From NCBI GenBank assembly GCA_965112155.1, contig OZ218103.1: a stretch of DNA of 64,000 nucleotides; one strand, 5' to 3'. Shown piece after piece: positions 1-64,000 of this stretch; positions within the stretch are counted from its first letter, which is position 1, and every line of letters starts with the position of its first letter. The notes below the pieces were generated by a model. That model saw nothing but the letters and a program-made list of their open reading frames with translations, made no database searches and was not told where the DNA came from. Source of the stretch: Podarcis liolepis (Eukaryota). The position numbers and the translations under genes were made by a program.

Positions 1-1422
1 TGTCCCTGGCTGGGGCAAGTCTTAGCCTTCCACGCATTTTAACACTATATTTTTAGCCAGAAGTGTGGCACAGTGCAACATGGCCATCCTGTCATAGAGT
101 CCCTAGATTATAGGTATAGAATCCAATGAGCCACAGAGAATGAACTCTGTCAAATTTTGAAAGTTGATTATTATATAATAACTGGTAGCTTAGTATTAAA
201 GGGCACTTCAAATGAGCATATAGCTGTCAATTTCAAAACAAGAAATTTTGAAGAAAAGCTTTGAAGAAAGCAACCAGATCAGATTCCTGCTCCAGGCTCT
301 CTGCATAGTTTTATTTGCTTGCATGAATGAATTGTTATATAATTTATGATGAAGCTGTGCTTGTGAAGTGTATCTGAACTGGAGCACTGACCTCCATAAG
401 CAAACTCTTTTCACTGAAGAAGAAACATGTATCAGTTACACACTTTGCATTAATTTCACACAGGTGGCATGCAAGATGCCAATTTATTTCCAGTTAAGCC
501 ATTTTCCAATTGTCATCATAGACCAGCCATTATACATTTTGCTGGCTCTCTCAATAATTGCATATCTGTTTAAATTTGTAATCAAATAAGTAGACTGATA
601 AACATTACCCCCCCCCAATTCAAATGTCAGGAGATTGAAGTGTTTATATTCTACCTCACTGTCATGAGGGAAGGGTGAGAGGCATCTGCTAATGCTGAAT
701 TAAAGGTGTGGGATTCATCCTGCAGAATATCTGAGCAAGAAAAGGCTCAATATTTTGAACCGAAATGTGAGAAGAACTTTTGGTTTTCTAAAATATTAAC
801 AGGAGATCTCAAGACGCCAGATTCTTCAGCAGGTACCAGTTTCTACATTTCTTTTTGCAGCAGTTCCATAATTAACTTATACATCTTAAAATGTACAATT
901 GTAGCCCATTTTTCAAACTTAGAAAAGGCACACAAAACTATTAAGGGAAACGTTTTTCAATTTTTTTGTATTTATTTAAGAAACACTGAGATAAAAACAG
1001 GGATGTAATGATTTACAATCTCTTAAAAATAAGATGAGATTCACAAACTGCTGAATTCCTTGGCGAGTACCAGATCCTATATATTTATAGCAATTCTATA
1101 TTTAATTCATACATGTTAAAGTGTATAATCATAACCCTTTTAAAAAACTCATGTGGAGTCACAAAATATTAATACAAGCAGATAAAAGCACAGGCATAAC
1201 ATTACTGTATTACAGACTCTTAAAAGTAACCTGACAGCAGCAGGGACTCAAAGTAGAACTTCATTACTTCTTGATATGTTCTAAATAGCTGTTGGAACAA
1301 TAGTAATAAAGGTCTTGCTTCTGAAATCCAGAAGAGATGGGAACAGATCAAAAGCAGCGCCTTACACCACAACACTCCTACCTATTTTTAACCCAAGGGG
1401 AAGTCATACCGTATTTGATATA

Positions 1423-1883
1423 CAGCGGTACCTTGGTTCTCACACTTAATCTGTTCTAGAAGTCCATTCCAAAACCAAAGTGTTCCAAAACCAAGGTGCA
1501 CTTTCCCATAGAAAGTAATGCAAAATGGATCAATCCGTTCCAGACTTTTAAAAACTACCCCCAAAACAGCAATTTAAACATGAATTTTACTATCCAACAA
1601 GACCATTGATCCATAAAATGAAAGCAATAATCAATGTACTGCTGTCACCCAATCAATCAATCAATCAATCAGTGGCTGAACTGGGTTCTACACAGTCACA
1701 AAAACAAAACAAAAAGAGCCGCAAAAACACAAAATAAATAGCAAAAACAGACTTCAACATAACACTCAAAACAGAGCATGTTTTGAAAAAAGTTCGCAAA
1801 CCGGAACACTTACTTCCGGGTTTGCAGTGTTTGGGTTCCAAGTTGTTTCCGTTGCAAGGCGTTTGAGAACCAAGGTACCACTG
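1423..1883. mobile_element. Tc1/mariner (pogo/Tigger-like) non-autonomous MITE
   Basis: TIRs CAGCGGTACCTTGGTTCTCA / TGAGAACCAAGGTACCACTG with TA on both sides; internal (CAAT)n. Confidence 0.9.
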
Positions 1884-2193
1884 TACAGTATCTGCCTTCC
1901 TAGAAAATCATTTCAGACATTTCCCCCTGCACCAGCATGTACTGCATTTCAGTTTAAAGTTTAAATGGATGTTTGGCACCACTTTCATCCTTTCGGAAAC
2001 TTCTAAGTTACTGCTTCCTCTTCAGTATTACCCACTATGACTTTTCATCATTGTCCTGAGAACGCTCAGGTGTTATCCATCAGGGAAATGCTGGTGGTCC
2101 CCTGAACCACAGTTTAAGAAGATAACCGATTACGCTGTCTCTGAAAGCATAACAAAGAGCTTGCCTAAGTGAAGAGCCACTGTTCAGTGGTAA

Positions 2194-2498
2194 AAGAAGA
2201 AGAAGAAGAGGAAGAAGAAGAAGAAGACGAAGAAGAAGAAGAAGAGGAGTAGTAGTAGTAGTTTGGATTTGATATTCCGCTTTATCACTACCTTAAGGAG
2301 TCTCAAAGTGGTTAACAATTTCCTTTCCCTTCCTCTCCCACAACAAACACTCTGTGAGGTGAGTGAGGCTGAGAGACTTCAGAGAAGTATGGCTAGCCCA
2401 AGGTCACCCAGCAGCTGCATGTGGAGGAGAGGGGAAGCGAACCCAGTTCACCAGATTATGAGTCTACCACTCTTAACCACTGCACCACACTGGCTCTC
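2194..2498 (-). mobile_element. Squam3-type tRNA-derived SINE with expanded (CTT)n/(CTA)n tail, nested in an older tRNA-SINE (about 2171-2600)
   Basis: Reverse complement begins GAGAGCCAGTGTGGTGCAGTGGTTAAGAG (A box) and matches the copy at 56633; (GAA)n run at 2194-2248. Confidence 0.88.
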
Positions 2499-3195
2499 AT
2501 GCTTTCCATGCAGCAGGTTCCTGATTCAGTCTCTAGCATCTTCAGGTTGAGAATACTGAGATACATGGTCTAATGGCCTGACATTATATGGCAGTTTGCT
2601 ATCCCTCTCATGCCTTTTCAAGAAAACTTCCAAGAAGCAGAGGCTGTTTACATAATGCTGGAGCTAAGCCTACCCTTCCTGTAGTTTTAACATTGCTCCG
2701 CTTTGAAAACTTAATGATGCTAGTCTGTGATATTGACACTTAGAAGAATCAACTTTGGACATTTTGAACTGATAGAGGCTTTGGAAAACCAATTAAGCTG
2801 GGAGCCTGTGGTGCCATTTTACGAAGTCCCATTTGAGAGAGCAAATGCACCTCAATGATCTTTATTATTTTGAATCATTCCATTGAGTTGACAATCACAA
2901 GGAAATGAATGTAAAGTGGCAACCTGAGCACTTAATGTTCTGTCGCTAGCCAGGTGTTTGCTTTCACAGTCCATTGGGATGAAAAGGAGAAGACGCTTTT
3001 GCCCGGAAGGCAATATTAGCAAATGTGGGATGGAAAGATGTCCCCCCTCCCAAAGGAAAGAGGAAAGCAGTGTATAAAAATGAACAGCTGTTTCAAAAGA
3101 ACAAGTTTTTCATCCAACAGTTCATTCTTTTGTTCCATCAAGGTTATGTTCCACCTTTTTGTCTGCAACTCATTGGCATTTCGTTTCGGCTACAT

Positions 3196-3297
3196 TGTTG
3201 TTGTTGGTTAGTCGTTTAGTTGTGTCCAACTCTTCATGACCCCATGGACCAGAGCACGCCAGGCACTCCTGTCTTCCACTGCCTCCCGCAGCTTGGT
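3196..3297 (-). mobile_element. Bov-B (RTE) LINE 3' end fragment
   Basis: Reverse complement matches the 3' end of the Bov-B copy at 38600-39073 and carries a (CAA)n tail. Confidence 0.85.
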
Positions 3298-4159
3298 TAA
3301 TAAGTAGGAACAGCTGGTTTGCTTGCCTCTCTTCTTCCTCATGGTACAGAATACAGTTCATGCTATCACTTGAATTCACCTTCTAGTCATGTCACCAATG
3401 TAAGTGTTTCCTAAGAGTCAAGGCCTTTTGCCTCCCTTGAAGTTAGCTTTGGCTTCCCTAGTCATGGAGCTGCCATCCCTTCTTGACCTCACATGACATT
3501 AAAAGCAAATCCTGCCTCTGAATCGATTCAGCCTTCTGCATCATAAACTGCTACCTAGTACATGGAGAGTTTCCTGCTCCAGTAGCCTTTATGGTGTTCT
3601 CTCGTGGTGGTGCCTTGTTCTGGGGTTTTAAAGGGGCTTTGTGTCCCCTATTGCTCATTACCACTTCAAGGAACAGCTCTTACAAGCCCACGTATTAAAC
3701 AAATAAAAGACATTGAGGGAACTTAAAGCCATTTGCAGCTGCTTGCAAATTTACAGTTCCAACATTAAGCTTTAGTTAAATGCGCTTTTTAAATATATAA
3801 AGCAAAGCTTTATTCTCTTTTTTGTTTTTGGGATTCACCTACCCGTGACAGTGGAAAGTGGGGTTATCAAAATATACTGGCTAAAAGAGAGCATTTCACA
3901 ATTGAAAGTTTATTGGCCACATCTTGATCACAATTCCAAGTGTCTTGGTATTTATTTCAAATTGTCATGGAGGGAGTGTGCTTTAAAATACCCCCTTCCT
4001 CTTCACTAAGGGGAACTCTGTGGAGGCTGAAAGCTTTGTTTTGATTAAGAAGAAATTCCTTGAAAAGAGGCTAATTGTTAAAGAATATAGTGTTGGGGGG
4101 CAATGAATCCTGAAGGGAAAGGTTTTCAAAGCCACAGAAGGCAGAAAGAAGATAAGAAG

Positions 4160-4450
4160 AGTTCTGTTGGAACACAACAAAGAGCGCCCTCTTTTCCACA
4201 ATGGCCAACCTAGTGCCCCTGGGAAGCTCAGAAACAGGACAGGAGGGCAATTGCCATTTCCAGCAATTGTCCCCCAACAACTGGTATTCATAGGCACTGG
4301 AATTCCTGGAGGCAGCATGTACCACCATGACCAGAAGCCATTGATTGTTTTATCTTCCATGAATTTGTCTATACTCTTTCTAAATTGCTGTCCATCACCA
4401 CAACTTGTGAATTCCATAGTTTAACTATGCACTGTATGAAGAATCCTTTA
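4160..4450 (-). mobile_element. CR1 LINE 3' fragment
   Basis: Minus-strand translation FRKSIDKFMEDKTING is typical of the CR1 ORF2 C-terminus; CR1-like 3' UTR. Confidence 0.75.
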
Positions 4451-4542
4451 TTCTGCTGCCTTTGGTAGATTCTATATCATCTCCATTCCATTGTGGTCTG
4501 GGGAACCAGTGTTGGATTTGGATCCAGGAGAGTCCTATTTAA

Positions 4543-4802
4543 CAGGGCCGGCCCTACTAGGAGGCAGAATGAGGCAGCTGCCTCAGGCGACAAAGATTTA
4601 AGGGCAGCAAATGGAGAGAGCTCTGAGTGTGCTAGGCAACCTGTCCTGCACTCCTTAAACTAAGCCACTGCCCTTGGGGTGCAGTGGAGGATGCGTAAAT
4701 AAGATTCAGTGGTCTGTTGAGCTTTCATACAGGGAACAGGACTGGGAGGAGGCAACTTCTCTCCCTTTGCTTCAGGCAGCAAAATGCCTTGGGCTGGCCC
4801 TG
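4543..4802. mobile_element. hAT-type MITE
   Basis: TIR CAGGGCCGGCCC / GGGCTGGCCCTG; degenerate 8-bp TSD CTATTTAA/CTATTCAC; related degraded copy at about 60577-60822. Confidence 0.7.
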
Positions 4803-4862
4803 CTATTCACAGTTACTTCAGAAAAAGTCTCATTGAGCTCCGGGGGACTTACTTCTGAGTAA

Positions 4863-5060
4863 GAGCTAGTATGATGTAATGATTAGAGTGCTGGTTTAGG
4901 ACCAGGGATCAAATCCCCATTTAAGCATGATGCTCACCGTGTGAGCATAGGCTGACCGCTGTTTCTTATCCACAGGGTTTTTAGGATAAAATGGAGAGAG
5001 GAGCACCATGTACAACATCTTGAACTCCTCAAAGGAAAGGTGGGATAGAAATGTAACAAA
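4863..5060 (+). mobile_element. Old CORE/Squam3-like SINE
   Basis: Degraded tRNA head and L2-like tail; similar copy at about 23875-24070. Confidence 0.55.
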
Positions 5061-6353
5061 CGAACAGTTAAAAGAACAGTATGACAATTAGATCAAGAGG
5101 TTTAAGTTAAGGGGGATGCTCGTCTAAACAGGCATGTCTTCAATAACCAGCAGAATGTAAGTATCAATGAAGCCAACTGCATTTCAGTCGGCAGTGCATT
5201 CTCCAAAACTGGAGCCACAAGTGAAAAAGACAGTCTCCATGTTATCACAAGATGATAATCATCAAGCTGTGGCAAAACTAATCAGGCTCCATTTGCTGAT
5301 GTTAACTTCCTCCTCAGTCCATCACACCACTCTGTAGGAGACTGGAAGATACTTTGGGACAAAGAACTAGGGGGTGTGCTTGCTCTTTTTGTACCACACT
5401 CTTGAACCTTCAGCTCTTCTGAATTCTTTGGCCATCTACTCATCTGACCTCAGTATCCTGCTGTTCCCTACACTACCAGGATACTGGGACACAGCACTCT
5501 GCATATTCCATCCCATCTTTCGTCTACATTCTGCAGTATGAGTCCCCACAGGGCAGTGGTGTCACAGCAGGGTTTGTTATTGACACCACACATTGCTATC
5601 CCCTATGCATGTATTGACGAAGAAGCCTTGTTCATTTCCATCCTGCCTTGTCCTGCTTTCCTTGCATTTGCATACAAACACCTCCGAAACTTCTCAGGTG
5701 ACCTACTTTCCACACAGTTATCCCCCATCCAGCTTTGTTTACCAAACTTCCTTCTCTTAACAGTTTCCCCACTCCTCAGGGCTTTGTTCTTTTTTTTTTT
5801 TTTTTTGGAAAATACATATATCAGTACATTATTTTTTATCTGCCCACCCATATGTTTATTTTATGCACCATTTCCTTTCTCTCTTAGAGGTTCTATAAAA
5901 GCTGGCCTTTATATATCTGCCCAGTAAACGTAGTCATTTTTTTTAAAGAGAATTTTTGCAGTCCCTGTGGATTCTTTAAAAAACCTTCACCTAGTTCAAC
6001 ATCCAATGCAACAAGGGTAGTCAATGTAGTGCCCTCCAGATGTTACTGGCTGAGAATTCCCATCAACCCTCCCACCTGTGCCCTCTGGCTTGGGTATTCA
6101 TAGCAGCAGCAGCAAAAACTGATTCTGATGTCCCCATCGTAAATCCACTTACCTTAAACAGTCAGCAGCATTGCAGCCTGATCTTGTCAGCTTTCTACAC
6201 TTTGGAGTGACAGCTGATCCAGGGTTATTTGGTGTACCTTTATGGACAATTGACTTGGTAATGTACCTGTTATTGTATCAAAATCCGTTACAGAATGTGC
6301 AGGTTTGTCATTTCAATCACTGTATTTTATTGTAATGGATTTTATTTTATATT

Positions 6354-6418
6354 ATTACCAGCTGATGAAGAACATTTATTGAAACAGTCTATTATCCCGG
6401 AAAGATTGTTCTGTTACT
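6354..6418 (+). ncRNA. Degenerate type I hammerhead ribozyme motif, probably a Penelope-like element remnant
   Basis: CUGAUGA 6362-6368; GAAA 6381-6384; 7-bp stem III (6384-6390/6403-6409); NUH = GUU; stem I CUG/CAG directly adjacent; weak stem II. Confidence 0.55.
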
Positions 6419-9400
6419 GTGTTGGAGCACCTACCGTCATTCTTCGGTGTTGCCAAGCTTATAGCACCATCTCGCTCCAGCTCACTCTCGGCAAAATTCT
6501 GTATAGGATATTAACTTTGGAAGGCGTTTAGCCTCAAAATTCTAATCTGATCATTTCCTTTCTTGGAATATCTACTTGACTCTTATTAGTTTGTGACTCC
6601 ATGTACACATTGTATGTTTTCTGATTGTGAATTTAGAAACAGTTTGATAGTGTTATATAAATATTGTTAGTATATTATTAGCCTATGTGTTGCTTTATGT
6701 TTATCAGCCTGTCAGTGAACTGGCAGTCGGCCGGGGGGTGGGGGGGTGGTCGGTCTGGGTCTGCCTGCAGATTGGCCAATGGCTGGCAGGTCTGGGTTCA
6801 GGGATTCCCCAGGGGGTGGGGCCAGCTGGCCAAGGGGTGTTGCTTGGGTCCACCCCCTGGAAATAAATTGAGGCTGACCCAGCATTCCATTCTGAATGTG
6901 CTTAAAGGTATGGTGTGTACAAAGCCTAAACTGTTACATGAACAGGCCTCCATTTTGTGATGGGTGGCAACCTTTGTGACTGGCAAACTGGGCACATATG
7001 CATTTGTCAGATGTGGAAAACTAAATGGATGATTGGTGCATTTCCTAATACAGAAATCACAGTGTGAAATATGAGCCCAACGTGAATGCATGAACACCAC
7101 AGGAATGCTTTGCCGTAACTGAAGCCACTTGGTGGAGATTTGCGTGATGAATGGGATGGAGCAGAGTTCACCACAGGAAAGGGATTTTCGTTCTCCTCTA
7201 TCATGCAGTCCTTTTCAAAGGCAGTACACAAGGCCACCCCAGAAGAAAGACTGCTATAATTGAGGTGTTTTTCCCTGCTCTGAAAAAAGAAGAAAAATAC
7301 CCAGAAATGTAGTCAATGCACACAAAAATAGATCAAGTGAACACGCCAGGAACTGTCCAACATGGAAATCTCCTATGGAGTCCATCCCAGCGCAATAATG
7401 ATTATCTAAGAATTTAGCCAAGTATACTTAGTTTTAGAAGAATAGCTGAAGTCACCCTTATTGAATATAATTTCGTTTTAACATATTGCTCTGTGCTTGA
7501 GTTATTATCTCCACTGTGCTTGGAGAAATAAATTACATTGAAGCCTTTATTTTTGACCTGTGACATCAATACACGCCATGGACCGATTCCAAAATCTTAT
7601 CAGCTTTGGCATGGGTATTAAATTATAGTAGTGAACAAACCTTTTTAGAAATGAAAAATGCTTTTGGAGCTTTGACCTTTTACATTTCAATTCACCAAGC
7701 GCCTAGTGCAAATGGGAAATGCTGATCAAATCCAGTTACTTTAATTTGCCATGGTGTCCTTTCCACATAACAAAGAACAAATTGTATCTCCATGCCTACA
7801 AGCAATTGGGATCACCACAGCATATTTTGCTGGAAACCATAAGGGATCCTTTACTAGCAAAGATATCCTTGCAACCTACAAAGAAATAATGTGTACAATC
7901 TAAACAACCTCACACGTAAATAATCAGATATATGTTGACACGACTTTTAAATCTTTTTAGCCTACTGCTGATATTAATGACCATTTGAATGTTTTTAAAT
8001 ACCCCCTTTAACTGTCTTTTCTTGATAATTTAAAGATGTCTTTTTTGGGAGGGGGTTAGATGTCTTATGAGGCTTTATTAAAATCCAGAAACATATACAT
8101 TTCATTAAACAAACAAACAAATTGCAAAGAAGCTTGTACTTTCTTAACATCAAACACTCGGCAGATTTCTCTGATAAGATCAAGTTACCAAACCAGCTAG
8201 TTTAAGGATTTAAGCCACAAAAACAAAGCAGTATACTCCTACATATAGTAACCAGAGAGTAAGTCAAAACTCACTGAGACATACTTCTAGATAAATCCGT
8301 TTGAAGGTCCTCCTGTTATACTGGATCCATTCAACTGTGCTCTTCATATGAGACAGTCCAATGAGTTGAATTTTCCCACTATGTTTAGGACTTTATTCCT
8401 AACCACACCGCTTACTTCTGTTTAAGAATCTTTAGCACATATCTCCCAGCGATAGAGTTTTCAGTTATATGCATATAGCAGCAAATAATAGCCATTGCTA
8501 TAGAAATAGGTAATCAACCCATCTTCTGAATACAGTTTAACCTTCAGTTCTAAGGACTTTCTTGGGGAGCATACCCCCATAAGTTCAGTGGGATCTACGT
8601 CTGTGTAAACATGCTAAGGATCACAGTGTACATCATAAAAGTTTAAGATTGTACCTTGCAAGTATTCTTCTTTCTTGGATTCATAGTAACTATGTATGGT
8701 TGTAAACCCAGTTTTGAGGTTTGCCCTCGACTTGTCTTTAAAAGGCTGCATTTTTGTTTCTGCTTTATTGCTCCATTTAAAAAAAAATGAATTGGTGAAA
8801 GTTAGAGTGAGGTTGGTTTTCCTCACTGAAGTCAAAGTTGGCTTCTAAATTCTCCACACCACTGTCTCCCGACTTAGCCAAAATAGCTACCGTATATAAG
8901 ACCTCCATGATCAACGGTAGCATACCTCTGAATATTAGCTGCTGCTGATGTACAACAGAGGGAGGCTGTTGCATTCATATTCTGCTTGTAAGATTCCCCC
9001 AGGCATCTAGCTGACTTTGAGGGAAGCAGAACAGTAGATTAGATGGATCCTGGAATCCCAACTGGACTCTTCTTGCGTTCCACACCTTCAAAAAGTCATA
9101 AGCCTTCCTCAAAATTGCATGTCCTTTGATGTGCAGTGCCCTTTTGCACCACATAAGGGGAATTATGTGTTATCTATAGTATATTAGTTGGAAGGAAACT
9201 AATAAATCAGAGTAATGATGGCACTGGCAGTGGAGGGTGGTGTGAGACATAACGAAATGTATAGGCTGGGAAATAAAACCAGTGCTAGCAATAATACTTC
9301 AGCATATAATTTCATCCTTCTCATCCAACACTGACAGAACTTTACTCTCCTGTGTGCATAGAGGTAGGACAAAAAATTATGTTTGGCTCCACATGCCAGA

Positions 9401-9793
9401 CAGCATGGCAGACATAACGGTTTCTGCTAGATCTATAATTCTTTGCGCAATCATCCTGTTATGTAATCTTAAATGCAGGAATTTGTTGTTGTTGCTTCAG
9501 CCACTCAAACTCCCATGACTCAGCTGATCCTTAGTTTTAAATTATACAGAACACCTCAGGATTTTGATTAATTAGGATATCTGAGAGGGGAAAATTGATT
9601 TCTTGAGACTCTGAACCAGAGAGCATTCTAATTTTTCATAACCATAATTTACTGACTAGACAAATTTTAGCAAAGGTAGCTAAAATATAAGAAAGGGGAA
9701 GACTGTGTAACAGAAGCAGAGTTATAAGCTGCACTTGATGTTTGATCCATTGATTAAATATCCACAATTATTACTATGAAACATAGATAAGAT

Positions 9794-9916
9794 AAGGCAT
9801 AGGCAAACTCGGCCCTCTAGATGTTTGGGGACTACAACTCCCATCATCCCTGACCACTGGTCCTGTTAGTTAGGGATGATGGGAGTTGTCTGGAGGGCCG
9901 AGTTTGCCTATGCCTG
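9794..9916. mobile_element. hAT-type MITE
   Basis: TIR AGGCATAGGCAAACTCGGCCCTC; 8-bp TSD GATAAGAT/GATAGGAT. Confidence 0.9.
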
Positions 9917-10010
9917 GATAGGATTATGAATAGTAGAAAGGGCAAGGCTAGCTTCCAAATGACATTTTTCCTGCATAGAAAACACCACCATGTTGTCCTG
10001 AAGCAGAGAG

Positions 10011-10358
10011 TCCCATAATTTTGAAGCAACTGTGGAAAATGTTCTACTCCACATTTCTACTGAGCTCATTTGCTGAGTAGTGTCTTGAGATTTTCATTCA
10101 GCACAAGCAAAGGCATTCTTTATTTATTCAGAAAAGCTCTGTCTCACTTTGTATTCAAAAGAATCTCAAAACGATGTACAGAAAATGGAAACAAAATGCA
10201 GCAGTTTCAGAACATTATACAAAGTGAAGATCATACCAAATAGACAGAATGTACACAATAAAGTAAAAGATGTGCATATGCATAGAATCCCATAATTTTG
10301 AAGTGATTGCAAAAGAAAGTTCTACTCCACACTTCTATTGATCGCATCTGCTAAGTAG
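10011..10358. repeat. Old direct repeat of about 70 bp (10011-10080 / 10288-10358) around an L2-like 3' tail
   Basis: TCCCATAATTTTGAAG...TTCTACTCCACA...TGCT(G/A)AGTAG present twice, about 80% identical by eye. Confidence 0.8.
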
Positions 10359-10453
10359 AGTAAAAATAGATACCTTCCCACCCTGATACACAGTCTGGGT
10401 TTGTGCATAAGGCACATGCATTATGACTGTGCAAATGAACTCAACTGCTAGTT

Positions 10454-10804
10454 AAAGGTAAAGGAACCCCTGACCATTAGGTCCAGTCGTGGCCGACTCT
10501 GGGGTTGCGGCGCTCATCTCACTTTATTGGCCGAGGGAGCCGGCGTACAGCTTCTGGGTTATGTGGCCAGCATGACTAAGCCACTTCTGGCGAACCAGAG
10601 CAGCACACGGAAACGCCGTTTACCTTCCCGCTGGAGCGGTACCTATTTATCTACTTGCACTTTGACGTGCTTTCAAACTGCTAGGTTGGCAGGAGCAGGG
10701 ACTGAGCAACAGGAGCTCACCCCGTCATGGGGATTCGAACCGCCAACCTTCTGATCGGCAAGTCCTAGGCTCTGTGGTTTAACCCACAGCGCCACCCGCA
10801 TCCC
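10454..10804 (-). mobile_element. Sauria SINE, full length
   Basis: tRNA head, diagnostic TGCAAGTAGATAAATAGGTACC core, (ACCTTT)n tail, TSD CTGCTAGTT. Confidence 0.95.
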
Positions 10805-11389
10805 TATCTGCTAGTTTCCCTGGGCATAAAAAGGAGCATATTTGGGCAGGAAATGGTTAAAAATGTGGAAAGCTGCTCTGCTGATCAAACTATCAAAAAT
10901 ATAGTGCATGTGGAGAAATCTAATATATGTTAATTGAATGCCGATTGACTAAGCTTATTCATTGAGGTTTCACATCTAGGTCATAAGCAATGAATCTATT
11001 ACATCCTTGTTAAATCTCATTAAATAATTGCCAAGTGGTATTTAACATGCAATATGTATCCAATGAAATGCTTCCACACCTTTGTTAGAACATCTCGGAC
11101 TCTCCTGTTGATTCATTTAGGAAATGAAGTTATCATCAAAGAAAAATCGAAGCCTGAGTTTTCTTGTAGGACTTAAATATAGATGGGTACTGTTCTGCTA
11201 CAATTAAATGCCTGTTGAGTTAAACGGCACAATTCGTCAAGTTATCTGCCTGGAGGAGGTTTTGCACTTTGAAGGGGCAACGAGGTTGTGCCACTCTCCA
11301 TTTTCCTGACATCGTGTGACTTCTCACTCCCCAATGTCCATGCATTTGAGAGTGGATGTCTGCGTTAGGGAAACTTCATTTGTATAGCA

Positions 11390-11600
11390 TAGGGTTGCCA
11401 TATTCCCAACAGTGAAAATCAGGACAAAGTTGGTGGTCTGTGTTTTTTTGGGTCAAAGTTGTTGAGCTCCCCCCCCCCCCCGCCAAGTTGTAGAGCTTTT
11501 GGGTGGAATGTCTCCCCCAAAATATTAAGTTTGGGGCTTTTTGTATTTTTTTTGGATTACCCCCCCTCCCACCTGGACGCCATTCTGCTGCCCAAATCCT
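11390..11600. mobile_element. hAT-type element, one end only
   Basis: TAGGGTTGCCA terminus followed by subterminal repeats; no matching second TIR found. Confidence 0.55.
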
Positions 11601-14600
11601 GGTCATGTGCAGGGGATGGAACAAAGAGCAGGAACTTCTTCCCCTTCAGTGTATGAACACTCCTTTATATGGCTAGTGAGTGAGGGGGCTAGTTCCTTTG
11701 CAACATTAGCAGCTGTGACGCCAATCCCAATCTTCTTCTCATACCTATTTGCATGCTTAGGAATCAACACAATAAGGAAAGAGGTTATTTTGAGAGGTTC
11801 ATATAATTGCAAATGCATTTGATGTAGAGGAAAACATCTTTGGGGACACCTTGGCTGATTGCAACTTTAAATAATTCCATGGATCAGTTCATTTTCTGGT
11901 CACTTTCTAGATTGTTTGTATCACACTCCAAAAGCTATTAGTGGCAGCTGTGCAACTTTATTCTACATTGTGCTAATCATAGTGACAATTGTGGTGCTAC
12001 AGGGAGAGGAAGAGATAGATCACCTAATCCTAGTACTAAATTAATGCAAATGCACAGCCTAAAAACATGGATTCTGCACATCAGGCAAGCAACTGCAGAA
12101 TCATTGTATTAAAACAAATCGAGCGGAAGAACCCTAGAGGAAGAAGGAACTGCTGGAGTCTAGAATATGTTAGTTTATCAATAAAAGCTGAACTGTCTAG
12201 AAGATTCTGAACTGATGCCAACAGGTAATACGCTCAATCTTCTTTGTACTTTCTGAATAATTAATTTGCACTTACAATGGCTTCAGTGAAGCTCTCAAAA
12301 GTATTTTACAGACACTAATTAACAGCTCTTGAGGCCTGCCTGGAAACCACTTTATTTAATCTATTGTGTTCATTGAAGTAGGGTTTAAGTAAACTATTAA
12401 AAAAAGGAAGTTCAGGACATTGTGGAATTTCAAAGACTTAAGGAGGCAGGGATAGAATTTGAACATTCAAAAGTGGAATCTAGCTCTCACCATAGCAATT
12501 TACGGAAATGTGGCCACAATCCTGGTGCCGAACTCCACTCACTTTTGTGCAAAAAAATAGCACTAAGGACAAAAGCAGGCAGGGCACAGGGTGGCCAACT
12601 AAATGGGCTTTTCGTGACCTCAGACACATGCATTTGGGGCACTGGAAACAGGATTCACTTTTGGTATGGGCATCAGTATGTGGGAAAGGGAAATATTAGC
12701 TCAAGGATAGACCAACGAGCACCTTCCAGATGTTGCTGTATTCCAACTCCAACCAGAAACAGCCAACATGACCAATGGTCAAGGTTGATGGGATCTATGT
12801 TCTCACAACTTCTAGAGGACACTGCAGTGGCAACCACTGCATTAGTTAATCTACTATAATCAGGGACTTGGGCATAAGTAAATGTTCCATATATCATTTC
12901 CCACTACCCCTTCAGCCATTTTGAAACTTTGATTGGCCCCATTCCTGGTATCCTGATTGGCCGGAAGGATTATCTAAACTTCTGTTGCCTATGTGCAAAT
13001 GCACTTAATTTGTGTCTTAGTAATTTCTAACACTCCATAAAAGAAATGGTGAGCTACATTAAAATGAATTTGAATGGGTTATTTTTCTTGCTTTTCAGAC
13101 ATTTTCTGCAAGTGGCAAATGCTGGGTTTGAGTAACAAGCTCTCATCAGTGTTTTTATATATAATGGCAGCTTTGTTGATCCCCATCACAGCCCCATAGA
13201 GTATACTGGATTCCTACAATTTCAGAAAATAACAGATGTTCCTTATTTCAAAGCAGTTCCATAGAATGTAATTTCGGAAGACACAGCTCCAGATATCCTT
13301 TTTTTTGGGGAAATGTTGATAGTACCACCATAGATCTCCACAACATGTTATTTCTCAGTTTCTCTGCCTCATTTAATAAAGCTCAAGGGAAGGGAAAGAG
13401 CACATTAAAGGTCTCACTCTATCAAAAATAGACAGACCGACCAATCAATCAATCAATCAATCAGGGAGGAAATTTATAACAAAAAACATGCTTAAATGAA
13501 CATGAATGGGAAGAAAGTGGAGGAGAAAATAAATACAACAATTCCCCTTCACTTGTTTTGTCTTCTATCTCATGAGAATTTTATAATTTATAATTTAAAT
13601 TATGTAAACCAGGACTTAGCACTTTTTGAAATGTTTGTTAGCATGGATGGTGGTTACCATGCTGGTCAGTAAAAAGCCAAATATTAGGAAAAGGGCCAAA
13701 ATATACATGAGCTTCCATATGTAGGTACTTGCACAGCTTTCTTTTTGTATCTCCATGGGGAGAGAGAAATGGCCAGAGAACTGGCAGCCATGACACTCAC
13801 TCAAAAATCCATACATGCCCTCAAGCCTGAAAAGGTTGGTGACCCCTGTGTTCATTACATAAATAATAATAGTCTAATCCCATACATATTTAGTCAGAAG
13901 CAAGTCCCACTGAGTTCAGGCTTATCTATGGGAAAGTGACCCTTAAGTCTATAAAACTAAGTTAAAATTCTTTATGCAAAAGTGGTTTCTAAGGTTTTTG
14001 AATTTGAACTTTTACTTCATTTCCCCTCCTCTGAGGCTTTGAGGTGTGGGATATACAAGAAACTTAAACACAACATTTTTTTGGAAAGCATTACCATTGT
14101 CCTCTTTAACAGTAAAAAGAAAAAAAGTTACTTTTGTGAAAACAGATGAAAAATGTAAAAGGGAAGAAATGTGTATGTGTGTGTGTAGTGAAATATAAAC
14201 AATGACTCTAATGTGATGCAAAAATTATAAAAGCAGGCAGTGTCCATAAGGTTCAGGCACAGGCAATGAACACAGCACAGCTCATCAACAAGATAGCAAT
14301 GAGCAACCTTATAAAATGCCAATATAAAACAGTATTGCACCTTTGCATTTATCCTCTTGTTCCAATTATGCACCGTACTGGAGATGTACATGCATGGTCC
14401 TGTTACTTCTTGTTTGTAAAATTTCTATTTCATTGAAAGCTATAATGCACACCAGGCTGAGCATTTCCAGGGAAATGTTGTAATTCACTGATGGTTAATC
14501 ACTTGGCCTTTGGCCTCCTGCCTTATAATTCCATTTGACATGTCCTATAATTACTACTTGGAGAGTTTTATTACTTAATTATCCTATCAGCTACTGCAAT

Positions 14601-15556
14601 TTAACATGCCATCAATCTCTTCCAACAACCTCCTCCAACCCACAAACAAATCCTTACTCTCAATTAAGCTCGTCCAAAAGTTTATGCAACACAACGAATC
14701 ACAAAACTTTGCTTTGATCAGTAAGTTTTCTTTTAAAAGTAATTTTCTCTAAGCTCTTTCTCACTGCTTTCTTCTGAGGCTGTTCTATTTTCCAGTGCGT
14801 GTAATTTCCAGACTTTTCCAAAACATTGAGTTATATTTACCAATGCTGACATGAAACAGCTGCATCTCCTCATCCTTTTAAATGTGCCTCCTAAAAAAAC
14901 AAATTAGGAGCCCATAAGACAAGCTGTTGGCTTGTTTGAACACCTGCTTCATACTTCGTGGATTGCTTACAGAGTTACCTAGCTGCACCATCCAATAGAC
15001 CAGTGGCTAGTTCTTTTTAATCTATAAACCTCTGCATACATGACAAGGAGAGGTGATAAGGCAATGGGCACAATCCAGCAAAGGATGGTAATCCCACTAA
15101 AACTAGTGCTGGTTGGACCATTGGCCTGATCCATTAGCTCTTTCTATGTTAATGAGACAAGGTAGTCATGACTAGGTCCCATTCTGTTGCTTTCATCAAT
15201 GGAAGAACTAGGCTTTGGCTGAATCAGTTTGAGACAGTCCTGGATTTTCCCGAGATGGGTTGCACCGCCTAGAATGTGGAACTGTCAGGAGGCAGTGAGT
15301 GGGGAGAAGGAGGAGAAGCAGGCACTGCTAAGAGCAGCATGGGGCTCTTTGCCAGAGGGCTTTTAAACAGCTCTGCACTTCTCTTTGGCTGCTCACACCT
15401 GTTCCCAGCAGTCAAACTTTGCTCACCCACAAGAAATGTACTAGGAAAGCAGACCACAGCAGGATTTCACCCTCTGCTCACCAGTTGGTTGAACATAAGG
15501 TTCTATCTTGATCTCTGCAGTGTGTTTGGTGGTGGTGGTAGGGAGGAAACACAGTA

Positions 15557-15798
15557 CAGTGGTACCTCAGGTTACAGACGCTTCAGGTTACAGACGCTTC
15601 AGGTTGCAGACTCCACTAACCCAGAAATAGCACCTTGGGTTAAGAACTTTGCTTCAGGATGAGAACAGAAATCGTGCAGCAGCGGCATGGCGGCAGCGGG
15701 AGGCCCCATTAGCTAAAGTGGCTCTTCAGGTTAAGAACAGTTTCAGGTTAAGAATGGACCTCCAGAATGAATCAAGTTCTTAACCCGAGGTACCACTG
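15557..15798. mobile_element. Tc1/mariner-type MITE
   Basis: TIR CAGTGGTACCTC(A/G)GGTTA; TA TSD. Confidence 0.93.
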
Positions 15799-16521
15799 TA
15801 GAGTATTGCCTTCCCACACCTCCTGGATTCTAACTGTTGATGGGCAACTTAAAGGCATCTGCTCTCCCTTTGCTACAGTTCTTTAACTTTAAGTTGGACA
15901 GCCCATCAAGTAGACACCTTGAGACAGCACTGTTCCCTGCCAGCCTTTCAAGGGGATTGTCCTCTATAAAGTAGGACACCTGGCCACCTGTATTATGTTA
16001 TTTCCTCTAGATTTCGTCCACATTTCAATCTCAGTTTGGAGACTTCTAAAGCAAAAAGCCCACACAAAGAAGCAGAGGTCCAGAACATCTTTAATTTACA
16101 AAGCTTTTCGGGCTGTGGAAAACATCCCTTAATTTTCCTTGATACACCCAGTTATTAACTGGTGATGGGGGAATAAGAAGAGGCCTGCATGCATTATTTC
16201 TGTTCTTTGTATTACCTGTATTGAACACCTGCTGGTCTAGAGGGATTGTGTTCTATTCTTACAGAGGTGAAGTCCACTCAAAATAATAGACCCTGTTTTA
16301 AAGATTTATAAAACAGAAAGCTTCTATCTAGCTACTCCCCTGGAATATTTTCAGCTCAGTCTCTAACAAACACATGACTGATGGAAGATTTAAATGTATC
16401 AGAACAAAGGTGGGCCTGAAATTCTGTACACAGTTAACCTCACTGAATAAAGTAGGACAGGGTTTACTTCTGAGTAAGCATTCCTGGAACTGAGTTGCAC
16501 TTGGCTTTTATAAACAATATA

Positions 16522-16758
16522 CAGTGGTACCTCGGGTTACATACGCTTCAGGTTACATACGCTTCAGGTTACAGACTCCGCTAACCCAGAAATAGTGCTT
16601 CAGGTTAAGAACTTTGCTTCAGGATGAGAACAGAAATCGTGCAGCAGCAGCAGCAGCAGCAGGCCCCATTAGCTAAAGTGGTGCTTCAGGTTAAGAACAG
16701 TTTCAGGTTAAGTACGGACCTCTGGAACAAATTAAGTACTTAACCTGAGGTACCACTG
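16522..16758. mobile_element. Tc1/mariner-type MITE, same family as 15557
   Basis: TIRs, TA TSD, colinear with the 15557 copy. Confidence 0.93.
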
Positions 16759-17090
16759 TAGTATATATCAGATATATGTAAAATGCTTCTCATAGGCATC
16801 TGGTTGGCCATTGTGGGAACATGATGTTGGAGCAGATAGTCCTTTGGTCAAATTCACCAGGGCTCTTCTTGCCATTTTATAAAATATTTATGGAATTTAC
16901 TGCCCCAAGATATGATGATCACTAACTTAGGGTTGTATCTAATGCTAGTCCTATACAACCCTTAGATCAGGTGCTTGCTAGGGCTGATGGGAGCTGTAGT
17001 TCAGCAATATCTGGAAGGCCAAAGGTTGCTCACATCTGCCTTATATGCTTAGAAAGGGGATCAGTCAAATTAATTGAGGATCATTCATTG

Positions 17091-17285
17091 AGAAAGGGCT
17101 CTAGCTGAGTGGTAGAGTTTCTGTTTTGCATGCTGAAAGTCCCAAGTTCAATCATTGGGGCATCTCCAGGTAGGGCAGGGAAGGTTTCCCGTGTGAATCC
17201 CTGGACAGTCACTGCCAGTCAGTGCTGACATACTGAGCTAGATGGTCTGGTCTGGCTCAGTATGAGGCAGGTTTCTATGTCCCTA
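17091..17285 (+). mobile_element. tRNA-derived SINE with CR1-like 3' tail
   Basis: A/B boxes (TAGCTGAGTGG, GTTCAATC) and tail GGCAGGTTTCTATGT; related fragments at about 21818-21910, 42225-42330 (minus) and 58570-58690 (minus). Confidence 0.75.
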
Positions 17286-17943
17286 ACAACAAAGCTCAAG
17301 TCCTTTGATGTCTGTTAGTCATGATGGCTACATGCCAAGGATAGGGAACCTCAAGCCCCCAGGTCTAATCAGGCTCGCCAGGCCATTTCAGTCAAGCCAC
17401 ACTCATCTACACCTGACATCATAAATGATGTTAGTTATGCAACAGGTCAGCCCACAGCTTGGGTCTGAAAGGGTTTTTGCAGGTACCACTGGTCAGCTGA
17501 TTATCAGATCTTCAGAAGGCCTGTTCAAAATGCTACACAAAATAGCACTTTTAACGGTGCTTCTGAAGACCCCTGCTAGTAATAATAATAATAAAGGTCA
17601 CATGTGATCATTGTGACTTAGGCAATTGACAGATGGGTGGTTCCATCCACCTCTCAGTTTGGGTCCACAAAGGGTAGTGAACTTAACAATCTGGTCTACC
17701 AGGCTAGAAATATCCCCCAGCCCTGTTGTAAGTTACCTCCAGATGCAGAGAAAGTATGCCGCTAAATAAATGCCAGTTGCCACAGGCACAATAGCAGGAG
17801 AGGGCTGTTGCCTTCATGTTCTTCTTCTGCATTTGCTGGAGGCATGTGGTTAGACACTGTGGGAAGAAGGATGCTGGACTAGTTAGAACTTTGGTCTGAT
17901 CTTCACATGTTTCTATTCATGAAGTGCCTCAGAAAAAGCACTG

Positions 17944-18383
17944 TGTCATAACTGATTTTTTTTAGAGGAACAAACTCTGCCCTTAGGCTATTGGTTTCAA
18001 AAGACAAAGCCACCAGGGTATGGAAAAGGAGACAATAAGGAGGCAAAAGGAGGAGAGGCTCAAGAAGAAGAAACTGCTTCTGAATAAAGGGCTACTCAGC
18101 AGTAGAGCCCTCCTAAAAGGAGGACTCCGCAGAGTTGCCTAAGATGCTACAGCTGGGCCCAGGGTGGGGTACTGGCAGCTCCAGCTTAAAAGCCTCAATG
18201 AGAGGCTGGAAGAACAATGTCTTACTACCGGTGCTGCGTTTTTATCTGGATTTTGGGCTGCCCCTTGATTTGCCTGTTACCCGGGTCCTTGTTCCAACCA
18301 CGGCGTGTTGGGAATTGTCGCTCATGTCGGTGCCCATGATAGCCTTGGAAGGTCCCCTGGAACCTGGAACCCAAGCTAGGACA
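17944..18383 (+). mobile_element. Probable degraded solo LTR
   Basis: TGTCA...GGACA ends, TTAAAAG TATA-like box, purine-rich U3; TSD not resolved. Confidence 0.4.
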
Positions 18384-19413
18384 ACCACACACCAGCTGTT
18401 GAGTAGGGAGTAAAATCCTACTTTGAAATGATCTTCCCTGTATCTGTGGGTCAACTTTAACTGTGTGATCCCACCCACCTGTTCCAGTTGGCCTCTGGAG
18501 TGAAGATAAATACCTTACCTGCAATGGAAGCCAACAGAGGCAATGTAAATGTTGGTAAAATGCAATTCCAGAAAGAAAAATAAACAGCCTCCGGAGTGAA
18601 GAATAGAAGAGGCAGGGTAAATGGAGGGCTGACCGAAGTCATTGTGTTGGCTGAGATAAAGGACAAGAAGATGATGCTTGGGCATTAAATTTACAGAAGC
18701 TGACTGGACTCATAGCTGAATCTTATTTCTATCCTGCCAGTATTTTTCACCACCTGAGGACAGCAGGCCACCTTATTGGGTACATAACATGTGTAGTGAA
18801 CAGAACTCTGCTCTCCAAGAGAAGGGAGTGGCCAGGGGACTCAGCAGGAATGGCCGGGGGTCTTCTACTGCTGTCCCCTGGTATCTTCTGTCTCAGGCGA
18901 TTGCCTCAGTCTGGCCTGAGCAAAGGTGAGAAAGAGGTCAATGAAAATTAATTGATTTTGTTTAAGACATTTGTATAAATCTGCCTTTCAACTTACCTCA
19001 TGTTCTCGGATGGCTCACAACACCGTGTGCAAGGAAGAAGAGGTGGGTGACCAATTGCTGTTGTACAATTGGCTTCATGCATGACAGATAGCACGATACA
19101 GAATGGGGAAGAAGGGCCCTTGGAGAACATCTGAATCAGTCTTAAGTATGTCGTACTGTAAATTACAAGTGGTGCTTTAAATTACTAATGGTTCCATTCT
19201 CCAAGAGCTCCTTAATGTAGCTTGTGTCTAGGGATCAATACAAAGCAGTACAGTTGGTGCAATGGTCTTGCATGATAGTAGTTTGAATTGAACAATGTGT
19301 ATCATGTTAATATTTCAGTCCTGTGTGAACACAAAACGAAAACAATTTCCTAGGTTTCAGTGCAGAGTTTAAATAAAACTACATAAAATCACCCTTCTGG
19401 ATTATGCCAATGG

Positions 19414-20147
19414 TAAGGTTACCAGATTTTTTCAGTGAATCTGGGGACTTTAAATAAATAGATATAAATAAATACTACACGGTCGGGATGTTGATGCTGC
19501 AGCAATGGTGATGTCAGAGGGGTGGCCACTGCCTTGACCTCAACCGCCATGTTTCCCCTTCCCCCGAGGCTTCTATCTCCTTTCTCCATGAGCCTGGGTA
19601 GCCCCTGAGTTGTTGGTTTTTCGGTGATGGTGGGGAAGCGGTGCATGGTGGGTCAGGCACGGAAGGCAGAAAAGGATGGTCAAGAGCAGTGGCGGCAGCG
19701 AGGCTCGGGCAGCGCGATGCCTCTCTTCCCATTGGAGCAGCCCTAATCCCATTTCTACTTGCATGCAAGCAGGAGGGGGCGGGGATCCCTCAGCTGGGAA
19801 GGGAGGCTTCCCATTGCGAGATCCCCACCCCGCTCCTCCTCGCACGGAAGTAGGAGTTGGGAGGCTGCTTCAATAGACAGCATGAATCCTCCCCCAGCTT
19901 AGTTGCTGGGGTCAGGGAAAGTGGAGGCAGCCCGGAAGCTGCATCTTAGAGCCCCTGCACCACCATCATATGGGGACTTCCGAGCAGCTCCTGAAGCCAG
20001 CCAGAGCCAACTGCTGAGACTGCCACTGCTGTGTTTCCTGGGGACATTAGATGAAACCCGGGGACATTCCAGGGATGGAATTTGTCTGGGGACTTATTCG
20101 CAAATCCGGGGACTGTTCCCAGGAAATGGGGATGTCTGGTAACCCTA
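19414..20147. mobile_element. hAT-type non-autonomous element, GC-rich
   Basis: TIR TA(A/G)GGTTACCAGA; perfect 8-bp TSD GCCAATGG; CCGGGGAC subterminal repeats. Confidence 0.92.
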
Positions 20148-20149
20148 GC

Positions 20150-20640
20150 CAATGGCTCATCCAGGCCAGCATCCTGTTCTCACAGTGGCCAATTAGATCC
20201 TTGTGGGAAAACAGGATTCGAACACCAGAGTACTCTCCCATCTTGTGGTTTCCAGCAACTGGTATTCAGAAGCATTACTGCCTCCAACTTTGGAGGTAGA
20301 GCAGAGTTATCATGGCTGGTAGCCATTGATAGTCCTCTCCTCCATGAATTCCATTTTAAAGTCATCTAGGTTGGTAGCTATCAGTGCTGCTTATGGGAAC
20401 AAGCTCCATAGTTCAACTACGCACTCTGAAGAAATACTTTCTACTATCTTTCCCAAATCTTCCAACATTCAGCTTCATTGAATGCCCATGAGTTATGAGA
20501 GAGAGAGAACTTTTCTTTATCCCCTTTCGCAATGTCATGCATATTTTTATAGACTTCTAACATATCACCGCTTGTTCACCTTTTCTCTAAACAAAAGCAT
20601 CTCAAATGCTGCAATCTTTAAGCATAGGTGAGTTGCCCCA
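20150..20640 (-). mobile_element. CR1 LINE 3' fragment
   Basis: Reverse complement homologous to the CR1 copies at about 4160 and 21090. Confidence 0.75.
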
Positions 20641-21089
20641 TCCACATGATCAGTTACAATAGATTAACCATGGGGGGGGGGGGTTGGTTTAAAAATCCTG
20701 GCTTACATTATCCATGTCTTACTTTTGCATGAGAGCTCAGCCCTCACACTTAGCTTCATTTCTCCACCAGTTCTACCCAAAAGCTGCAGGGATGAGAGTA
20801 AAGAGGAGCTGAAAATCAAAACCACTCTGTCTTTTGCTGGTGCTTTTCATGAAGAAGACCCAGATTCCAACTCTGCCTGGCAACAGGCACTGTTCCTCAC
20901 CCCCTCTATAGCAAGCATTTTCTTGCTTCCTCTCACTGCTGTACTGCAAGGTAAGGGCAATTTAAAGGGACCAGAAACCACAGATCACTCTTGATGTGCA
21001 GAAAAACAAGTGCCCACAATTTGCAGATATCTGAAAGCTCACTCTTCTTTTTATTTACTGAGACAGTTAAAACAGTTTTATACTGCTTT

Positions 21090-21680
21090 TCATTAAATTT
21101 GATTCTAGGGCAGTTTACAGAATTAAGTTTGGAAGATTCAGGAAAGTACTTCTTCACACAGTGCGTGGTTTAACTATGGAATTCACTCTCACAAAAGGTG
21201 GTGATAGCCAGGAACTGGGATGACTTTAAAAGAGGATTAGACAAATTCATGGAGGATAAAGCTATCAGTGGTGATGAGCTACAATGGCTGTACTCTGCCT
21301 CAATGACTGGAGGCAGCAATGCTTCTGAATACCCAGTGGTGGTCGCCCTGGGCACATAATTGTTAGGGGGTGCAAAATTTCAACACCCGGTGCTGCCTCA
21401 ATAAAGCTGTGTGCTTCCATTGCTGGGCTTCACTGAAAATGGCTTCTCCATGAGAACCAGGAAATGACCTCTCCAGACAACAAAACAACTCTTTTTCGAT
21501 ATCTCTGCAGCTGCAATCTCTTGGGTGATGCAGACACCCCGGGCACTGGCAACACACGCTATGCCACTGTGAATACCAGCTGATGGTAACTGGGCCCCTG
21601 GTTGGTTACTGTGAGGAACAGGGTGCTAGAGTTAGAGGGGCCACTAGCTTGATCCAGCTGGGTTCTTCTGATGTTCTTAT
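21090..21680 (+). mobile_element. CR1 LINE 3' fragment interrupted by a hAT MITE
   Basis: KYFFTQCVV*LWNSL and FKRGLDKFMEDKAI motifs, then CR1 3' UTR. Confidence 0.8.
21334..21569. mobile_element. hAT-type MITE nested in CR1
   Basis: CAGTGG...CCACTG ends; perfect 8-bp TSD TGAATACC. Confidence 0.85.
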
Positions 21681-21910
21681 TTGGTCCCTGGGCTTCAGGT
21701 TTCACATTCCTTGCCTATTGGCTCTAGCAGCTCTAAGAAGTTTATTTCAAAAGAGCAAATATGATCATGCTCAGCTGAAACAATTCTGAACGGTTCCCAG
21801 ATGATGGTTCTTCTTATGGGAAAGGGCCACAGGTCAATGGCAGAGCACATTCTCTGCATACCAAAGGTTCCAGCTTCAATCCTTGGTATCTCCAGGTAGA
21901 GTTGGGAAAG

Positions 21911-22677
21911 TCATAGAATCATAGAGTTGGAAGTGACCCTGAGGATCCTCTAGTGTAGCGGTGGCGAACCTATGGCACGCGTGCCACACTTGGCAATCAT
22001 AGCCCTCAATGCTGGCACACGTACCATCGGCACATCCACAGTGTTCCCCCCATTTGTTCTGCCACTCCCCCCCCCCATGCTACAACTTGTGTCCGCTGTT
22101 GAAACCCAGTACCCCCCTTTTTTTGCCGGTAGCCGGAGATTGTGTTCGGTGATTGGTCTGTTTTTCAATTTGCTGCGTCATTGGCTGTTTCTGATTGGGC
22201 AGCAGCATTCGTTTTTTAATTCTCATTGTGCTGATTTTTTTGGCATTTTGGCGTATGATGATGTCGGTCCTGTGTGTGTGTTCCAGTGAAGGTATTATTG
22301 GTCATTTATTTATTTCCCTGCAAAAAAGCTCAGCAGCTTTGGGGCATCCCCCTCCCCCCAAAAAGCAAAGCAACTTTTGCAACCCCCCCAAAAAAAGCTC
22401 CAAAATTTTGGTCAGCAGCTCCCCCCAAAAAGCTCAACAACTTTGGGAAGCCTGCCCCCCCAAAAAGCTCAATGAAAGCTCAGCAACTCTGGGCACTTTG
22501 CGATAAAAAGGTGGGTTTTGGTTTGCAGTTTGGGCACTCAGTCTCTAAAAGGTTCTCCCCCACTGCTCTAGTGCGACCCCTTGCAGTGCAGGAATATGCA
22601 GCTGCCCCATACAAGGATCAAGCCTGCAACCATGGTGTTATGAGAACTATGCTCTAACTGACTGAGCTATCCAGGCT
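21911..22677 (-). mobile_element. tRNA-derived SINE with CR1-type (ATTCTATG)n tail, split by a hAT insertion
   Basis: TCATAGAATCATAGAG tail at 21911; tRNA head at about 22610-22677; related copies at about 40717-40840 and 52465-52580. Confidence 0.75.
21956..22565. mobile_element. hAT-type element with internal minisatellite
   Basis: TIR (T/C)AG(C/T)GG..GAACCT; perfect 8-bp TSD CTCTAGTG; repeats of CCCCCCAAAAAGCTCAACAACTTTGG at about 22320-22495. Confidence 0.9.
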
Positions 22678-25600
22678 GTCCCCTGCCTGTACCTGGAACC
22701 CTGGAGACCTACTGCTAATGATCTTACATAGCGGCAGCTTTCTACATTCCCAAGGTTGAATGAATGAATTATAATAGTTAAGAGTGAAAAAATATATGCA
22801 TGCATGTTTGTGTGAGACAGAGACCCGCAGAAAAACTGAGTGGATTTTTTTGGGGGGGAGGGAAGGGAGAAAGTTCTCTCTATTATCAGTGTTGAGCCTT
22901 GCAACATAGTTGTGTTTTTGAGGGGAAGGGATAGGAAAGTGGAAAAAGAGCAGAATGTAAGTCCAGCTGGCAAATGGGTGCTGAGGATGGGAGCACACAA
23001 TGCCATCTTGGGTATCAGTGAAAGTTGTTACACAGGAAGAACTTCCACGGATAAAACTGTCCTTCTCATCAACTGAACTTCAGGACACAGGAGCTCCTTG
23101 AAACTGCCTGAAGTTTGCCCAGATTTCACAGACAGCTTTGGAAGGGTACAGAGGACAGCAGCTTATGTTTGATTTATTAATCCTTTGCGGTAATAGAGGC
23201 CCTCACAGAGACATGCCTTCCCTGGCCTCACAAAATGCTCTTCATGAATTTTCATGGGTTTCAATGCCTATACTGGTAGCAAGCTTGACAAAATTATAGG
23301 GTTTCGGGTTATGAAATGGGTGAAGAGGAACTTGCGACCTATCTGTGGTTTGATGCATGGATCAGAGGCAATGACTTGAAATAATTTAAAACTCCCCTAA
23401 CTGCACGAATAAAGAGTGCAGGTAAATCAACTCCCATCTAATTTTCTCTGTGCAAATTACTAGTCATTCCCTATATGACCACAATCCGTTAATGGCGAAA
23501 GCTACGGCGAGGAACTGGTTGCTATACCTTTGTACTGATGTGCCTTGCATGAGTAATGAAGTGTGTACAATGCATAGTGCACCTTAACACACAGCGCTGG
23601 GAGCACGGAGATGTTTATTTATTTATGTAATATATTAAATCTCGTCTTCTGGACACTTTTTGTCTCCCAAAGCATCTCACATCTTTTTTCTTTTTAATGA
23701 GAGGCAGTCCCTGACACTTGAGATGTATATTTTTATGACCCACCTTAATTATGTTATTTTAACACCCCATACACCAAAATTGGATAGAGGGGCAGTATAT
23801 AAATGCCTTAAGTAAATAAATAGAGTGCTCCAGTTCATAGGTTGAAACCCCATGTACACTTACTCAAGAGTGCACTGTTAGTGTGGCATTATGGTGGACC
23901 ACTTACTGGAGACCAGGGTCCAAATCCCCTTTCAGAAAATGAAGTTCACTGGGTCTCTCAGCCTAGCCTAACTCATGTTGTTGTTGTGAGAATAAAAAAG
24001 GGATGGGGAGAACTTTGTTTGCCACCTTGAGCTCCTTGGAGGAAAGGTGAGCTATAGATGTAGTAGTGAATTAACAATTATTTTACTTTAGACAGGTATA
24101 GGACCAAGCTGGGAAAGAAAACAGAAAGCGTTTTTTTGTGGAGTCACTAAGTTATCACCAAAGACCAATGCCTACCTGTTGTTTGATAGCAAATGGGATT
24201 CAAAGAAACATAGGGAACACTACAGATGCAATTTGCTTATCCCCACAGGATATCAAATGGAGAAAAGACACACAGCATCCTCTTTGATTAATGTATGCCC
24301 AAGGTCATACATGCAACTCTAGCAGTCAATAGCAATCAGATTAGTGTGATGTATTATTCAGCGTTTATGGTAGCAAATTTTTTATTAGTGGCTGCAAAGT
24401 AACCTGGAGTCTCCTGTAGTATTCTCTAAAGTGCTGCCTGATGTTGACATACAACTGAGATGTTTGCACAAAAGCTGTAGGTGAAGAACACTCCTCCTGG
24501 CAGCAGTAGAGTTGGTGCTCTTTCTGAGGATGCCAGATTGATTAGCCCTAATTGTCCTTTCATCAATTAATAATTGTAGCTATTGGCTCCCAAGCATTGC
24601 TTATTTAAAGGGAAGATAGTGAATTAATAATTAATTAAAATAAAACACTCTAAGCTTACAGAAAGACAAGGGTGGTGCATATCGAATCAACAAGTTACAT
24701 ACTGGGTTGACTAGAAAGTTGTTCCGCTTTGTTTCAAATGGGCACAGAAAATTTTCCACCTTATGAAACCAGGAAGCAAGCTTCTCTCTTCCCATTGAAA
24801 TATGCTATCATAGATTAACGATGTGGAAACCTCAATTCAAATTGGGTTTGGGACATTAATAGCTTTCACCTTGAGTGGTGAGTGGAATCCAATTGGTGTT
24901 GGTTCACTGATGGAAGATATCTTGTCAGTGGAAGAAGGAGGAAGGGCCCTTTCAGCAATTCCTTTCCCATCCTGTACCCCTTCCTCCAGTTGCTCCTTGC
25001 CCTAGATGGTTTGGGACTCCTCTGGAGCAGATTTATGTGGGGGATGTAAGAAGTTTCAGGGAAAGGATAAATTGCCAAAAATGGTTTCCTTCCATGTCCT
25101 GCTGATGGATGCCTTCCGTCTGTGGAGCAACAGGCACTGAATTTCACCCAGCACTGGGTGGGAAGGGATATTGTCTTTTTTGAGAGTGGGTCCTTGACAG
25201 ATGTGGCAACTACAGGGATTGGTGATTGGGAAGCCACAGTCTTCTAGCTGTGGGGAGGATACTGGTTTAAGTGAAATACAGCTATCAGGGAGGGCAACTT
25301 ATTTATTGAGGTTGAGTCCGGGTTCAAATAATCAAGTTCTGACCATGTGTTGACACCTAATATTGGACGTGTTTGTTGGGATTGATGAGTGCTGACAGCA
25401 AAGCTGTAAAAGTGGGACACTACCTTCAAATATATCCCTTGGTTACAAATGGAGCAAAAGTTTCATAGAAAGGGTGCCTGACTCGTAATAAAAATGTGTA
25501 TTAATAGCAGTGAAAAATCATACCCTGCACTAATTCTTTTGCAGACTTTGTCAAAATCCCTGCTCTTCTGCCCTCAAACTTCCCCCTCCATTTTCTTCTT

Positions 25601-26371
25601 CAGCTCTTCCTCTTTTCTCTTCCTTTTATTTCCCATAATTAGCTGAAGAGGAATTGCCTGATTCCTGGGCAACACACAAATACCAACATCACCTGTGCAA
25701 TGCCATTTATACCATTTGCAGTATGAATGTTTGGAAAAAGTCCTTATGTTAGATTTCTGAACAGTTTCTGAGAGAGAAAGGGCTTTCTCAGAACCACAGT
25801 TCCCAAAGGTACCACAGGAGAAACCATGGAAGTTTGTCAAGGGATGCCAAGGGATTTAAATCACCAGGTGTTTTACATTTTTGAATCTTACATTTGCACA
25901 ATTAAGCATGTTGACATGTATATACATATGCACTCCACCCTCGAACAATGTAAAGTATATACATTCCCAAGGAGATGGAACCACCATCCCCTTCAAACAT
26001 TCAGCCCAGAGTAGATACTTTAAAATATTATCTGTTTGTTCCATTCCAGCCTCCTTTCTTTGTGGAACAAGCTTGTCTTTTACAGATGTGTTTTTAAAAA
26101 CCAATGTTCCCCATGCTGGTGTATCTGATAGGGAAAGTTATTTTGCTTTGACATCACCCAGTGGCTTTTGTTTTGAAAGAATGAGGAATGGATATTCATA
26201 AGATGAAATCTTACATTAATTGTGCTGCAAGAATTAGGGCTAAGGGAAGAGATGAGTGAGAGGAGCAAATGAGCAGACGTCAGCTGTGGACTCTCTGAAA
26301 GGGTGTAATTAAATGAACAAGGGCTAGACCAGGCAGGGTGTAAAGGAAACCCTTTGTAATAAAGACTAAGT

Positions 26372-26390
26372 CTTCTCCCTCTAGTGGTGT
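26372..26390 (-). promoter_or_regulatory. Candidate CTCF site
   Basis: Minus strand CACCACTAGAGGGAGA resembles the core CCASYAGRKGGC; motif match only. Confidence 0.4.
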
Positions 26391-26624
26391 TATTGATTTA
26401 AAAGAGAAGACCCATCAAACCTTTATAGCATCTGATCAAAATTTGTTCCACGGTAAATTATTTTATACAAGTCTGAAAGTCTTACGTGAAAAAACTAATT
26501 CTTTTTAATTGCATTCAGATATAAAGCAGCCTCTGATGGATTTAAAATGTATTTTAAAGGCCATAAATAGAAGATAGCAGATTGGCTTTGAACGCATCTC
26601 GTTAGGAGAAACTGCCAATCAGAG

Positions 26625-27065
26625 TGTCTTGGGGCAGTTGTTGGATCTGCTCTTATTTAATAATGACATTAATGATCTGGAAGAAGAAAGTAAATGGTAT
26701 GTTAATTAAACCCACAGATCATCCTAAAAAATGAGAGGTGTTGCAAATACTGGTGGGGATAGATATATGAGAGATGAATCTATGATGGATTATCATAATA
26801 TAGAAAATAATATAATACAGCAAATAATAAAGAGTAATTCATCCCAGAAAGATTAATCTGTCTTGCCTTCCAAAGATGAATTTGTAATTTTTTTTTAAAA
26901 AGGTACAAACTTATCCGGAAGCAGAGAACTGTATTTACTTAAAGCAGAGCTGGATGAAACTAGTGCTGGGGTGAATGTTTGCAACGCTCAATGGTACTCT
27001 ATGAAGGGTCAAACTGTGCTGTGAACTGAATGCTGTAGCTAGTGTAACCCACTAGGATGTAGAAA
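26625..27065 (+). mobile_element. Ancient CR1 (L3-like) RT fragment
   Basis: Frameshifted peptides LLLFNNDINDLEE, MLIKPTDHPK (cf. MLIKFADDTK) and RGVANTGGDR. Confidence 0.65.
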
Positions 27066-27334
27066 TCGCAACCTTATTTTTTGGGTAGCCCCATCTTGCT
27101 TCCCAGCTGATAGACACTCAAAACTACTTAAGCATCACTAAAAAAGTGAGGAAGAGAGAGGACACAGGTATGAATATACTCATTTATACTAATTTTATAG
27201 AGGACCATCATCTGTAAAGAATGGTCACCCTACCTGAGTTTGTTGCTAACATTATACTGAATCATAGATTTGAGCCCATCTAGCTCAGAGGGTTGCAGAG
27301 AGATGTATTTCCCTGGATTTGACTATGAGTTTGT

Positions 27335-27730
27335 GGGTGCCAGACTCCTCTAAATTCCTGGATCCAGTAAGTGTTAGATTATAATCAAGGCTTGGGGGTG
27401 TTAAACTGGGTGCAAGACACTTAATCCCGGGATCCAGCAAGTATTAAGAGAACAAAGGGAAAGGTGATGGGCCATTAAGAAACCAAAAGAGAGGGGGTTT
27501 GGGGTCGGATGCAAAATGGGCAGGATCACTCCTCCAGCTCTTAGATAGTGAGGACAAAAAGCCAGAATTTAGAGTGGAAAGTCTGGGTGGTGTTAGAAGT
27601 AAAGCTGCAGGCTAGAAAGCCAGAGAGGGAGAGCACAACGTTTGACTTCTGTTTGTATTCAAGGCTGCTGCTGTGACCCCTTCCATTTCAGGCTCAGGTT
27701 TTATATATGTGCAAATAAACCATATATGAA
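27335..27730. mobile_element. Unclassified interspersed repeat, LTR-like; second copy at about 61990-62390
   Basis: Shared GGGTGCCAGAC.CCTCTAA..CCTGGATCCAG, AAGCCAGAATTTAGA, AGAAGTAAAGC and GCTGTGA..CCC..CCA..CAGGCTCAG blocks. Confidence 0.6.
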
Positions 27731-29320
27731 GAAACACCAAAATTTCTTCTGCGAGTCTCATCCCCCAAAGGAAAGATTGGGGTGGCGGGCAACAATATAT
27801 GAATGCAGGAGTCCAGGAATTGGGGTGGGGCAAGTGGGGCCGCAAGCTCCCTATTTGGGAGTGTGCTTATGCCTCCTGTCACCACCCATGGTCAACATCC
27901 TTGCCACCTTGCACCTCCCCCTGCTCCCCATAGACAGCAACACCCCACCTTCCAGGAAGGTAAGGGAGTGGTTCAAACCCTCCCCCAAATTTCTTCTTGG
28001 TAAGCAGCTTCTGCTGTAAAGTGCCCCTGAACTGTTGTTTGGGGAGAAAAGAGGCATTTTTCTTTTTTTTAATCAAGTGCCAGAGTTTGAGTTGGTCCTG
28101 GGAATTTCCCTGCCTCTTTTATTAAGTTTGCTTTATTTCTGCTCTGTTGTTGTACCTTTCTGCCCTCTGCTAAGTGTACCAGAATCTTATTGACATTTTA
28201 ATATTAAATTACTATGACAAGAAGATATTCCATTTGCTAAGTAATTTGTTTTACTATGAGGAAAATTGGAAGCTGCAGAAAAAACCATTATGAAAGATTA
28301 AGATGGTAGAGTGATTCTGACTGATACAATATGAATTATTATTTTGTCTGCTGCACACCTCTGTGCGCTAATATAAGTTTTTAAATGACAAAGCTAATGA
28401 CTAAGAAGAATAAATCTTTTTCGGTCAAAACATATAACGCATAAAAATGAAATTCAAGGAGAGTTAGAAGTTGGATGCAAAAACACCACCAAATTAAAGA
28501 ACAAGCATCCAGGAGAATTGTTTATAAATGCTATTGCATTTAAATTTTATTTGCGGTTATCAGTGTCTATTTCAACATGATTCCAATGAAGTCACTTTCA
28601 GGTTTATGATATGCTAATCGAATTTGGTTTCTTGCTATTCATTCAGATCTAACAAAAATACAGATCAAGAATCAGTGGGGGGCTTTTTCTACATTAGGGA
28701 TTAACTGCTACCAGGCCCTGATGCCTGTGAATAGTAAATTGCTGCATGTTACTAATGGCCAAAGATCAGCATGGTAGCATATTGTCTGGTGTTCAGTCAA
28801 TGACTTGAAAAGAAGGGCAAGAAACCTTGTGTGCTACATAGTTAAGGAAGGAAATTTCTATTGGGAGGATTCCCCCCCCTCCCATTTTGCTCTAAAGGAC
28901 ATAGAGCTTGACCCAGATTAGTTGCATGGAAACAGAGAGCTGTTCAAAGCAGTAGTTTGTATCCTAACTTCCATTCTGGGAACAAAACACAGTTCAAGGA
29001 ATGCAGCTTTCAGTCCTTCCTGTTCCTGCTTCTGCCCACTCTGTCCCACAAGAAGCTGCTGCTGGAGCTTGGAGGACCCTCACAAATGATGCAGTGCACA
29101 CACACTGCATTGATCATATGATGCAGTGCACACACACCATTTGAATGGGAATGCCAATCAACTTTGTGAGGGCCTGGCCCCCTCAAATGTTTTATTGTGG
29201 CAGCTGAAGCCCACATGGCTCCTATGATCTAGATTTCTGACTGATTCAATGTTTAAATATCAATCAGTCGTATACCATCTTTCATACCAATCTCAATTTT
29301 TATTGCATCAAACATATGCA

Positions 29321-29506
29321 CACAGAAGCCAACTCCTAGGGGTCGAGGTTCCTTCAGCCCCCACAATAAAATATTTGAGGGGGCTGAGTCCTCCACCGAA
29401 GTTGATGGACATTGCCATTCAAATGGTTTGTGTGTGGTTGTGATTGATGAAGCAGGACAGGGCTTACTTGGGCCTCCACAGTATTTTATTCAAGTTGGCA
29501 CCCCTA
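29321..29506. mobile_element. hAT-type MITE; inverted related fragment at about 29105-29226
   Basis: Perfect 8-bp TSD CATATGCA; homologous to the element at 56919. Confidence 0.85.
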
Positions 29507-30964
29507 CATATGCATAGTGAATGAAATATCAGTATGAGTGAGAGGTGTTGCAGAGAAGAATGAACATGAGACTCAAACTGATGCTTAAGTGAGTTGTACA
29601 TTGTATCAAAAGGTTCCAAACTCTTGGGTTGTGGTTGTGTAGCCCAGGAACCTCTGAGGGGGAGAAATGGAATTGAGGCAAGAGCTTACATCAATGCAAG
29701 TTTGGTGCCAACTGCAAAACACCTTTATTATTGGAAGTGTTCAATGATTATCAATACCAGTTGGACCTAGTAGCTGCTGCTCTACTCAGAATTTTGTAAT
29801 TTTATTGCTTTCCCCCTTTTTAAAATTAAAATAAATGTTATTATGTGTGAAAGGGAGTATATAAATATTTAAATAAATAAATAATAATTTTTAGAAAAAG
29901 AAAAAATAAAGAATTTTGTGCAACTAATGAAATATATCAATGAACACTCACCATTTGTTATGGGTTAGAGTTATGAAGAGGCTTTTGATAGCAACCAAAA
30001 ATCTCAGGTGCTCATTAATAAGAATGCCAGTTATGGAATTGTTTTGGTATAAAGTTCTTGCTTGGGCAGAAAGGTGCAGGACCTTTGATGCTGAAGCTTC
30101 ACTTGCTCTCTGTAAGTGATCTTGGGGTTCTTTCATCAGGCTTTAAACAAGATGGTTCTCTGTCAGTATAAAGAAACTAAGCTTTCATATCAGATTCCAT
30201 TAATGAACCAGGAAAAGAAAAGACAGGCTTCAATAACTCTTCAGCTGGAGTGTCACAAATACATATGACTCTGAACTCAGGGCCAAGTGATGTGATCTGA
30301 ACTAAAAAAAAACCTCATTGACTTGGAACTGAACCTGAATTAAAGCAGACATTCAGGTGACTGAAAATAAGCTCTTTGGATGCTAGACATGTCCTTGGTC
30401 TAGACCAGTTTTATGTCATCTGAGACCTCTTTCCCCAGGATAAAGGAAACAAAGATGCTACTTGATCAGCCTTGGATAATTGCTTCTGAAGAATGTACAA
30501 AGCTTTCCAGAATTTACTCAGGAACTACACAGGAATTATTTAAACAGAGGTACTTTCAGAGGGCAGGAATTCACGGCGGATTCCCTCTTGGTTATAGCAT
30601 AGTGTGGTGTTGGGGTAATTAAACTTCATTTGGGATAATTGCAAAATTTGTCCCACTCAGTTCAGAATGAAGAAAGGCCCTTTCTAGCTTCTATTCACCT
30701 TTTCTTGTCGTTGAAGACAATACGTTCCTATGGGCCAGGCTCAACTGAATAGTTGAGCTAGTAGGAGCTGTTGCAATAACTCCTGCTAGTGCAACAGCAG
30801 GGCTGATGGCAGTTTTGGTGCAAAACATCTGGGGGGCAGCAGGTTGGAGGAAGGCTAGACTAGCACTTAACAAGGACAAGGGCTCAGTAAATGGACACTA
30901 AATTTGGGGAAATGTATTGAAGGGATGACATGGTTTGACATTCAATGGTAAGGATGAGACGCCT

Positions 30965-31110
30965 TGGTGACAGATAAATGTTCAATTAGGATCTGTGGTA
31001 TTGGGCATTACGTGCTATATTAACATTTATTATATTCCTATTGATCGTGTCATCTCCCAATTTGGCAAAAACCCATAACTGTATAACACAGCTAACAATA
31101 TCCTAACAGA
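30965..31110 (+). mobile_element. Ancient L2-like RT fragment
   Basis: Translation NVQLGSVVLGITCYINIYYIPIDRVISQFG resembles GVPQGSVLGPLLFNIYMxPLxxVIxxFG. Confidence 0.5.
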
Positions 31111-31736
31111 CTTATCTTACTGGAACACTAGGATTTGTTCTTTGAGTCTGCTGAGGGCTTTTGCTCATTCAGCATTCAGGACACTGAAAATCCTTATATT
31201 ATTGGGATTAGCTGCATTCTTAATGTGATTTTTTTTAATCATTAGCTTTTTAATTGTAATTTCCCCACCTTCTTATTTTATGCATGAGTTTTAATGACTC
31301 AAATCTGCCATAGACACCACTATTGGCTGAAAGCAATAAAACCTTTTTATGTCCACTTTCACAGTATTAGCATTCCTATGCGTTTGGGGACATAACTGAA
31401 TTTGTAAAACTTTTTTTTTTTTTGTATCACTTGCACAACTACATAGATAAATGGATGTGGTGCAGAGGATGAGCTTAGGAAAAAAATCGCAATGCCCTTG
31501 GCCTTCTCAACAACATGGCAGCTCATATCTTTCTTTAGGTGCAGGCAATTTCCCTGGGTCTTACACATGTAGTGCCACATCAGCAGTGATAACATTGATA
31601 GATAGGTCTTGCTACATGGTTGCCAATGTGCTTTTTTGTCCAAAATCCCACTAACCTGAGCTCTATAAACCTAATGGGGAAATTAATCAAACTCCACTAT
31701 GATTATGCCCTTTTGCCATGAATTAACTAGAGTAAT

Positions 31737-32097
31737 GGGACGTGGGTGACGTTGTGGGTAAAAGCCTCAGCACCTAGGGCTTGCCGATCGAAAGGTCGGT
31801 GGTTTGAATCCCCGCGGCGGGGTGCGCTCCCGTTGGTCGGTCCCAGCGCTTGCCAACCTAGCAGTTCGAAAGCACCCCCGGGTGCAAGTAGATAAATAGG
31901 GACCACTTACTGGCGGGAAGGTAAACGGCGTTTCTGTGTGCTGCGCTGGCTCGCCAGATGCAGCATTGTCACGCTGGCCACGTGACCCGGAAGTGTCTTT
32001 GGACAGTGCTGGCCCCCGGCCTCTTAAGTGAGATGGGCGCACAACCCTAGAGTCTGTCAAGACTGGCCCGTACGGGCAGGGGTACCTTTACCTTTTT
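31737..32097 (+). mobile_element. Sauria SINE, full length, CpG-rich
   Basis: tRNA head, core, (ACCTTT)n tail; TSD TTAACTAGAG(T/G)AA. Confidence 0.95.
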
Positions 32098-32560
32098 TTA
32101 ACTAGAGGAAACACATCTTGGAAACACAAAATGAAGTTGGTAACTAGTACATCACCAATTAGACCCTGTTTTACAAGTAGAATCCAGCAATAGCTTGCCT
32201 GGTGGGGCAGAGCCATGACAATAGCTTCCTGGCAGTAGAGTCACTGTAACATACTGGGAGGAAGAAAGGCAAGGCAAGAATGAGGTCAAGGCTCTGTGGA
32301 AGCACTGGTGGAAGCAGCCTAGACACCACCCCATCTTTCCCCTACCTGGTAAACTTTAGCAATTCCATTACCAGATGTGCTGCAGTTTTGCTCCACTGAG
32401 TGAGCCACTCCTGGTGGAATCAGCTATTTCTGCACCCAATCCTCCCCTCTCCCCAAAAGCCATTGGTTCATTCTCCCCTCTTTGATGGGAGGAGTGAGTG
32501 ACCAGGTCAGACAGACAGTCTGAGGGAGGCACCAATTGCTTCTGACTGACTCTCATCCTG

Positions 32561-34036
32561 CTTGGGCTGTGCGGATCAGCTGGCGAGGGTCTTTACTAAG
32601 ATCTTCAATAAGTCCTTACACCAGTCTATTGTCCCACCCTGCCTGAAGTCGTCAACTATTGTCCCTCTGCCTAAAAAATCCACAATCAGTAGTTTGAATG
32701 ACTATAGACCAGTTGCACTGACTCCAATCATCATGAAGTGTTTTGAGAAACTGGTGCGCCGTCACATTATTTCCTGTCTTCCATCAACTTTTGACAACTA
32801 CCAGTTTGCATACAGAGCAAATAGATCCACAGAAGACGCCATCAATACCACTCTCCATGCTGCTCTGTCCCATCTGGAGCAGCCGGGGAGTTATGTGAGG
32901 CTGCTGTTTGTGGATTTTAGCTCTGCTTTTAACACTATCCTCCCCCATAGACTGGTGTCCAAGCTAGAGGCGATTGGACTCTCCAACTCCACCTGTCTCT
33001 GGGTTTTGGATTTTTTGTCAGAACGTTCCCAGAGGGTTAGAGTAGGGTCACACATGTCCACAGCCCTTAGCCTTAACACCGGCTCACCACAGGGTTGTGT
33101 GTTGAGTCCCCTGCTCTACACTCTCTATACGTATGACTGTACAGCCATCTATTCCAGCAACAAAATCATCAAGTTTGCTGATGACACTACGGTGGTAGGG
33201 CTCATTTCAGGAGGGGATGAGTCCGCCTATCGGGACGAGGTGGAGCGGCTCTGTGTTTGGTGTGGAGAGAACAATCTGGCTCTTAATACGGCTAAGACCA
33301 AGGAACTGGTGGTGGATTACAGGAAAAAAAAGGCAGACATTCAGCCCTTGTATATCAACGGGGAACGGGTGGAGAGGGTGGCGGAATTCAGGTTTTTGGG
33401 AGTAGCTATCGATCAGGGCATGACTTGGAGCGCACATACCACTGCTCTGGTGAAGAAGGCCCAGCAGAGAATTTATTTCCTCAGACTTTTAAAGAAGAAC
33501 AATCTGAGTGAGAGACTGCTGGTGTCCTTCTACCGAGGCTCCATAGAGAGCATTCTTACATACTGTATTTGTGCTTGGTTCTCCAGTTGTACAGCTAGGG
33601 AGAGGAAGGTGCTCCAGAAGGTCATAACCACAGCCCAAAGGATTATTGGTCATCCTCTCCCATCTTTGGAAGAACTGTACGGTTCCCGTTGTCTTAGGAA
33701 AGCAAATAACATCCTGCAGGATTCATCTCACCCGGGACACGGTCTGTTTGCACTACTGCCTTCTGGCAGGAGATATAGAAGCATCAAGTCAAAGACAAAT
33801 AGACTGAAAAACAGTTTCTATCCAAGAGCTGTGGCCTTTTTGAATGCTGTAACTCGATAGTGTGACCTGGGAGTTTGATGGGTGTGGTGTGGGTGTGGCT
33901 GGAATGTGGTTTGTTTGGTTGTTGTTGTTGTTTTGCTTTTGTTGTTTTAAGGGATGGCATCCAATTTCGTTGCACTTTGTGCAATGTTGCACTTGTGTAA
34001 TGACAATAAAGAATCTATTCTATTCTATTCTATTCT
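32561..34036 (+). mobile_element. Rex1/Babar non-LTR retrotransposon, 5'-truncated, young
   Basis: Uninterrupted RT frame; 3' hairpin TTGCAC-TTT-GTGCAA; AATAAA at 34005; (CTATT)n tail; possible TSD TCCTG (32556-32560 / 34037-34041). Confidence 0.92.
32562..33860 (+). CDS. Rex1/Babar reverse transcriptase, partial ORF lacking the N-terminal endonuclease (TE-encoded)
   Basis: 432-codon open frame with [33 protein letters not shown] and FLGV motifs, plus C-terminal [11 protein letters not shown]; the TTG start is the truncation point. Confidence 0.9.
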
Positions 34037-34489
34037 TCCTGGCTAGCAGCAGTTGTTTCTGCCTGTCCATCCTTCATTATAAACATCCGACGACAAGGGT
34101 ACATCAATAAGAATATAAAAATACAACGTCATACAACATAATAAAAAAAGCTATTGCAGAGTTATGAATGCAATAAAACATAGCTCAATAGCAATTTTCA
34201 TACCAGTACTGGAGACTAAATATCTCATATATAAGGCTACCTAATTATGCTGCAGCTAATAAGCAGAGGCAGCCTCAGCATAAATGGATGCTTTTAATTG
34301 GTGCCAAAATGCACAGAGCAATGGCTTAAACTTTAGGCAGGGATGGGAACTTGTGGCCCTCCAGATGTTATTGCACTCCAACTCCCATCAGCCTCAGCCA
34401 ACATGGCCAATAGTGAGAGATGATGGGAGCTGGAGTCCAAGGATATCTGGACAGCCACAGTCTTCCCATCACAGGTCTATCGATTTAGA

Positions 34490-34879
34490 ACAGTGGTTTG
34501 CAGAAGGTCATAGTTCAGAGGCTGCAGAGGGGAGAAACTGGGAAATATTGGGAGAGCAGCAGGAAGCAGCAGCAGCAGGGGAGAGACAGCTGACAGACTC
34601 AGTGTCTCAAGAAAGCATTCCTGACCTGCCCCCTTCTCCTAGGACCAGGCGTGCATTGAGAGTAGCAGAATAGAAAGCTCAGAGGCAGAAAGCACAGATA
34701 GCCGGCACAAGAGTTACGTAGAATAGAAGAGACTGAGGGGGTGAGACTTTACTTGGAGCAATGCCATTCAAAGGGAGACTGCTGTGAATATTGAATAAAC
34801 TATTTTGGTAATAACTCTTCTTGTTTTTGTGTTTCCTGGCTGCCACCTTGGGAGAGATAGTGTTTCCTGAAGCCTGACA
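34490..34879 (+). mobile_element. Probable solo LTR, 5' end unclear
   Basis: Purine-rich U3, AATAAA at about 34794, TGACA end. Confidence 0.5.
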
Positions 34880-37504
34880 GGTACACAGCGGACGGCATAA
34901 CTGGTGCATCTGGGAGACCACTGAGGGGCATAAGGAAAGAGGCTACGTCTAAGCCATTTAGGCTTTTATAAAGCAAAGCAGGATCCTAAATTGTACCCTG
35001 AAAACAAGTATGGACGTATTGTAAACATTTAGCACACTAGTTTTCATCAATCTGTTCGTGTCAAGAGTCTGACCACAATGCATTCTATACAAATTGAAGC
35101 TTAGGAAGAGACTTCCAGGGCAGGTTGACATCAATTGTGTATCCCCAATGAAATTTCTTCTTGTCCCGAAATATGAAATCAATGAGTTTTAAGTGCACCT
35201 AACTCTGTAATGGATTGTAGCCAATGTGCAAGCAGAGTCCATCTGTACTCAGAGAGAGTTTGCTTACAAGTTTAGCACTGTTTCTCCCCACCCCCACCTC
35301 CACCCCCATTTGGTATCTGGTTGCATCCATTTTTGGTGACTCACAGTAAGGATCAGTATTTTAGAAGTATACATGTTCATACAACTGCCTTACAGGGTTA
35401 GGGAACCTCTGACTTGCCAAATATTGATGAAATCCAGAAGCTAGATTTCAGTTCCCATCATCCTTGACCCCTGGCTGTGTTGGCTGGGGCTGATGGGAGT
35501 TGAAGTTCAGCAACATCTGGAGGACCTTCTGTGATCCAGTAGCTGGGTTTATGCGTGACATCTTTTTAAATACAAAGATCCCTGTCTACCTTTTCTGCAT
35601 AACTGATAGGAAGGATCTTAGTGTTTCTTTTGTTGTTTTCCAGAAAGGTTCTGCATATTTAGTCCTACCCTGCTTAGCTACATGCTCCACACTTGATTGG
35701 ATTAAGCACTTTTGTTTTTGCTGATTTTTGCCATACCAAATAAAAATGTGCCTCTTTAGAAATACAGTATCGCTCCACGAAAAAAGTATATTGCAGGCAA
35801 GCCGTGTTCTTGTTCCCACAATTGACCTTGTTCCAGAGGAGATACCTTTCCCATTTCTGTTTAAACCTGTTACTTCAGCAGAAAAGGGATTGAATTTTAA
35901 ATGGGATGAATTTCCAGGAGTCCATTGCACACCAGTCAACATCTCTTGATAAGTTTATTCACGTTAATATAATGTTTTGTGAATCCTGAATTCCTCTTGG
36001 GCTCACCAGCGACCCAGCACAGAGAACTGTCACTGGTTCTCTAGTGTGATTCACAGGTAAGGTTTATTATGAATGGCCTCCAGCTATCCCCTATTGAATT
36101 TGCCATTTTATTTTCATTTGAAAATATGGGAGGGGGGAGTTGTTTGAGCTGGGCTGCTTTAAAAGACAGTTTCAAGGGATGGAATGAGAAACAGTTGAAA
36201 CCTCAGAGAAAATTGCACTGCTAATCATATTTCCATAAGCAGCCCTCTGTAGCATTACAGTCACACAGTATATTTCTAATTTGGTTTATATGAGCTACAG
36301 TTTAGGTTGAAGAAAATTGGTTTCCTTTTCATAATGTCATGTTTCTCATTTCCTTTCTGAATTTCAGGCTGTTTCAATCTCTTATCAGCCTTTAAATCAC
36401 TCGAAAACATACTCCGTAATTAAAATGCAACAAATCCTCATGAATCAATTTAAGTTTTTTTGATTTGTTCTAAAACACATTTAAGTGAAAGCCGAAAGCC
36501 TGTTAAAATGTGATATAATGAACATGAATACAAATGCAGGAGGGGGAGGAAATGAGCGTGTGGCAGGAAGGAGAAGCTGGGTGTGCAAAGCAAGGGGAAA
36601 TTGCAGATGGGACTGTGTGCTGATGGAGGGCTAATGCACACTTGTAATATGAGGTACAAAGTGTAAATGAGACCTTTAAAAATTAACACACCTACCTAAG
36701 AAAGATGTGAAATATGACTATGTGATAATAACTGCTCAATCCTATGGGTCTACTCAGAAGTAAGTCTCACTGATTTCAGTGGGGCTTGCTAACTTTCAGG
36801 CAATCATATGTAGGATTGCTGCGTCAATAGTGCTAAAACTCATGCCATTGATATTTTGTGGAGGGAAAAACTGGAAAATTCAATGATGCACTGCAAAACA
36901 ACAATCCTATTTAATAATTACTTTTGCATCTTAAATGTGCTGCCCAGTTAATTCTTGCTTTATAGCTCTGAGTACCAAGACCAATATTAATTATTCTTTC
37001 ATATTGCAAAGCCTATGAAACCAGCTCTGAATTTTGATCCTATTCTGACGCCCTTCTTCAGTCTCTTCTACTGTTGGAATGTACAGCTGGTTGGCATGGG
37101 AGACAGGACCTTTTCAGTCCTGGCACCCCAAATTTGGAATGTCACCAGGAGAAGTACATGTGTCTCTTTTGCCAAGCTCATTTAGGCAGACAGGGAAAAC
37201 TTTGTTATTCTAGTTGACTTGTTCAGAATATTATTTTTAGAGAATTCATATGCAGAAGCACCAAGAAGAGTTAAGGCAATAGTTTGAGTTCTTAAAGTCA
37301 TGGATTACTCATTTTCTGGTATTTGGTTAAAAAACAACTGATCAACTGCATTTATTTGAGTTTTCCCACTGACCATACTGGGGAACTGCACTGAAATATT
37401 TTTGCGGCAATACTAGGTATGACATTTATTGCATAAACATTTGGAAAAATGTAAACAGGGGGACATTATTGTGACCATAGGACTGGGTGGAGAAATGTTT
37501 AACC

Positions 37505-37639
37505 CAGGCTTCCTCAACCTTGGCTCTCCAGATGTTTTGAGACTACAATTCCCATCATCCCTTACCACTGGTCCTGCTAGCTAGGGATCATGGGAGTTGT
37601 AGGCCAAAAACATCTGGAGGGCTGAGGTTGAGGAATCTG
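37505..37639. mobile_element. hAT-type MITE
   Basis: TIR CAGGCTTCCTCAACCT; perfect TSD GTTTAACC. Confidence 0.93.
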
Positions 37640-37779
37640 GTTTAACCTTTTCACTTCTGCATTGGTCCTGACAAAAAACACTGTCCAGAAAGTGCTATTC
37701 ACCTTAGAAATGGAGCCAACATTGGCACCAATTGACAGATTCCACTGCTGCCGAGAGCCTTATGCAACTGCAATTTGCA

Positions 37780-38110
37780 TCTGGCTCCTCTCAGTTTCTC
37801 ATTTTTCCAATCCTAAATCAGTTTGCGATTTTTTTTTAATCCTCATAAACATTTCCTGGAATTTTACCATGCATTTCTGTGCAAGCAATTTCCTCTAATA
37901 TAATTTCTTAATTTCACCAGTATATGCATTTTTATAGGCACTTGCTGCTAATATACATGTTTTCTGATTGGAAAACTGCCTTGCAACATTCAGAAAAGTG
38001 TAAGTTCCTCAGGATAGCTGTGTTTCAGTTCAGGTATTGTGCTGAGGAGTATAAAGCAAGTAGGTTCACATTAAAAAGAGAGAGGGGGGAAATAACTGAA
38101 TTTCTCCCTC
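37780..38110. mobile_element. Unclassified AT-rich interspersed repeat; second copy at about 47165-47490
   Basis: Shared TCTCATTTTTCCAAT, ATAAACATTT and GCAAGCA(A/G)TTT..C.TAATATAA blocks. Confidence 0.55.
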
Positions 38111-38599
38111 AGTCCTTTCACATAAATGACTGTTTACACACTGGAAACAGACCTGTCTGAAATAATTGTCCTGCGTGTGCTTATTTTCTACTCGTGTACA
38201 TAATTGTGTAGAGCAAAGGGGATCAACATTTCATACCATGTGGGTCGAAAGAGTACTTCAACACAGAACCCACAGGCCGCATACAGCCTTGGGAGGGATG
38301 AGTGAGCCCAAAATTTGATGCCCCCCAGCCCTCATGCTGCCTTTCCAAAACTGGATAAGCCAGGTGCTGAGCTTTTTTTTGGGGGGGGAGGTGCAAGGCT
38401 CTGGAAGAGTCCTAGACCCCTCTCACCTTCTTCCCAAACCTGGGAAGAGCCTAGCTAGTCTTTGGGAAGAAGGGGGAGGACTCTAGGACCCTGTCAGAGC
38501 ATTCACACCTCCTTCCCAAAGCCCACCTAATCACAGCTACTTATGGATGAATGATGGTTTATTTACCAAATGGTATTTTAAATATCCTGGCAGTGGGGA

Positions 38600-39073
38600 A
38601 ACATCACCTTGCCAACAAAGGTCCGTATAGTTAAAGCCATGGTTTTCCCAGTAGTGATGTATGGAAGTGAGAGCTGGACCATAAAGAAGGCTGATCGCCA
38701 AAGAATTGATGCTTTTGAATTATGGTGCTGGAGGAGACTCTTGAGAGTCCCATGGACTGCAAGAAGATCAAACCTCTCCATTCTGAAGGAAATCAGCCCT
38801 GAGTGCTCACTGGAAGGACAGATCGTGAAGCTGAGGCTCCAATACATTGGCCACCTCATGAGAAGAGAAGACTCCCTGGAAAAGACCCTGATGTTGGGAA
38901 AGATTGAGGGCACAAGAAGAAGGGGACGACAGAGGACGAGATGGTTGGAAAGTGTTCTTGAAGCTACAAACATGAGTCTGACCAAACTGCGGGAGGCAGT
39001 GGAAGACAGGAGTGCCTGGCGTGCTCTGGTCCATGGGGTCACAAAGAGTCGGACACGACTAATGACTAAACAA
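38600..39073 (+). mobile_element. Bov-B (RTE) LINE 3' fragment
   Basis: ORF 38609-39103 PTKVRIVKAMVFPVVMYGSESWT...WRALVHGVTKSRTRL is the canonical Bov-B C-terminus. Confidence 0.95.
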
Positions 39074-39219
39074 GTAACTGAAATAATCCTCTACATTTGG
39101 TGACAGCCTTAGTGTGATAACAGAGTGGGTCTTGTACAAATTGGTGACAGAGTTGGTGGGGTGATATAACTCCTCTATAGCTTTCATGGGACCACTGTGG
39201 GAAACCTGTAAGAACATTA

Positions 39220-39445
39220 CGGTGGTACCTCGGGTTAAGTGCTTAATTCGTTCTGGAGGTCCGTTCTTAACCTGAAACTGCTCTTAACCTGAAGCACCAC
39301 TTTAGTTAATGGGGCCTCCTGCTGCCACCGTGCAGCCGGAGCATGATTTCTGTTCTCATCCTGAAGCAAAGTTCTTCACCTGAAGCACTATTTCTGGGTT
39401 AGCGGAGTCTGTAACCTGAAGTGTATGTAACCCGAAGTACCATTG
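39220..39445. mobile_element. Tc1/mariner-type MITE, same family as 15557, opposite orientation
   Basis: Reverse-complement match; TIRs; 5' TA. Confidence 0.88.
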
Positions 39446-40282
39446 TTATACTTTTTTTAAAACATGAGATTTTAATTTTTTGCTTAAAAATGAGAAATTT
39501 GGGGGAGAGGAGTCTTAGGGACACACACAAAACCTATTGAGGGTCTCTATTTGTTGGTGCTGTACCTGTGTGGTGAAGGTACTTGCTCGTGAAGTTAAAG
39601 ATAAATAAAATAATGTCACTTCCATTCACCAACCAGTGGCTTTTCCACTTCCAGATTAACTGTTTCCATAAACCAATTTGGCAATAAAACCTAGAGGTCT
39701 TCATCTTTACTTTAAAAGAAAACCACAAATGCTGAAAAGCAGGCATAAACGTTGAGCAGATGTGGGAGAGAAGTTTAACTGGAAAGCAAACAAGGAACCT
39801 TTTAAAATATTTCTATTAGGCTGTGATATAAGCTTGGCCTCAGAGTCCTGTCTCCCATACCCACCCCTCAAATTCCCAATCACCAGAAGTTGACAGAAGC
39901 TGCCTACAAAATCCCCCTGCTTCTCTGATCAGCTAGACAGTAGATAAATGCTCCATGGTGAACTCAGTTAAGGAGCTTACGCATACATTTACGCTTAATT
40001 GTCAGCAGTTTTGATACTTCAGACAAAAACCCCCCCACGACACTGGCTTCCCCCCTTTCCAGCTTAGCCCTTCCACCTGCAGTGTGAGAAGCTTTAAAAT
40101 GTGGTTTTGGCTGACTTAAATTAAAAAGCCTGCCTTTTGTAAATGTGCACATGAATGGCAAACCAACAGCCAGCTGACATGGTGTTTTTTGATGCTCCAT
40201 TTTCCTCAACTGGCACAAAGTTGAAGGCAGCTTAATGCCCGCCCTTATTCTCTCGCTCACCCACGGTTTCAGGTATAATGGT

Positions 40283-40532
40283 TGTTATGTACTGAAGTTC
40301 TCACCCTGGGGCAACAGGGGCAAACTGTAGATAGTTTTCACTCAGGTCCACATATGCAAATAAGGAACAGTGATTGGATAGTTACAGAAAGTTGTTACTG
40401 TTGCTTTGTAATTGAGCTCTATGTAAGCAGGTTGGCTGAACCCTTCAGCTTAGTTCTGTTCTGGCCTGTGAATAAACAAGAGTTGTTTGAAAAATCACTG
40501 TGTTGTCTGATATGTTCACCCACAACTTAACA
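40283..40532 (+). mobile_element. Short solo LTR (250 bp)
   Basis: TGTTA...TAACA termini; 5-bp TSD ATGG(T/C); octamer ATGCAAAT at 40354, ATTGG at 40373, AATAAA at 40471. Confidence 0.85.
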
Positions 40533-41414
40533 ATGGCTTCATCACACTGCTAAAAAACAAGAAGAAGATGGGGGGGGGATACGAACATTTTGAAGCCATG
40601 GTGAGGCCATTTTGCCTATAGGGGAAATTTCCCTTGGAGGAATCAAGTAAGGAGGTTCACACCAAATTCCCAATCCATTAGATTTTATTTAGTAATGCAT
40701 TACAGGACAGAGTATTAGAATCACAGAATGGTAGAGTTGGAAGGCATCCTGAGAATCATCTAAGTCAACCTCCTGCAATGCAGGAATCTTTCTGCCCAAG
40801 GCCACAAGCCTAAGATTAAGAGTCTCATGCTCTGCCAGCTTGGCAGCAACTTTTTGCCGTTGCCTTCATGCCCTAAAGGGTGCCTTCCAACTTTTTGTGT
40901 TAGTTTAGGTATACCTGATTAATTTTATTAATTTCCAACGCTTACATCCTGCCTTTCCAAAGAAGAATCACGGTGGTTTGCAAATAAGTAACGAAGCAGC
41001 AGTTCCAAAACAGAAACAACCGCAGAGTTTAAAAACGGGAATAACAGAATCCGACTCAAAACAAAGCTCTGTTGAGGTCGATGGGACTTGTTCCCTGGTA
41101 GGAGTGGATTACATCATAAGAACAATATTCAGAAAAGTGATAGAAAGAGAATGAACTAGAACTGATGGATAGGGAGATCCTGGGTACCACAGCTGAAAAG
41201 GCTTTATTTCTCGTGCTCACCTTCCAGGAGCAGCCAGTGGAGCAGGAATATGCTGTTGCTCACCTGGCTTCCCACTGTGGAGGCTGCTACCAGTACCCAA
41301 GAGTGAGATGGGAAGAGCAAGATGGCAGGGAGGTTAATGGGGTGTGGGTGCAGCACCAAAGCTAATCCAATGCTCCTGCCACCGTGCCTCCACCATGCCA
41401 ACCGGCCCTCTCAC

Positions 41415-41940
41415 CATAGCTGTCAATTTACAGATTTGAAAATAAGGGACCAGCAGCCTCGAAAAAAAGGGATCAGCAGCCAAAATAAGGGATTTTCCGG
41501 GCACAGGTATGTTCAACTTCTGAGCCACACCGTGCCAAAGGCAGAAAGCCCAGCCAGCAGCCAAACGAAGCCTCAAGCGGTGGTTCCCACAGTGCAACAA
41601 CCCAGCAAAGGGGATGCAGCAAAGAAAACCACCGTCATCTCTCCGCTGGGAAGTGCTGAGCAAAGGTGAGTCCCCAGGCAACGCGGCCGATTTGATCGGC
41701 ACAAGGCATGCAAGCTCCAACCCCCAGTCGTTCTTAGACTCCTTATTGGGTGAGCAACGCAGCCAAGCAACACAGTTGGAGCCTCCCTCCTCCCTGGCTG
41801 GCAGGGAGGGAGGGAGGGAGAGGAGCTGCTTCCTTTGAAACCCAGGAAATTTAAGGGACATCATCAATAAGGGACAGCAGCGGGACACGGCACTGGGATA
41901 AGGGAGTTTCCCGCCAAATAAGGGACGGTTGACAGCTATG
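41415..41940. mobile_element. hAT-type non-autonomous element
   Basis: TIR CATAGCTGTCAA; TSD CCTCTCA(C/G); AATAAGGGAC subterminal repeats. Confidence 0.9.
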
Positions 41941-44044
41941 CCTCTCAGTTGCTGGTAGTGACTTCTGTGTTGGGGAGCCAGGTAAACAATGCTGCTCCAC
42001 GTTGCCAGCAGCTACTGCCACCTTCTACATACCTAACATGGGAGGCATTCAGAGAACATGGGAGCAGAGGAAGCTGCCTTGATCAGGACCCAACATTGGT
42101 GAATGTTGGGTTCTCCTGCATTTCCACTGAATCAGCTGGGGCAGTGTAGTTTCTTCACTATATATCTCCAAATACCTCCTCACTCTTTTTGATTTGGGAG
42201 AAGTATCACACTATGGGATTGCATAGAAACATCAGGAACTGCCTTATATTAAGTCAGACCATTGGTTCATCTACCTCAGATTGTCTGCACTGACTGGAAG
42301 CAGCTCCAAGACCTCCCTGGAGATGTCTGGATGTCTACATGCAGTGAACCATTAGAAGCAAAATCAATCAATCTTGATCTTTTATGGCAACTGGCCCCCA
42401 ACGCTTTATGCACTCTAGAATAACTGTTTTTTAAATAAATACTCTTTGACAATCATTATCACTTTGGTCATCATGTTCTTTGGTAAGGGCTGGTAATTGG
42501 TAGCTTTTAATGTCAAGCAAGCCTTGGTATGCAGGCCTGCTAAACTAAGTAACTAAAGAGCACGGCTTTTTAGATTTGATTGCTATTACCAGTGAACCTC
42601 ACAAAAACAATTGGCTTGTATATCTCCCTTTTTTCCCCGAGAAAGGAAATGAACAAGAAACATAAGTGTCCCCTAATTATTATAATTATTTCAGCTGGAT
42701 GTTTAATTACTTGCCTAATGAGCCAGAAGTACAGTAATAGGCAGGTGAAGCTCAGCTTAAATGTCCTTTTTATTTTTTGCATTTTAAAAGTAGGTCCTGT
42801 ACAAAGAAAAGGGAAATTGATTGGGCTTATAAGCTTCAGACTTTAAGGGTCGCATGCTTGATCTCTCATCACTTGTGGACTTGTTACTCTTACCTGATTT
42901 TGTGAATTAGTCCATTGAAACTACTCACATTTTAACCAACATCTGATGATATAAAGTTCTGCCTTGTGTCTGATCTGTGATTGATGTTTCAGACCTCATC
43001 AGCCAAACGAGGTTGACAAAAGGCACCCCTTTTAAGTGCTGTGTGGGCAGAACTACAGGAGCAGTGTGGAGGGTGCCAGCTCAGCAGACAGAATCATTTT
43101 TCCAATTCATGGATGAGTTATGCCTCATGCAAGGACATGATGACCAATAAAATGAAATAATAATAATGGGAGAGTTGTTTGTGATGGCAGAAGGTTGCTT
43201 TGCTTTGTGCAGCTCCTATATAAAACTATCTTTCCCCTGTCTAAATAAAAGTATGGAAGTCGTCAACGCTGTCAGGCAAGCACCTGCCGCAAGCGCTGGA
43301 ATTCCTGAGAGAACAATAAAAGGCTTTTTCGAAAGTGCTGGTAACACAGAAATGTTTTGGTGCCTCTAGTGATGAATGTGTAATATCTGGATTCCCAAGT
43401 GTTTAGAATGAGACTGTATCCAATGGGAATAAATGATAATGAAATGGTTTTGCCCATGTGGCCCGAGCGCATTTTTCAAAGAGTCCTATGATGTTTTGGG
43501 TTGTGCTGAATTTGCACCAATTCGTTGCTTTGCACAATGGCATGTGTTGGGTAGTGCAAAAGATGTGAAAGCCCAGGAAGCAATGGGGAAATCTGCAGTG
43601 GAAAGTCCCCGCCCCCAAGTTCCGGGATGCCACATGCCTGTGGTGGGTGGAGCCAGAGGAAACAGTGGGAAGGGCCATGAGTGCCAATTTCAGCTTTGTG
43701 CAATAGGTTAGTTTATACACATGCTCATATATGCTCTCTGTCTTTGATTCATTCAGTCAGTCAAGCAAGAGGCATGATCAGAGTTTAGGGGCTTATTTCA
43801 GCCAGACAAAAATACAAGGAGGGTGCAAAGCGGCAGGCAAGCTGTGGGGGCTGGGGAGAATGGGTGTTGCAGGAGAGCGGGGTGCTGTGGGGACAGTCCT
43901 AGGGGGACACATAGAGAGGTTTGGAGGGCTGATTTGGCCCCAATCCTGAGGTTCCACACCCCTAGTTTAGGTGAAGAGAGACAGCTTTTCCTTGTGCCCC
44001 CAAACCTCCCTATGAGAAGACCCCCATCCCTCAGTGTCCCAAAC

Positions 44045-44252
44045 ACAGGGCCTTCTCGGCAGTGACACCCTCCCTGTGGAATGCCCTCCCATCAAGTGTC
44101 AAGGAGATAAAGAACTACACATCTTATAAGACATCTGAACGCAGCCCTGTATTTTTTGTTTTTTGTTTTTAATGTTTTTCATTTTATTATGTGCTGGAAG
44201 CCACCAAGAATGGCTGGGGCAAACCAGCCAGAGGGGTGTATAAATAATAAAA

Positions 44253-44293
<41 letters not shown>
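44045..44293 (+). mobile_element. L2 LINE 3' end with (TTA)n tail
   Basis: TGTGGAATGCCCTCCC (LWNALP), 3' stem-loop region and microsatellite tail. Confidence 0.8.
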
Positions 44294-44295
<2 letters not shown>

Positions 44296-46907
44296 CTATT
44301 TCTCCTTTAACCTATTGGTGTTGCTCTGTAAAACAAGCTGTTGGTCTCTGCTGCGGCTCCACCAATTCTAGTCTCATGTTCCACTTCTGAAGAGCTGGCA
44401 ACCTTAACAATGAGGTTTTTGTGGTTCTGCACTTATTTGATTAGTTTGCAGGCAGCCTTTTTATTCTCTCAAAAACACCCCTCCTCGTCCATTGTTCTCA
44501 TGCTGTTGTTATTCTGCAACACATTAGGCCATTCACCTTACCATTATTTTTGCAAGTGTCTGAGTTTATTGAAGCTTCCCCGGATTATCAGGTGGGGAGA
44601 TAATAAAGAGAGCTGGCCTCTGCAGGTAGGGAAATAGGTGTGTTAAAAATGACTCTAGCATTGACACACACACACAAGCATTAACTCTGTTGGGATTTAT
44701 CCCTCCACCAAACCTAATGAAAAAGGAATTAGAAAGCCTCTGTGGGGTGGGGGAATAAACATCCTCAAACTAAATTAAAGCAACAAGTTCTAGTTAATGT
44801 ACAAGCTTAGCTGACCAATTCCAAATGCATTTTCTGAATCCATTTCAAATGCACATAATTAAATATTGCATTTTATCTTTATTACCCTTGCCTCTGCAGA
44901 GAGAAGACCAGCGGCTCATGTGGAAAAGCTTCAGCCAACAGAAGAAAAGCAATATATAGGCTGCCATCTCACAAAACTCCCACCCACCTTGACTTTATCA
45001 GGCTAGTAATTAAGAAATAATTGGAAAGATATTAATAGTTATAAGCACATCATTATCACCACCATCGATTGGGTGTAGCTGAAGTCCCTGTCAGAACCTG
45101 AGAAATGGATTGTCCCTCTTTTTTTTTGGGGGGGGGAGGGTGTGTGTGGCAGAAATATAATTGGAATTATAGCTTTTTATTGCTTGCTTGCTACAGATTA
45201 TTTATTGCTATACACCCCTAGATGGGAGCGGAAGATTAAAATATCAACTAAACTTTAAAATGCACAAACTAAAGGGAAATAAAAATCACCATTGCATTCA
45301 GTTTTTGGTAGAAAAGTTATTTTTTAAAAAATAAATAAATAAGCAAACACAACTGCTTTAGAAAAGGACAGGACATTTATTAAGCAAATTCAAACACTCC
45401 TTTGAGTGACAGATTTTATACTGTGGCAGGGTGGACAAGCAAGGGTGGCATGACTCCCACACCCTGGTAGTAAGAGGAGGCTGAGCACCCTTGTCAACAC
45501 AACTTCCCTGGGGGGATATTTGGCATAGGAGTTACATGGAAGGAGTGATGGAAGGCGGCAGAGCCATGTTGGAGGGAGGAGTGGAGCCATGTCAGAGGGC
45601 AGAGTGGCAGACACTGAGTCAAGAGGAGGGAAGAGAAGGGCTGCAAGTTGCCAGGTCAGACCAGGGGCTATGAGGGTTGAACTCTGGACGGTGAACTGCT
45701 ATTGGAGGGGCAACTCTGCCTGAGTGCACCCCAATCTCCCTCCACAGACCTCGGCACCAAATGCTGACCATGACACGGGGTGAATTGGAAGGGGGAGAAG
45801 AGGAGATGGAGGCAAGAGCGCCCCTGCAGGTTGAAGGTTTAACTGCAGCATGACAACAATCTAGTATCTTTATTATATAGAAAGATATGCCACGTGAGGC
45901 TAAATTTACCTACATTCTAGAAAATCCTATAAAAAATCAAATATTTTATATAGAATAAGTTCTGCAATTGCTCTCTTTCTATATATATGCAAATATGAAC
46001 AATATCATAAATCATTTTGTTGATAAATCCTATGTAGGTAGCACAGTCTTTGCATACCAATAACATTATCCTACAAGGGACTGCCAATGTGGTTAGGGCC
46101 CAGCTCTGCAGCATGGTTTAATTGAACTTGGTCACACAAGTGATGGAAGAGGAAAGTTTGTATTTTTGCAGTCTGTACAGGAGCTAATCTGTGAATCAGC
46201 ACAGATAACAAAAATCTCTTGGTAAATTCCTTTACAAATGTGAAAAAAGCTTTTCTAATAGCATAGTGCAGAAACCCAAGCATTGCCATGAAGCAGGGGC
46301 CATTACAGAGGCTTGTTCTCAACTTTTAAGAGTGACGTACTTATCAGTCTGTGTTTTGGACAGAATTCCATATGCAAATTGCAGCAACATAAATTCTTAG
46401 AGGAGCTAAACTACCCAAGCTGTTTCTTTGCCCTTTTGAGCAAATTTAGAACAAAGTTTGAACTTAATGCGTTTGTCTCTGTGAGTTGCCATGACTGCAA
46501 CAAAGATGTTCTAAATTGGGGAGATTATATAATCATTGAGAATGACTATTTATTCAAGGAGGTTCACTTCACAAAGAGATTCAGCTGTATAATGCAGTAC
46601 ATCGCTAGGCTGCTGCAGCACCCTGGCATTAAGGAACAGTGGTAGGACATTTTATCTTTTAACACAGGCAACAACAGCAATAAGCCTTCTGCAGATCAGT
46701 TGGATGTATGGAAGAAAGAAGAACAATATTATTTTGTTAGGGGAAATGGTTGCAGATAGACAACCAGAGGCAGAACAGGTGCAAGCAGATGGGCAAGGAA
46801 GGACAGTGCACTCTTCCCTTCCCCAATGCACATCTGGATTAAGGGTACTGTCAGATCCATTCATCTCTGGATGTTCTAGAGAACCTCTCTGGAGCGTCTA
46901 TAAATTC

Positions 46908-47162
46908 TAAGAGCAGTGGACTTGTAATCTGGTGAACCGGGTTCTCTTCCCCGCTCCTCCACATGCAGCTGCTGGGTGACCTCAGCCTCACTCACCTCAC
47001 AGCCTCACTCTCAGCCTCACTCACTCACTCACAAGTTTGTCAGCCTCACTCACCTCACAGAGTGTTTGTTGTGGGGGAGGAAGGGGAAGGAGAATGTTAG
47101 CCACTTTGAGACTCCTTCGGGTAGTGATAAAGCGGGATATCAAATCCAAATTCTTCTTCTTC
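46908..47162 (+). mobile_element. Squam3-type SINE, 5'-clipped, with internal CAGCCTCACTCA expansion
   Basis: Colinear with the 56633 copy; (CTT)n tail. Confidence 0.88.
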
Positions 47163-48834
47163 ATCATCTCTCATTTTTCCAATTCCATGTGTGATTTTTT
47201 TAAAAAAAGAATCTTAATAAACATTTGTTAGGATTTTAGTGACTATTTTGTATGCAATTTTGCCTGAAATACACATTTTTTGGGCAAGCAGTTTTCCCTA
47301 ATATAAAGCACGTTATAAGTTGTTTTCACTAATATGTGCTTTTTCACTGATCTGCACATTTCTGTATACGTTATTTGGTTTGAAAACTCCATCACAACAT
47401 TGGGAGAACTGTGGGTTTAGGACGATGGATGTGTTTCTGTTTGAATATTGTTTTGCAAAGTTTGCATTAAAATTCAAGCTGGTTTTTATCCACAATTTAG
47501 CTTGAGTGAAAGGGGCCCAGATACCTAATAGTATGTGTGAGGTGGAGAGGGCAGTGCTTGAGATGGGGAGTCAGAGGGAAGCCTTTGGAGCCTCGGTACA
47601 GATGCCAAGACTACAGCCATATAGTCCTTCTTATAATGTGGTGTTTTCCTTTAGCTGGTTTCATCGCATAGCCTCACTAGTACACACCTGGGAACCAATA
47701 AATGGATCTGCCAATTTTACAAGCTGCAGATGATACCCATGTCTCTGAGCTCTTTGGACACCCATAGGTTGGAGGGCAAGACTAGTTTTCTCCTGCCAGG
47801 CATGACAGCAGAGCCTTGGGGATTTCTGCACAGGGGCAGTGAGCAGCCTGACAAAAGCTGAGCGTGGCATCGATCAATGGATCCATTAGTCCAACCCAAT
47901 TGTGTCTTTCTCACCCCTTCCAGTTTTCTAGCATGATAAACCTTGAGCAAAGCTATGGTTCAGCACTAAGTGACAAAGAGAAATGGGCTGTGTAACTCTG
48001 GGTAGCAAGGACAGAAGAAAATGTCTATAGCTAGCACAAAAACTATATTAAAAACATTAAGGTTGTGCAAAGAAATTCAGTTAGAAGAGGGTGATACGCT
48101 GCACAGAACTGCTACGCAATAGGCTATGGAGGGAGGGGAAAACATCTTGTCTCTCCCTTTATTGAATTTCCAGGGTTTTATTGCTGCCCTTCCAATTCCA
48201 AACTCGATTTAACGTAGATATGAGTGACAATCTAGGAGGTTTTTATACACCCGACTGAAAATTGAAGTATGTTGACTGCAATTTCCAATTAACGTTCCTT
48301 CTCCCCCACACCAAAGTCCAACTTATGATCCCCCAAACCTTGGTTCTGTTTCAGACGTCATCTTAAAAACAGACTAAAGCCAGGTCTGTGAGTATTGGCC
48401 TGATGAAGATCACAGAAAATGTTAGCAGGGGGCAGGCTAAGTCAAGGAAACACAAGTATGTGGTTGTAGAACTAGCTAGAAGACACAATCAGAAGTGGAA
48501 AATTGGCTCCATGGAGAGATGCACTCAAATTTGGGAACCCATCTTAAGGGTGCAATGTCTAAGAATTAATGAATTGGCATGGATGAAGGTGAAGCGGTCG
48601 TAAATAAGTAAACAGTGTTGGAAAGTTAGTACAGGAAAACAAATCCACCCAGAATCAGCTTCTTTACAAGAATGACAAATGACAAATTTTGCACTGACTG
48701 CAGTAGTAATCACCAGCTTTCTTCATTTGACACTATGGCAAAGGCAAATCAGAAGGGAATCTAGTTGGGTGTAACTGAGGAATGACTCAAGTTCACTGCA
48801 GAATGTGAACCATAGCAATAGGTTTGAATGGCTA

Positions 48835-48975
48835 AGTATTGGCAGATTTGTTTTTTATTCTTTTCAAATTTATCCCTAATATGGAATTAACCTTTTTCAC
48901 AGTCACCACATACTGGATTAACATCAATGAACTATTCAGCATAATCCCAAGGTCTCTTTCCTGTTCAGTCATCAC
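48835..48975 (-). mobile_element. CR1 RT fragment
   Basis: ERDLGIML...KKVNSILGI...RIKNKS, cf. CR1 EKDLGV...KKANxILGCI. Confidence 0.7.
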
Positions 48976-49347
48976 CAGTGTATATGTTACAATAAAATAA
49001 AATAAAATAAAATAAAATAAAATAAAATAAAATAAAATAAAAAGCAGTGAAAGACAACTATGTAAAACATTCAAAAAAATAAATTCATTAATAAGCTAAA
49101 AACCAGATTAAAACATGTCAACATTCTACATGTCTGAATAGGCTTGCTGAAACAAAAATGTTTTTAGCTGGCACTCAAAAGAGTACAGTTATGTTAATGT
49201 TAATACCCCTAAACATTTTGTGAATCTTTGTGCTTTTGTCCATTTACTGAATTTATTTCCCCCGATTTGAACTATAAAATGGTGATTTTCTTGTTCTCTG
49301 AGTGGCCAACCAGCTGCCTGTGGGAAACCCTCAAGCAGAACCTGAGA

Positions 49348-49722
49348 ACAACAACAACAACAACAACAACAATAAAATTTATTACTTATACGTCGCCCAT
49401 CTGGCTGGGCCTCCCCAGCCACTCTGGGTGGCTTCCAACAGGATTTTTAAAAAACACAATGAAATATCAAACATTAAAAACTTCCCTAAACAGGGCTGCC
49501 TTCAGATGTCTTCTAAAAGTCAGATAGTTGTTTATTTCCTTGACATCTGATGGGAGGGCGTTCCACAGGACAGGTGTCACTACCGAGAAGCTCCTCTGCC
49601 AGGTTTTCTGTAACCTCACATCTTGCAGTGAGGGGACTGCCAGAAGGCCCTCAGAGCTGGACCTCAGTGTCTGGGCAGAACGATGGGGGTGGAGACGCTC
49701 CTTCAGGTATCCTGGGCTGAGC
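49348..49722 (-). mobile_element. L2 LINE 3' fragment with (TTG)n tail
   Basis: ORF 49467-49724 contains LWNALPSDV...FRRHLKAALFREVF. Confidence 0.88.
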
Positions 49723-49760
49723 ACTCTCCCCTCTGCCGCAGCTGGTATTTAGAAGCATTA

Positions 49761-49962
49761 CAGTGGTACCTCGGGTAACAGATGCTTCAGGCTTACAGAC
49801 TCCACTAACCCAGAAATAGTACCTCGGGTTAAGAACTTCGCTTCAGGATGAGAACAGAAATTGTGTGGCGGTGGCAGCGGGAGGCCCCATTAGCTAAAGT
49901 GGTACCTCAGGTTAAGAACAGACCTCCAGAACAAATTAAGTTCTTAACCCGAGGTACCATTG
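49761..49962. mobile_element. Tc1/mariner-type MITE
   Basis: TIRs and TA TSD; same family as 15557. Confidence 0.9.
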
Positions 49963-51671
49963 TATTGTCTACAAGAACATAAAAATAAAATGCCTGTGGT
50001 GTGATATTATTATGACTTCATAGAGGTATATGAAAACCAGATTTTCTCTATAAATGGAAGGTTAAATTTGCCAGGAAAGGGTTGCACTTTACAGAGATGT
50101 TGGAAGCCATCATGAAATCCCTCTATAATGAATGAACATGAGAGGGGAAGGACAATAGGACAATTTGGAGGGAACGGGCTAGAGAATGGAATTTAAATAT
50201 AAAGGGCGCATAACCAGGTTGCAAGCTGGCTGTGAAAATATGCAGATGTGGCTATTCAGAAAATAGTAATGCTCATGAACTTTGGTATTCAAGACCGTAT
50301 GTAAGTTTACGGCTGAGATTGCAAGTTCATTCCTTGCATCTTCATTTGGCGATTACAGTTGCAGTTGTGCCTTTATTCCTCAGCAACATGGCTCACTGCT
50401 TTGCAGATGAGCAGAGTTATTGCTGAGCACGTAGATGACAAAACACATTTCACACCTCAATAACATATTTAGCTGTTTGTTTTGCTAAGTAACAATGCAA
50501 GTTTGCAGTGCTAATTTCACAACCATGGTATTATATTTGCCAGTTAACCATGTGGTTTCTAGAAGGAGAGGAAAATGTTTCAGGGCCACCTCAAATGTGA
50601 CAACAGCTGGCCACAATGCTGCTGGACTACTATCACATGATTAAGACTTTTTCTGCCCTCCAAAAAAAAAAAAAAAAATGTGGTGGCCATGCTTAGTTTG
50701 ATTTTACTCCTGCCCCCTGCACAGCCTCTTAAGCCTTCAGTGCTTTGCACTGATTGTTATGATTTTATGGCTAGTTTTCCATTGTAGTCTTACCGATTTT
50801 TTGTGATTTTTATTTATATGTTTTGAAGCCTTTGTGGTAATTTTTTAAAAATTGAAAGTGGTATAGAAGAAAGAACAACGAAGGAATAAATAAAAATGAA
50901 TGTAATGTGTATGTGTTTTGTTTTGAGTCTGTTGTTGGTTTCATAACAAAGTTTTTAGTGAGGGTCATGTGTCATAGTTAGGTTTGTTTTTCATTTTCAC
51001 TGTGATTCATATTTTAGATTGTAAACTGACTAGAGTCTGATTTTTTTTTGCCACAGAAAAAGTGGACTATATGGCCAAACAAACAAACAAACAAACAGCA
51101 AGACTCTTTACTGTGTTGCTGGTCTCCCAGCATCCCAAATTGTTTGATTTCATCTTGAAGACTGCAACAAAAGGAACTAGGGAATTCGATTTTGTGTCGC
51201 ACGTTAGTCCTGAGAGAAAATCTATAGGTCAAAACCAACAGGTGGGCCCTGGGCAGAATTCTTTTCTTAGCGCCCTCTTGATCCAATTGGCATAGCCATT
51301 GTGGTTCATCTTTCAATGCAACTCCAAATTGCAAGTTACTTCTTCAAAGGGCCTTTAAAAATGAGCAGAGACATTGCAAGTTGGCAGACTGCTGAAATGA
51401 TGAGCTCAATTTTTAAGTGCCACTTCAGAAGTGAGCAAACACGAGCGACGAAGTGCCAATGTTGTGCGAATAAGCTCAGAGTTGGAAATTGAAAATCACA
51501 TGTTTAAAACGACTGTGGAAACGTAGCAGAGGGCGGGGGGGGGGGAGTGCCTGCAACAAATTGTGGTTGCCTAGAAGCAGATGGGAACACACCTGCTGAC
51601 CCTGATAAAGCACATGCTCCAAATCCTGAAATGTCTCTAATCAAAGAACATTCTATTTTGAATCTGGTATG

Positions 51672-52284
51672 TGTGCTGGTCCTGTGGGCTAACCAAGAGG
51701 CGAGGTCCGAGTCCAGTCCGAGGTCGAAGGTGCAGTATGGAGGCAGTCCGTAAAAGTTGAAGCTGGATGCAGGGCAGGTAGTCGAGTGAGGTCAGGAGCT
51801 CTGGCAGGATAGCAGGACAGGGTTCAGGCAGGAACTAACAACCAACAAAGTTGCTCCCGCAACTAGGGACCGAGGCTGGCTGCTTTTATCTGCCCCGAGG
51901 CACAGGGTGACCCCCATCATCAGGTGACTCGCCTCTCCTGGCCTGGAGGCGAGCACTCCTCCTGCGGGAACTTAGTTCCCTCCGCCTCTGTGCCCTGAGC
52001 CTCTGCAGCTCAGGAGAAGCTGGAGGGTTACAGGACCCAGAGGCAACCTCAGCTTCCCCTGACGGGCCGAGAGTGGAGCACCTGCAGGCAATGGGTCCTC
52101 CATCCCCTCAGGAGCCAGAGCAGACTCACCTGGTGCCTGCACCTGAGGATCCAGCACAGGTGAGGACCCTTCAGGCTCAAGCTCAAGCCCCAGCCCCGGC
52201 TCAGCTGGTTCTGAAGGCGGGGACTCCTGTGCAGGCTGGGATTCCTCAGGTTCAGCATCCAAATCCAAATCCCAGGCCATCACA
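51672..52284 (-). mobile_element. Solo LTR (Gypsy- or ERV-like) carrying a U3 ORF
   Basis: TGTGATGGCC...CCAGCACA termini on the minus strand; GATAAAA TATA-like box; homologous to 58721-59312; TSD imperfect (GTATG/GTGTA). Confidence 0.8.
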
Positions 52285-52624
52285 GTGTACGTACGTAAAA
52301 CTGCCATAAGTATGCTCCATGAATCATCTTTGCGTAAGTACATTTGCCTTCTACGCTCCCTGGGAATGTAAGGTGCAAGGCACATTCTCTGAACTTTTAA
52401 AAATGTCCCTCAGGCAGAATAGGGCTCTGAACAAATTTGCCACCCTACTTCCCCAGTACACGTAGAACCATAGAATTGTAGATTTGGAACGAACCATGAG
52501 GATCATCTTTTGCCCAATGTGGGGCTCAAATTCATGACTCTGAGATTAAGAGTAACACGCTCTACCAACTGAGCAAGCTCCCTGGCTCCCAGCAAATGCT
52601 ACATCCTTCTTATGTTGATGTACT

Positions 52625-53138
52625 ATCTATTTATTTCAAATGTATAACCTACCCTTTCTTCCAAAAGGAGCCCAGGGTGGCAAACAATAAATGATGGTTT
52701 GTAGACTGGGAAAGGTCTCAAGTTAAAAGCCTTGTTGGGTGAGGAAGGCCTTCAGTCAGTCCTGAAAAGACAACAGAGATGGTGCTCAGTTGGGGAGGGA
52801 ATTCCAAAGGGTAGATGTTTCTACGACATCTGATTCCTATATTGTGTGGAAGGGACTTCCTGATATGATGGTCCACACCTGCAGAGAACAGTGATGAGCT
52901 GAGTGAGTCTGTATTTCAGGTTCCAAGATGTCCTAGGGTTTATGCACCAAAACATCTTAAGGCAGCCCTGTTCAGGGAAGTTTTTAATGTGTGACATGTT
53001 AGTGTATTTTTGGTCTCTGTGGAAGCCGCCCAGAGTGGCTGGGGAAACCCAGTCAAATGGGCGGGGTACAAATAATAAATTAAAAAACAAAACAAAAAAA
53101 TTGAACTTAGCCCGGTAGCTAATCGGCAGCCGGTGCAA
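52625..53138 (-). mobile_element. Old L2 fragment interrupted by a younger plus-strand L2 3' end (about 52952-53100)
   Basis: HRLPISYRAKF at 53101-53138 continues the minus-strand L2; the insert matches the L2 3' UTR. Confidence 0.7.
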
Positions 53139-53375
53139 TTATTTCAATTTCAATTATTTCATATGACCATGATATCCTGCCTTAGTAAGCAGCTAAGCTG
53201 TGGCCATAATGCAGCTATACGCTTGGGGGGCGGGGTGGGAATCAATGTTTTGAACCAGGAAAATGCAAACTTTGGTGAGTGCAGAACCATGTTGTGCATG
53301 GGAGAAATGGTCTCAAAGTTAATATCAGTGTATGGAATAAAGTGATATTTTAAAAATTGCAACTCTACATGATGG

Positions 53376-53464
53376 CATAGCTGTCAACTTTCCCCTTTTT
53401 TAAAGGGAAATTCCCTTATTCTGAATAGGAATCCTCTAAGAAAAGGGAAAAGTTGACAGCTATG
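53376..53464. mobile_element. 89-bp hAT-type MITE
   Basis: TIR CATAGCTGTCAACTTT; TSD CATGAT(G/A)G. Confidence 0.9.
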
Positions 53465-54997
53465 CATGATAGGTAAATCATGTACATATTCATGAAAAGG
53501 GAAAATAATAATAAATGGTTACTTTATTTACTCAGATAACACAGCATTCTTTTGTAAAGGGCCTGCCTGCTTGAAACTGTGTGAGTTTCATTTATAGTCA
53601 CAACCATATGAAAGGGTTTACAGCAAAACCACAAAGCTAAACAACATGTTGCCTACCCCACAATGGTGTGGTAATCATTAGGAACAAGTTTGGGGGCAAG
53701 GAAATAACATTTATTTTGTAACTTGCATAAGTACTACAAGCTTTCCAAACTCTCATTATGAAACATATGTAATTAATTACAAACTTTGGCACCATGACTA
53801 TAGCCTCTTTCCATGGTGTCTTTTCTCAGTTAGTTATGTGACAACCTCTCCCCACCCAAGTCAGATTAGTTGGGGAATAAGATGAGTAATTTCTACACCA
53901 AATAGGAAAGAGCTTATTTTAATTACGAGCTAACCAGTTTGTGTTTATTTATTTCACATTTTATTATAAGATGTTTATCCCCCACTTCCTCCCAAAGGAG
54001 CCCAGGATGGCAAGCATCAAAATGTTTAAAAATATTATTTGAAATAAAACATATTTAAAACGTTTAAACACAATTTAAAACTACCTTCAAAACACTTAAA
54101 AGCAATTGCATATCCTTACATTTGCTAATTTCAAGGCCGCTGTGGTCAGTATCTTTTGGCCATCGTATGCCAGAGTAAACGGGAATGTTTTTAACTTTCT
54201 TCTGAAAGTCAATAATGAGGGAGATAGATGCGCCCCATGAAAGAGGGCATTCAACAAATGGGGAACCACCACTGAGAAGGCCCTGTCACAGGTTCACTGC
54301 CAACCAGGCAGCAGCCTACTCATCTTCTGAGTTCAGCCCATCCATCCCCTGTCCCCCCCAACAACCCAGAAGCTGCAGATCAGGGGAAGATGGTTAGCAG
54401 GCAACAAACAACAGGTGTGTGTGTGCGGGGGGGGGGGGGGGGGAGCTGAACAAAATAATTTAGTCAAAGTTTAGCCCTAAAACTGATGCTTGTGCTTCTG
54501 TCATCCCTTTTGCCTTATACCTTGTGGGGTACATACGCTTAGGTGGAATGTGTGTGCATGTGCTGTTACTGCGCAGGGGCTGAAAAGGGCTAAAAAGTTG
54601 TCGTAGAAACAAGTTGCTTAGAGGGAAATTCTTGTAATAGTACTGAAGATGTTCACACTGCAGTGAGAGTTATCACACCATTAACAGACTCTAGGGGGCT
54701 GACACTTTAGTCTTGCGCTATCACTTTGTTTCTCTTGTACAATACTGTTTTCCTGAGTACCGTGGCAGAGTGATGTTGCGAGATGATCCTGGGAAAAATA
54801 AAAGCCTCTTAACATCCATCCATTTCTCTCTCTCTTGCTCACAGATGTGTGAGCACAACCACACACACACACACAGACACACACACGAAATGGAGACGGG
54901 GAGGCAAATTCTTCTCATTTAGAAAATCCTCTGCTTTGTGAATATTTGGGATCAAGTACTCCAAACCACCCTTTGCTTCTATATATTCTGATTATAC

Positions 54998-54999
<2 letters not shown>

Positions 55000-55048
<49 letters not shown>

Positions 55049-55480
55049 AATTTCTATACCACCCTTTATCCAAGGATCACTGGGTGGTTTACAATATAAA
55101 AACACAAAAATCCATACCATGGGAGCAAACAAGAACAATACCCTCCACGGTTTAAAATAAGGCCATAGATTGTTTAATTAGCCAAAGACCTGTGAGAAGA
55201 GGAATGTTTTTGCATGGTGGCTAAATACCTGGAATGAAGAAATGAGGCAAGCCTCCCTGGGGAGAGCATTCCGCAAGTGGAGAGCCACTGCAGAAAAGGC
55301 CCATTCTCATGTTGCTGCCCTCTGGACATCTTGTGGACGAGGCACATGAAGAAGAGCCTCAGATTATGACCGCATGGTCTGGGTTGCTTCTTATGGGGAG
55401 AGGTGGTCCTTGAAGTATTGCGGTCCTGAGCTGCTTCAGGCTTCATAGGTCAAAACCAGCATTTTGAACTAGGGCCAGAA
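55000..55480 (-). mobile_element. L2 LINE 3' fragment with (TAA)n tail
   Basis: L2 3' UTR and ORF2 C-terminal remnants. Confidence 0.75.
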
Positions 55481-55507
55481 ACTACCGTATTTTTTGTTCT
55501 GTAAGAT

Positions 55508-55707
55508 NNNNNNNNNNNNNNNNNNNNNNNNNNNNNNNNNNNNNNNNNNNNNNNNNNNNNNNNNNNNNNNNNNNNNNNNNNNNNNNNNNNNNNNNNNNNN
55601 NNNNNNNNNNNNNNNNNNNNNNNNNNNNNNNNNNNNNNNNNNNNNNNNNNNNNNNNNNNNNNNNNNNNNNNNNNNNNNNNNNNNNNNNNNNNNNNNNNNN
55701 NNNNNNN
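55508..55707. other. Assembly gap (200 N)
   Basis: Run of N, preceded by TACCGTATTTTTTG, a probable Tc1/mariner MITE end. Confidence 1.
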
Positions 55708-56162
55708 ATTGTGCTCCTGTTGTAATAACTTTGATGAAAGGCAGCATAGAAATATTATCCTCTCCGGGAGGATTTGACACCCAATTAACCTCTGATTTTG
55801 CATTGAAAGTTCTGGCAGGTGATATTTCGAATAAGTCCAAACCCTAAATAGAACCTGTTTCTTCCCGCAGCACTACTTTATATGTTTTCAGGATATAGCT
55901 CTGAACTGGACACGTACAAATTTTCTAGAGCCCTGGGCATTTTCATTTCCAGTTAAGTACAGCACCAAAAAGAAAAAAAGCGAAATCTTCATGCATTCTC
56001 AGTATGTGGTTTATAAGAAGCGATTAATCTTCAGGAAGTGGAAGCCAGCAACTGTGTACCAAAATCAGTTGAGATTTGAGTTTATTTTCCTTACCATCCT
56101 GTTGTTGTTGAATTGATCCTTACATTCTCATTTTTTAAAACTTGCGTAGATAAGACATTTGA

Positions 56163-56361
56163 ACCAGGAAAGGAAATGGAGGGAAGTCAGGAGGTTAAAG
56201 AGAACGTCCCAAAATATATTTTGTTTTTGTTTTTGTTTACTTTAATTCTATTACTTCATGTTGGATATTTTGTATTTTTCTTTCTTCCTTTTTTTGATGG
56301 AAAATAACTGTTGAAGTTGAAGTCGTAAAACCAATAAAAAATTATTTACACCCCCTCCCCC
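56163..56361 (+). mobile_element. L1-like 3' UTR fragment between direct repeats of about 180 bp
   Basis: GGGAAGTC, T-rich tract and GTAAAA..AATAAAAA.TTATTT end, shared with the L1 at 57099. Confidence 0.65.
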
Positions 56362-56632
56362 AAAAGTGAAATCTTCATGCATTCTTAGTATGTGGTTTAT
56401 AAGAAGCGATTAATCTTCATGAAGTGGAAGCTGGCAACTGTGTACCAAAATCAGATGAGATTTGAGTTTATGTTCCTGTTGTTGTTGAATTAACTCTCAC
56501 ATTCTCATTTTTAAAAACTTGTGTAGATAAGACATTTGACTGCCTTTGATAGTAGTATAACAGAGAACTCATTGCTCTTGTGTTTCTTATCATTTGAAAT
56601 TTTGTGTACCTGAAATAGTTTAATCTCTCTTT

Positions 56633-56891
56633 CCAGTGTGGTGTAGTGGTTAAGAGCGGTAGTCTCGTAATCTGGGAAACCGGGTTCAAGTCTCCGCTCC
56701 TCCACATGCAGCTGCTGGGTGACCTTGGGCCAGTCACACTTCTTTGAAGTCTCTCAGCCCCACTCACCTCACAGAGTGTTTGTTGTGGGGGAGGAAGGGA
56801 AAGGAGAATGTTAGCCGCTTTGAGACTCCTGAAGGGGAGTGAAAGGCGGGATATCAAATCCAAACTCTTCTTCTTCTTCTTCTTCTTCTTC
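56633..56891 (+). mobile_element. Squam3-type SINE
   Basis: A box TGGTGTAGTGG, B box GGTTCAAGTCT, CORE-like middle, (CTT)n tail. Confidence 0.92.
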
Positions 56892-56918
56892 CTAATGTAT
56901 CGGCCTTATTTCTCATAT

Positions 56919-57575
56919 CAGGGGTGCCAACTTGAATAAAATATTGGGAGGAGGGCCAGGTAAGCCCCACCCCACATAATCAATCAGATGATGTGGAACA
57001 GGGACACCATTTGAATGGCAACGCCCATCAACTTTGGGGGGGGGGCCAGTCCCCTCAAATATTTGGGGTGGGGCAAAGGGATCTTGACCCCTAAAAGTGT
57101 TTTTTTGAAATAATTTTTATTTGATTTTACAAATATAAAATTATAAAAATACAACCAAACACAACAACAGTTAAAAAATTCATCCGAATCTCTGGACTTC
57201 CCACCTTCCCCTCTATGGCTCCTATTGCTAAACCTTTTCTACTGCATCTTTTCCAATAGTCCATATTTTATATAACTCCATTATCTCCACAGCTCTTGCT
57301 ACATTGCAAGTATTATTACAATCCTGCTTGTGTTTTCATCTGCTTACAGTGGTCTCCAAGCGAAATTATAAATTTTCCCCATTCTTTGTTTAAGTTTTGG
57401 TCTTCTTGGTTCCTGAGCTTCCCAGTCAATTTCACCATTTCTGCATAGTCCAACAGTTTAATTTGCCATTTTTCTCTGGTAGGGACTTTATCTTCCTTCC
57501 ATCTCTGGGCTAATAGCATCCGTGCGGCTGCAATTGCATATATATAAACTTGGCCCCTAGAAGTTGGCTTCTATG
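56919..57575. mobile_element. hAT-type MITE split by an L1 insertion
   Basis: CAGGGGTGCCAAC...GTTGGCTTCTATG; homologous to 29321-29506. Confidence 0.8.
57099..57548 (-). mobile_element. L1 LINE 3' fragment
   Basis: ORF2 C-terminus AARMLLAQRWK...WGKF; poly(A); 16-bp TSD CTTG(A/G)CCCCTA(A/G)AAGT. Confidence 0.88.
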
Positions 57576-58720
57576 CCTCATGCCCTTTCTTAAAAATGAA
57601 AATCAGGGATGTAGTCAGGAAGTACCACTGTGGTTGTGCAGACTCATGGGGACATCCTGAACCTGGAGGCACATCTTCAGAAGATCCTCTCCCTAGCTAG
57701 ATGTCTGGGGGAGAACAAAACCCTGGTTTTGTTATCTGGAAGGAAACGACTAGTGGGAGATGTATTACTTTTTCATTGTCATACAAAGTGCAAGTGGTGG
57801 CTGAGCAGACTATAGAATTTGCTAGATTTCTAACAATTCATAATCTCTAGTTAGTGTGTATGTATTTGTCAAAAACAAGGGATGCCTAAATACAAATAGC
57901 AGATCAGCCTCTCCACATCCCACCTGCAGCCTTATTCTAGATATTTGCAGAGAAAAACACTAGTGTTTGGCTACTGGCTGAAAGGCTTGACCCACACAGA
58001 TTTCTTACAATAACACAGAGTGGAGAAACTAGGGCAAAGATACTTCCGTAACCTTCAGGGACTGGGGTGTTTTTGATGGTCTTTTCTGACTCCAGTGCAA
58101 ATTTCAAAATGCTTCTTCTAAAGCCTTGTAAGAGCTGTGAAGGAAGTGGAGCATACAACGGAGATAATAATTTGCTTTTATTTATAGCACCTGGACTCCC
58201 AGGGAGATAAACGCTTAAGATAGTCAAGTCCGGTTTGTCCATGCCAGGAGAGCTGGACGCAACAAGCAGGATTCAAAGAAAGTTATTTTGCTTCTCAAGT
58301 GCTTGACAGCCTAACTATCCCCACAGTCCCAAGCAGGTGGTTTACAGAACACTTGGTGGCCACTTGGTACACCCCAGCTATCCAGCTCCTGATCAATAAC
58401 TGCCTCTGTTTTGTTCTGAGGTATTGTTTGTTGGCGTGGGAGTTTTTGATGGTTCTGTCTGAAAGCGTTCATATAAGTTGTTTGATTCAGGTAAATGTGC
58501 ATTTCCACAAGAAAGGCATATCAGGTGCCATTGGAACAGAGGAGTCAGACGACTGGTCCATCTAACTCATTTACCAGCCACAATGGCAGTGACCCTCCAG
58601 GGTTTCTGACTGGGGACAATCCTAGTCCTTCCTGAAGATGCTGAGACTTGAACCTGGGACTTTCTGCATGCAAAGCAGGTGCTCCCTTCCCCCCATATGT
58701 ATCCTCCATTTTGTACACAG

Positions 58721-59312
58721 TGTGATGGCCTGGGACTCGGAACCAGAGGAGACTCAGTCTGCACCGGATCCTTTGCCTCAGGTATCACCTGAACAAAGTC
58801 TGGGGCTTGATCCTGAAGAGTCCCAGTCTGCACAGGTTCCCCTGCAATAAACACCAGCTGAGCCGAGTCAGGGGCCTGAGCCTGCCCTGGCTCCAGATGC
58901 GGGGATTACCTCGTTGCCTTCACCTGGGCCATCACTTACAGCTGCCCCACTACCGGTTTGGTCAGGGGAGGCTGAGGCGGCCCCTGGGTCTAGTAACCCA
59001 CTGCCATCTCCCGAGCTGTAGAGACTAAGGTCTGAGAGAAGGAGAGACCTGAGTACTTGCAGGAGGAGTGCTTGCCTTCAGGCGAAACAGGGAGCTGAGT
59101 TGCTGGGGGATCAGGACCGCTACCTCAACAAAGATAAAAGGCTGTTGGACCCCGCCCCAGGTTGTGGGAGCAACACTGCTGTATGCCAGATCCTGCACCT
59201 GTCCTTGCCTGGTTTCCTGCCTCGTGTCCTGCCTTGGCCCTGTTGGACTGACTCATAGCGGAACCTTCAGATTCTGGACTGTGCTTCACAGGTAACCCTG
59301 TGGCCCAGCACA
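58721..59312 (+). mobile_element. Solo LTR (Gypsy- or ERV-like) carrying a U3 ORF
   Basis: TG...CA termini; perfect 5-bp TSD CACAG; GATAAAA box; homologous to 51672-52284. Confidence 0.88.
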
Positions 59313-59417
59313 CACAGCCTGGATAACATTTGATAGGACAATTATGTTTTTCTGGTGTATCTGTGACCCAAAGGACATTCACCTTTATTGCTTTTAAATG
59401 GGAGAGATAGTATACAG

Positions 59418-59649
59418 CAGGGGTCAGCAAACCTTTTCAGTAGGGGGCCGGTCCACTGTCCCTCAGACCTTGTGGGGGCCAGACTATATTTTGGAGGGGA
59501 AATGGACGAATGCCCCACAAATAACCCAGAGATGCATTTTAAATAAAAGCACACATTCTACTCATCTAAAAACATGCTGATTCCCAGACTGTCTGTGGGC
59601 CGGATTTAGAAGGCGACTGGGCCCCCAGACCTTAGTTTGCCTACCTATG
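59418..59649. mobile_element. hAT-type MITE
   Basis: CAGGGGTCAGCAAAC / GTTTGCCTACCTATG ends; TSD (G/A)TATACAG. Confidence 0.82.
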
Positions 59650-59799
59650 ATATACAGCAGGCAGAGGAAAGTTTTTGTCAATGTAGAGGGAAGTTTTCAA
59701 TGTTTGATGTTTTATTATGCTTTTATATTTGTTGGAAGCTGCCCAGAGTGACTAGGGCAACCCAGACAGATGGGTGGGGTACAATTAGTATTAGTATTA

Positions 59800-60126
59800 C
59801 AGTGGTGCCCCGCAAGACGAATGCCTCGCAAGACAGAAAACTCACTAGACGAAAGAGTTTTCCGTTTTGGAGGTGCTTCGCAAAACGAATCTCCTATGGG
59901 CTTGCTTTGCAAGACGACAATGCCTTGCGAGTTCCTGCGGGGTTTCCCCCCCTTTTTCTAAGCCGCTAAGCCGCTTATCAGCTGATCCAATCAGCAGATA
60001 AGCCGCTAAAAGCCGCTAATAGCGCTAATCCTCTAATCCGTCAATGGGCTTGCTTTGCAAGACGAAAAAACTGCTAGACGAAGAGAATCACAGAACGGAT
60101 TCTTTTCGTCTTGCGAGGCACCACTG
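59800..60126. mobile_element. Tc1/mariner-type MITE, a distinct family
   Basis: 21-bp TIR CAGTGGTGCC(C/T)CGCAAGACGA; TA TSD; internal AAGCCGCT repeats. Confidence 0.92.
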
Positions 60127-60296
60127 TAGTATGATGGTACAGCAATGCTTAGTGTTCCAATAGGTGTCTCAGCAGCACAGTAGTTTCTCTACTATGTCAG
60201 CTTTTCTGACATGGGACTCCAGCTCCCATTAGCCTGAGCCAAGGTCTTGCCCAAGGTCAAGGATAATGGAAGTTGTAGTCCAAAGCATCTTGGAGG

Positions 60297-60366
60297 TTGA
60301 GGAAGACTGACCTATGTAATGAAGGAAGGAAGATTGAGGAAGACTGACCTATGTAATGAAGGAAGG
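60297..60366. repeat. Perfect 33-nt tandem duplication, period 37
   Basis: TTGAGGAAGACTGACCTATGTAATGAAGGAAGG occurs twice. Confidence 0.95.
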
Positions 60367-60991
60367 TATGTCACCATTCGCAGCTAGCAGCAGACTGAAT
60401 TCACAATTTGTGCTGGCCTTTTCTAGAACAAAGAGTGTGTGGGGAAGGGGGGACTAATCAGAAAACACATGTAGGCTTGCTGCAGCTTATGAGGAGGTTG
60501 GATCTAACCAACAGGTGAACCTATGTCTTCAAGCACAGCTGGGTGTTGTTTCTCAGCTACAGGCATTAGCAGAATGCAGAGCTGGCCCTACCGTGATGCC
60601 GAGTGAAGTGGCAACCTCAGGCAGCTGATGCTGAGTGACATAGAAGGGCAGCAAGGTATTTAATTTGTTACAGTTATATTTTTATTGGGAAGACTGGAGA
60701 GAGGAGGTTTTGGGCTTTTCTGCCTCAAGTGCCAAAATAATTCGACTAGCTTTGGATGCCTGGGCAAGGGAAGGGCACAATGTTGCTTTCCTTACACAGC
60801 AAAATGACCTGCGCTGCACCTGATAGGATGAGTTCAGACTGGGATTTCTGTTTTATGAACATTTCATGGCATTGGCAAGCAGTAATTCCTAAAGTATAAA
60901 TTCATATCCTAAGAACCATTTGTCTTTAAAAATAAAAATGGAGGATTATGTGATGAACCAAAGAAATAAACAAACAGGGTTGGGCCTAACG

Positions 60992-61126
60992 CAGTCTTCC
61001 TCAACCTCGGCCCTCCAGATGTTTTGAGACTACAATTCCCAGCATCCCTGACCACTGGTCCTGCTAGCTATGGATCATGGGAGTTGTTGGCCAAAAAATC
61101 TGGAGGGCCGAGGTTGAGGAAGCCTG
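60992..61126. mobile_element. hAT-type MITE, same family as 37505
   Basis: TIRs; perfect TSD GCCTAACG. Confidence 0.93.
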
Positions 61127-61513
61127 GCCTAACGAAGTCATTGGGGAAGTGAAATAATTTCCATTTGTGCAATGGAATTCCCCCTGCAATCTCCTAGATC
61201 TTCTCCAGAGGCTGAATAAAGCCTTCCTTGTCCCACGCCCACCCAGTACAAATTTGGGGGGGAGGTGCAGAATGAGAGGAAAGGAAGGGGAAGTTCTGTT
61301 GCATGTCTGGAAATCATTCAGCTTACACAATGACTTCATTGGATACAACCCACAGAAACATAAAGGTCAGGTGTGGGAACCTTTGGAGATTGCTGAACTA
61401 CAGTTGCCACAATCCCTACCCATTTCCATGCTTGCTGGGACCAATGGGAGTTATAATTTAAATGTTCCCACAACTGATAGGCTTGTCACTTCATTGTCCA
61501 TACATATATGATA

Positions 61514-61897
61514 GGGGACATGGGTGGCACTGTGGTCTAAACCACTGAGCCTCCTGTGCTTGCCATTCGGAAGGTAGGCAGTTTGAATCCATGTGATGGG
61601 GTGAGCTCCCGTTGCTCTGTCCCAGCTCCTGCCAACCTAGCAGTTTTAAAGCACATCAGTGCAAGTAGATAAATAGGTACCACTGTGCTAGGAAGGTAAA
61701 CAGCGTTTCCGTGTGCTCCGGTTTCCATCATGGTATTCTGTTGCGCCAGAAGCGGTTTAGTCAGGCTGACCCCATGATCTAGAAAGCTGTCTGTGGACAA
61801 ACATTGGCCTCCTCGGCCTAAAAGTGAGATGAGTGCAGCAACTTCATAGTTGCCTTTGACTACTTAACCATCCAGGGGCCCTTTACCTTTACCTTTA
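61514..61897 (+). mobile_element. Sauria SINE, older subfamily
   Basis: tRNA head, core, (ACCTTT)n tail; TSD CATATATGAT. Confidence 0.93.
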
Positions 61898-62664
61898 TAC
61901 CATATATGATGTCTTGAGCATAGACCTTGGAGGAGCAATATTGCCAGCACTGTCTTGCTTTTATGAGCGTCGGTATTATTATGCGTTTGGGGTGTCAAAC
62001 TGGGTGCCAGACCCCTCTAAGCCCTGGATCCAGCCAGCAAGTGTGAGAATTTAATCAAGGCTTAACATTCTTGGAGTAGCCAGGCTAGCTTCCTGGTAAG
62101 GTGAGAACTTGGGCAATGAGCCATTATGGGGGATTAAGGGGCTCCGTGCAAGATGGCAAATGTGTGCCCCACACCCTCAACAGATAAAGCCAGAATTTAG
62201 ATTAGAGAGTTTGGAGCAGTGATGTTGCATAGAAGTAAAGCAGCCAGTTGGAGACAGAGTTAGAGCAACATTTGAGAGCAACATTTGATTTCTGTTTGAA
62301 TCCAAGTCTATTGGGGGGAGGAGACTCTTTTGGGGTGTTGATGCTGTGAACCCCTCCACTGCAGGCTCAGATTGTATATATGTGTAAAAAATAATAATCA
62401 TAAAGGCACCACAGTCTCTACTGTGTCTCATTCCCAAAAGAAAACAAGAAACCCTGGAATCTCACACTGCTCAGATATTGGGGTGATGTCAAACAGTATG
62501 ATGTGTTTTCCCCCCACACAAATGCATTTTCACACAGCTGCATTTATTAGCAAAACTTCAGATGGCTAGGAGATGAGCCTAAACAATGTACCTGTGCAGG
62601 AAGAGTAGCAAAGTTTTCATTGGCAGCCACACCAACAATTCATTTGCCAAGAAAAAATGATATA

Positions 62665-62905
62665 TAGTGGTACCTTGGTTTACGAACTTAATCCGTTCCG
62701 GAAGTCCGTTCTTAAACCAAAGCCATTCTTAAACAAAGGTGTGCTTTCCCTAATGAGGCCTCCCGCCGTCGGTGCCCTTCCACCGTTTGGCTTCCGTTTG
62801 TAGACAGAGGTGAAGTTTGCAAACCGGGACACTACTTCTGGTTTTGTGGAGTTCTTATACTGAATAGTTCGTAAACAGGGCTGTTCTTAAACTGAGGTAC
62901 CACTG
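62665..62905. mobile_element. Tc1/mariner-type MITE
   Basis: TAGTGGTACCTTGGTTTA / TAAACTGAGGTACCACTG ends; related to the element at 1423. Confidence 0.85.
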
Positions 62906-62954
62906 GACCACATTCTGCTCTGGAATTTGATGCTTCACTGTTGAGTGCATCGTT

Positions 62955-62987
62955 TGCTTTACACGTTATAGCCACTAGATGGAGCTA
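62955..62987 (+). promoter_or_regulatory. Candidate CTCF site with upstream motif
   Basis: GCCACTAGATGGAGCTA core, with TGC 17 nt upstream of the core CC; outside recognised TEs. Confidence 0.55.
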
Positions 62988-63985
62988 GTTGCCGTTAGCT
63001 ACCGCACTCCTGCTTCCTCCTGCCCCTTTTGTGAAGAAATCTGTAGCCTAAGGGAGCGTAAATAAAATGCTATTAGGTCTTCTGGTCATTGTACTTCAGG
63101 GGCCGTGGATGTCTCCCATTAATCCAAATTCTGCTATTGATCAGGGAGGGCAAGGTGTCAGTTTGCATGAAAGGGGTTCTGCTGCAATCTCACTGAAAAA
63201 TGTTCGCTTCTGCCTTTAGAAGCAAAAGTTCAGATTAATGAATGTACTGTTTGCCATGGTTGGATGTGAAATGTATTAACAGTAATACCAGCAAAACCAA
63301 GATGGCAACATAATTATTTCCACACTGCTTGTAAACATGCTTTTTTGTTTTTGTTTTGTAAAAGTTTCATTTACCTTTTATTTATTTTAGTAATTTCTAG
63401 CCCGCCTTTCGTGTAAGCATCAAAGTGGCTAACAAAGTTATGAATCAGAAAGACAGTAAGTTAATAAAAACAATTCAGCAGGAAATAAAAAGAATGAGAA
63501 CACTGAGCCAGTAGGTGACCACTTTAGAACAATATTCCAGATTAAAGGGGAAGGAAAGAATTTATTAAAATGTCATTTGAGGCTGCAAGCCTAACCTCTC
63601 TTACCTGGGAGTAAGCCCCATTGAACAACAGGAATTATTTCTGAGTAGGCAAAGTTAGGATTGCCCTAGAGCCATTAGAGCCAGGGAAAACTGGGCAGAC
63701 ATTTTCTGGTCAGATTCCTTCACATTGCTCCAATCTTGACAGAACCACAAGGGTTTCCTGTTCATATCCAGACCCAAATTAAGGTGGTGGCATTGACTTT
63801 TAAAGCCCTGAATGGCAGAAGAGCCTCCTTTTCAGTCATAGGGGGAGGCGAAACTGCCTTTCATCCTCCGAGATCATAAACACCAGAAAGCACATCATTC
63901 AAGTGTCCCTATTTTTCAGGGACTGTCCCAGATTATAGAAGCTGTCCTGGTTTCTGATTTGATCCCAGAATGTTCCCCCTTTCCT

Positions 63986-64000
63986 TAAAGGTAAAGGGAC
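63986..64000 (-). mobile_element. Tail of a Sauria SINE running off the window
   Basis: TAAAGGTAAAGGGAC matches the tail junction of the 10454 copy. Confidence 0.7.

Follow-up and report, generated by a model that had tools for sequence, protein, structure and literature searches.

An LTR-encoded integrase tail with an HMGN-like motif in a chromovirus family of Podarcis lizards

What does an ATG-initiated open reading frame encode when it lies in the U3 region of a solitary long terminal repeat (LTR), with no pol match in either flank? The question is raised by solo LTR A (51672..52284, minus strand), a 613-bp TG...CA repeat in the window, by which we mean the whole 64,000-nucleotide stretch of Podarcis liolepis DNA that was analysed. 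The original prediction left two options for the frame (51886..52280, minus strand), an accessory peptide or the C-terminal end of an integrase that continues into the 3' LTR, and saw in it a motif like the nucleosome-binding core of HMGN proteins. We suggest that the window ORF is a solo-LTR copy of the C-terminal tail of a chromovirus integrase, and that its RRSARL motif would likely act as an HMGN-like arginine anchor for the nucleosomal acidic patch, alongside a chromodomain. Taken as a whole, this is a reading to which we would give an even chance.

The solo LTRs of the window and their family

The features from which the prediction had been drawn are present in the sequence. The ATG stands at LTR position 5 (52280 in copy A) and opens an acidic, proline-rich linker (52018..52280, minus strand; net dN/dS 0.26-0.68) that differs in length by whole codons between subfamilies. 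The single-nucleotide break had been placed near 52064, and we locate the frameshift near 52063-52066; left uncorrected, the ATG frame runs for 102 aa to an unrelated end, and the frame downstream of the break holds SPELQRLRAQRRRELSSRRRSARLQA. That frame includes a basic stretch, SPELQRLR..RRREL..R followed by RRSARLQA (51940..52017, minus strand, with the HMGN-like RRSARL at 51963-51946), and it ends, as predicted, at a TAA (51888-51886) within a TATA-like GATAAAA (51884..51890, minus strand) that presumably has a promoter role. The stop codon falls inside this box in subfamilies A and B and 6-12 nt before it in subfamily C. Beyond it, GCGGGAGCAA (51851..51860, minus strand) is complementary to the primer-binding site of full-length copies and would form both the 5' end and the self-primer of the element's RNA. 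Copy A itself is a dead, broken remnant of subfamily A, with a private 6-nt duplication near 52180 in addition to the frameshift and with an imperfect target-site duplication (TACAC/CATAC). Solo LTR B (58721..59312, plus strand; 592 bp) belongs to subfamily B and is more distant; it has a perfect 5-bp target-site duplication and the same tail frame, interrupted at codon 42 and by a further stop later. The window also holds, at 32550-33860 on the plus strand, a 436-aa open frame for a LINE-type reverse transcriptase (PF00078 and PF09004).

Both copies belong to a large LTR family. The 15-nt LTR start has at least 3,226 exact matches in the 1.57-Gb assembly (its reversed control has none), first-look candidates for LTR A number 2,525, and most solo copies are flanked by 5-bp target-site duplications. 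By identity and tail length, 127 collected copies fall into four groups, with tails of 129 aa (A), 142 aa (B), 116 or 108 aa (C) and about 119 aa (D). Among the 29 closest sister copies of LTR A the frame is unbroken at 126-129 aa in 17. Counted by subfamily, LTRs open as far as the basic stretch make up 38 of 51 copies in A, 27 of 42 in B, 28 of 30 in C and all four in D. Exact RRSARL occurs in 20/51 A, 10/42 B, 27/30 C and 3/4 D copies; for a motif chosen after the fact, it arises 0.4-1.6 times per 10,000 residue shuffles of three natural tails. The original prediction hinged on the family keeping an open frame and this motif, and all four subfamilies include open copies, with RRSARL present in each.

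Several of these copies are arranged in ways worth recording. One chromosome end (G000:C1:0.4-3.2 Mb) is dense in LTR starts, its first 3.2 Mb containing 38 of them when the whole genome averages about 2 per Mb; at G000:C2:104470375-104486100 (L147, L148) units with common LTRs form a tandem array with 5,005-bp spacing; and at G000:C20:12256700-12265000 (L143) a D-type solo LTR sits reversed within the integrase of a decayed A-type element. Two B-type LTRs 5.4 kb apart (L105) were considered as a B-type element and set aside, since gag and pol are absent between them.

Full-length relatives and the Pol-LTR junction

A polypurine-tract pattern with 660 overlapping matches in the genome, together with patterns for the primer-binding site, gave access to the elements from which such LTRs derive. 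Nineteen C-type elements were retrieved, 5.63-5.75 kb long, with a 5-bp duplication in 18 and with TG...CA LTR pairs differing by 0-4 mismatches, so that the family must have moved recently. Full-length relatives match Pfam families for gag (Ty3 capsid, CCHC), protease, reverse transcriptase, RNase H, integrase, SH3_Tf2-1 and, at residues 1084-1132 of a 1270-aa Pol, a chromodomain, after which 138 aa have no Pfam family. The cage residues Y1084, W1105 and Y1108 are present in Pol P0001 and make up the Y-W-Y aromatic cage by which, in the available text of PMC3605345, group I chromodomains are defined. The primer-binding site is complementary to 10 nt starting 31 nt after the TATA-like box in both copies examined, a self-priming layout described for Tf1/Sushi elements in the accessible part of PMC6317226; the full-length relatives lack an env-sized frame, and the low-depth RNA reads described below show no splice joints in them. 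The element is a Ty3/Gypsy chromovirus, not a retrovirus. In an RT/RH tree of 30 proteins that has no named reference such as Sushi-ichi (P0064, a short match, and homologues beyond the 31 chosen were left out), the element is placed next to those of Anolis (84/93, not starred) and near others from frogs and fish.

In these elements Pol continues past its chromodomain, crosses the polypurine tract, enters the frame of the LTR's ATG and ends ...VAPRRSARLKAR.... Of 39 young C-type copies, 35 (16/19 and 19/20) have an in-frame junction and 34 (15/19 and 19/20) are open as far as the motif; the three out-of-frame junctions among the 19 elements have a longer G run before the polypurine tract. The U3 thus encodes the last 108-142 residues of the integrase, namely an acidic, proline-rich linker, a basic helix-like stretch and RRSARLxA, and of the two options originally offered it is the integrase tail that the full-length relatives bear out. 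For subfamily B, the primer-binding-site pattern gave one match and the polypurine-tract pattern 11 matches at six places, two of them with integrase upstream; one of these two is in frame, with the same 120-nt spacing, and the other has a deletion at the junction. For subfamily A, the primer-binding-site pattern found no full-length element in the genome, and among 19 polypurine-tract matches a single copy has pol upstream. That copy has the same tract and 82-86% identity to the C-type Pol in its best segments; because it is decayed, with several frameshifts and a deletion at the Pol-LTR junction, read-through in subfamily A is inferred from subfamilies B and C and from selection.

The gag-pol junction of the same young elements comes in two forms. 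In 12 of 19 (L091-L110), pol is offset from gag just after a GGGAAAC stretch, which we take to be a PEG10-like slippery site; in the other seven the junction is one base longer, and gag and pol there form one continuous frame of about 1,560 aa. A stop-free frame of at least 150 aa is present in 10 of 42 flanks next to young elements; of 760 control windows drawn from 40 regions at even spacing, 63 have such a frame (Fisher p 0.003, for windows that are not independent). Of the long flank frames, 11 were scanned and 6 match Pfam families of retroelements. As weak side evidence, these flank frames suggest a chromatin-biased insertion. Young copies (L094, L100, L104, L108, L220, L221, L057, L101) often lie within open frames of Gypsy, Copia, LINE and ERV gag.

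Selection, the HMGN-like motif and competing readings

Whether the tail is maintained as protein was addressed with dN/dS from pairwise counts over 30 A, 18 B, 17 C and 4 D copies, 69 of the 127 in all. Copies were taken if their frame was open and their basic stretch still recognisable, a choice that makes three columns look more conserved than they are and excludes nonsense changes. Within groups dN/dS is 0.92 (A) and 0.67 (B); net between groups it is 0.31 (A-B), 0.51 (A-C), 0.63 (A-D), 0.26 (B-C), 0.27 (B-D) and 0.36 (C-D), with intervals below 1 in five of the six comparisons and an A-D interval that includes 1. Among the control frames, +1, +2 and two of the antisense frames range over 0.83-4.9, and the remaining antisense frame lies at 0.38-0.62, as expected from the third codon positions that it has in common with the tail frame. 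Constraint is strongest in the basic stretch (A-B net dN/dS 0.10, 0.02-0.26). There, synonymous changes are numerous in LQRLRxERRRxL; the R-R-S codons show zero between subfamilies and the motif's A codon only 2, so that the conservation of these codons could instead reflect a DNA element about 70 nt upstream of the TATA-like box. Both indels within the ORF that are common to at least three copies are of 6 nt, and 4 of 7 such indels downstream of the ORF would break a frame; among private indels within the ORF, 26 of 37 do so. The frame is under purifying selection between subfamilies and decays neutrally among solo copies; from dN/dS and the indel pattern together we conclude that it was selected as protein during replication of the element and decays once it is left in a solo LTR.

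The motif within this frame, RRSARLxA, matches the HMGN core in seven of eight residues, and this match is retained across the four subfamilies, where dS reaches up to 1.2. In HMGN proteins the acidic patch is bound by RRSARLSA, of which RRSAR is resolved by cryo-EM, and tardigrade Dsup binds it with PPRRSSRLT (PMC12487698, text available in part); yeast Dot5 has the acidic-patch motif RRSARIAT (PMC13347269, likewise). The likeness to HMGN proteins is confined to the motif, the 129-aa tail having no Pfam family, HMG14/17 included, and no PDB match under E 0.6. In a complex prediction with the genome's own H2A-H2B, the tail scored 0.45 against 0.11 for the best control, a pass that is rated weak and comes with no interface; the mark was reached by 51 of 78 solved pairs and 2 of 108 mismatched pairs, scores up to 0.60 took in only 5 of the 78 solved pairs and all 4 passing mismatches, and the runs had at least 29% of contacts in common with a partner pLDDT of at least 42. 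Likeness to solved arginine-anchor complexes may be the source of this pass, and AlphaFold 3 misplaced HMGN2 itself, according to the accessible text of PMC12487698. The HMGN likeness originally predicted thus stands in the sequence, in a region under selection as protein, and an acidic-patch role for RRSARL, for which the weak complex prediction speaks, is plausible.

Three other readings compete with the one that we favour. Pol might run on merely because no stop follows the chromodomain, with the U3 conserved as promoter DNA and the tail a tolerated filler; the R-R-S codons without synonymous variation would fit this, as would the many frog, fish and fungal homologues that also run beyond the polypurine tract, their tails varying widely in both length and content. 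We rate it improbable, since dN/dS is specific to the frame and well below 1, synonymous changes are many in the basic stretch and lengths differ by whole codons between subfamilies; the dN/dS analysis leaves it largely refuted. An accessory peptide translated separately from the LTR's ATG in the manner of Nef or Sag, via spliced or read-through RNA, is in our view very improbable. The ATG is indeed kept at position 5, and three Podarcis muralis gene models start at it: P0096 (RefSeq XP_077791897.1), which joins a B-type tail to unrelated exons, and P0095 and P0025, which join the tail to gag. These models may be prediction artefacts or rare exonisation, and TGATG ends are typical of plant CRM LTRs too (available part of PMC3059260); the ATG would be a by-product of a conserved LTR end rather than a start codon. 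Against the peptide, the frame closes within the TATA-like box or short of it, upstream of the presumed RNA start, so the LTR's own promoter would not transcribe it and it would be transcribed solely at the 3' end of genomic RNA. RNA reads from four runs with the same species label give sense coverage inside the full-length unit (depth about 1-5 in two bulk runs), with 0 splice joints in 368 reads, too shallow to exclude rare splicing, and with no start-site pile-up. No reads fall on the unique flanks of window copy A, nearly all reads there being partial matches from other copies; subfamily A decays neutrally; and a search of short proteins (70-226 aa) found no stand-alone homologue of the tail.

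The remaining alternative, and the strongest, accepts the integrase tail but takes its basic stretch for a nuclear localisation signal or a non-specific DNA-binding patch, with the HMGN likeness incidental. Arginine or lysine fills 12 of the last 35 tail residues, and the synonymous changes that kept residues lie mostly in LQRLRxERRRxL rather than in RRSA. Varied basic ends follow the chromodomain in 88 homologues, with RRSxR-type patterns in 6 of them, two being members of the Podarcis family itself. Classical nuclear localisation signals contain lysine, and the tail is arginine-only and lysine-poor, which counts against a signal of that kind, as do the retention of the seven-of-eight match over four subfamilies and the complex prediction, positive but weak. 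In favour of the alternative, NLS-like basic stretches have been noted in plant chromovirus integrases, in the accessible text of PMC3605345. On balance we regard this alternative as possible but doubtful. In the integrase-anchor reading, Pol translated through the polypurine tract into the U3 of the 3' LTR gains a tail that would remain on the mature integrase; the acidic, proline-rich part would be a flexible spacer, and RRSARL would dock on the H2A-H2B acidic patch while the chromodomain reads methylated H3K9, so that the integration complex would be held on nucleosomes by a second chromatin tether.

Relation to known systems

Relatives of the tail were found solely in Podarcis records. The nearest named protein is a P. 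muralis 'Gypsy retrotransposon integrase-like protein' (98%), with members in P. lilfordi too; a Pol-length protein search with the tail returned only two Podarcis proteins, a profile search of 1.84 billion proteins four matches, namely the three P. muralis models and P0097 (18 stretches), and an ESM Atlas search no usable match. Tails of one kind or another follow the chromodomain in many homologues, so that read-through by itself is not uncommon. The Anolis relatives lack the chromodomain and have acidic tails with SDEESFEGF at the end. In another chromovirus of the same genome (L100 flank, minus strand, about 660-1), SDDDEGSFRGF stands behind a chromodomain that has decayed. FxGF motifs of this kind (SFRGF, SFEGF) mark the acidic tails of the L100-flank element, P0081 and P0082, sister chromoviruses whose chromodomain is decayed or missing, and the L220 flank has TFHGF. 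That sister lizard chromoviruses have different motifs on acidic tails at this position counts in favour of the anchor reading. FxGF with an acidic linker is a LEDGF/HRP2-binding signature in the available part of PMC9987994, and by sequence the sister tails resemble such motifs. It is tempting, if rather less probable than not, to see the U3 of lizard chromoviruses as an exchangeable cassette of host-mimicking chromatin motifs, an HMGN mimic with a chromodomain here and acidic FxGF tails in the sisters. In a fungal-type chromovirus clade (P0037, P0042, P0045, P0051, one named Podosphaera), short tails directly behind the chromodomain end in PRRSSAR or RRSSRR and come close to Dsup's motif.

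This tail bears on what, besides the chromodomain, lets chromoviruses select and retain their target chromatin. A short, selected, LTR-encoded HMGN-like motif on the integrase of a vertebrate family that was active recently offers a cheap test of acidic-patch use by a retrotransposon; if the proposal is true, an arginine anchor of the HMGN type would be on record for a retrotransposon integrase for the first time, and a methyl-lysine chromodomain joined to an acidic-patch anchor would amount to two-point nucleosome capture. The tail also accounts for an ATG-initiated ORF in thousands of solo LTRs that gene predictors take as exons.

U3-overlapping ORFs are familiar from Nef and the MMTV Sag protein, which resemble the lizard tail in that coding sequence overlaps the U3, but the tail is part of Pol and not a separate spliced product. 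Foamy virus Gag, in its CBS, and KSHV LANA use arginine anchors, and are alike in placing a short arginine motif on the protein of a mobile element; the motif here belongs to Pol, not to Gag. With HMGN1-5, Dsup and Dot5 the tail shares RRSARLxA within a disordered, charged chain, with the three key arginines in register, although here the motif sits on a retrotransposon integrase. The open-access literature yielded nothing on an HMGN-like motif in such an integrase, and the accessible part of PMC3601003 makes no mention of one. Among chromoviruses, the Tf1/Sushi elements (GyDB V-clade: Sushi-ichi, Amn) are alike in their self-priming layout, the primer-binding site being complementary to the presumed RNA 5' end; the lizard element adds, after its chromodomain, a selected U3-encoded tail of 108-142 aa, which is absent from the available portions of Tf1/Sushi descriptions. 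Similar in plan are the plant CRM elements of group A, in which Pol extends into the 3' LTR and the CR motif is encoded by an LTR with TGATG at its start (PMC3059260, available in part), and the beet Bingo elements, whose Pol likewise extends into the 3' LTR (PMC3605345, in part). The LTR-encoded Pol end and the TGATG start are common to CRM and to the lizard family, which would thereby bring to vertebrates a layout that has promoter and targeting tail in the same stretch of DNA. They differ in that CRM is primed by tRNA-Met and the lizard element has a primer-binding site of the self-priming type, and no centromeric clustering of the latter was seen; likeness in sequence was compared by Pfam alone. 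In CRM the CR motif replaces the chromodomain, whereas the lizard element has both tail and chromodomain. The apparent novelty is that, in a vertebrate element, an intact chromodomain is followed by a long LTR-encoded tail that is under selection and carries an HMGN-like motif.

Follow-up and report, generated by a model that had tools for sequence, protein, structure and literature searches.

A selected, U3-coded Pol tail with a candidate HMGN-like arginine motif in a lizard Tf1/sushi-group chromovirus

Two solo LTRs and their parent element

The DNA analysed here is a 64,000-nt stretch of the Podarcis liolepis genome (contig OZ218103.1 of assembly GCA_965112155.1; termed the window). It carries two solo LTRs of one retrotransposon family, copy B on the plus strand and copy A on the minus strand, which are about 70-77% alike. 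Within the 64-kb window, no internal gag-pol region was found. The features of the two copies are as follows.

58716..58720, plus: left 5-bp target-site duplication (TSD) CACAG, flanking copy B
58721..59312, plus: copy B, a solo LTR of subfamily B of a Tf1/sushi-group chromovirus, 592 nt, with ends TGTGATGG...CCAGCACA
58725..59100, plus: decayed U3-coded Pol/integrase tail of copy B, with stops at 58848 and 59019
59061..59078, plus: RRSARL (HMGN-core-like) site of copy B, which reads RRSACL
59134..59139, plus: TATA-like ATAAAA of copy B, its putative function suggested by a constant distance of 30 nt from the predicted R start
59164..59173, plus: predicted R start of copy B; the corresponding decamer of full-length copies shows complementarity to the PBS, as in Tf1-type self-priming
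59313..59317, plus: right 5-bp TSD CACAG, flanking copy B
51672..52284, minus: copy A, a solo LTR of subfamily A, 613 nt
51946..51963, minus: RRSARL motif of copy A, unaltered as read from the sequence

The tail frame of copy B passes from an acidic, proline-rich linker into a basic segment, and its RRSACL results from CpG decay of a CGC codon. Copy A has a decayed TSD, of which three of the five positions remain, and is frameshifted between the ATG at 52280 and the motif at 51963, which are 317 nt apart. Elsewhere, the plus strand of the window holds a 436-aa stop-free frame (32550-33860) matching both RVT_1 and ALKBH8_N; it is a fragment of a young non-LTR retrotransposon that we take to be Rex1/Babar-like. 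A 173-aa frame on this strand (38582-39103), with no Pfam family over the cut-off, is presumably similar to the 3' terminal part of a Bov-B/RTE LINE. A run of N, possibly an assembly gap, occupies about 55500-55850.

Both copies belong to an abundant family. In the 1.57-Gb genome, each window copy gave more than 2,000 first-look candidates, and 3,226 exact matches to the 15-base LTR start were counted genome-wide. Of the 60 best matches examined, 58 had scorable ends; in these solo copies, a 5-bp TSD is exact in 40/58 and has at most one mismatch in 56/58, whereas a 4- or 6-bp TSD occurs in 0/58. The TSD-bearing repeats, which also have the TG...CA termini and short inverted repeats usual for LTRs, are solo LTRs. 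In total, 131 distinct copies were sorted into subfamilies B (48 copies), A (40) and C (38), leaving five singletons. Two same-strand copies 5.4 kb apart (L031), considered as a candidate single element, are in fact separate solo LTRs. At the start of contig 1 (G000:C1:1-2,640,000), 30 exact LTR starts fall within the first 2.63 Mb, a density of ~11 per Mb compared to ~2 per Mb genome-wide; this crowding near the contig end points to an insertion or retention bias.

Full-length elements were recovered from subfamily C, the LTRs of which are ~70% alike to window copy A. A search for a purine-tract pattern before the LTR start returned 397 overlapping matches, and most of the 100 listed have a common polypurine tract. 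At all 20 loci examined (subfamily C), gag-pol lies between two LTRs ~5 kb apart. The LTR pairs of the same element differ by 0-4 per 560 nt, and subfamily C is therefore young. Pfam matches in one natural copy run in the order gag, protease, RVT_1, RT_RNaseH, Integrase_H2C2, rve, SH3_Tf2-1 and Chromo, and the parent element is classified as a Ty3/Gypsy chromovirus. The top protein match is a Podarcis muralis model (98%), and the nearest proteins are lizard, frog and fungal Tf2-like polyproteins. The 30 of 150 genome matches examined belong solely to the same family, with no other chromovirus family among them. Genome pattern searches found neither a full-length A-type element nor an A-type copy joined to pol DNA.

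The PBS is complementary over 10 nt to the LTR decamer in 20/21 full-length copies. This decamer starts 30 nt after ATAAAA wherever the hexamer is intact, and is present within one mismatch in 43/48 B, 36/40 A and 38/38 C copies. A self-priming PBS layout is a trait of the Tf1/sushi group, as described in an excerpt of PMC6317226, and the element fits this group by its predicted layout. By this layout, the frame in question and the tail stop codon both lie upstream of the predicted U3/R border.

Among the young lineages, the coupling of gag to pol varies (L092-L111). Some have separate gag and pol frames that overlap at a GGGAAAC heptamer, which we take to be a PEG10-like -1 slip site, while others have one fused gag-pol frame of 1558-1564 aa. 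Head-to-tail tandem elements with LTRs in common also occur, at a spacing of 5,005 nt (G000:C2:104475366-104485403; L094, L109).

Selection on the U3 frame and its continuity with pol

The first-pass annotation of the window had read copy B in one frame from the ATG at 58725 through the stops at 58848 and 59019, and had argued from a hand alignment with copy A that this frame evolved under purifying selection. The ATG, both stops and the quoted translation are all present. Recounting the 44 aligned codons (58962-59093 versus 52062-51931, minus) reproduced the 35 nucleotide differences, 11 at first, 4 at second and 20 at third positions; 17 codons are identical and 13 differ synonymously, as reported, and 14 differ non-synonymously. 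The conservative D/E, S/T and R/K replacements and both CGC/TGC pairs were likewise verified. The excess at third positions is significant over the 44 codons (chi-square p=0.004; binomial p=0.003), the final two of which fall where a global alignment opens a gap. Because the copy A frameshift lies upstream of this block, the block represents the part of the two copies that is in register.

The dN/dS ratios were estimated over 35 gap-free codons by comparing natural copies pairwise and subtracting the within-group divergence. The sample comprises 36 A, 40 B and 38 C copies (114/126), 12 having been dropped for indels or a weak anchor. In the pol frame, the net dN/dS is 0.11 (0.04-0.23) for A-B and 0.20 (0.07-0.49) for B-C, which bears out the proposed purifying selection, and 16/24 differing A-B columns are at the third position. 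The accompanying expectation that dN/dS would be below 1 in this frame only held for these two comparisons, but not for A-C, where the value of 0.51 (0.18-1.56) is not significant. The two other sense frames gave 0.9-3.1. The antisense frame with common third positions gave 0.24 (A-B), a value that we take to mirror the sense frame.

The ATG and the motif are separated by 264-370 nt, and 106/124 copies have a spacing divisible by three, in keeping with the frame integrity that had been expected; the modal lengths are 264, 282, 312 and 348 nt, and the modes of all groups are multiples of three. Within the old subfamily A, dS and dN are equal (both 0.067), and within the young subfamily C they are 0.062 and 0.011, respectively. 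Since the periodicity is seen between subfamilies and is absent within old A, it arose in active lineages and not during post-insertion decay. The active lineages kept the U3 pol frame under purifying selection.

It might be objected that chance, or CpG effects in non-coding LTR DNA, produced the periodicity, as the first reading used 44 hand-picked codons in a CpG-rich block. Over 24 CpG-free codons, however, dN/dS remains 0.10 (A-B) and 0.17 (B-C), with 0.29 for A-C, whereas the other sense frames are near or above 1. The codon-sized length changes and the stop-free continuity with pol also count against this objection, which we regard as hardly credible.

In 15/20 full-length copies, a stop-free pol runs from the chromodomain through the polypurine tract into 108-116 codons of the 3' LTR, and the frame of the LTR ATG is that of the chromodomain; in the remaining five, a G tract just upstream differs in length. 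A wider set of 57 distinct junctions contains 42 in frame, a count that is partly score-biased, since part of the set was ranked by a query favouring frame-shifted copies. The other 15 are shifted by the length of the G tract just upstream of the polypurine tract and are without the tail (L092-L111, L186-L215). Within one lineage, where 32 copies were compared, the shifted ones lie scattered instead of grouping as a clade, a pattern that repeated slippage or errors in assembly would produce. A B-type copy (L115/L153) has retained 1.7 kb of pol, 75% alike to C, with its junction in frame with the chromodomain; a second B-type copy with pol DNA (L118) is out of frame. In addition, four UniRef models (P0001, P0176, P0177 and P0178), which are automated gene models and do not amount to a description of the tail, terminate in it. 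By sequence continuity, the U3 frame almost certainly represents the C-terminal end of Pol/integrase. Over the whole tail, dN/dS between C lineages is 0.28-0.47, compared to 0.08-0.12 for integrase/pol, so the linker is looser than the enzyme.

The notion of an LTR-borne coding segment thus stands insofar as the repeat is an LTR and its U3 holds a frame selected in active lineages; the segment is, however, predicted to be a C-terminal extension of Pol/integrase instead. The suggestion of an undescribed separate gene or system is not upheld, as automated UniRef Podarcis models already carry the segment as the end of Pol. An ordinary pol terminus, which the first-pass annotation had named as the outcome that would remove novelty, comes close to what was found, yet the tail is long, selected and bears an HMGN-type motif.

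A gene of its own, translated from the LTR ATG and expressed from solo LTRs or upstream transcripts, is very improbable. The ATG does open the frame four bases into the LTR, and the automated models P0022 and P0068 start there. This ATG is nevertheless a terminal-repeat codon in the pol frame, ~390 nt upstream of the predicted transcript start, and the old A solo copies decay neutrally, with stops and shifts. As a separate observation, the Podarcis gene models P0022, P0180 and P0068 join the LTR tail to gag or to a family-3 GPCR domain; these models are probably mis-predictions and possibly cases of LTR exonisation.

Raw RNA reads labelled as coming from a related species were mapped at 88% likeness, with the strand assumed. 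Along the pol end, run X23 has a depth of 0.7-5 on the presumed sense strand, including 2.5 in the bin before the LTR, and runs X24 and X21 give patchy cover. Positions 6586-6768 of L095, which follow the predicted R start (~6553), are covered almost wholly in the presumed sense direction in X23 and X24 (15-36 versus 0-2). Much of the U3 cover stems from solo copies inside other transcripts, and no sharp transcript start was called in the mapped reads. With the strand assumed, the RNA cover fits low transcription of whole elements.

Tail composition and the RRSARL motif

The tail is divided into two parts of contrasting composition. In L095, the first 74 residues comprise 18 acidic residues, 14 prolines and a single basic residue, whereas the last 42 residues include 12 basic ones (K/R). 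The RRSARL motif is found near the tail end in 38/38 C copies and occurs once in the 1564-aa polyprotein. Its CGC codon has decayed to C or H in 11/39 A and 20/47 B copies; the first-pass annotation missed the motif because this CpG decay had altered it in copy B. Shuffling of the tail produced RRSARL in 1 of 10,000 trials and RRSxR in 8 of 1,000, although the p-value is weakened by the motif having been spotted after the fact.

The same string opens the core motif of the HMGN proteins, RRSARLSA. Excerpts of PMC12487698 and PMC13347269 report a cryo-EM placement of RRSAR on the H2A-H2B acidic patch, and binding of Dsup (RRSSRLT) and yeast Dot5 (RRSARIAT) via related motifs. The lizard tail possesses the first six residues of the HMGN core, including the anchor arginines of RRSxR; however, residues 7-8 differ (KA in C copies), and the predicted motif ends a retrotransposon polyprotein. 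From the motif alone, an acidic-patch tether is a tentative assignment that we hold at somewhat under an even chance.

Database searches with the tail revealed no Pfam family and no PDB sequence match, and the ESM Atlas gave no usable match. Protein searches returned Podarcis models only (5/636 candidates), and RRSARL stands behind a chromodomain in 1/138 database proteins with a chromo-like word, namely the Podarcis one. When tail residues 72-112 were modelled in complex with H2A and H2B, the score was 0.02, which carries no weight either way. The Rhineura model P0053 has a chromodomain, a similar junction, an acidic linker and a different basic end string, with no alignable tail and no RRSARL when compared as a protein model. 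The tegu (Salvator) protein model P0078 also shows an acidic extension past the junction. The acidic-tail layout may thus be wider in squamates, and the RRSARL tail motif appears lacertid so far.

The basic segment can be accounted for in another way. The tail would still be translated as the end of Pol, but its arginine-rich part would serve as a nuclear-localisation or general DNA/RNA-binding signal, and the likeness to HMGN would be incidental. Basic C-terminal import signals occur in retrotransposon integrases. The concentration of K/R residues at the tail end agrees with such a role, as do the arginines upstream of RRSARL, which are kept as well as the motif itself, and the acidic-then-basic layout of Rhineura P0053, which lacks RRSARL. 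Import or nucleic-acid binding would have no need of an exact S-A-R-L, yet this string is common to three subfamilies with dS up to ~0.9. We consider this account rather unlikely, if worth weighing.

A second account concerns the DNA instead of the protein: the tail would be a loosely constrained translated linker, and the invariant 17-bp block under RRSAR would be a promoter element of U3, such as an enhancer or a site for a DNA-binding factor. This block lies 74-77 nt before the TATA-like hexamer, and 5/6 motif columns have the same codon across A, B and C. The codon differs in 9/16 other residue-invariant columns, but the excess of identical codons in the motif is not significant (Fisher p=0.16). 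Moreover, the surrounding 35 codons vary mainly at third positions, unlike the effect expected of a DNA site. The dS is lower in the tail than in pol in 5/5 C pairs and is about half in three of them (0.16 versus 0.35 for L095-L100). Together with the kept motif codons, the depressed tail dS suggests an added DNA-level promoter constraint that overlaps the tail coding. As a full explanation in place of a working protein motif, the promoter element is distinctly unlikely.

We favour the reading that the integrase likely keeps the selected U3-coded pol tail and is likely anchored to nucleosomes through RRSARL, and we place the two parts together at about even odds. In the arrangement that we propose, the genomic RNA would begin with R of the 5' LTR; U3 would then be present a single time, at the 3' terminus, and translation would yield the tail solely as the last part of Pol. 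The acidic, proline-rich linker would act as a flexible spacer that lets the motif reach the acidic patch, where the RRSARL arginines would insert between H2A and H2B, and the Y-W-Y chromodomain would meanwhile read a methylated histone tail. Solo copies, including both copies in the window, would yield no protein. A bolder version, which we put forward with more reserve, is that a vertebrate retrotransposon may have evolved, within its LTR promoter, an HMGN-mimicking arginine anchor for the end of its integrase and, with the chromodomain, a two-point nucleosome reader. The literature searches revealed no earlier account of an integrase tethered to the acidic patch in a retrotransposon.

Relation to known elements and significance

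The lizard element shares with the Tf1/sushi-group chromoviruses (GyDB V-clade: Sushi-ichi, Amn) the gag-PR-RT-RH-IN order, an SH3 and a chromodomain, and a 5-bp TSD. They both have a PBS of the self-priming type, without a tRNA match pattern. Its Pol, however, enters the 3' LTR by 108-116 codons; in several fungal and metagenomic relatives, 50-75 residues follow the chromodomain tryptophan before the protein ends.

Continuation of Pol into the 3' LTR is already known from plant chromoviruses. According to excerpts of PMC3059260 and PMC3605345, the plant CRM group A codes a CR targeting motif where Pol enters the 3' LTR, and Pol likewise extends into the 3' LTR in several Beta Bingo elements. 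An LTR-coded integrase end, the layout trait of CRM group A, is thus found in the lizard element, which is nonetheless not a CRM member. CRM elements have the CR motif instead of a chromodomain and a tRNA-Met PBS, whereas the lizard element has a canonical chromodomain and a self-complementary PBS. Its Y-W-Y (group I-like) chromodomain lies upstream of the polypurine tract, with the LTR-coded motif added, and CRM differs in both clade and host.

Excerpts of the published accounts also describe an arginine anchor by which foamy virus Gag tethers to chromatin (PMC9040877), and a C-terminal segment of Ty1 integrase that targets integration (PMC10050235). By analogy, a short linear motif would bring the integration complex to chromatin in these systems as we propose for the lizard tail. 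The foamy virus tether resides in Gag, and Ty1 integrase binds Pol III; to our knowledge, U3 encodes neither tether, and neither is combined with a chromodomain. Retroviral U3 accessory genes of the nef/sag type have their own start codon and a separate spliced or LTR-driven message, whereas the lizard frame is continuous with pol and its ATG lies upstream of the predicted R start. The literature search, outside which lay Repbase, Dfam and subscription papers, found no such tail or motif reported for a vertebrate element. On present sequence comparisons, it looks new for a vertebrate element to combine a canonical chromodomain with an acidic linker that is coded in U3 and terminates in RRSARL.

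If the motif does not bind, the tail would be a long but ordinary Pol terminus. The dual coding in the LTR promoter bears on LTR dating and on gene models that absorb solo LTRs. If the motif works, the HMGN acidic-patch motif, known so far from HMGN, Dsup and Dot5, would extend to mobile elements, and the tail would be a vertebrate parallel to both the foamy virus Gag tether and the plant CR motif. It would also provide a small peptide for testing the insertion-site choice of animal chromoviruses.
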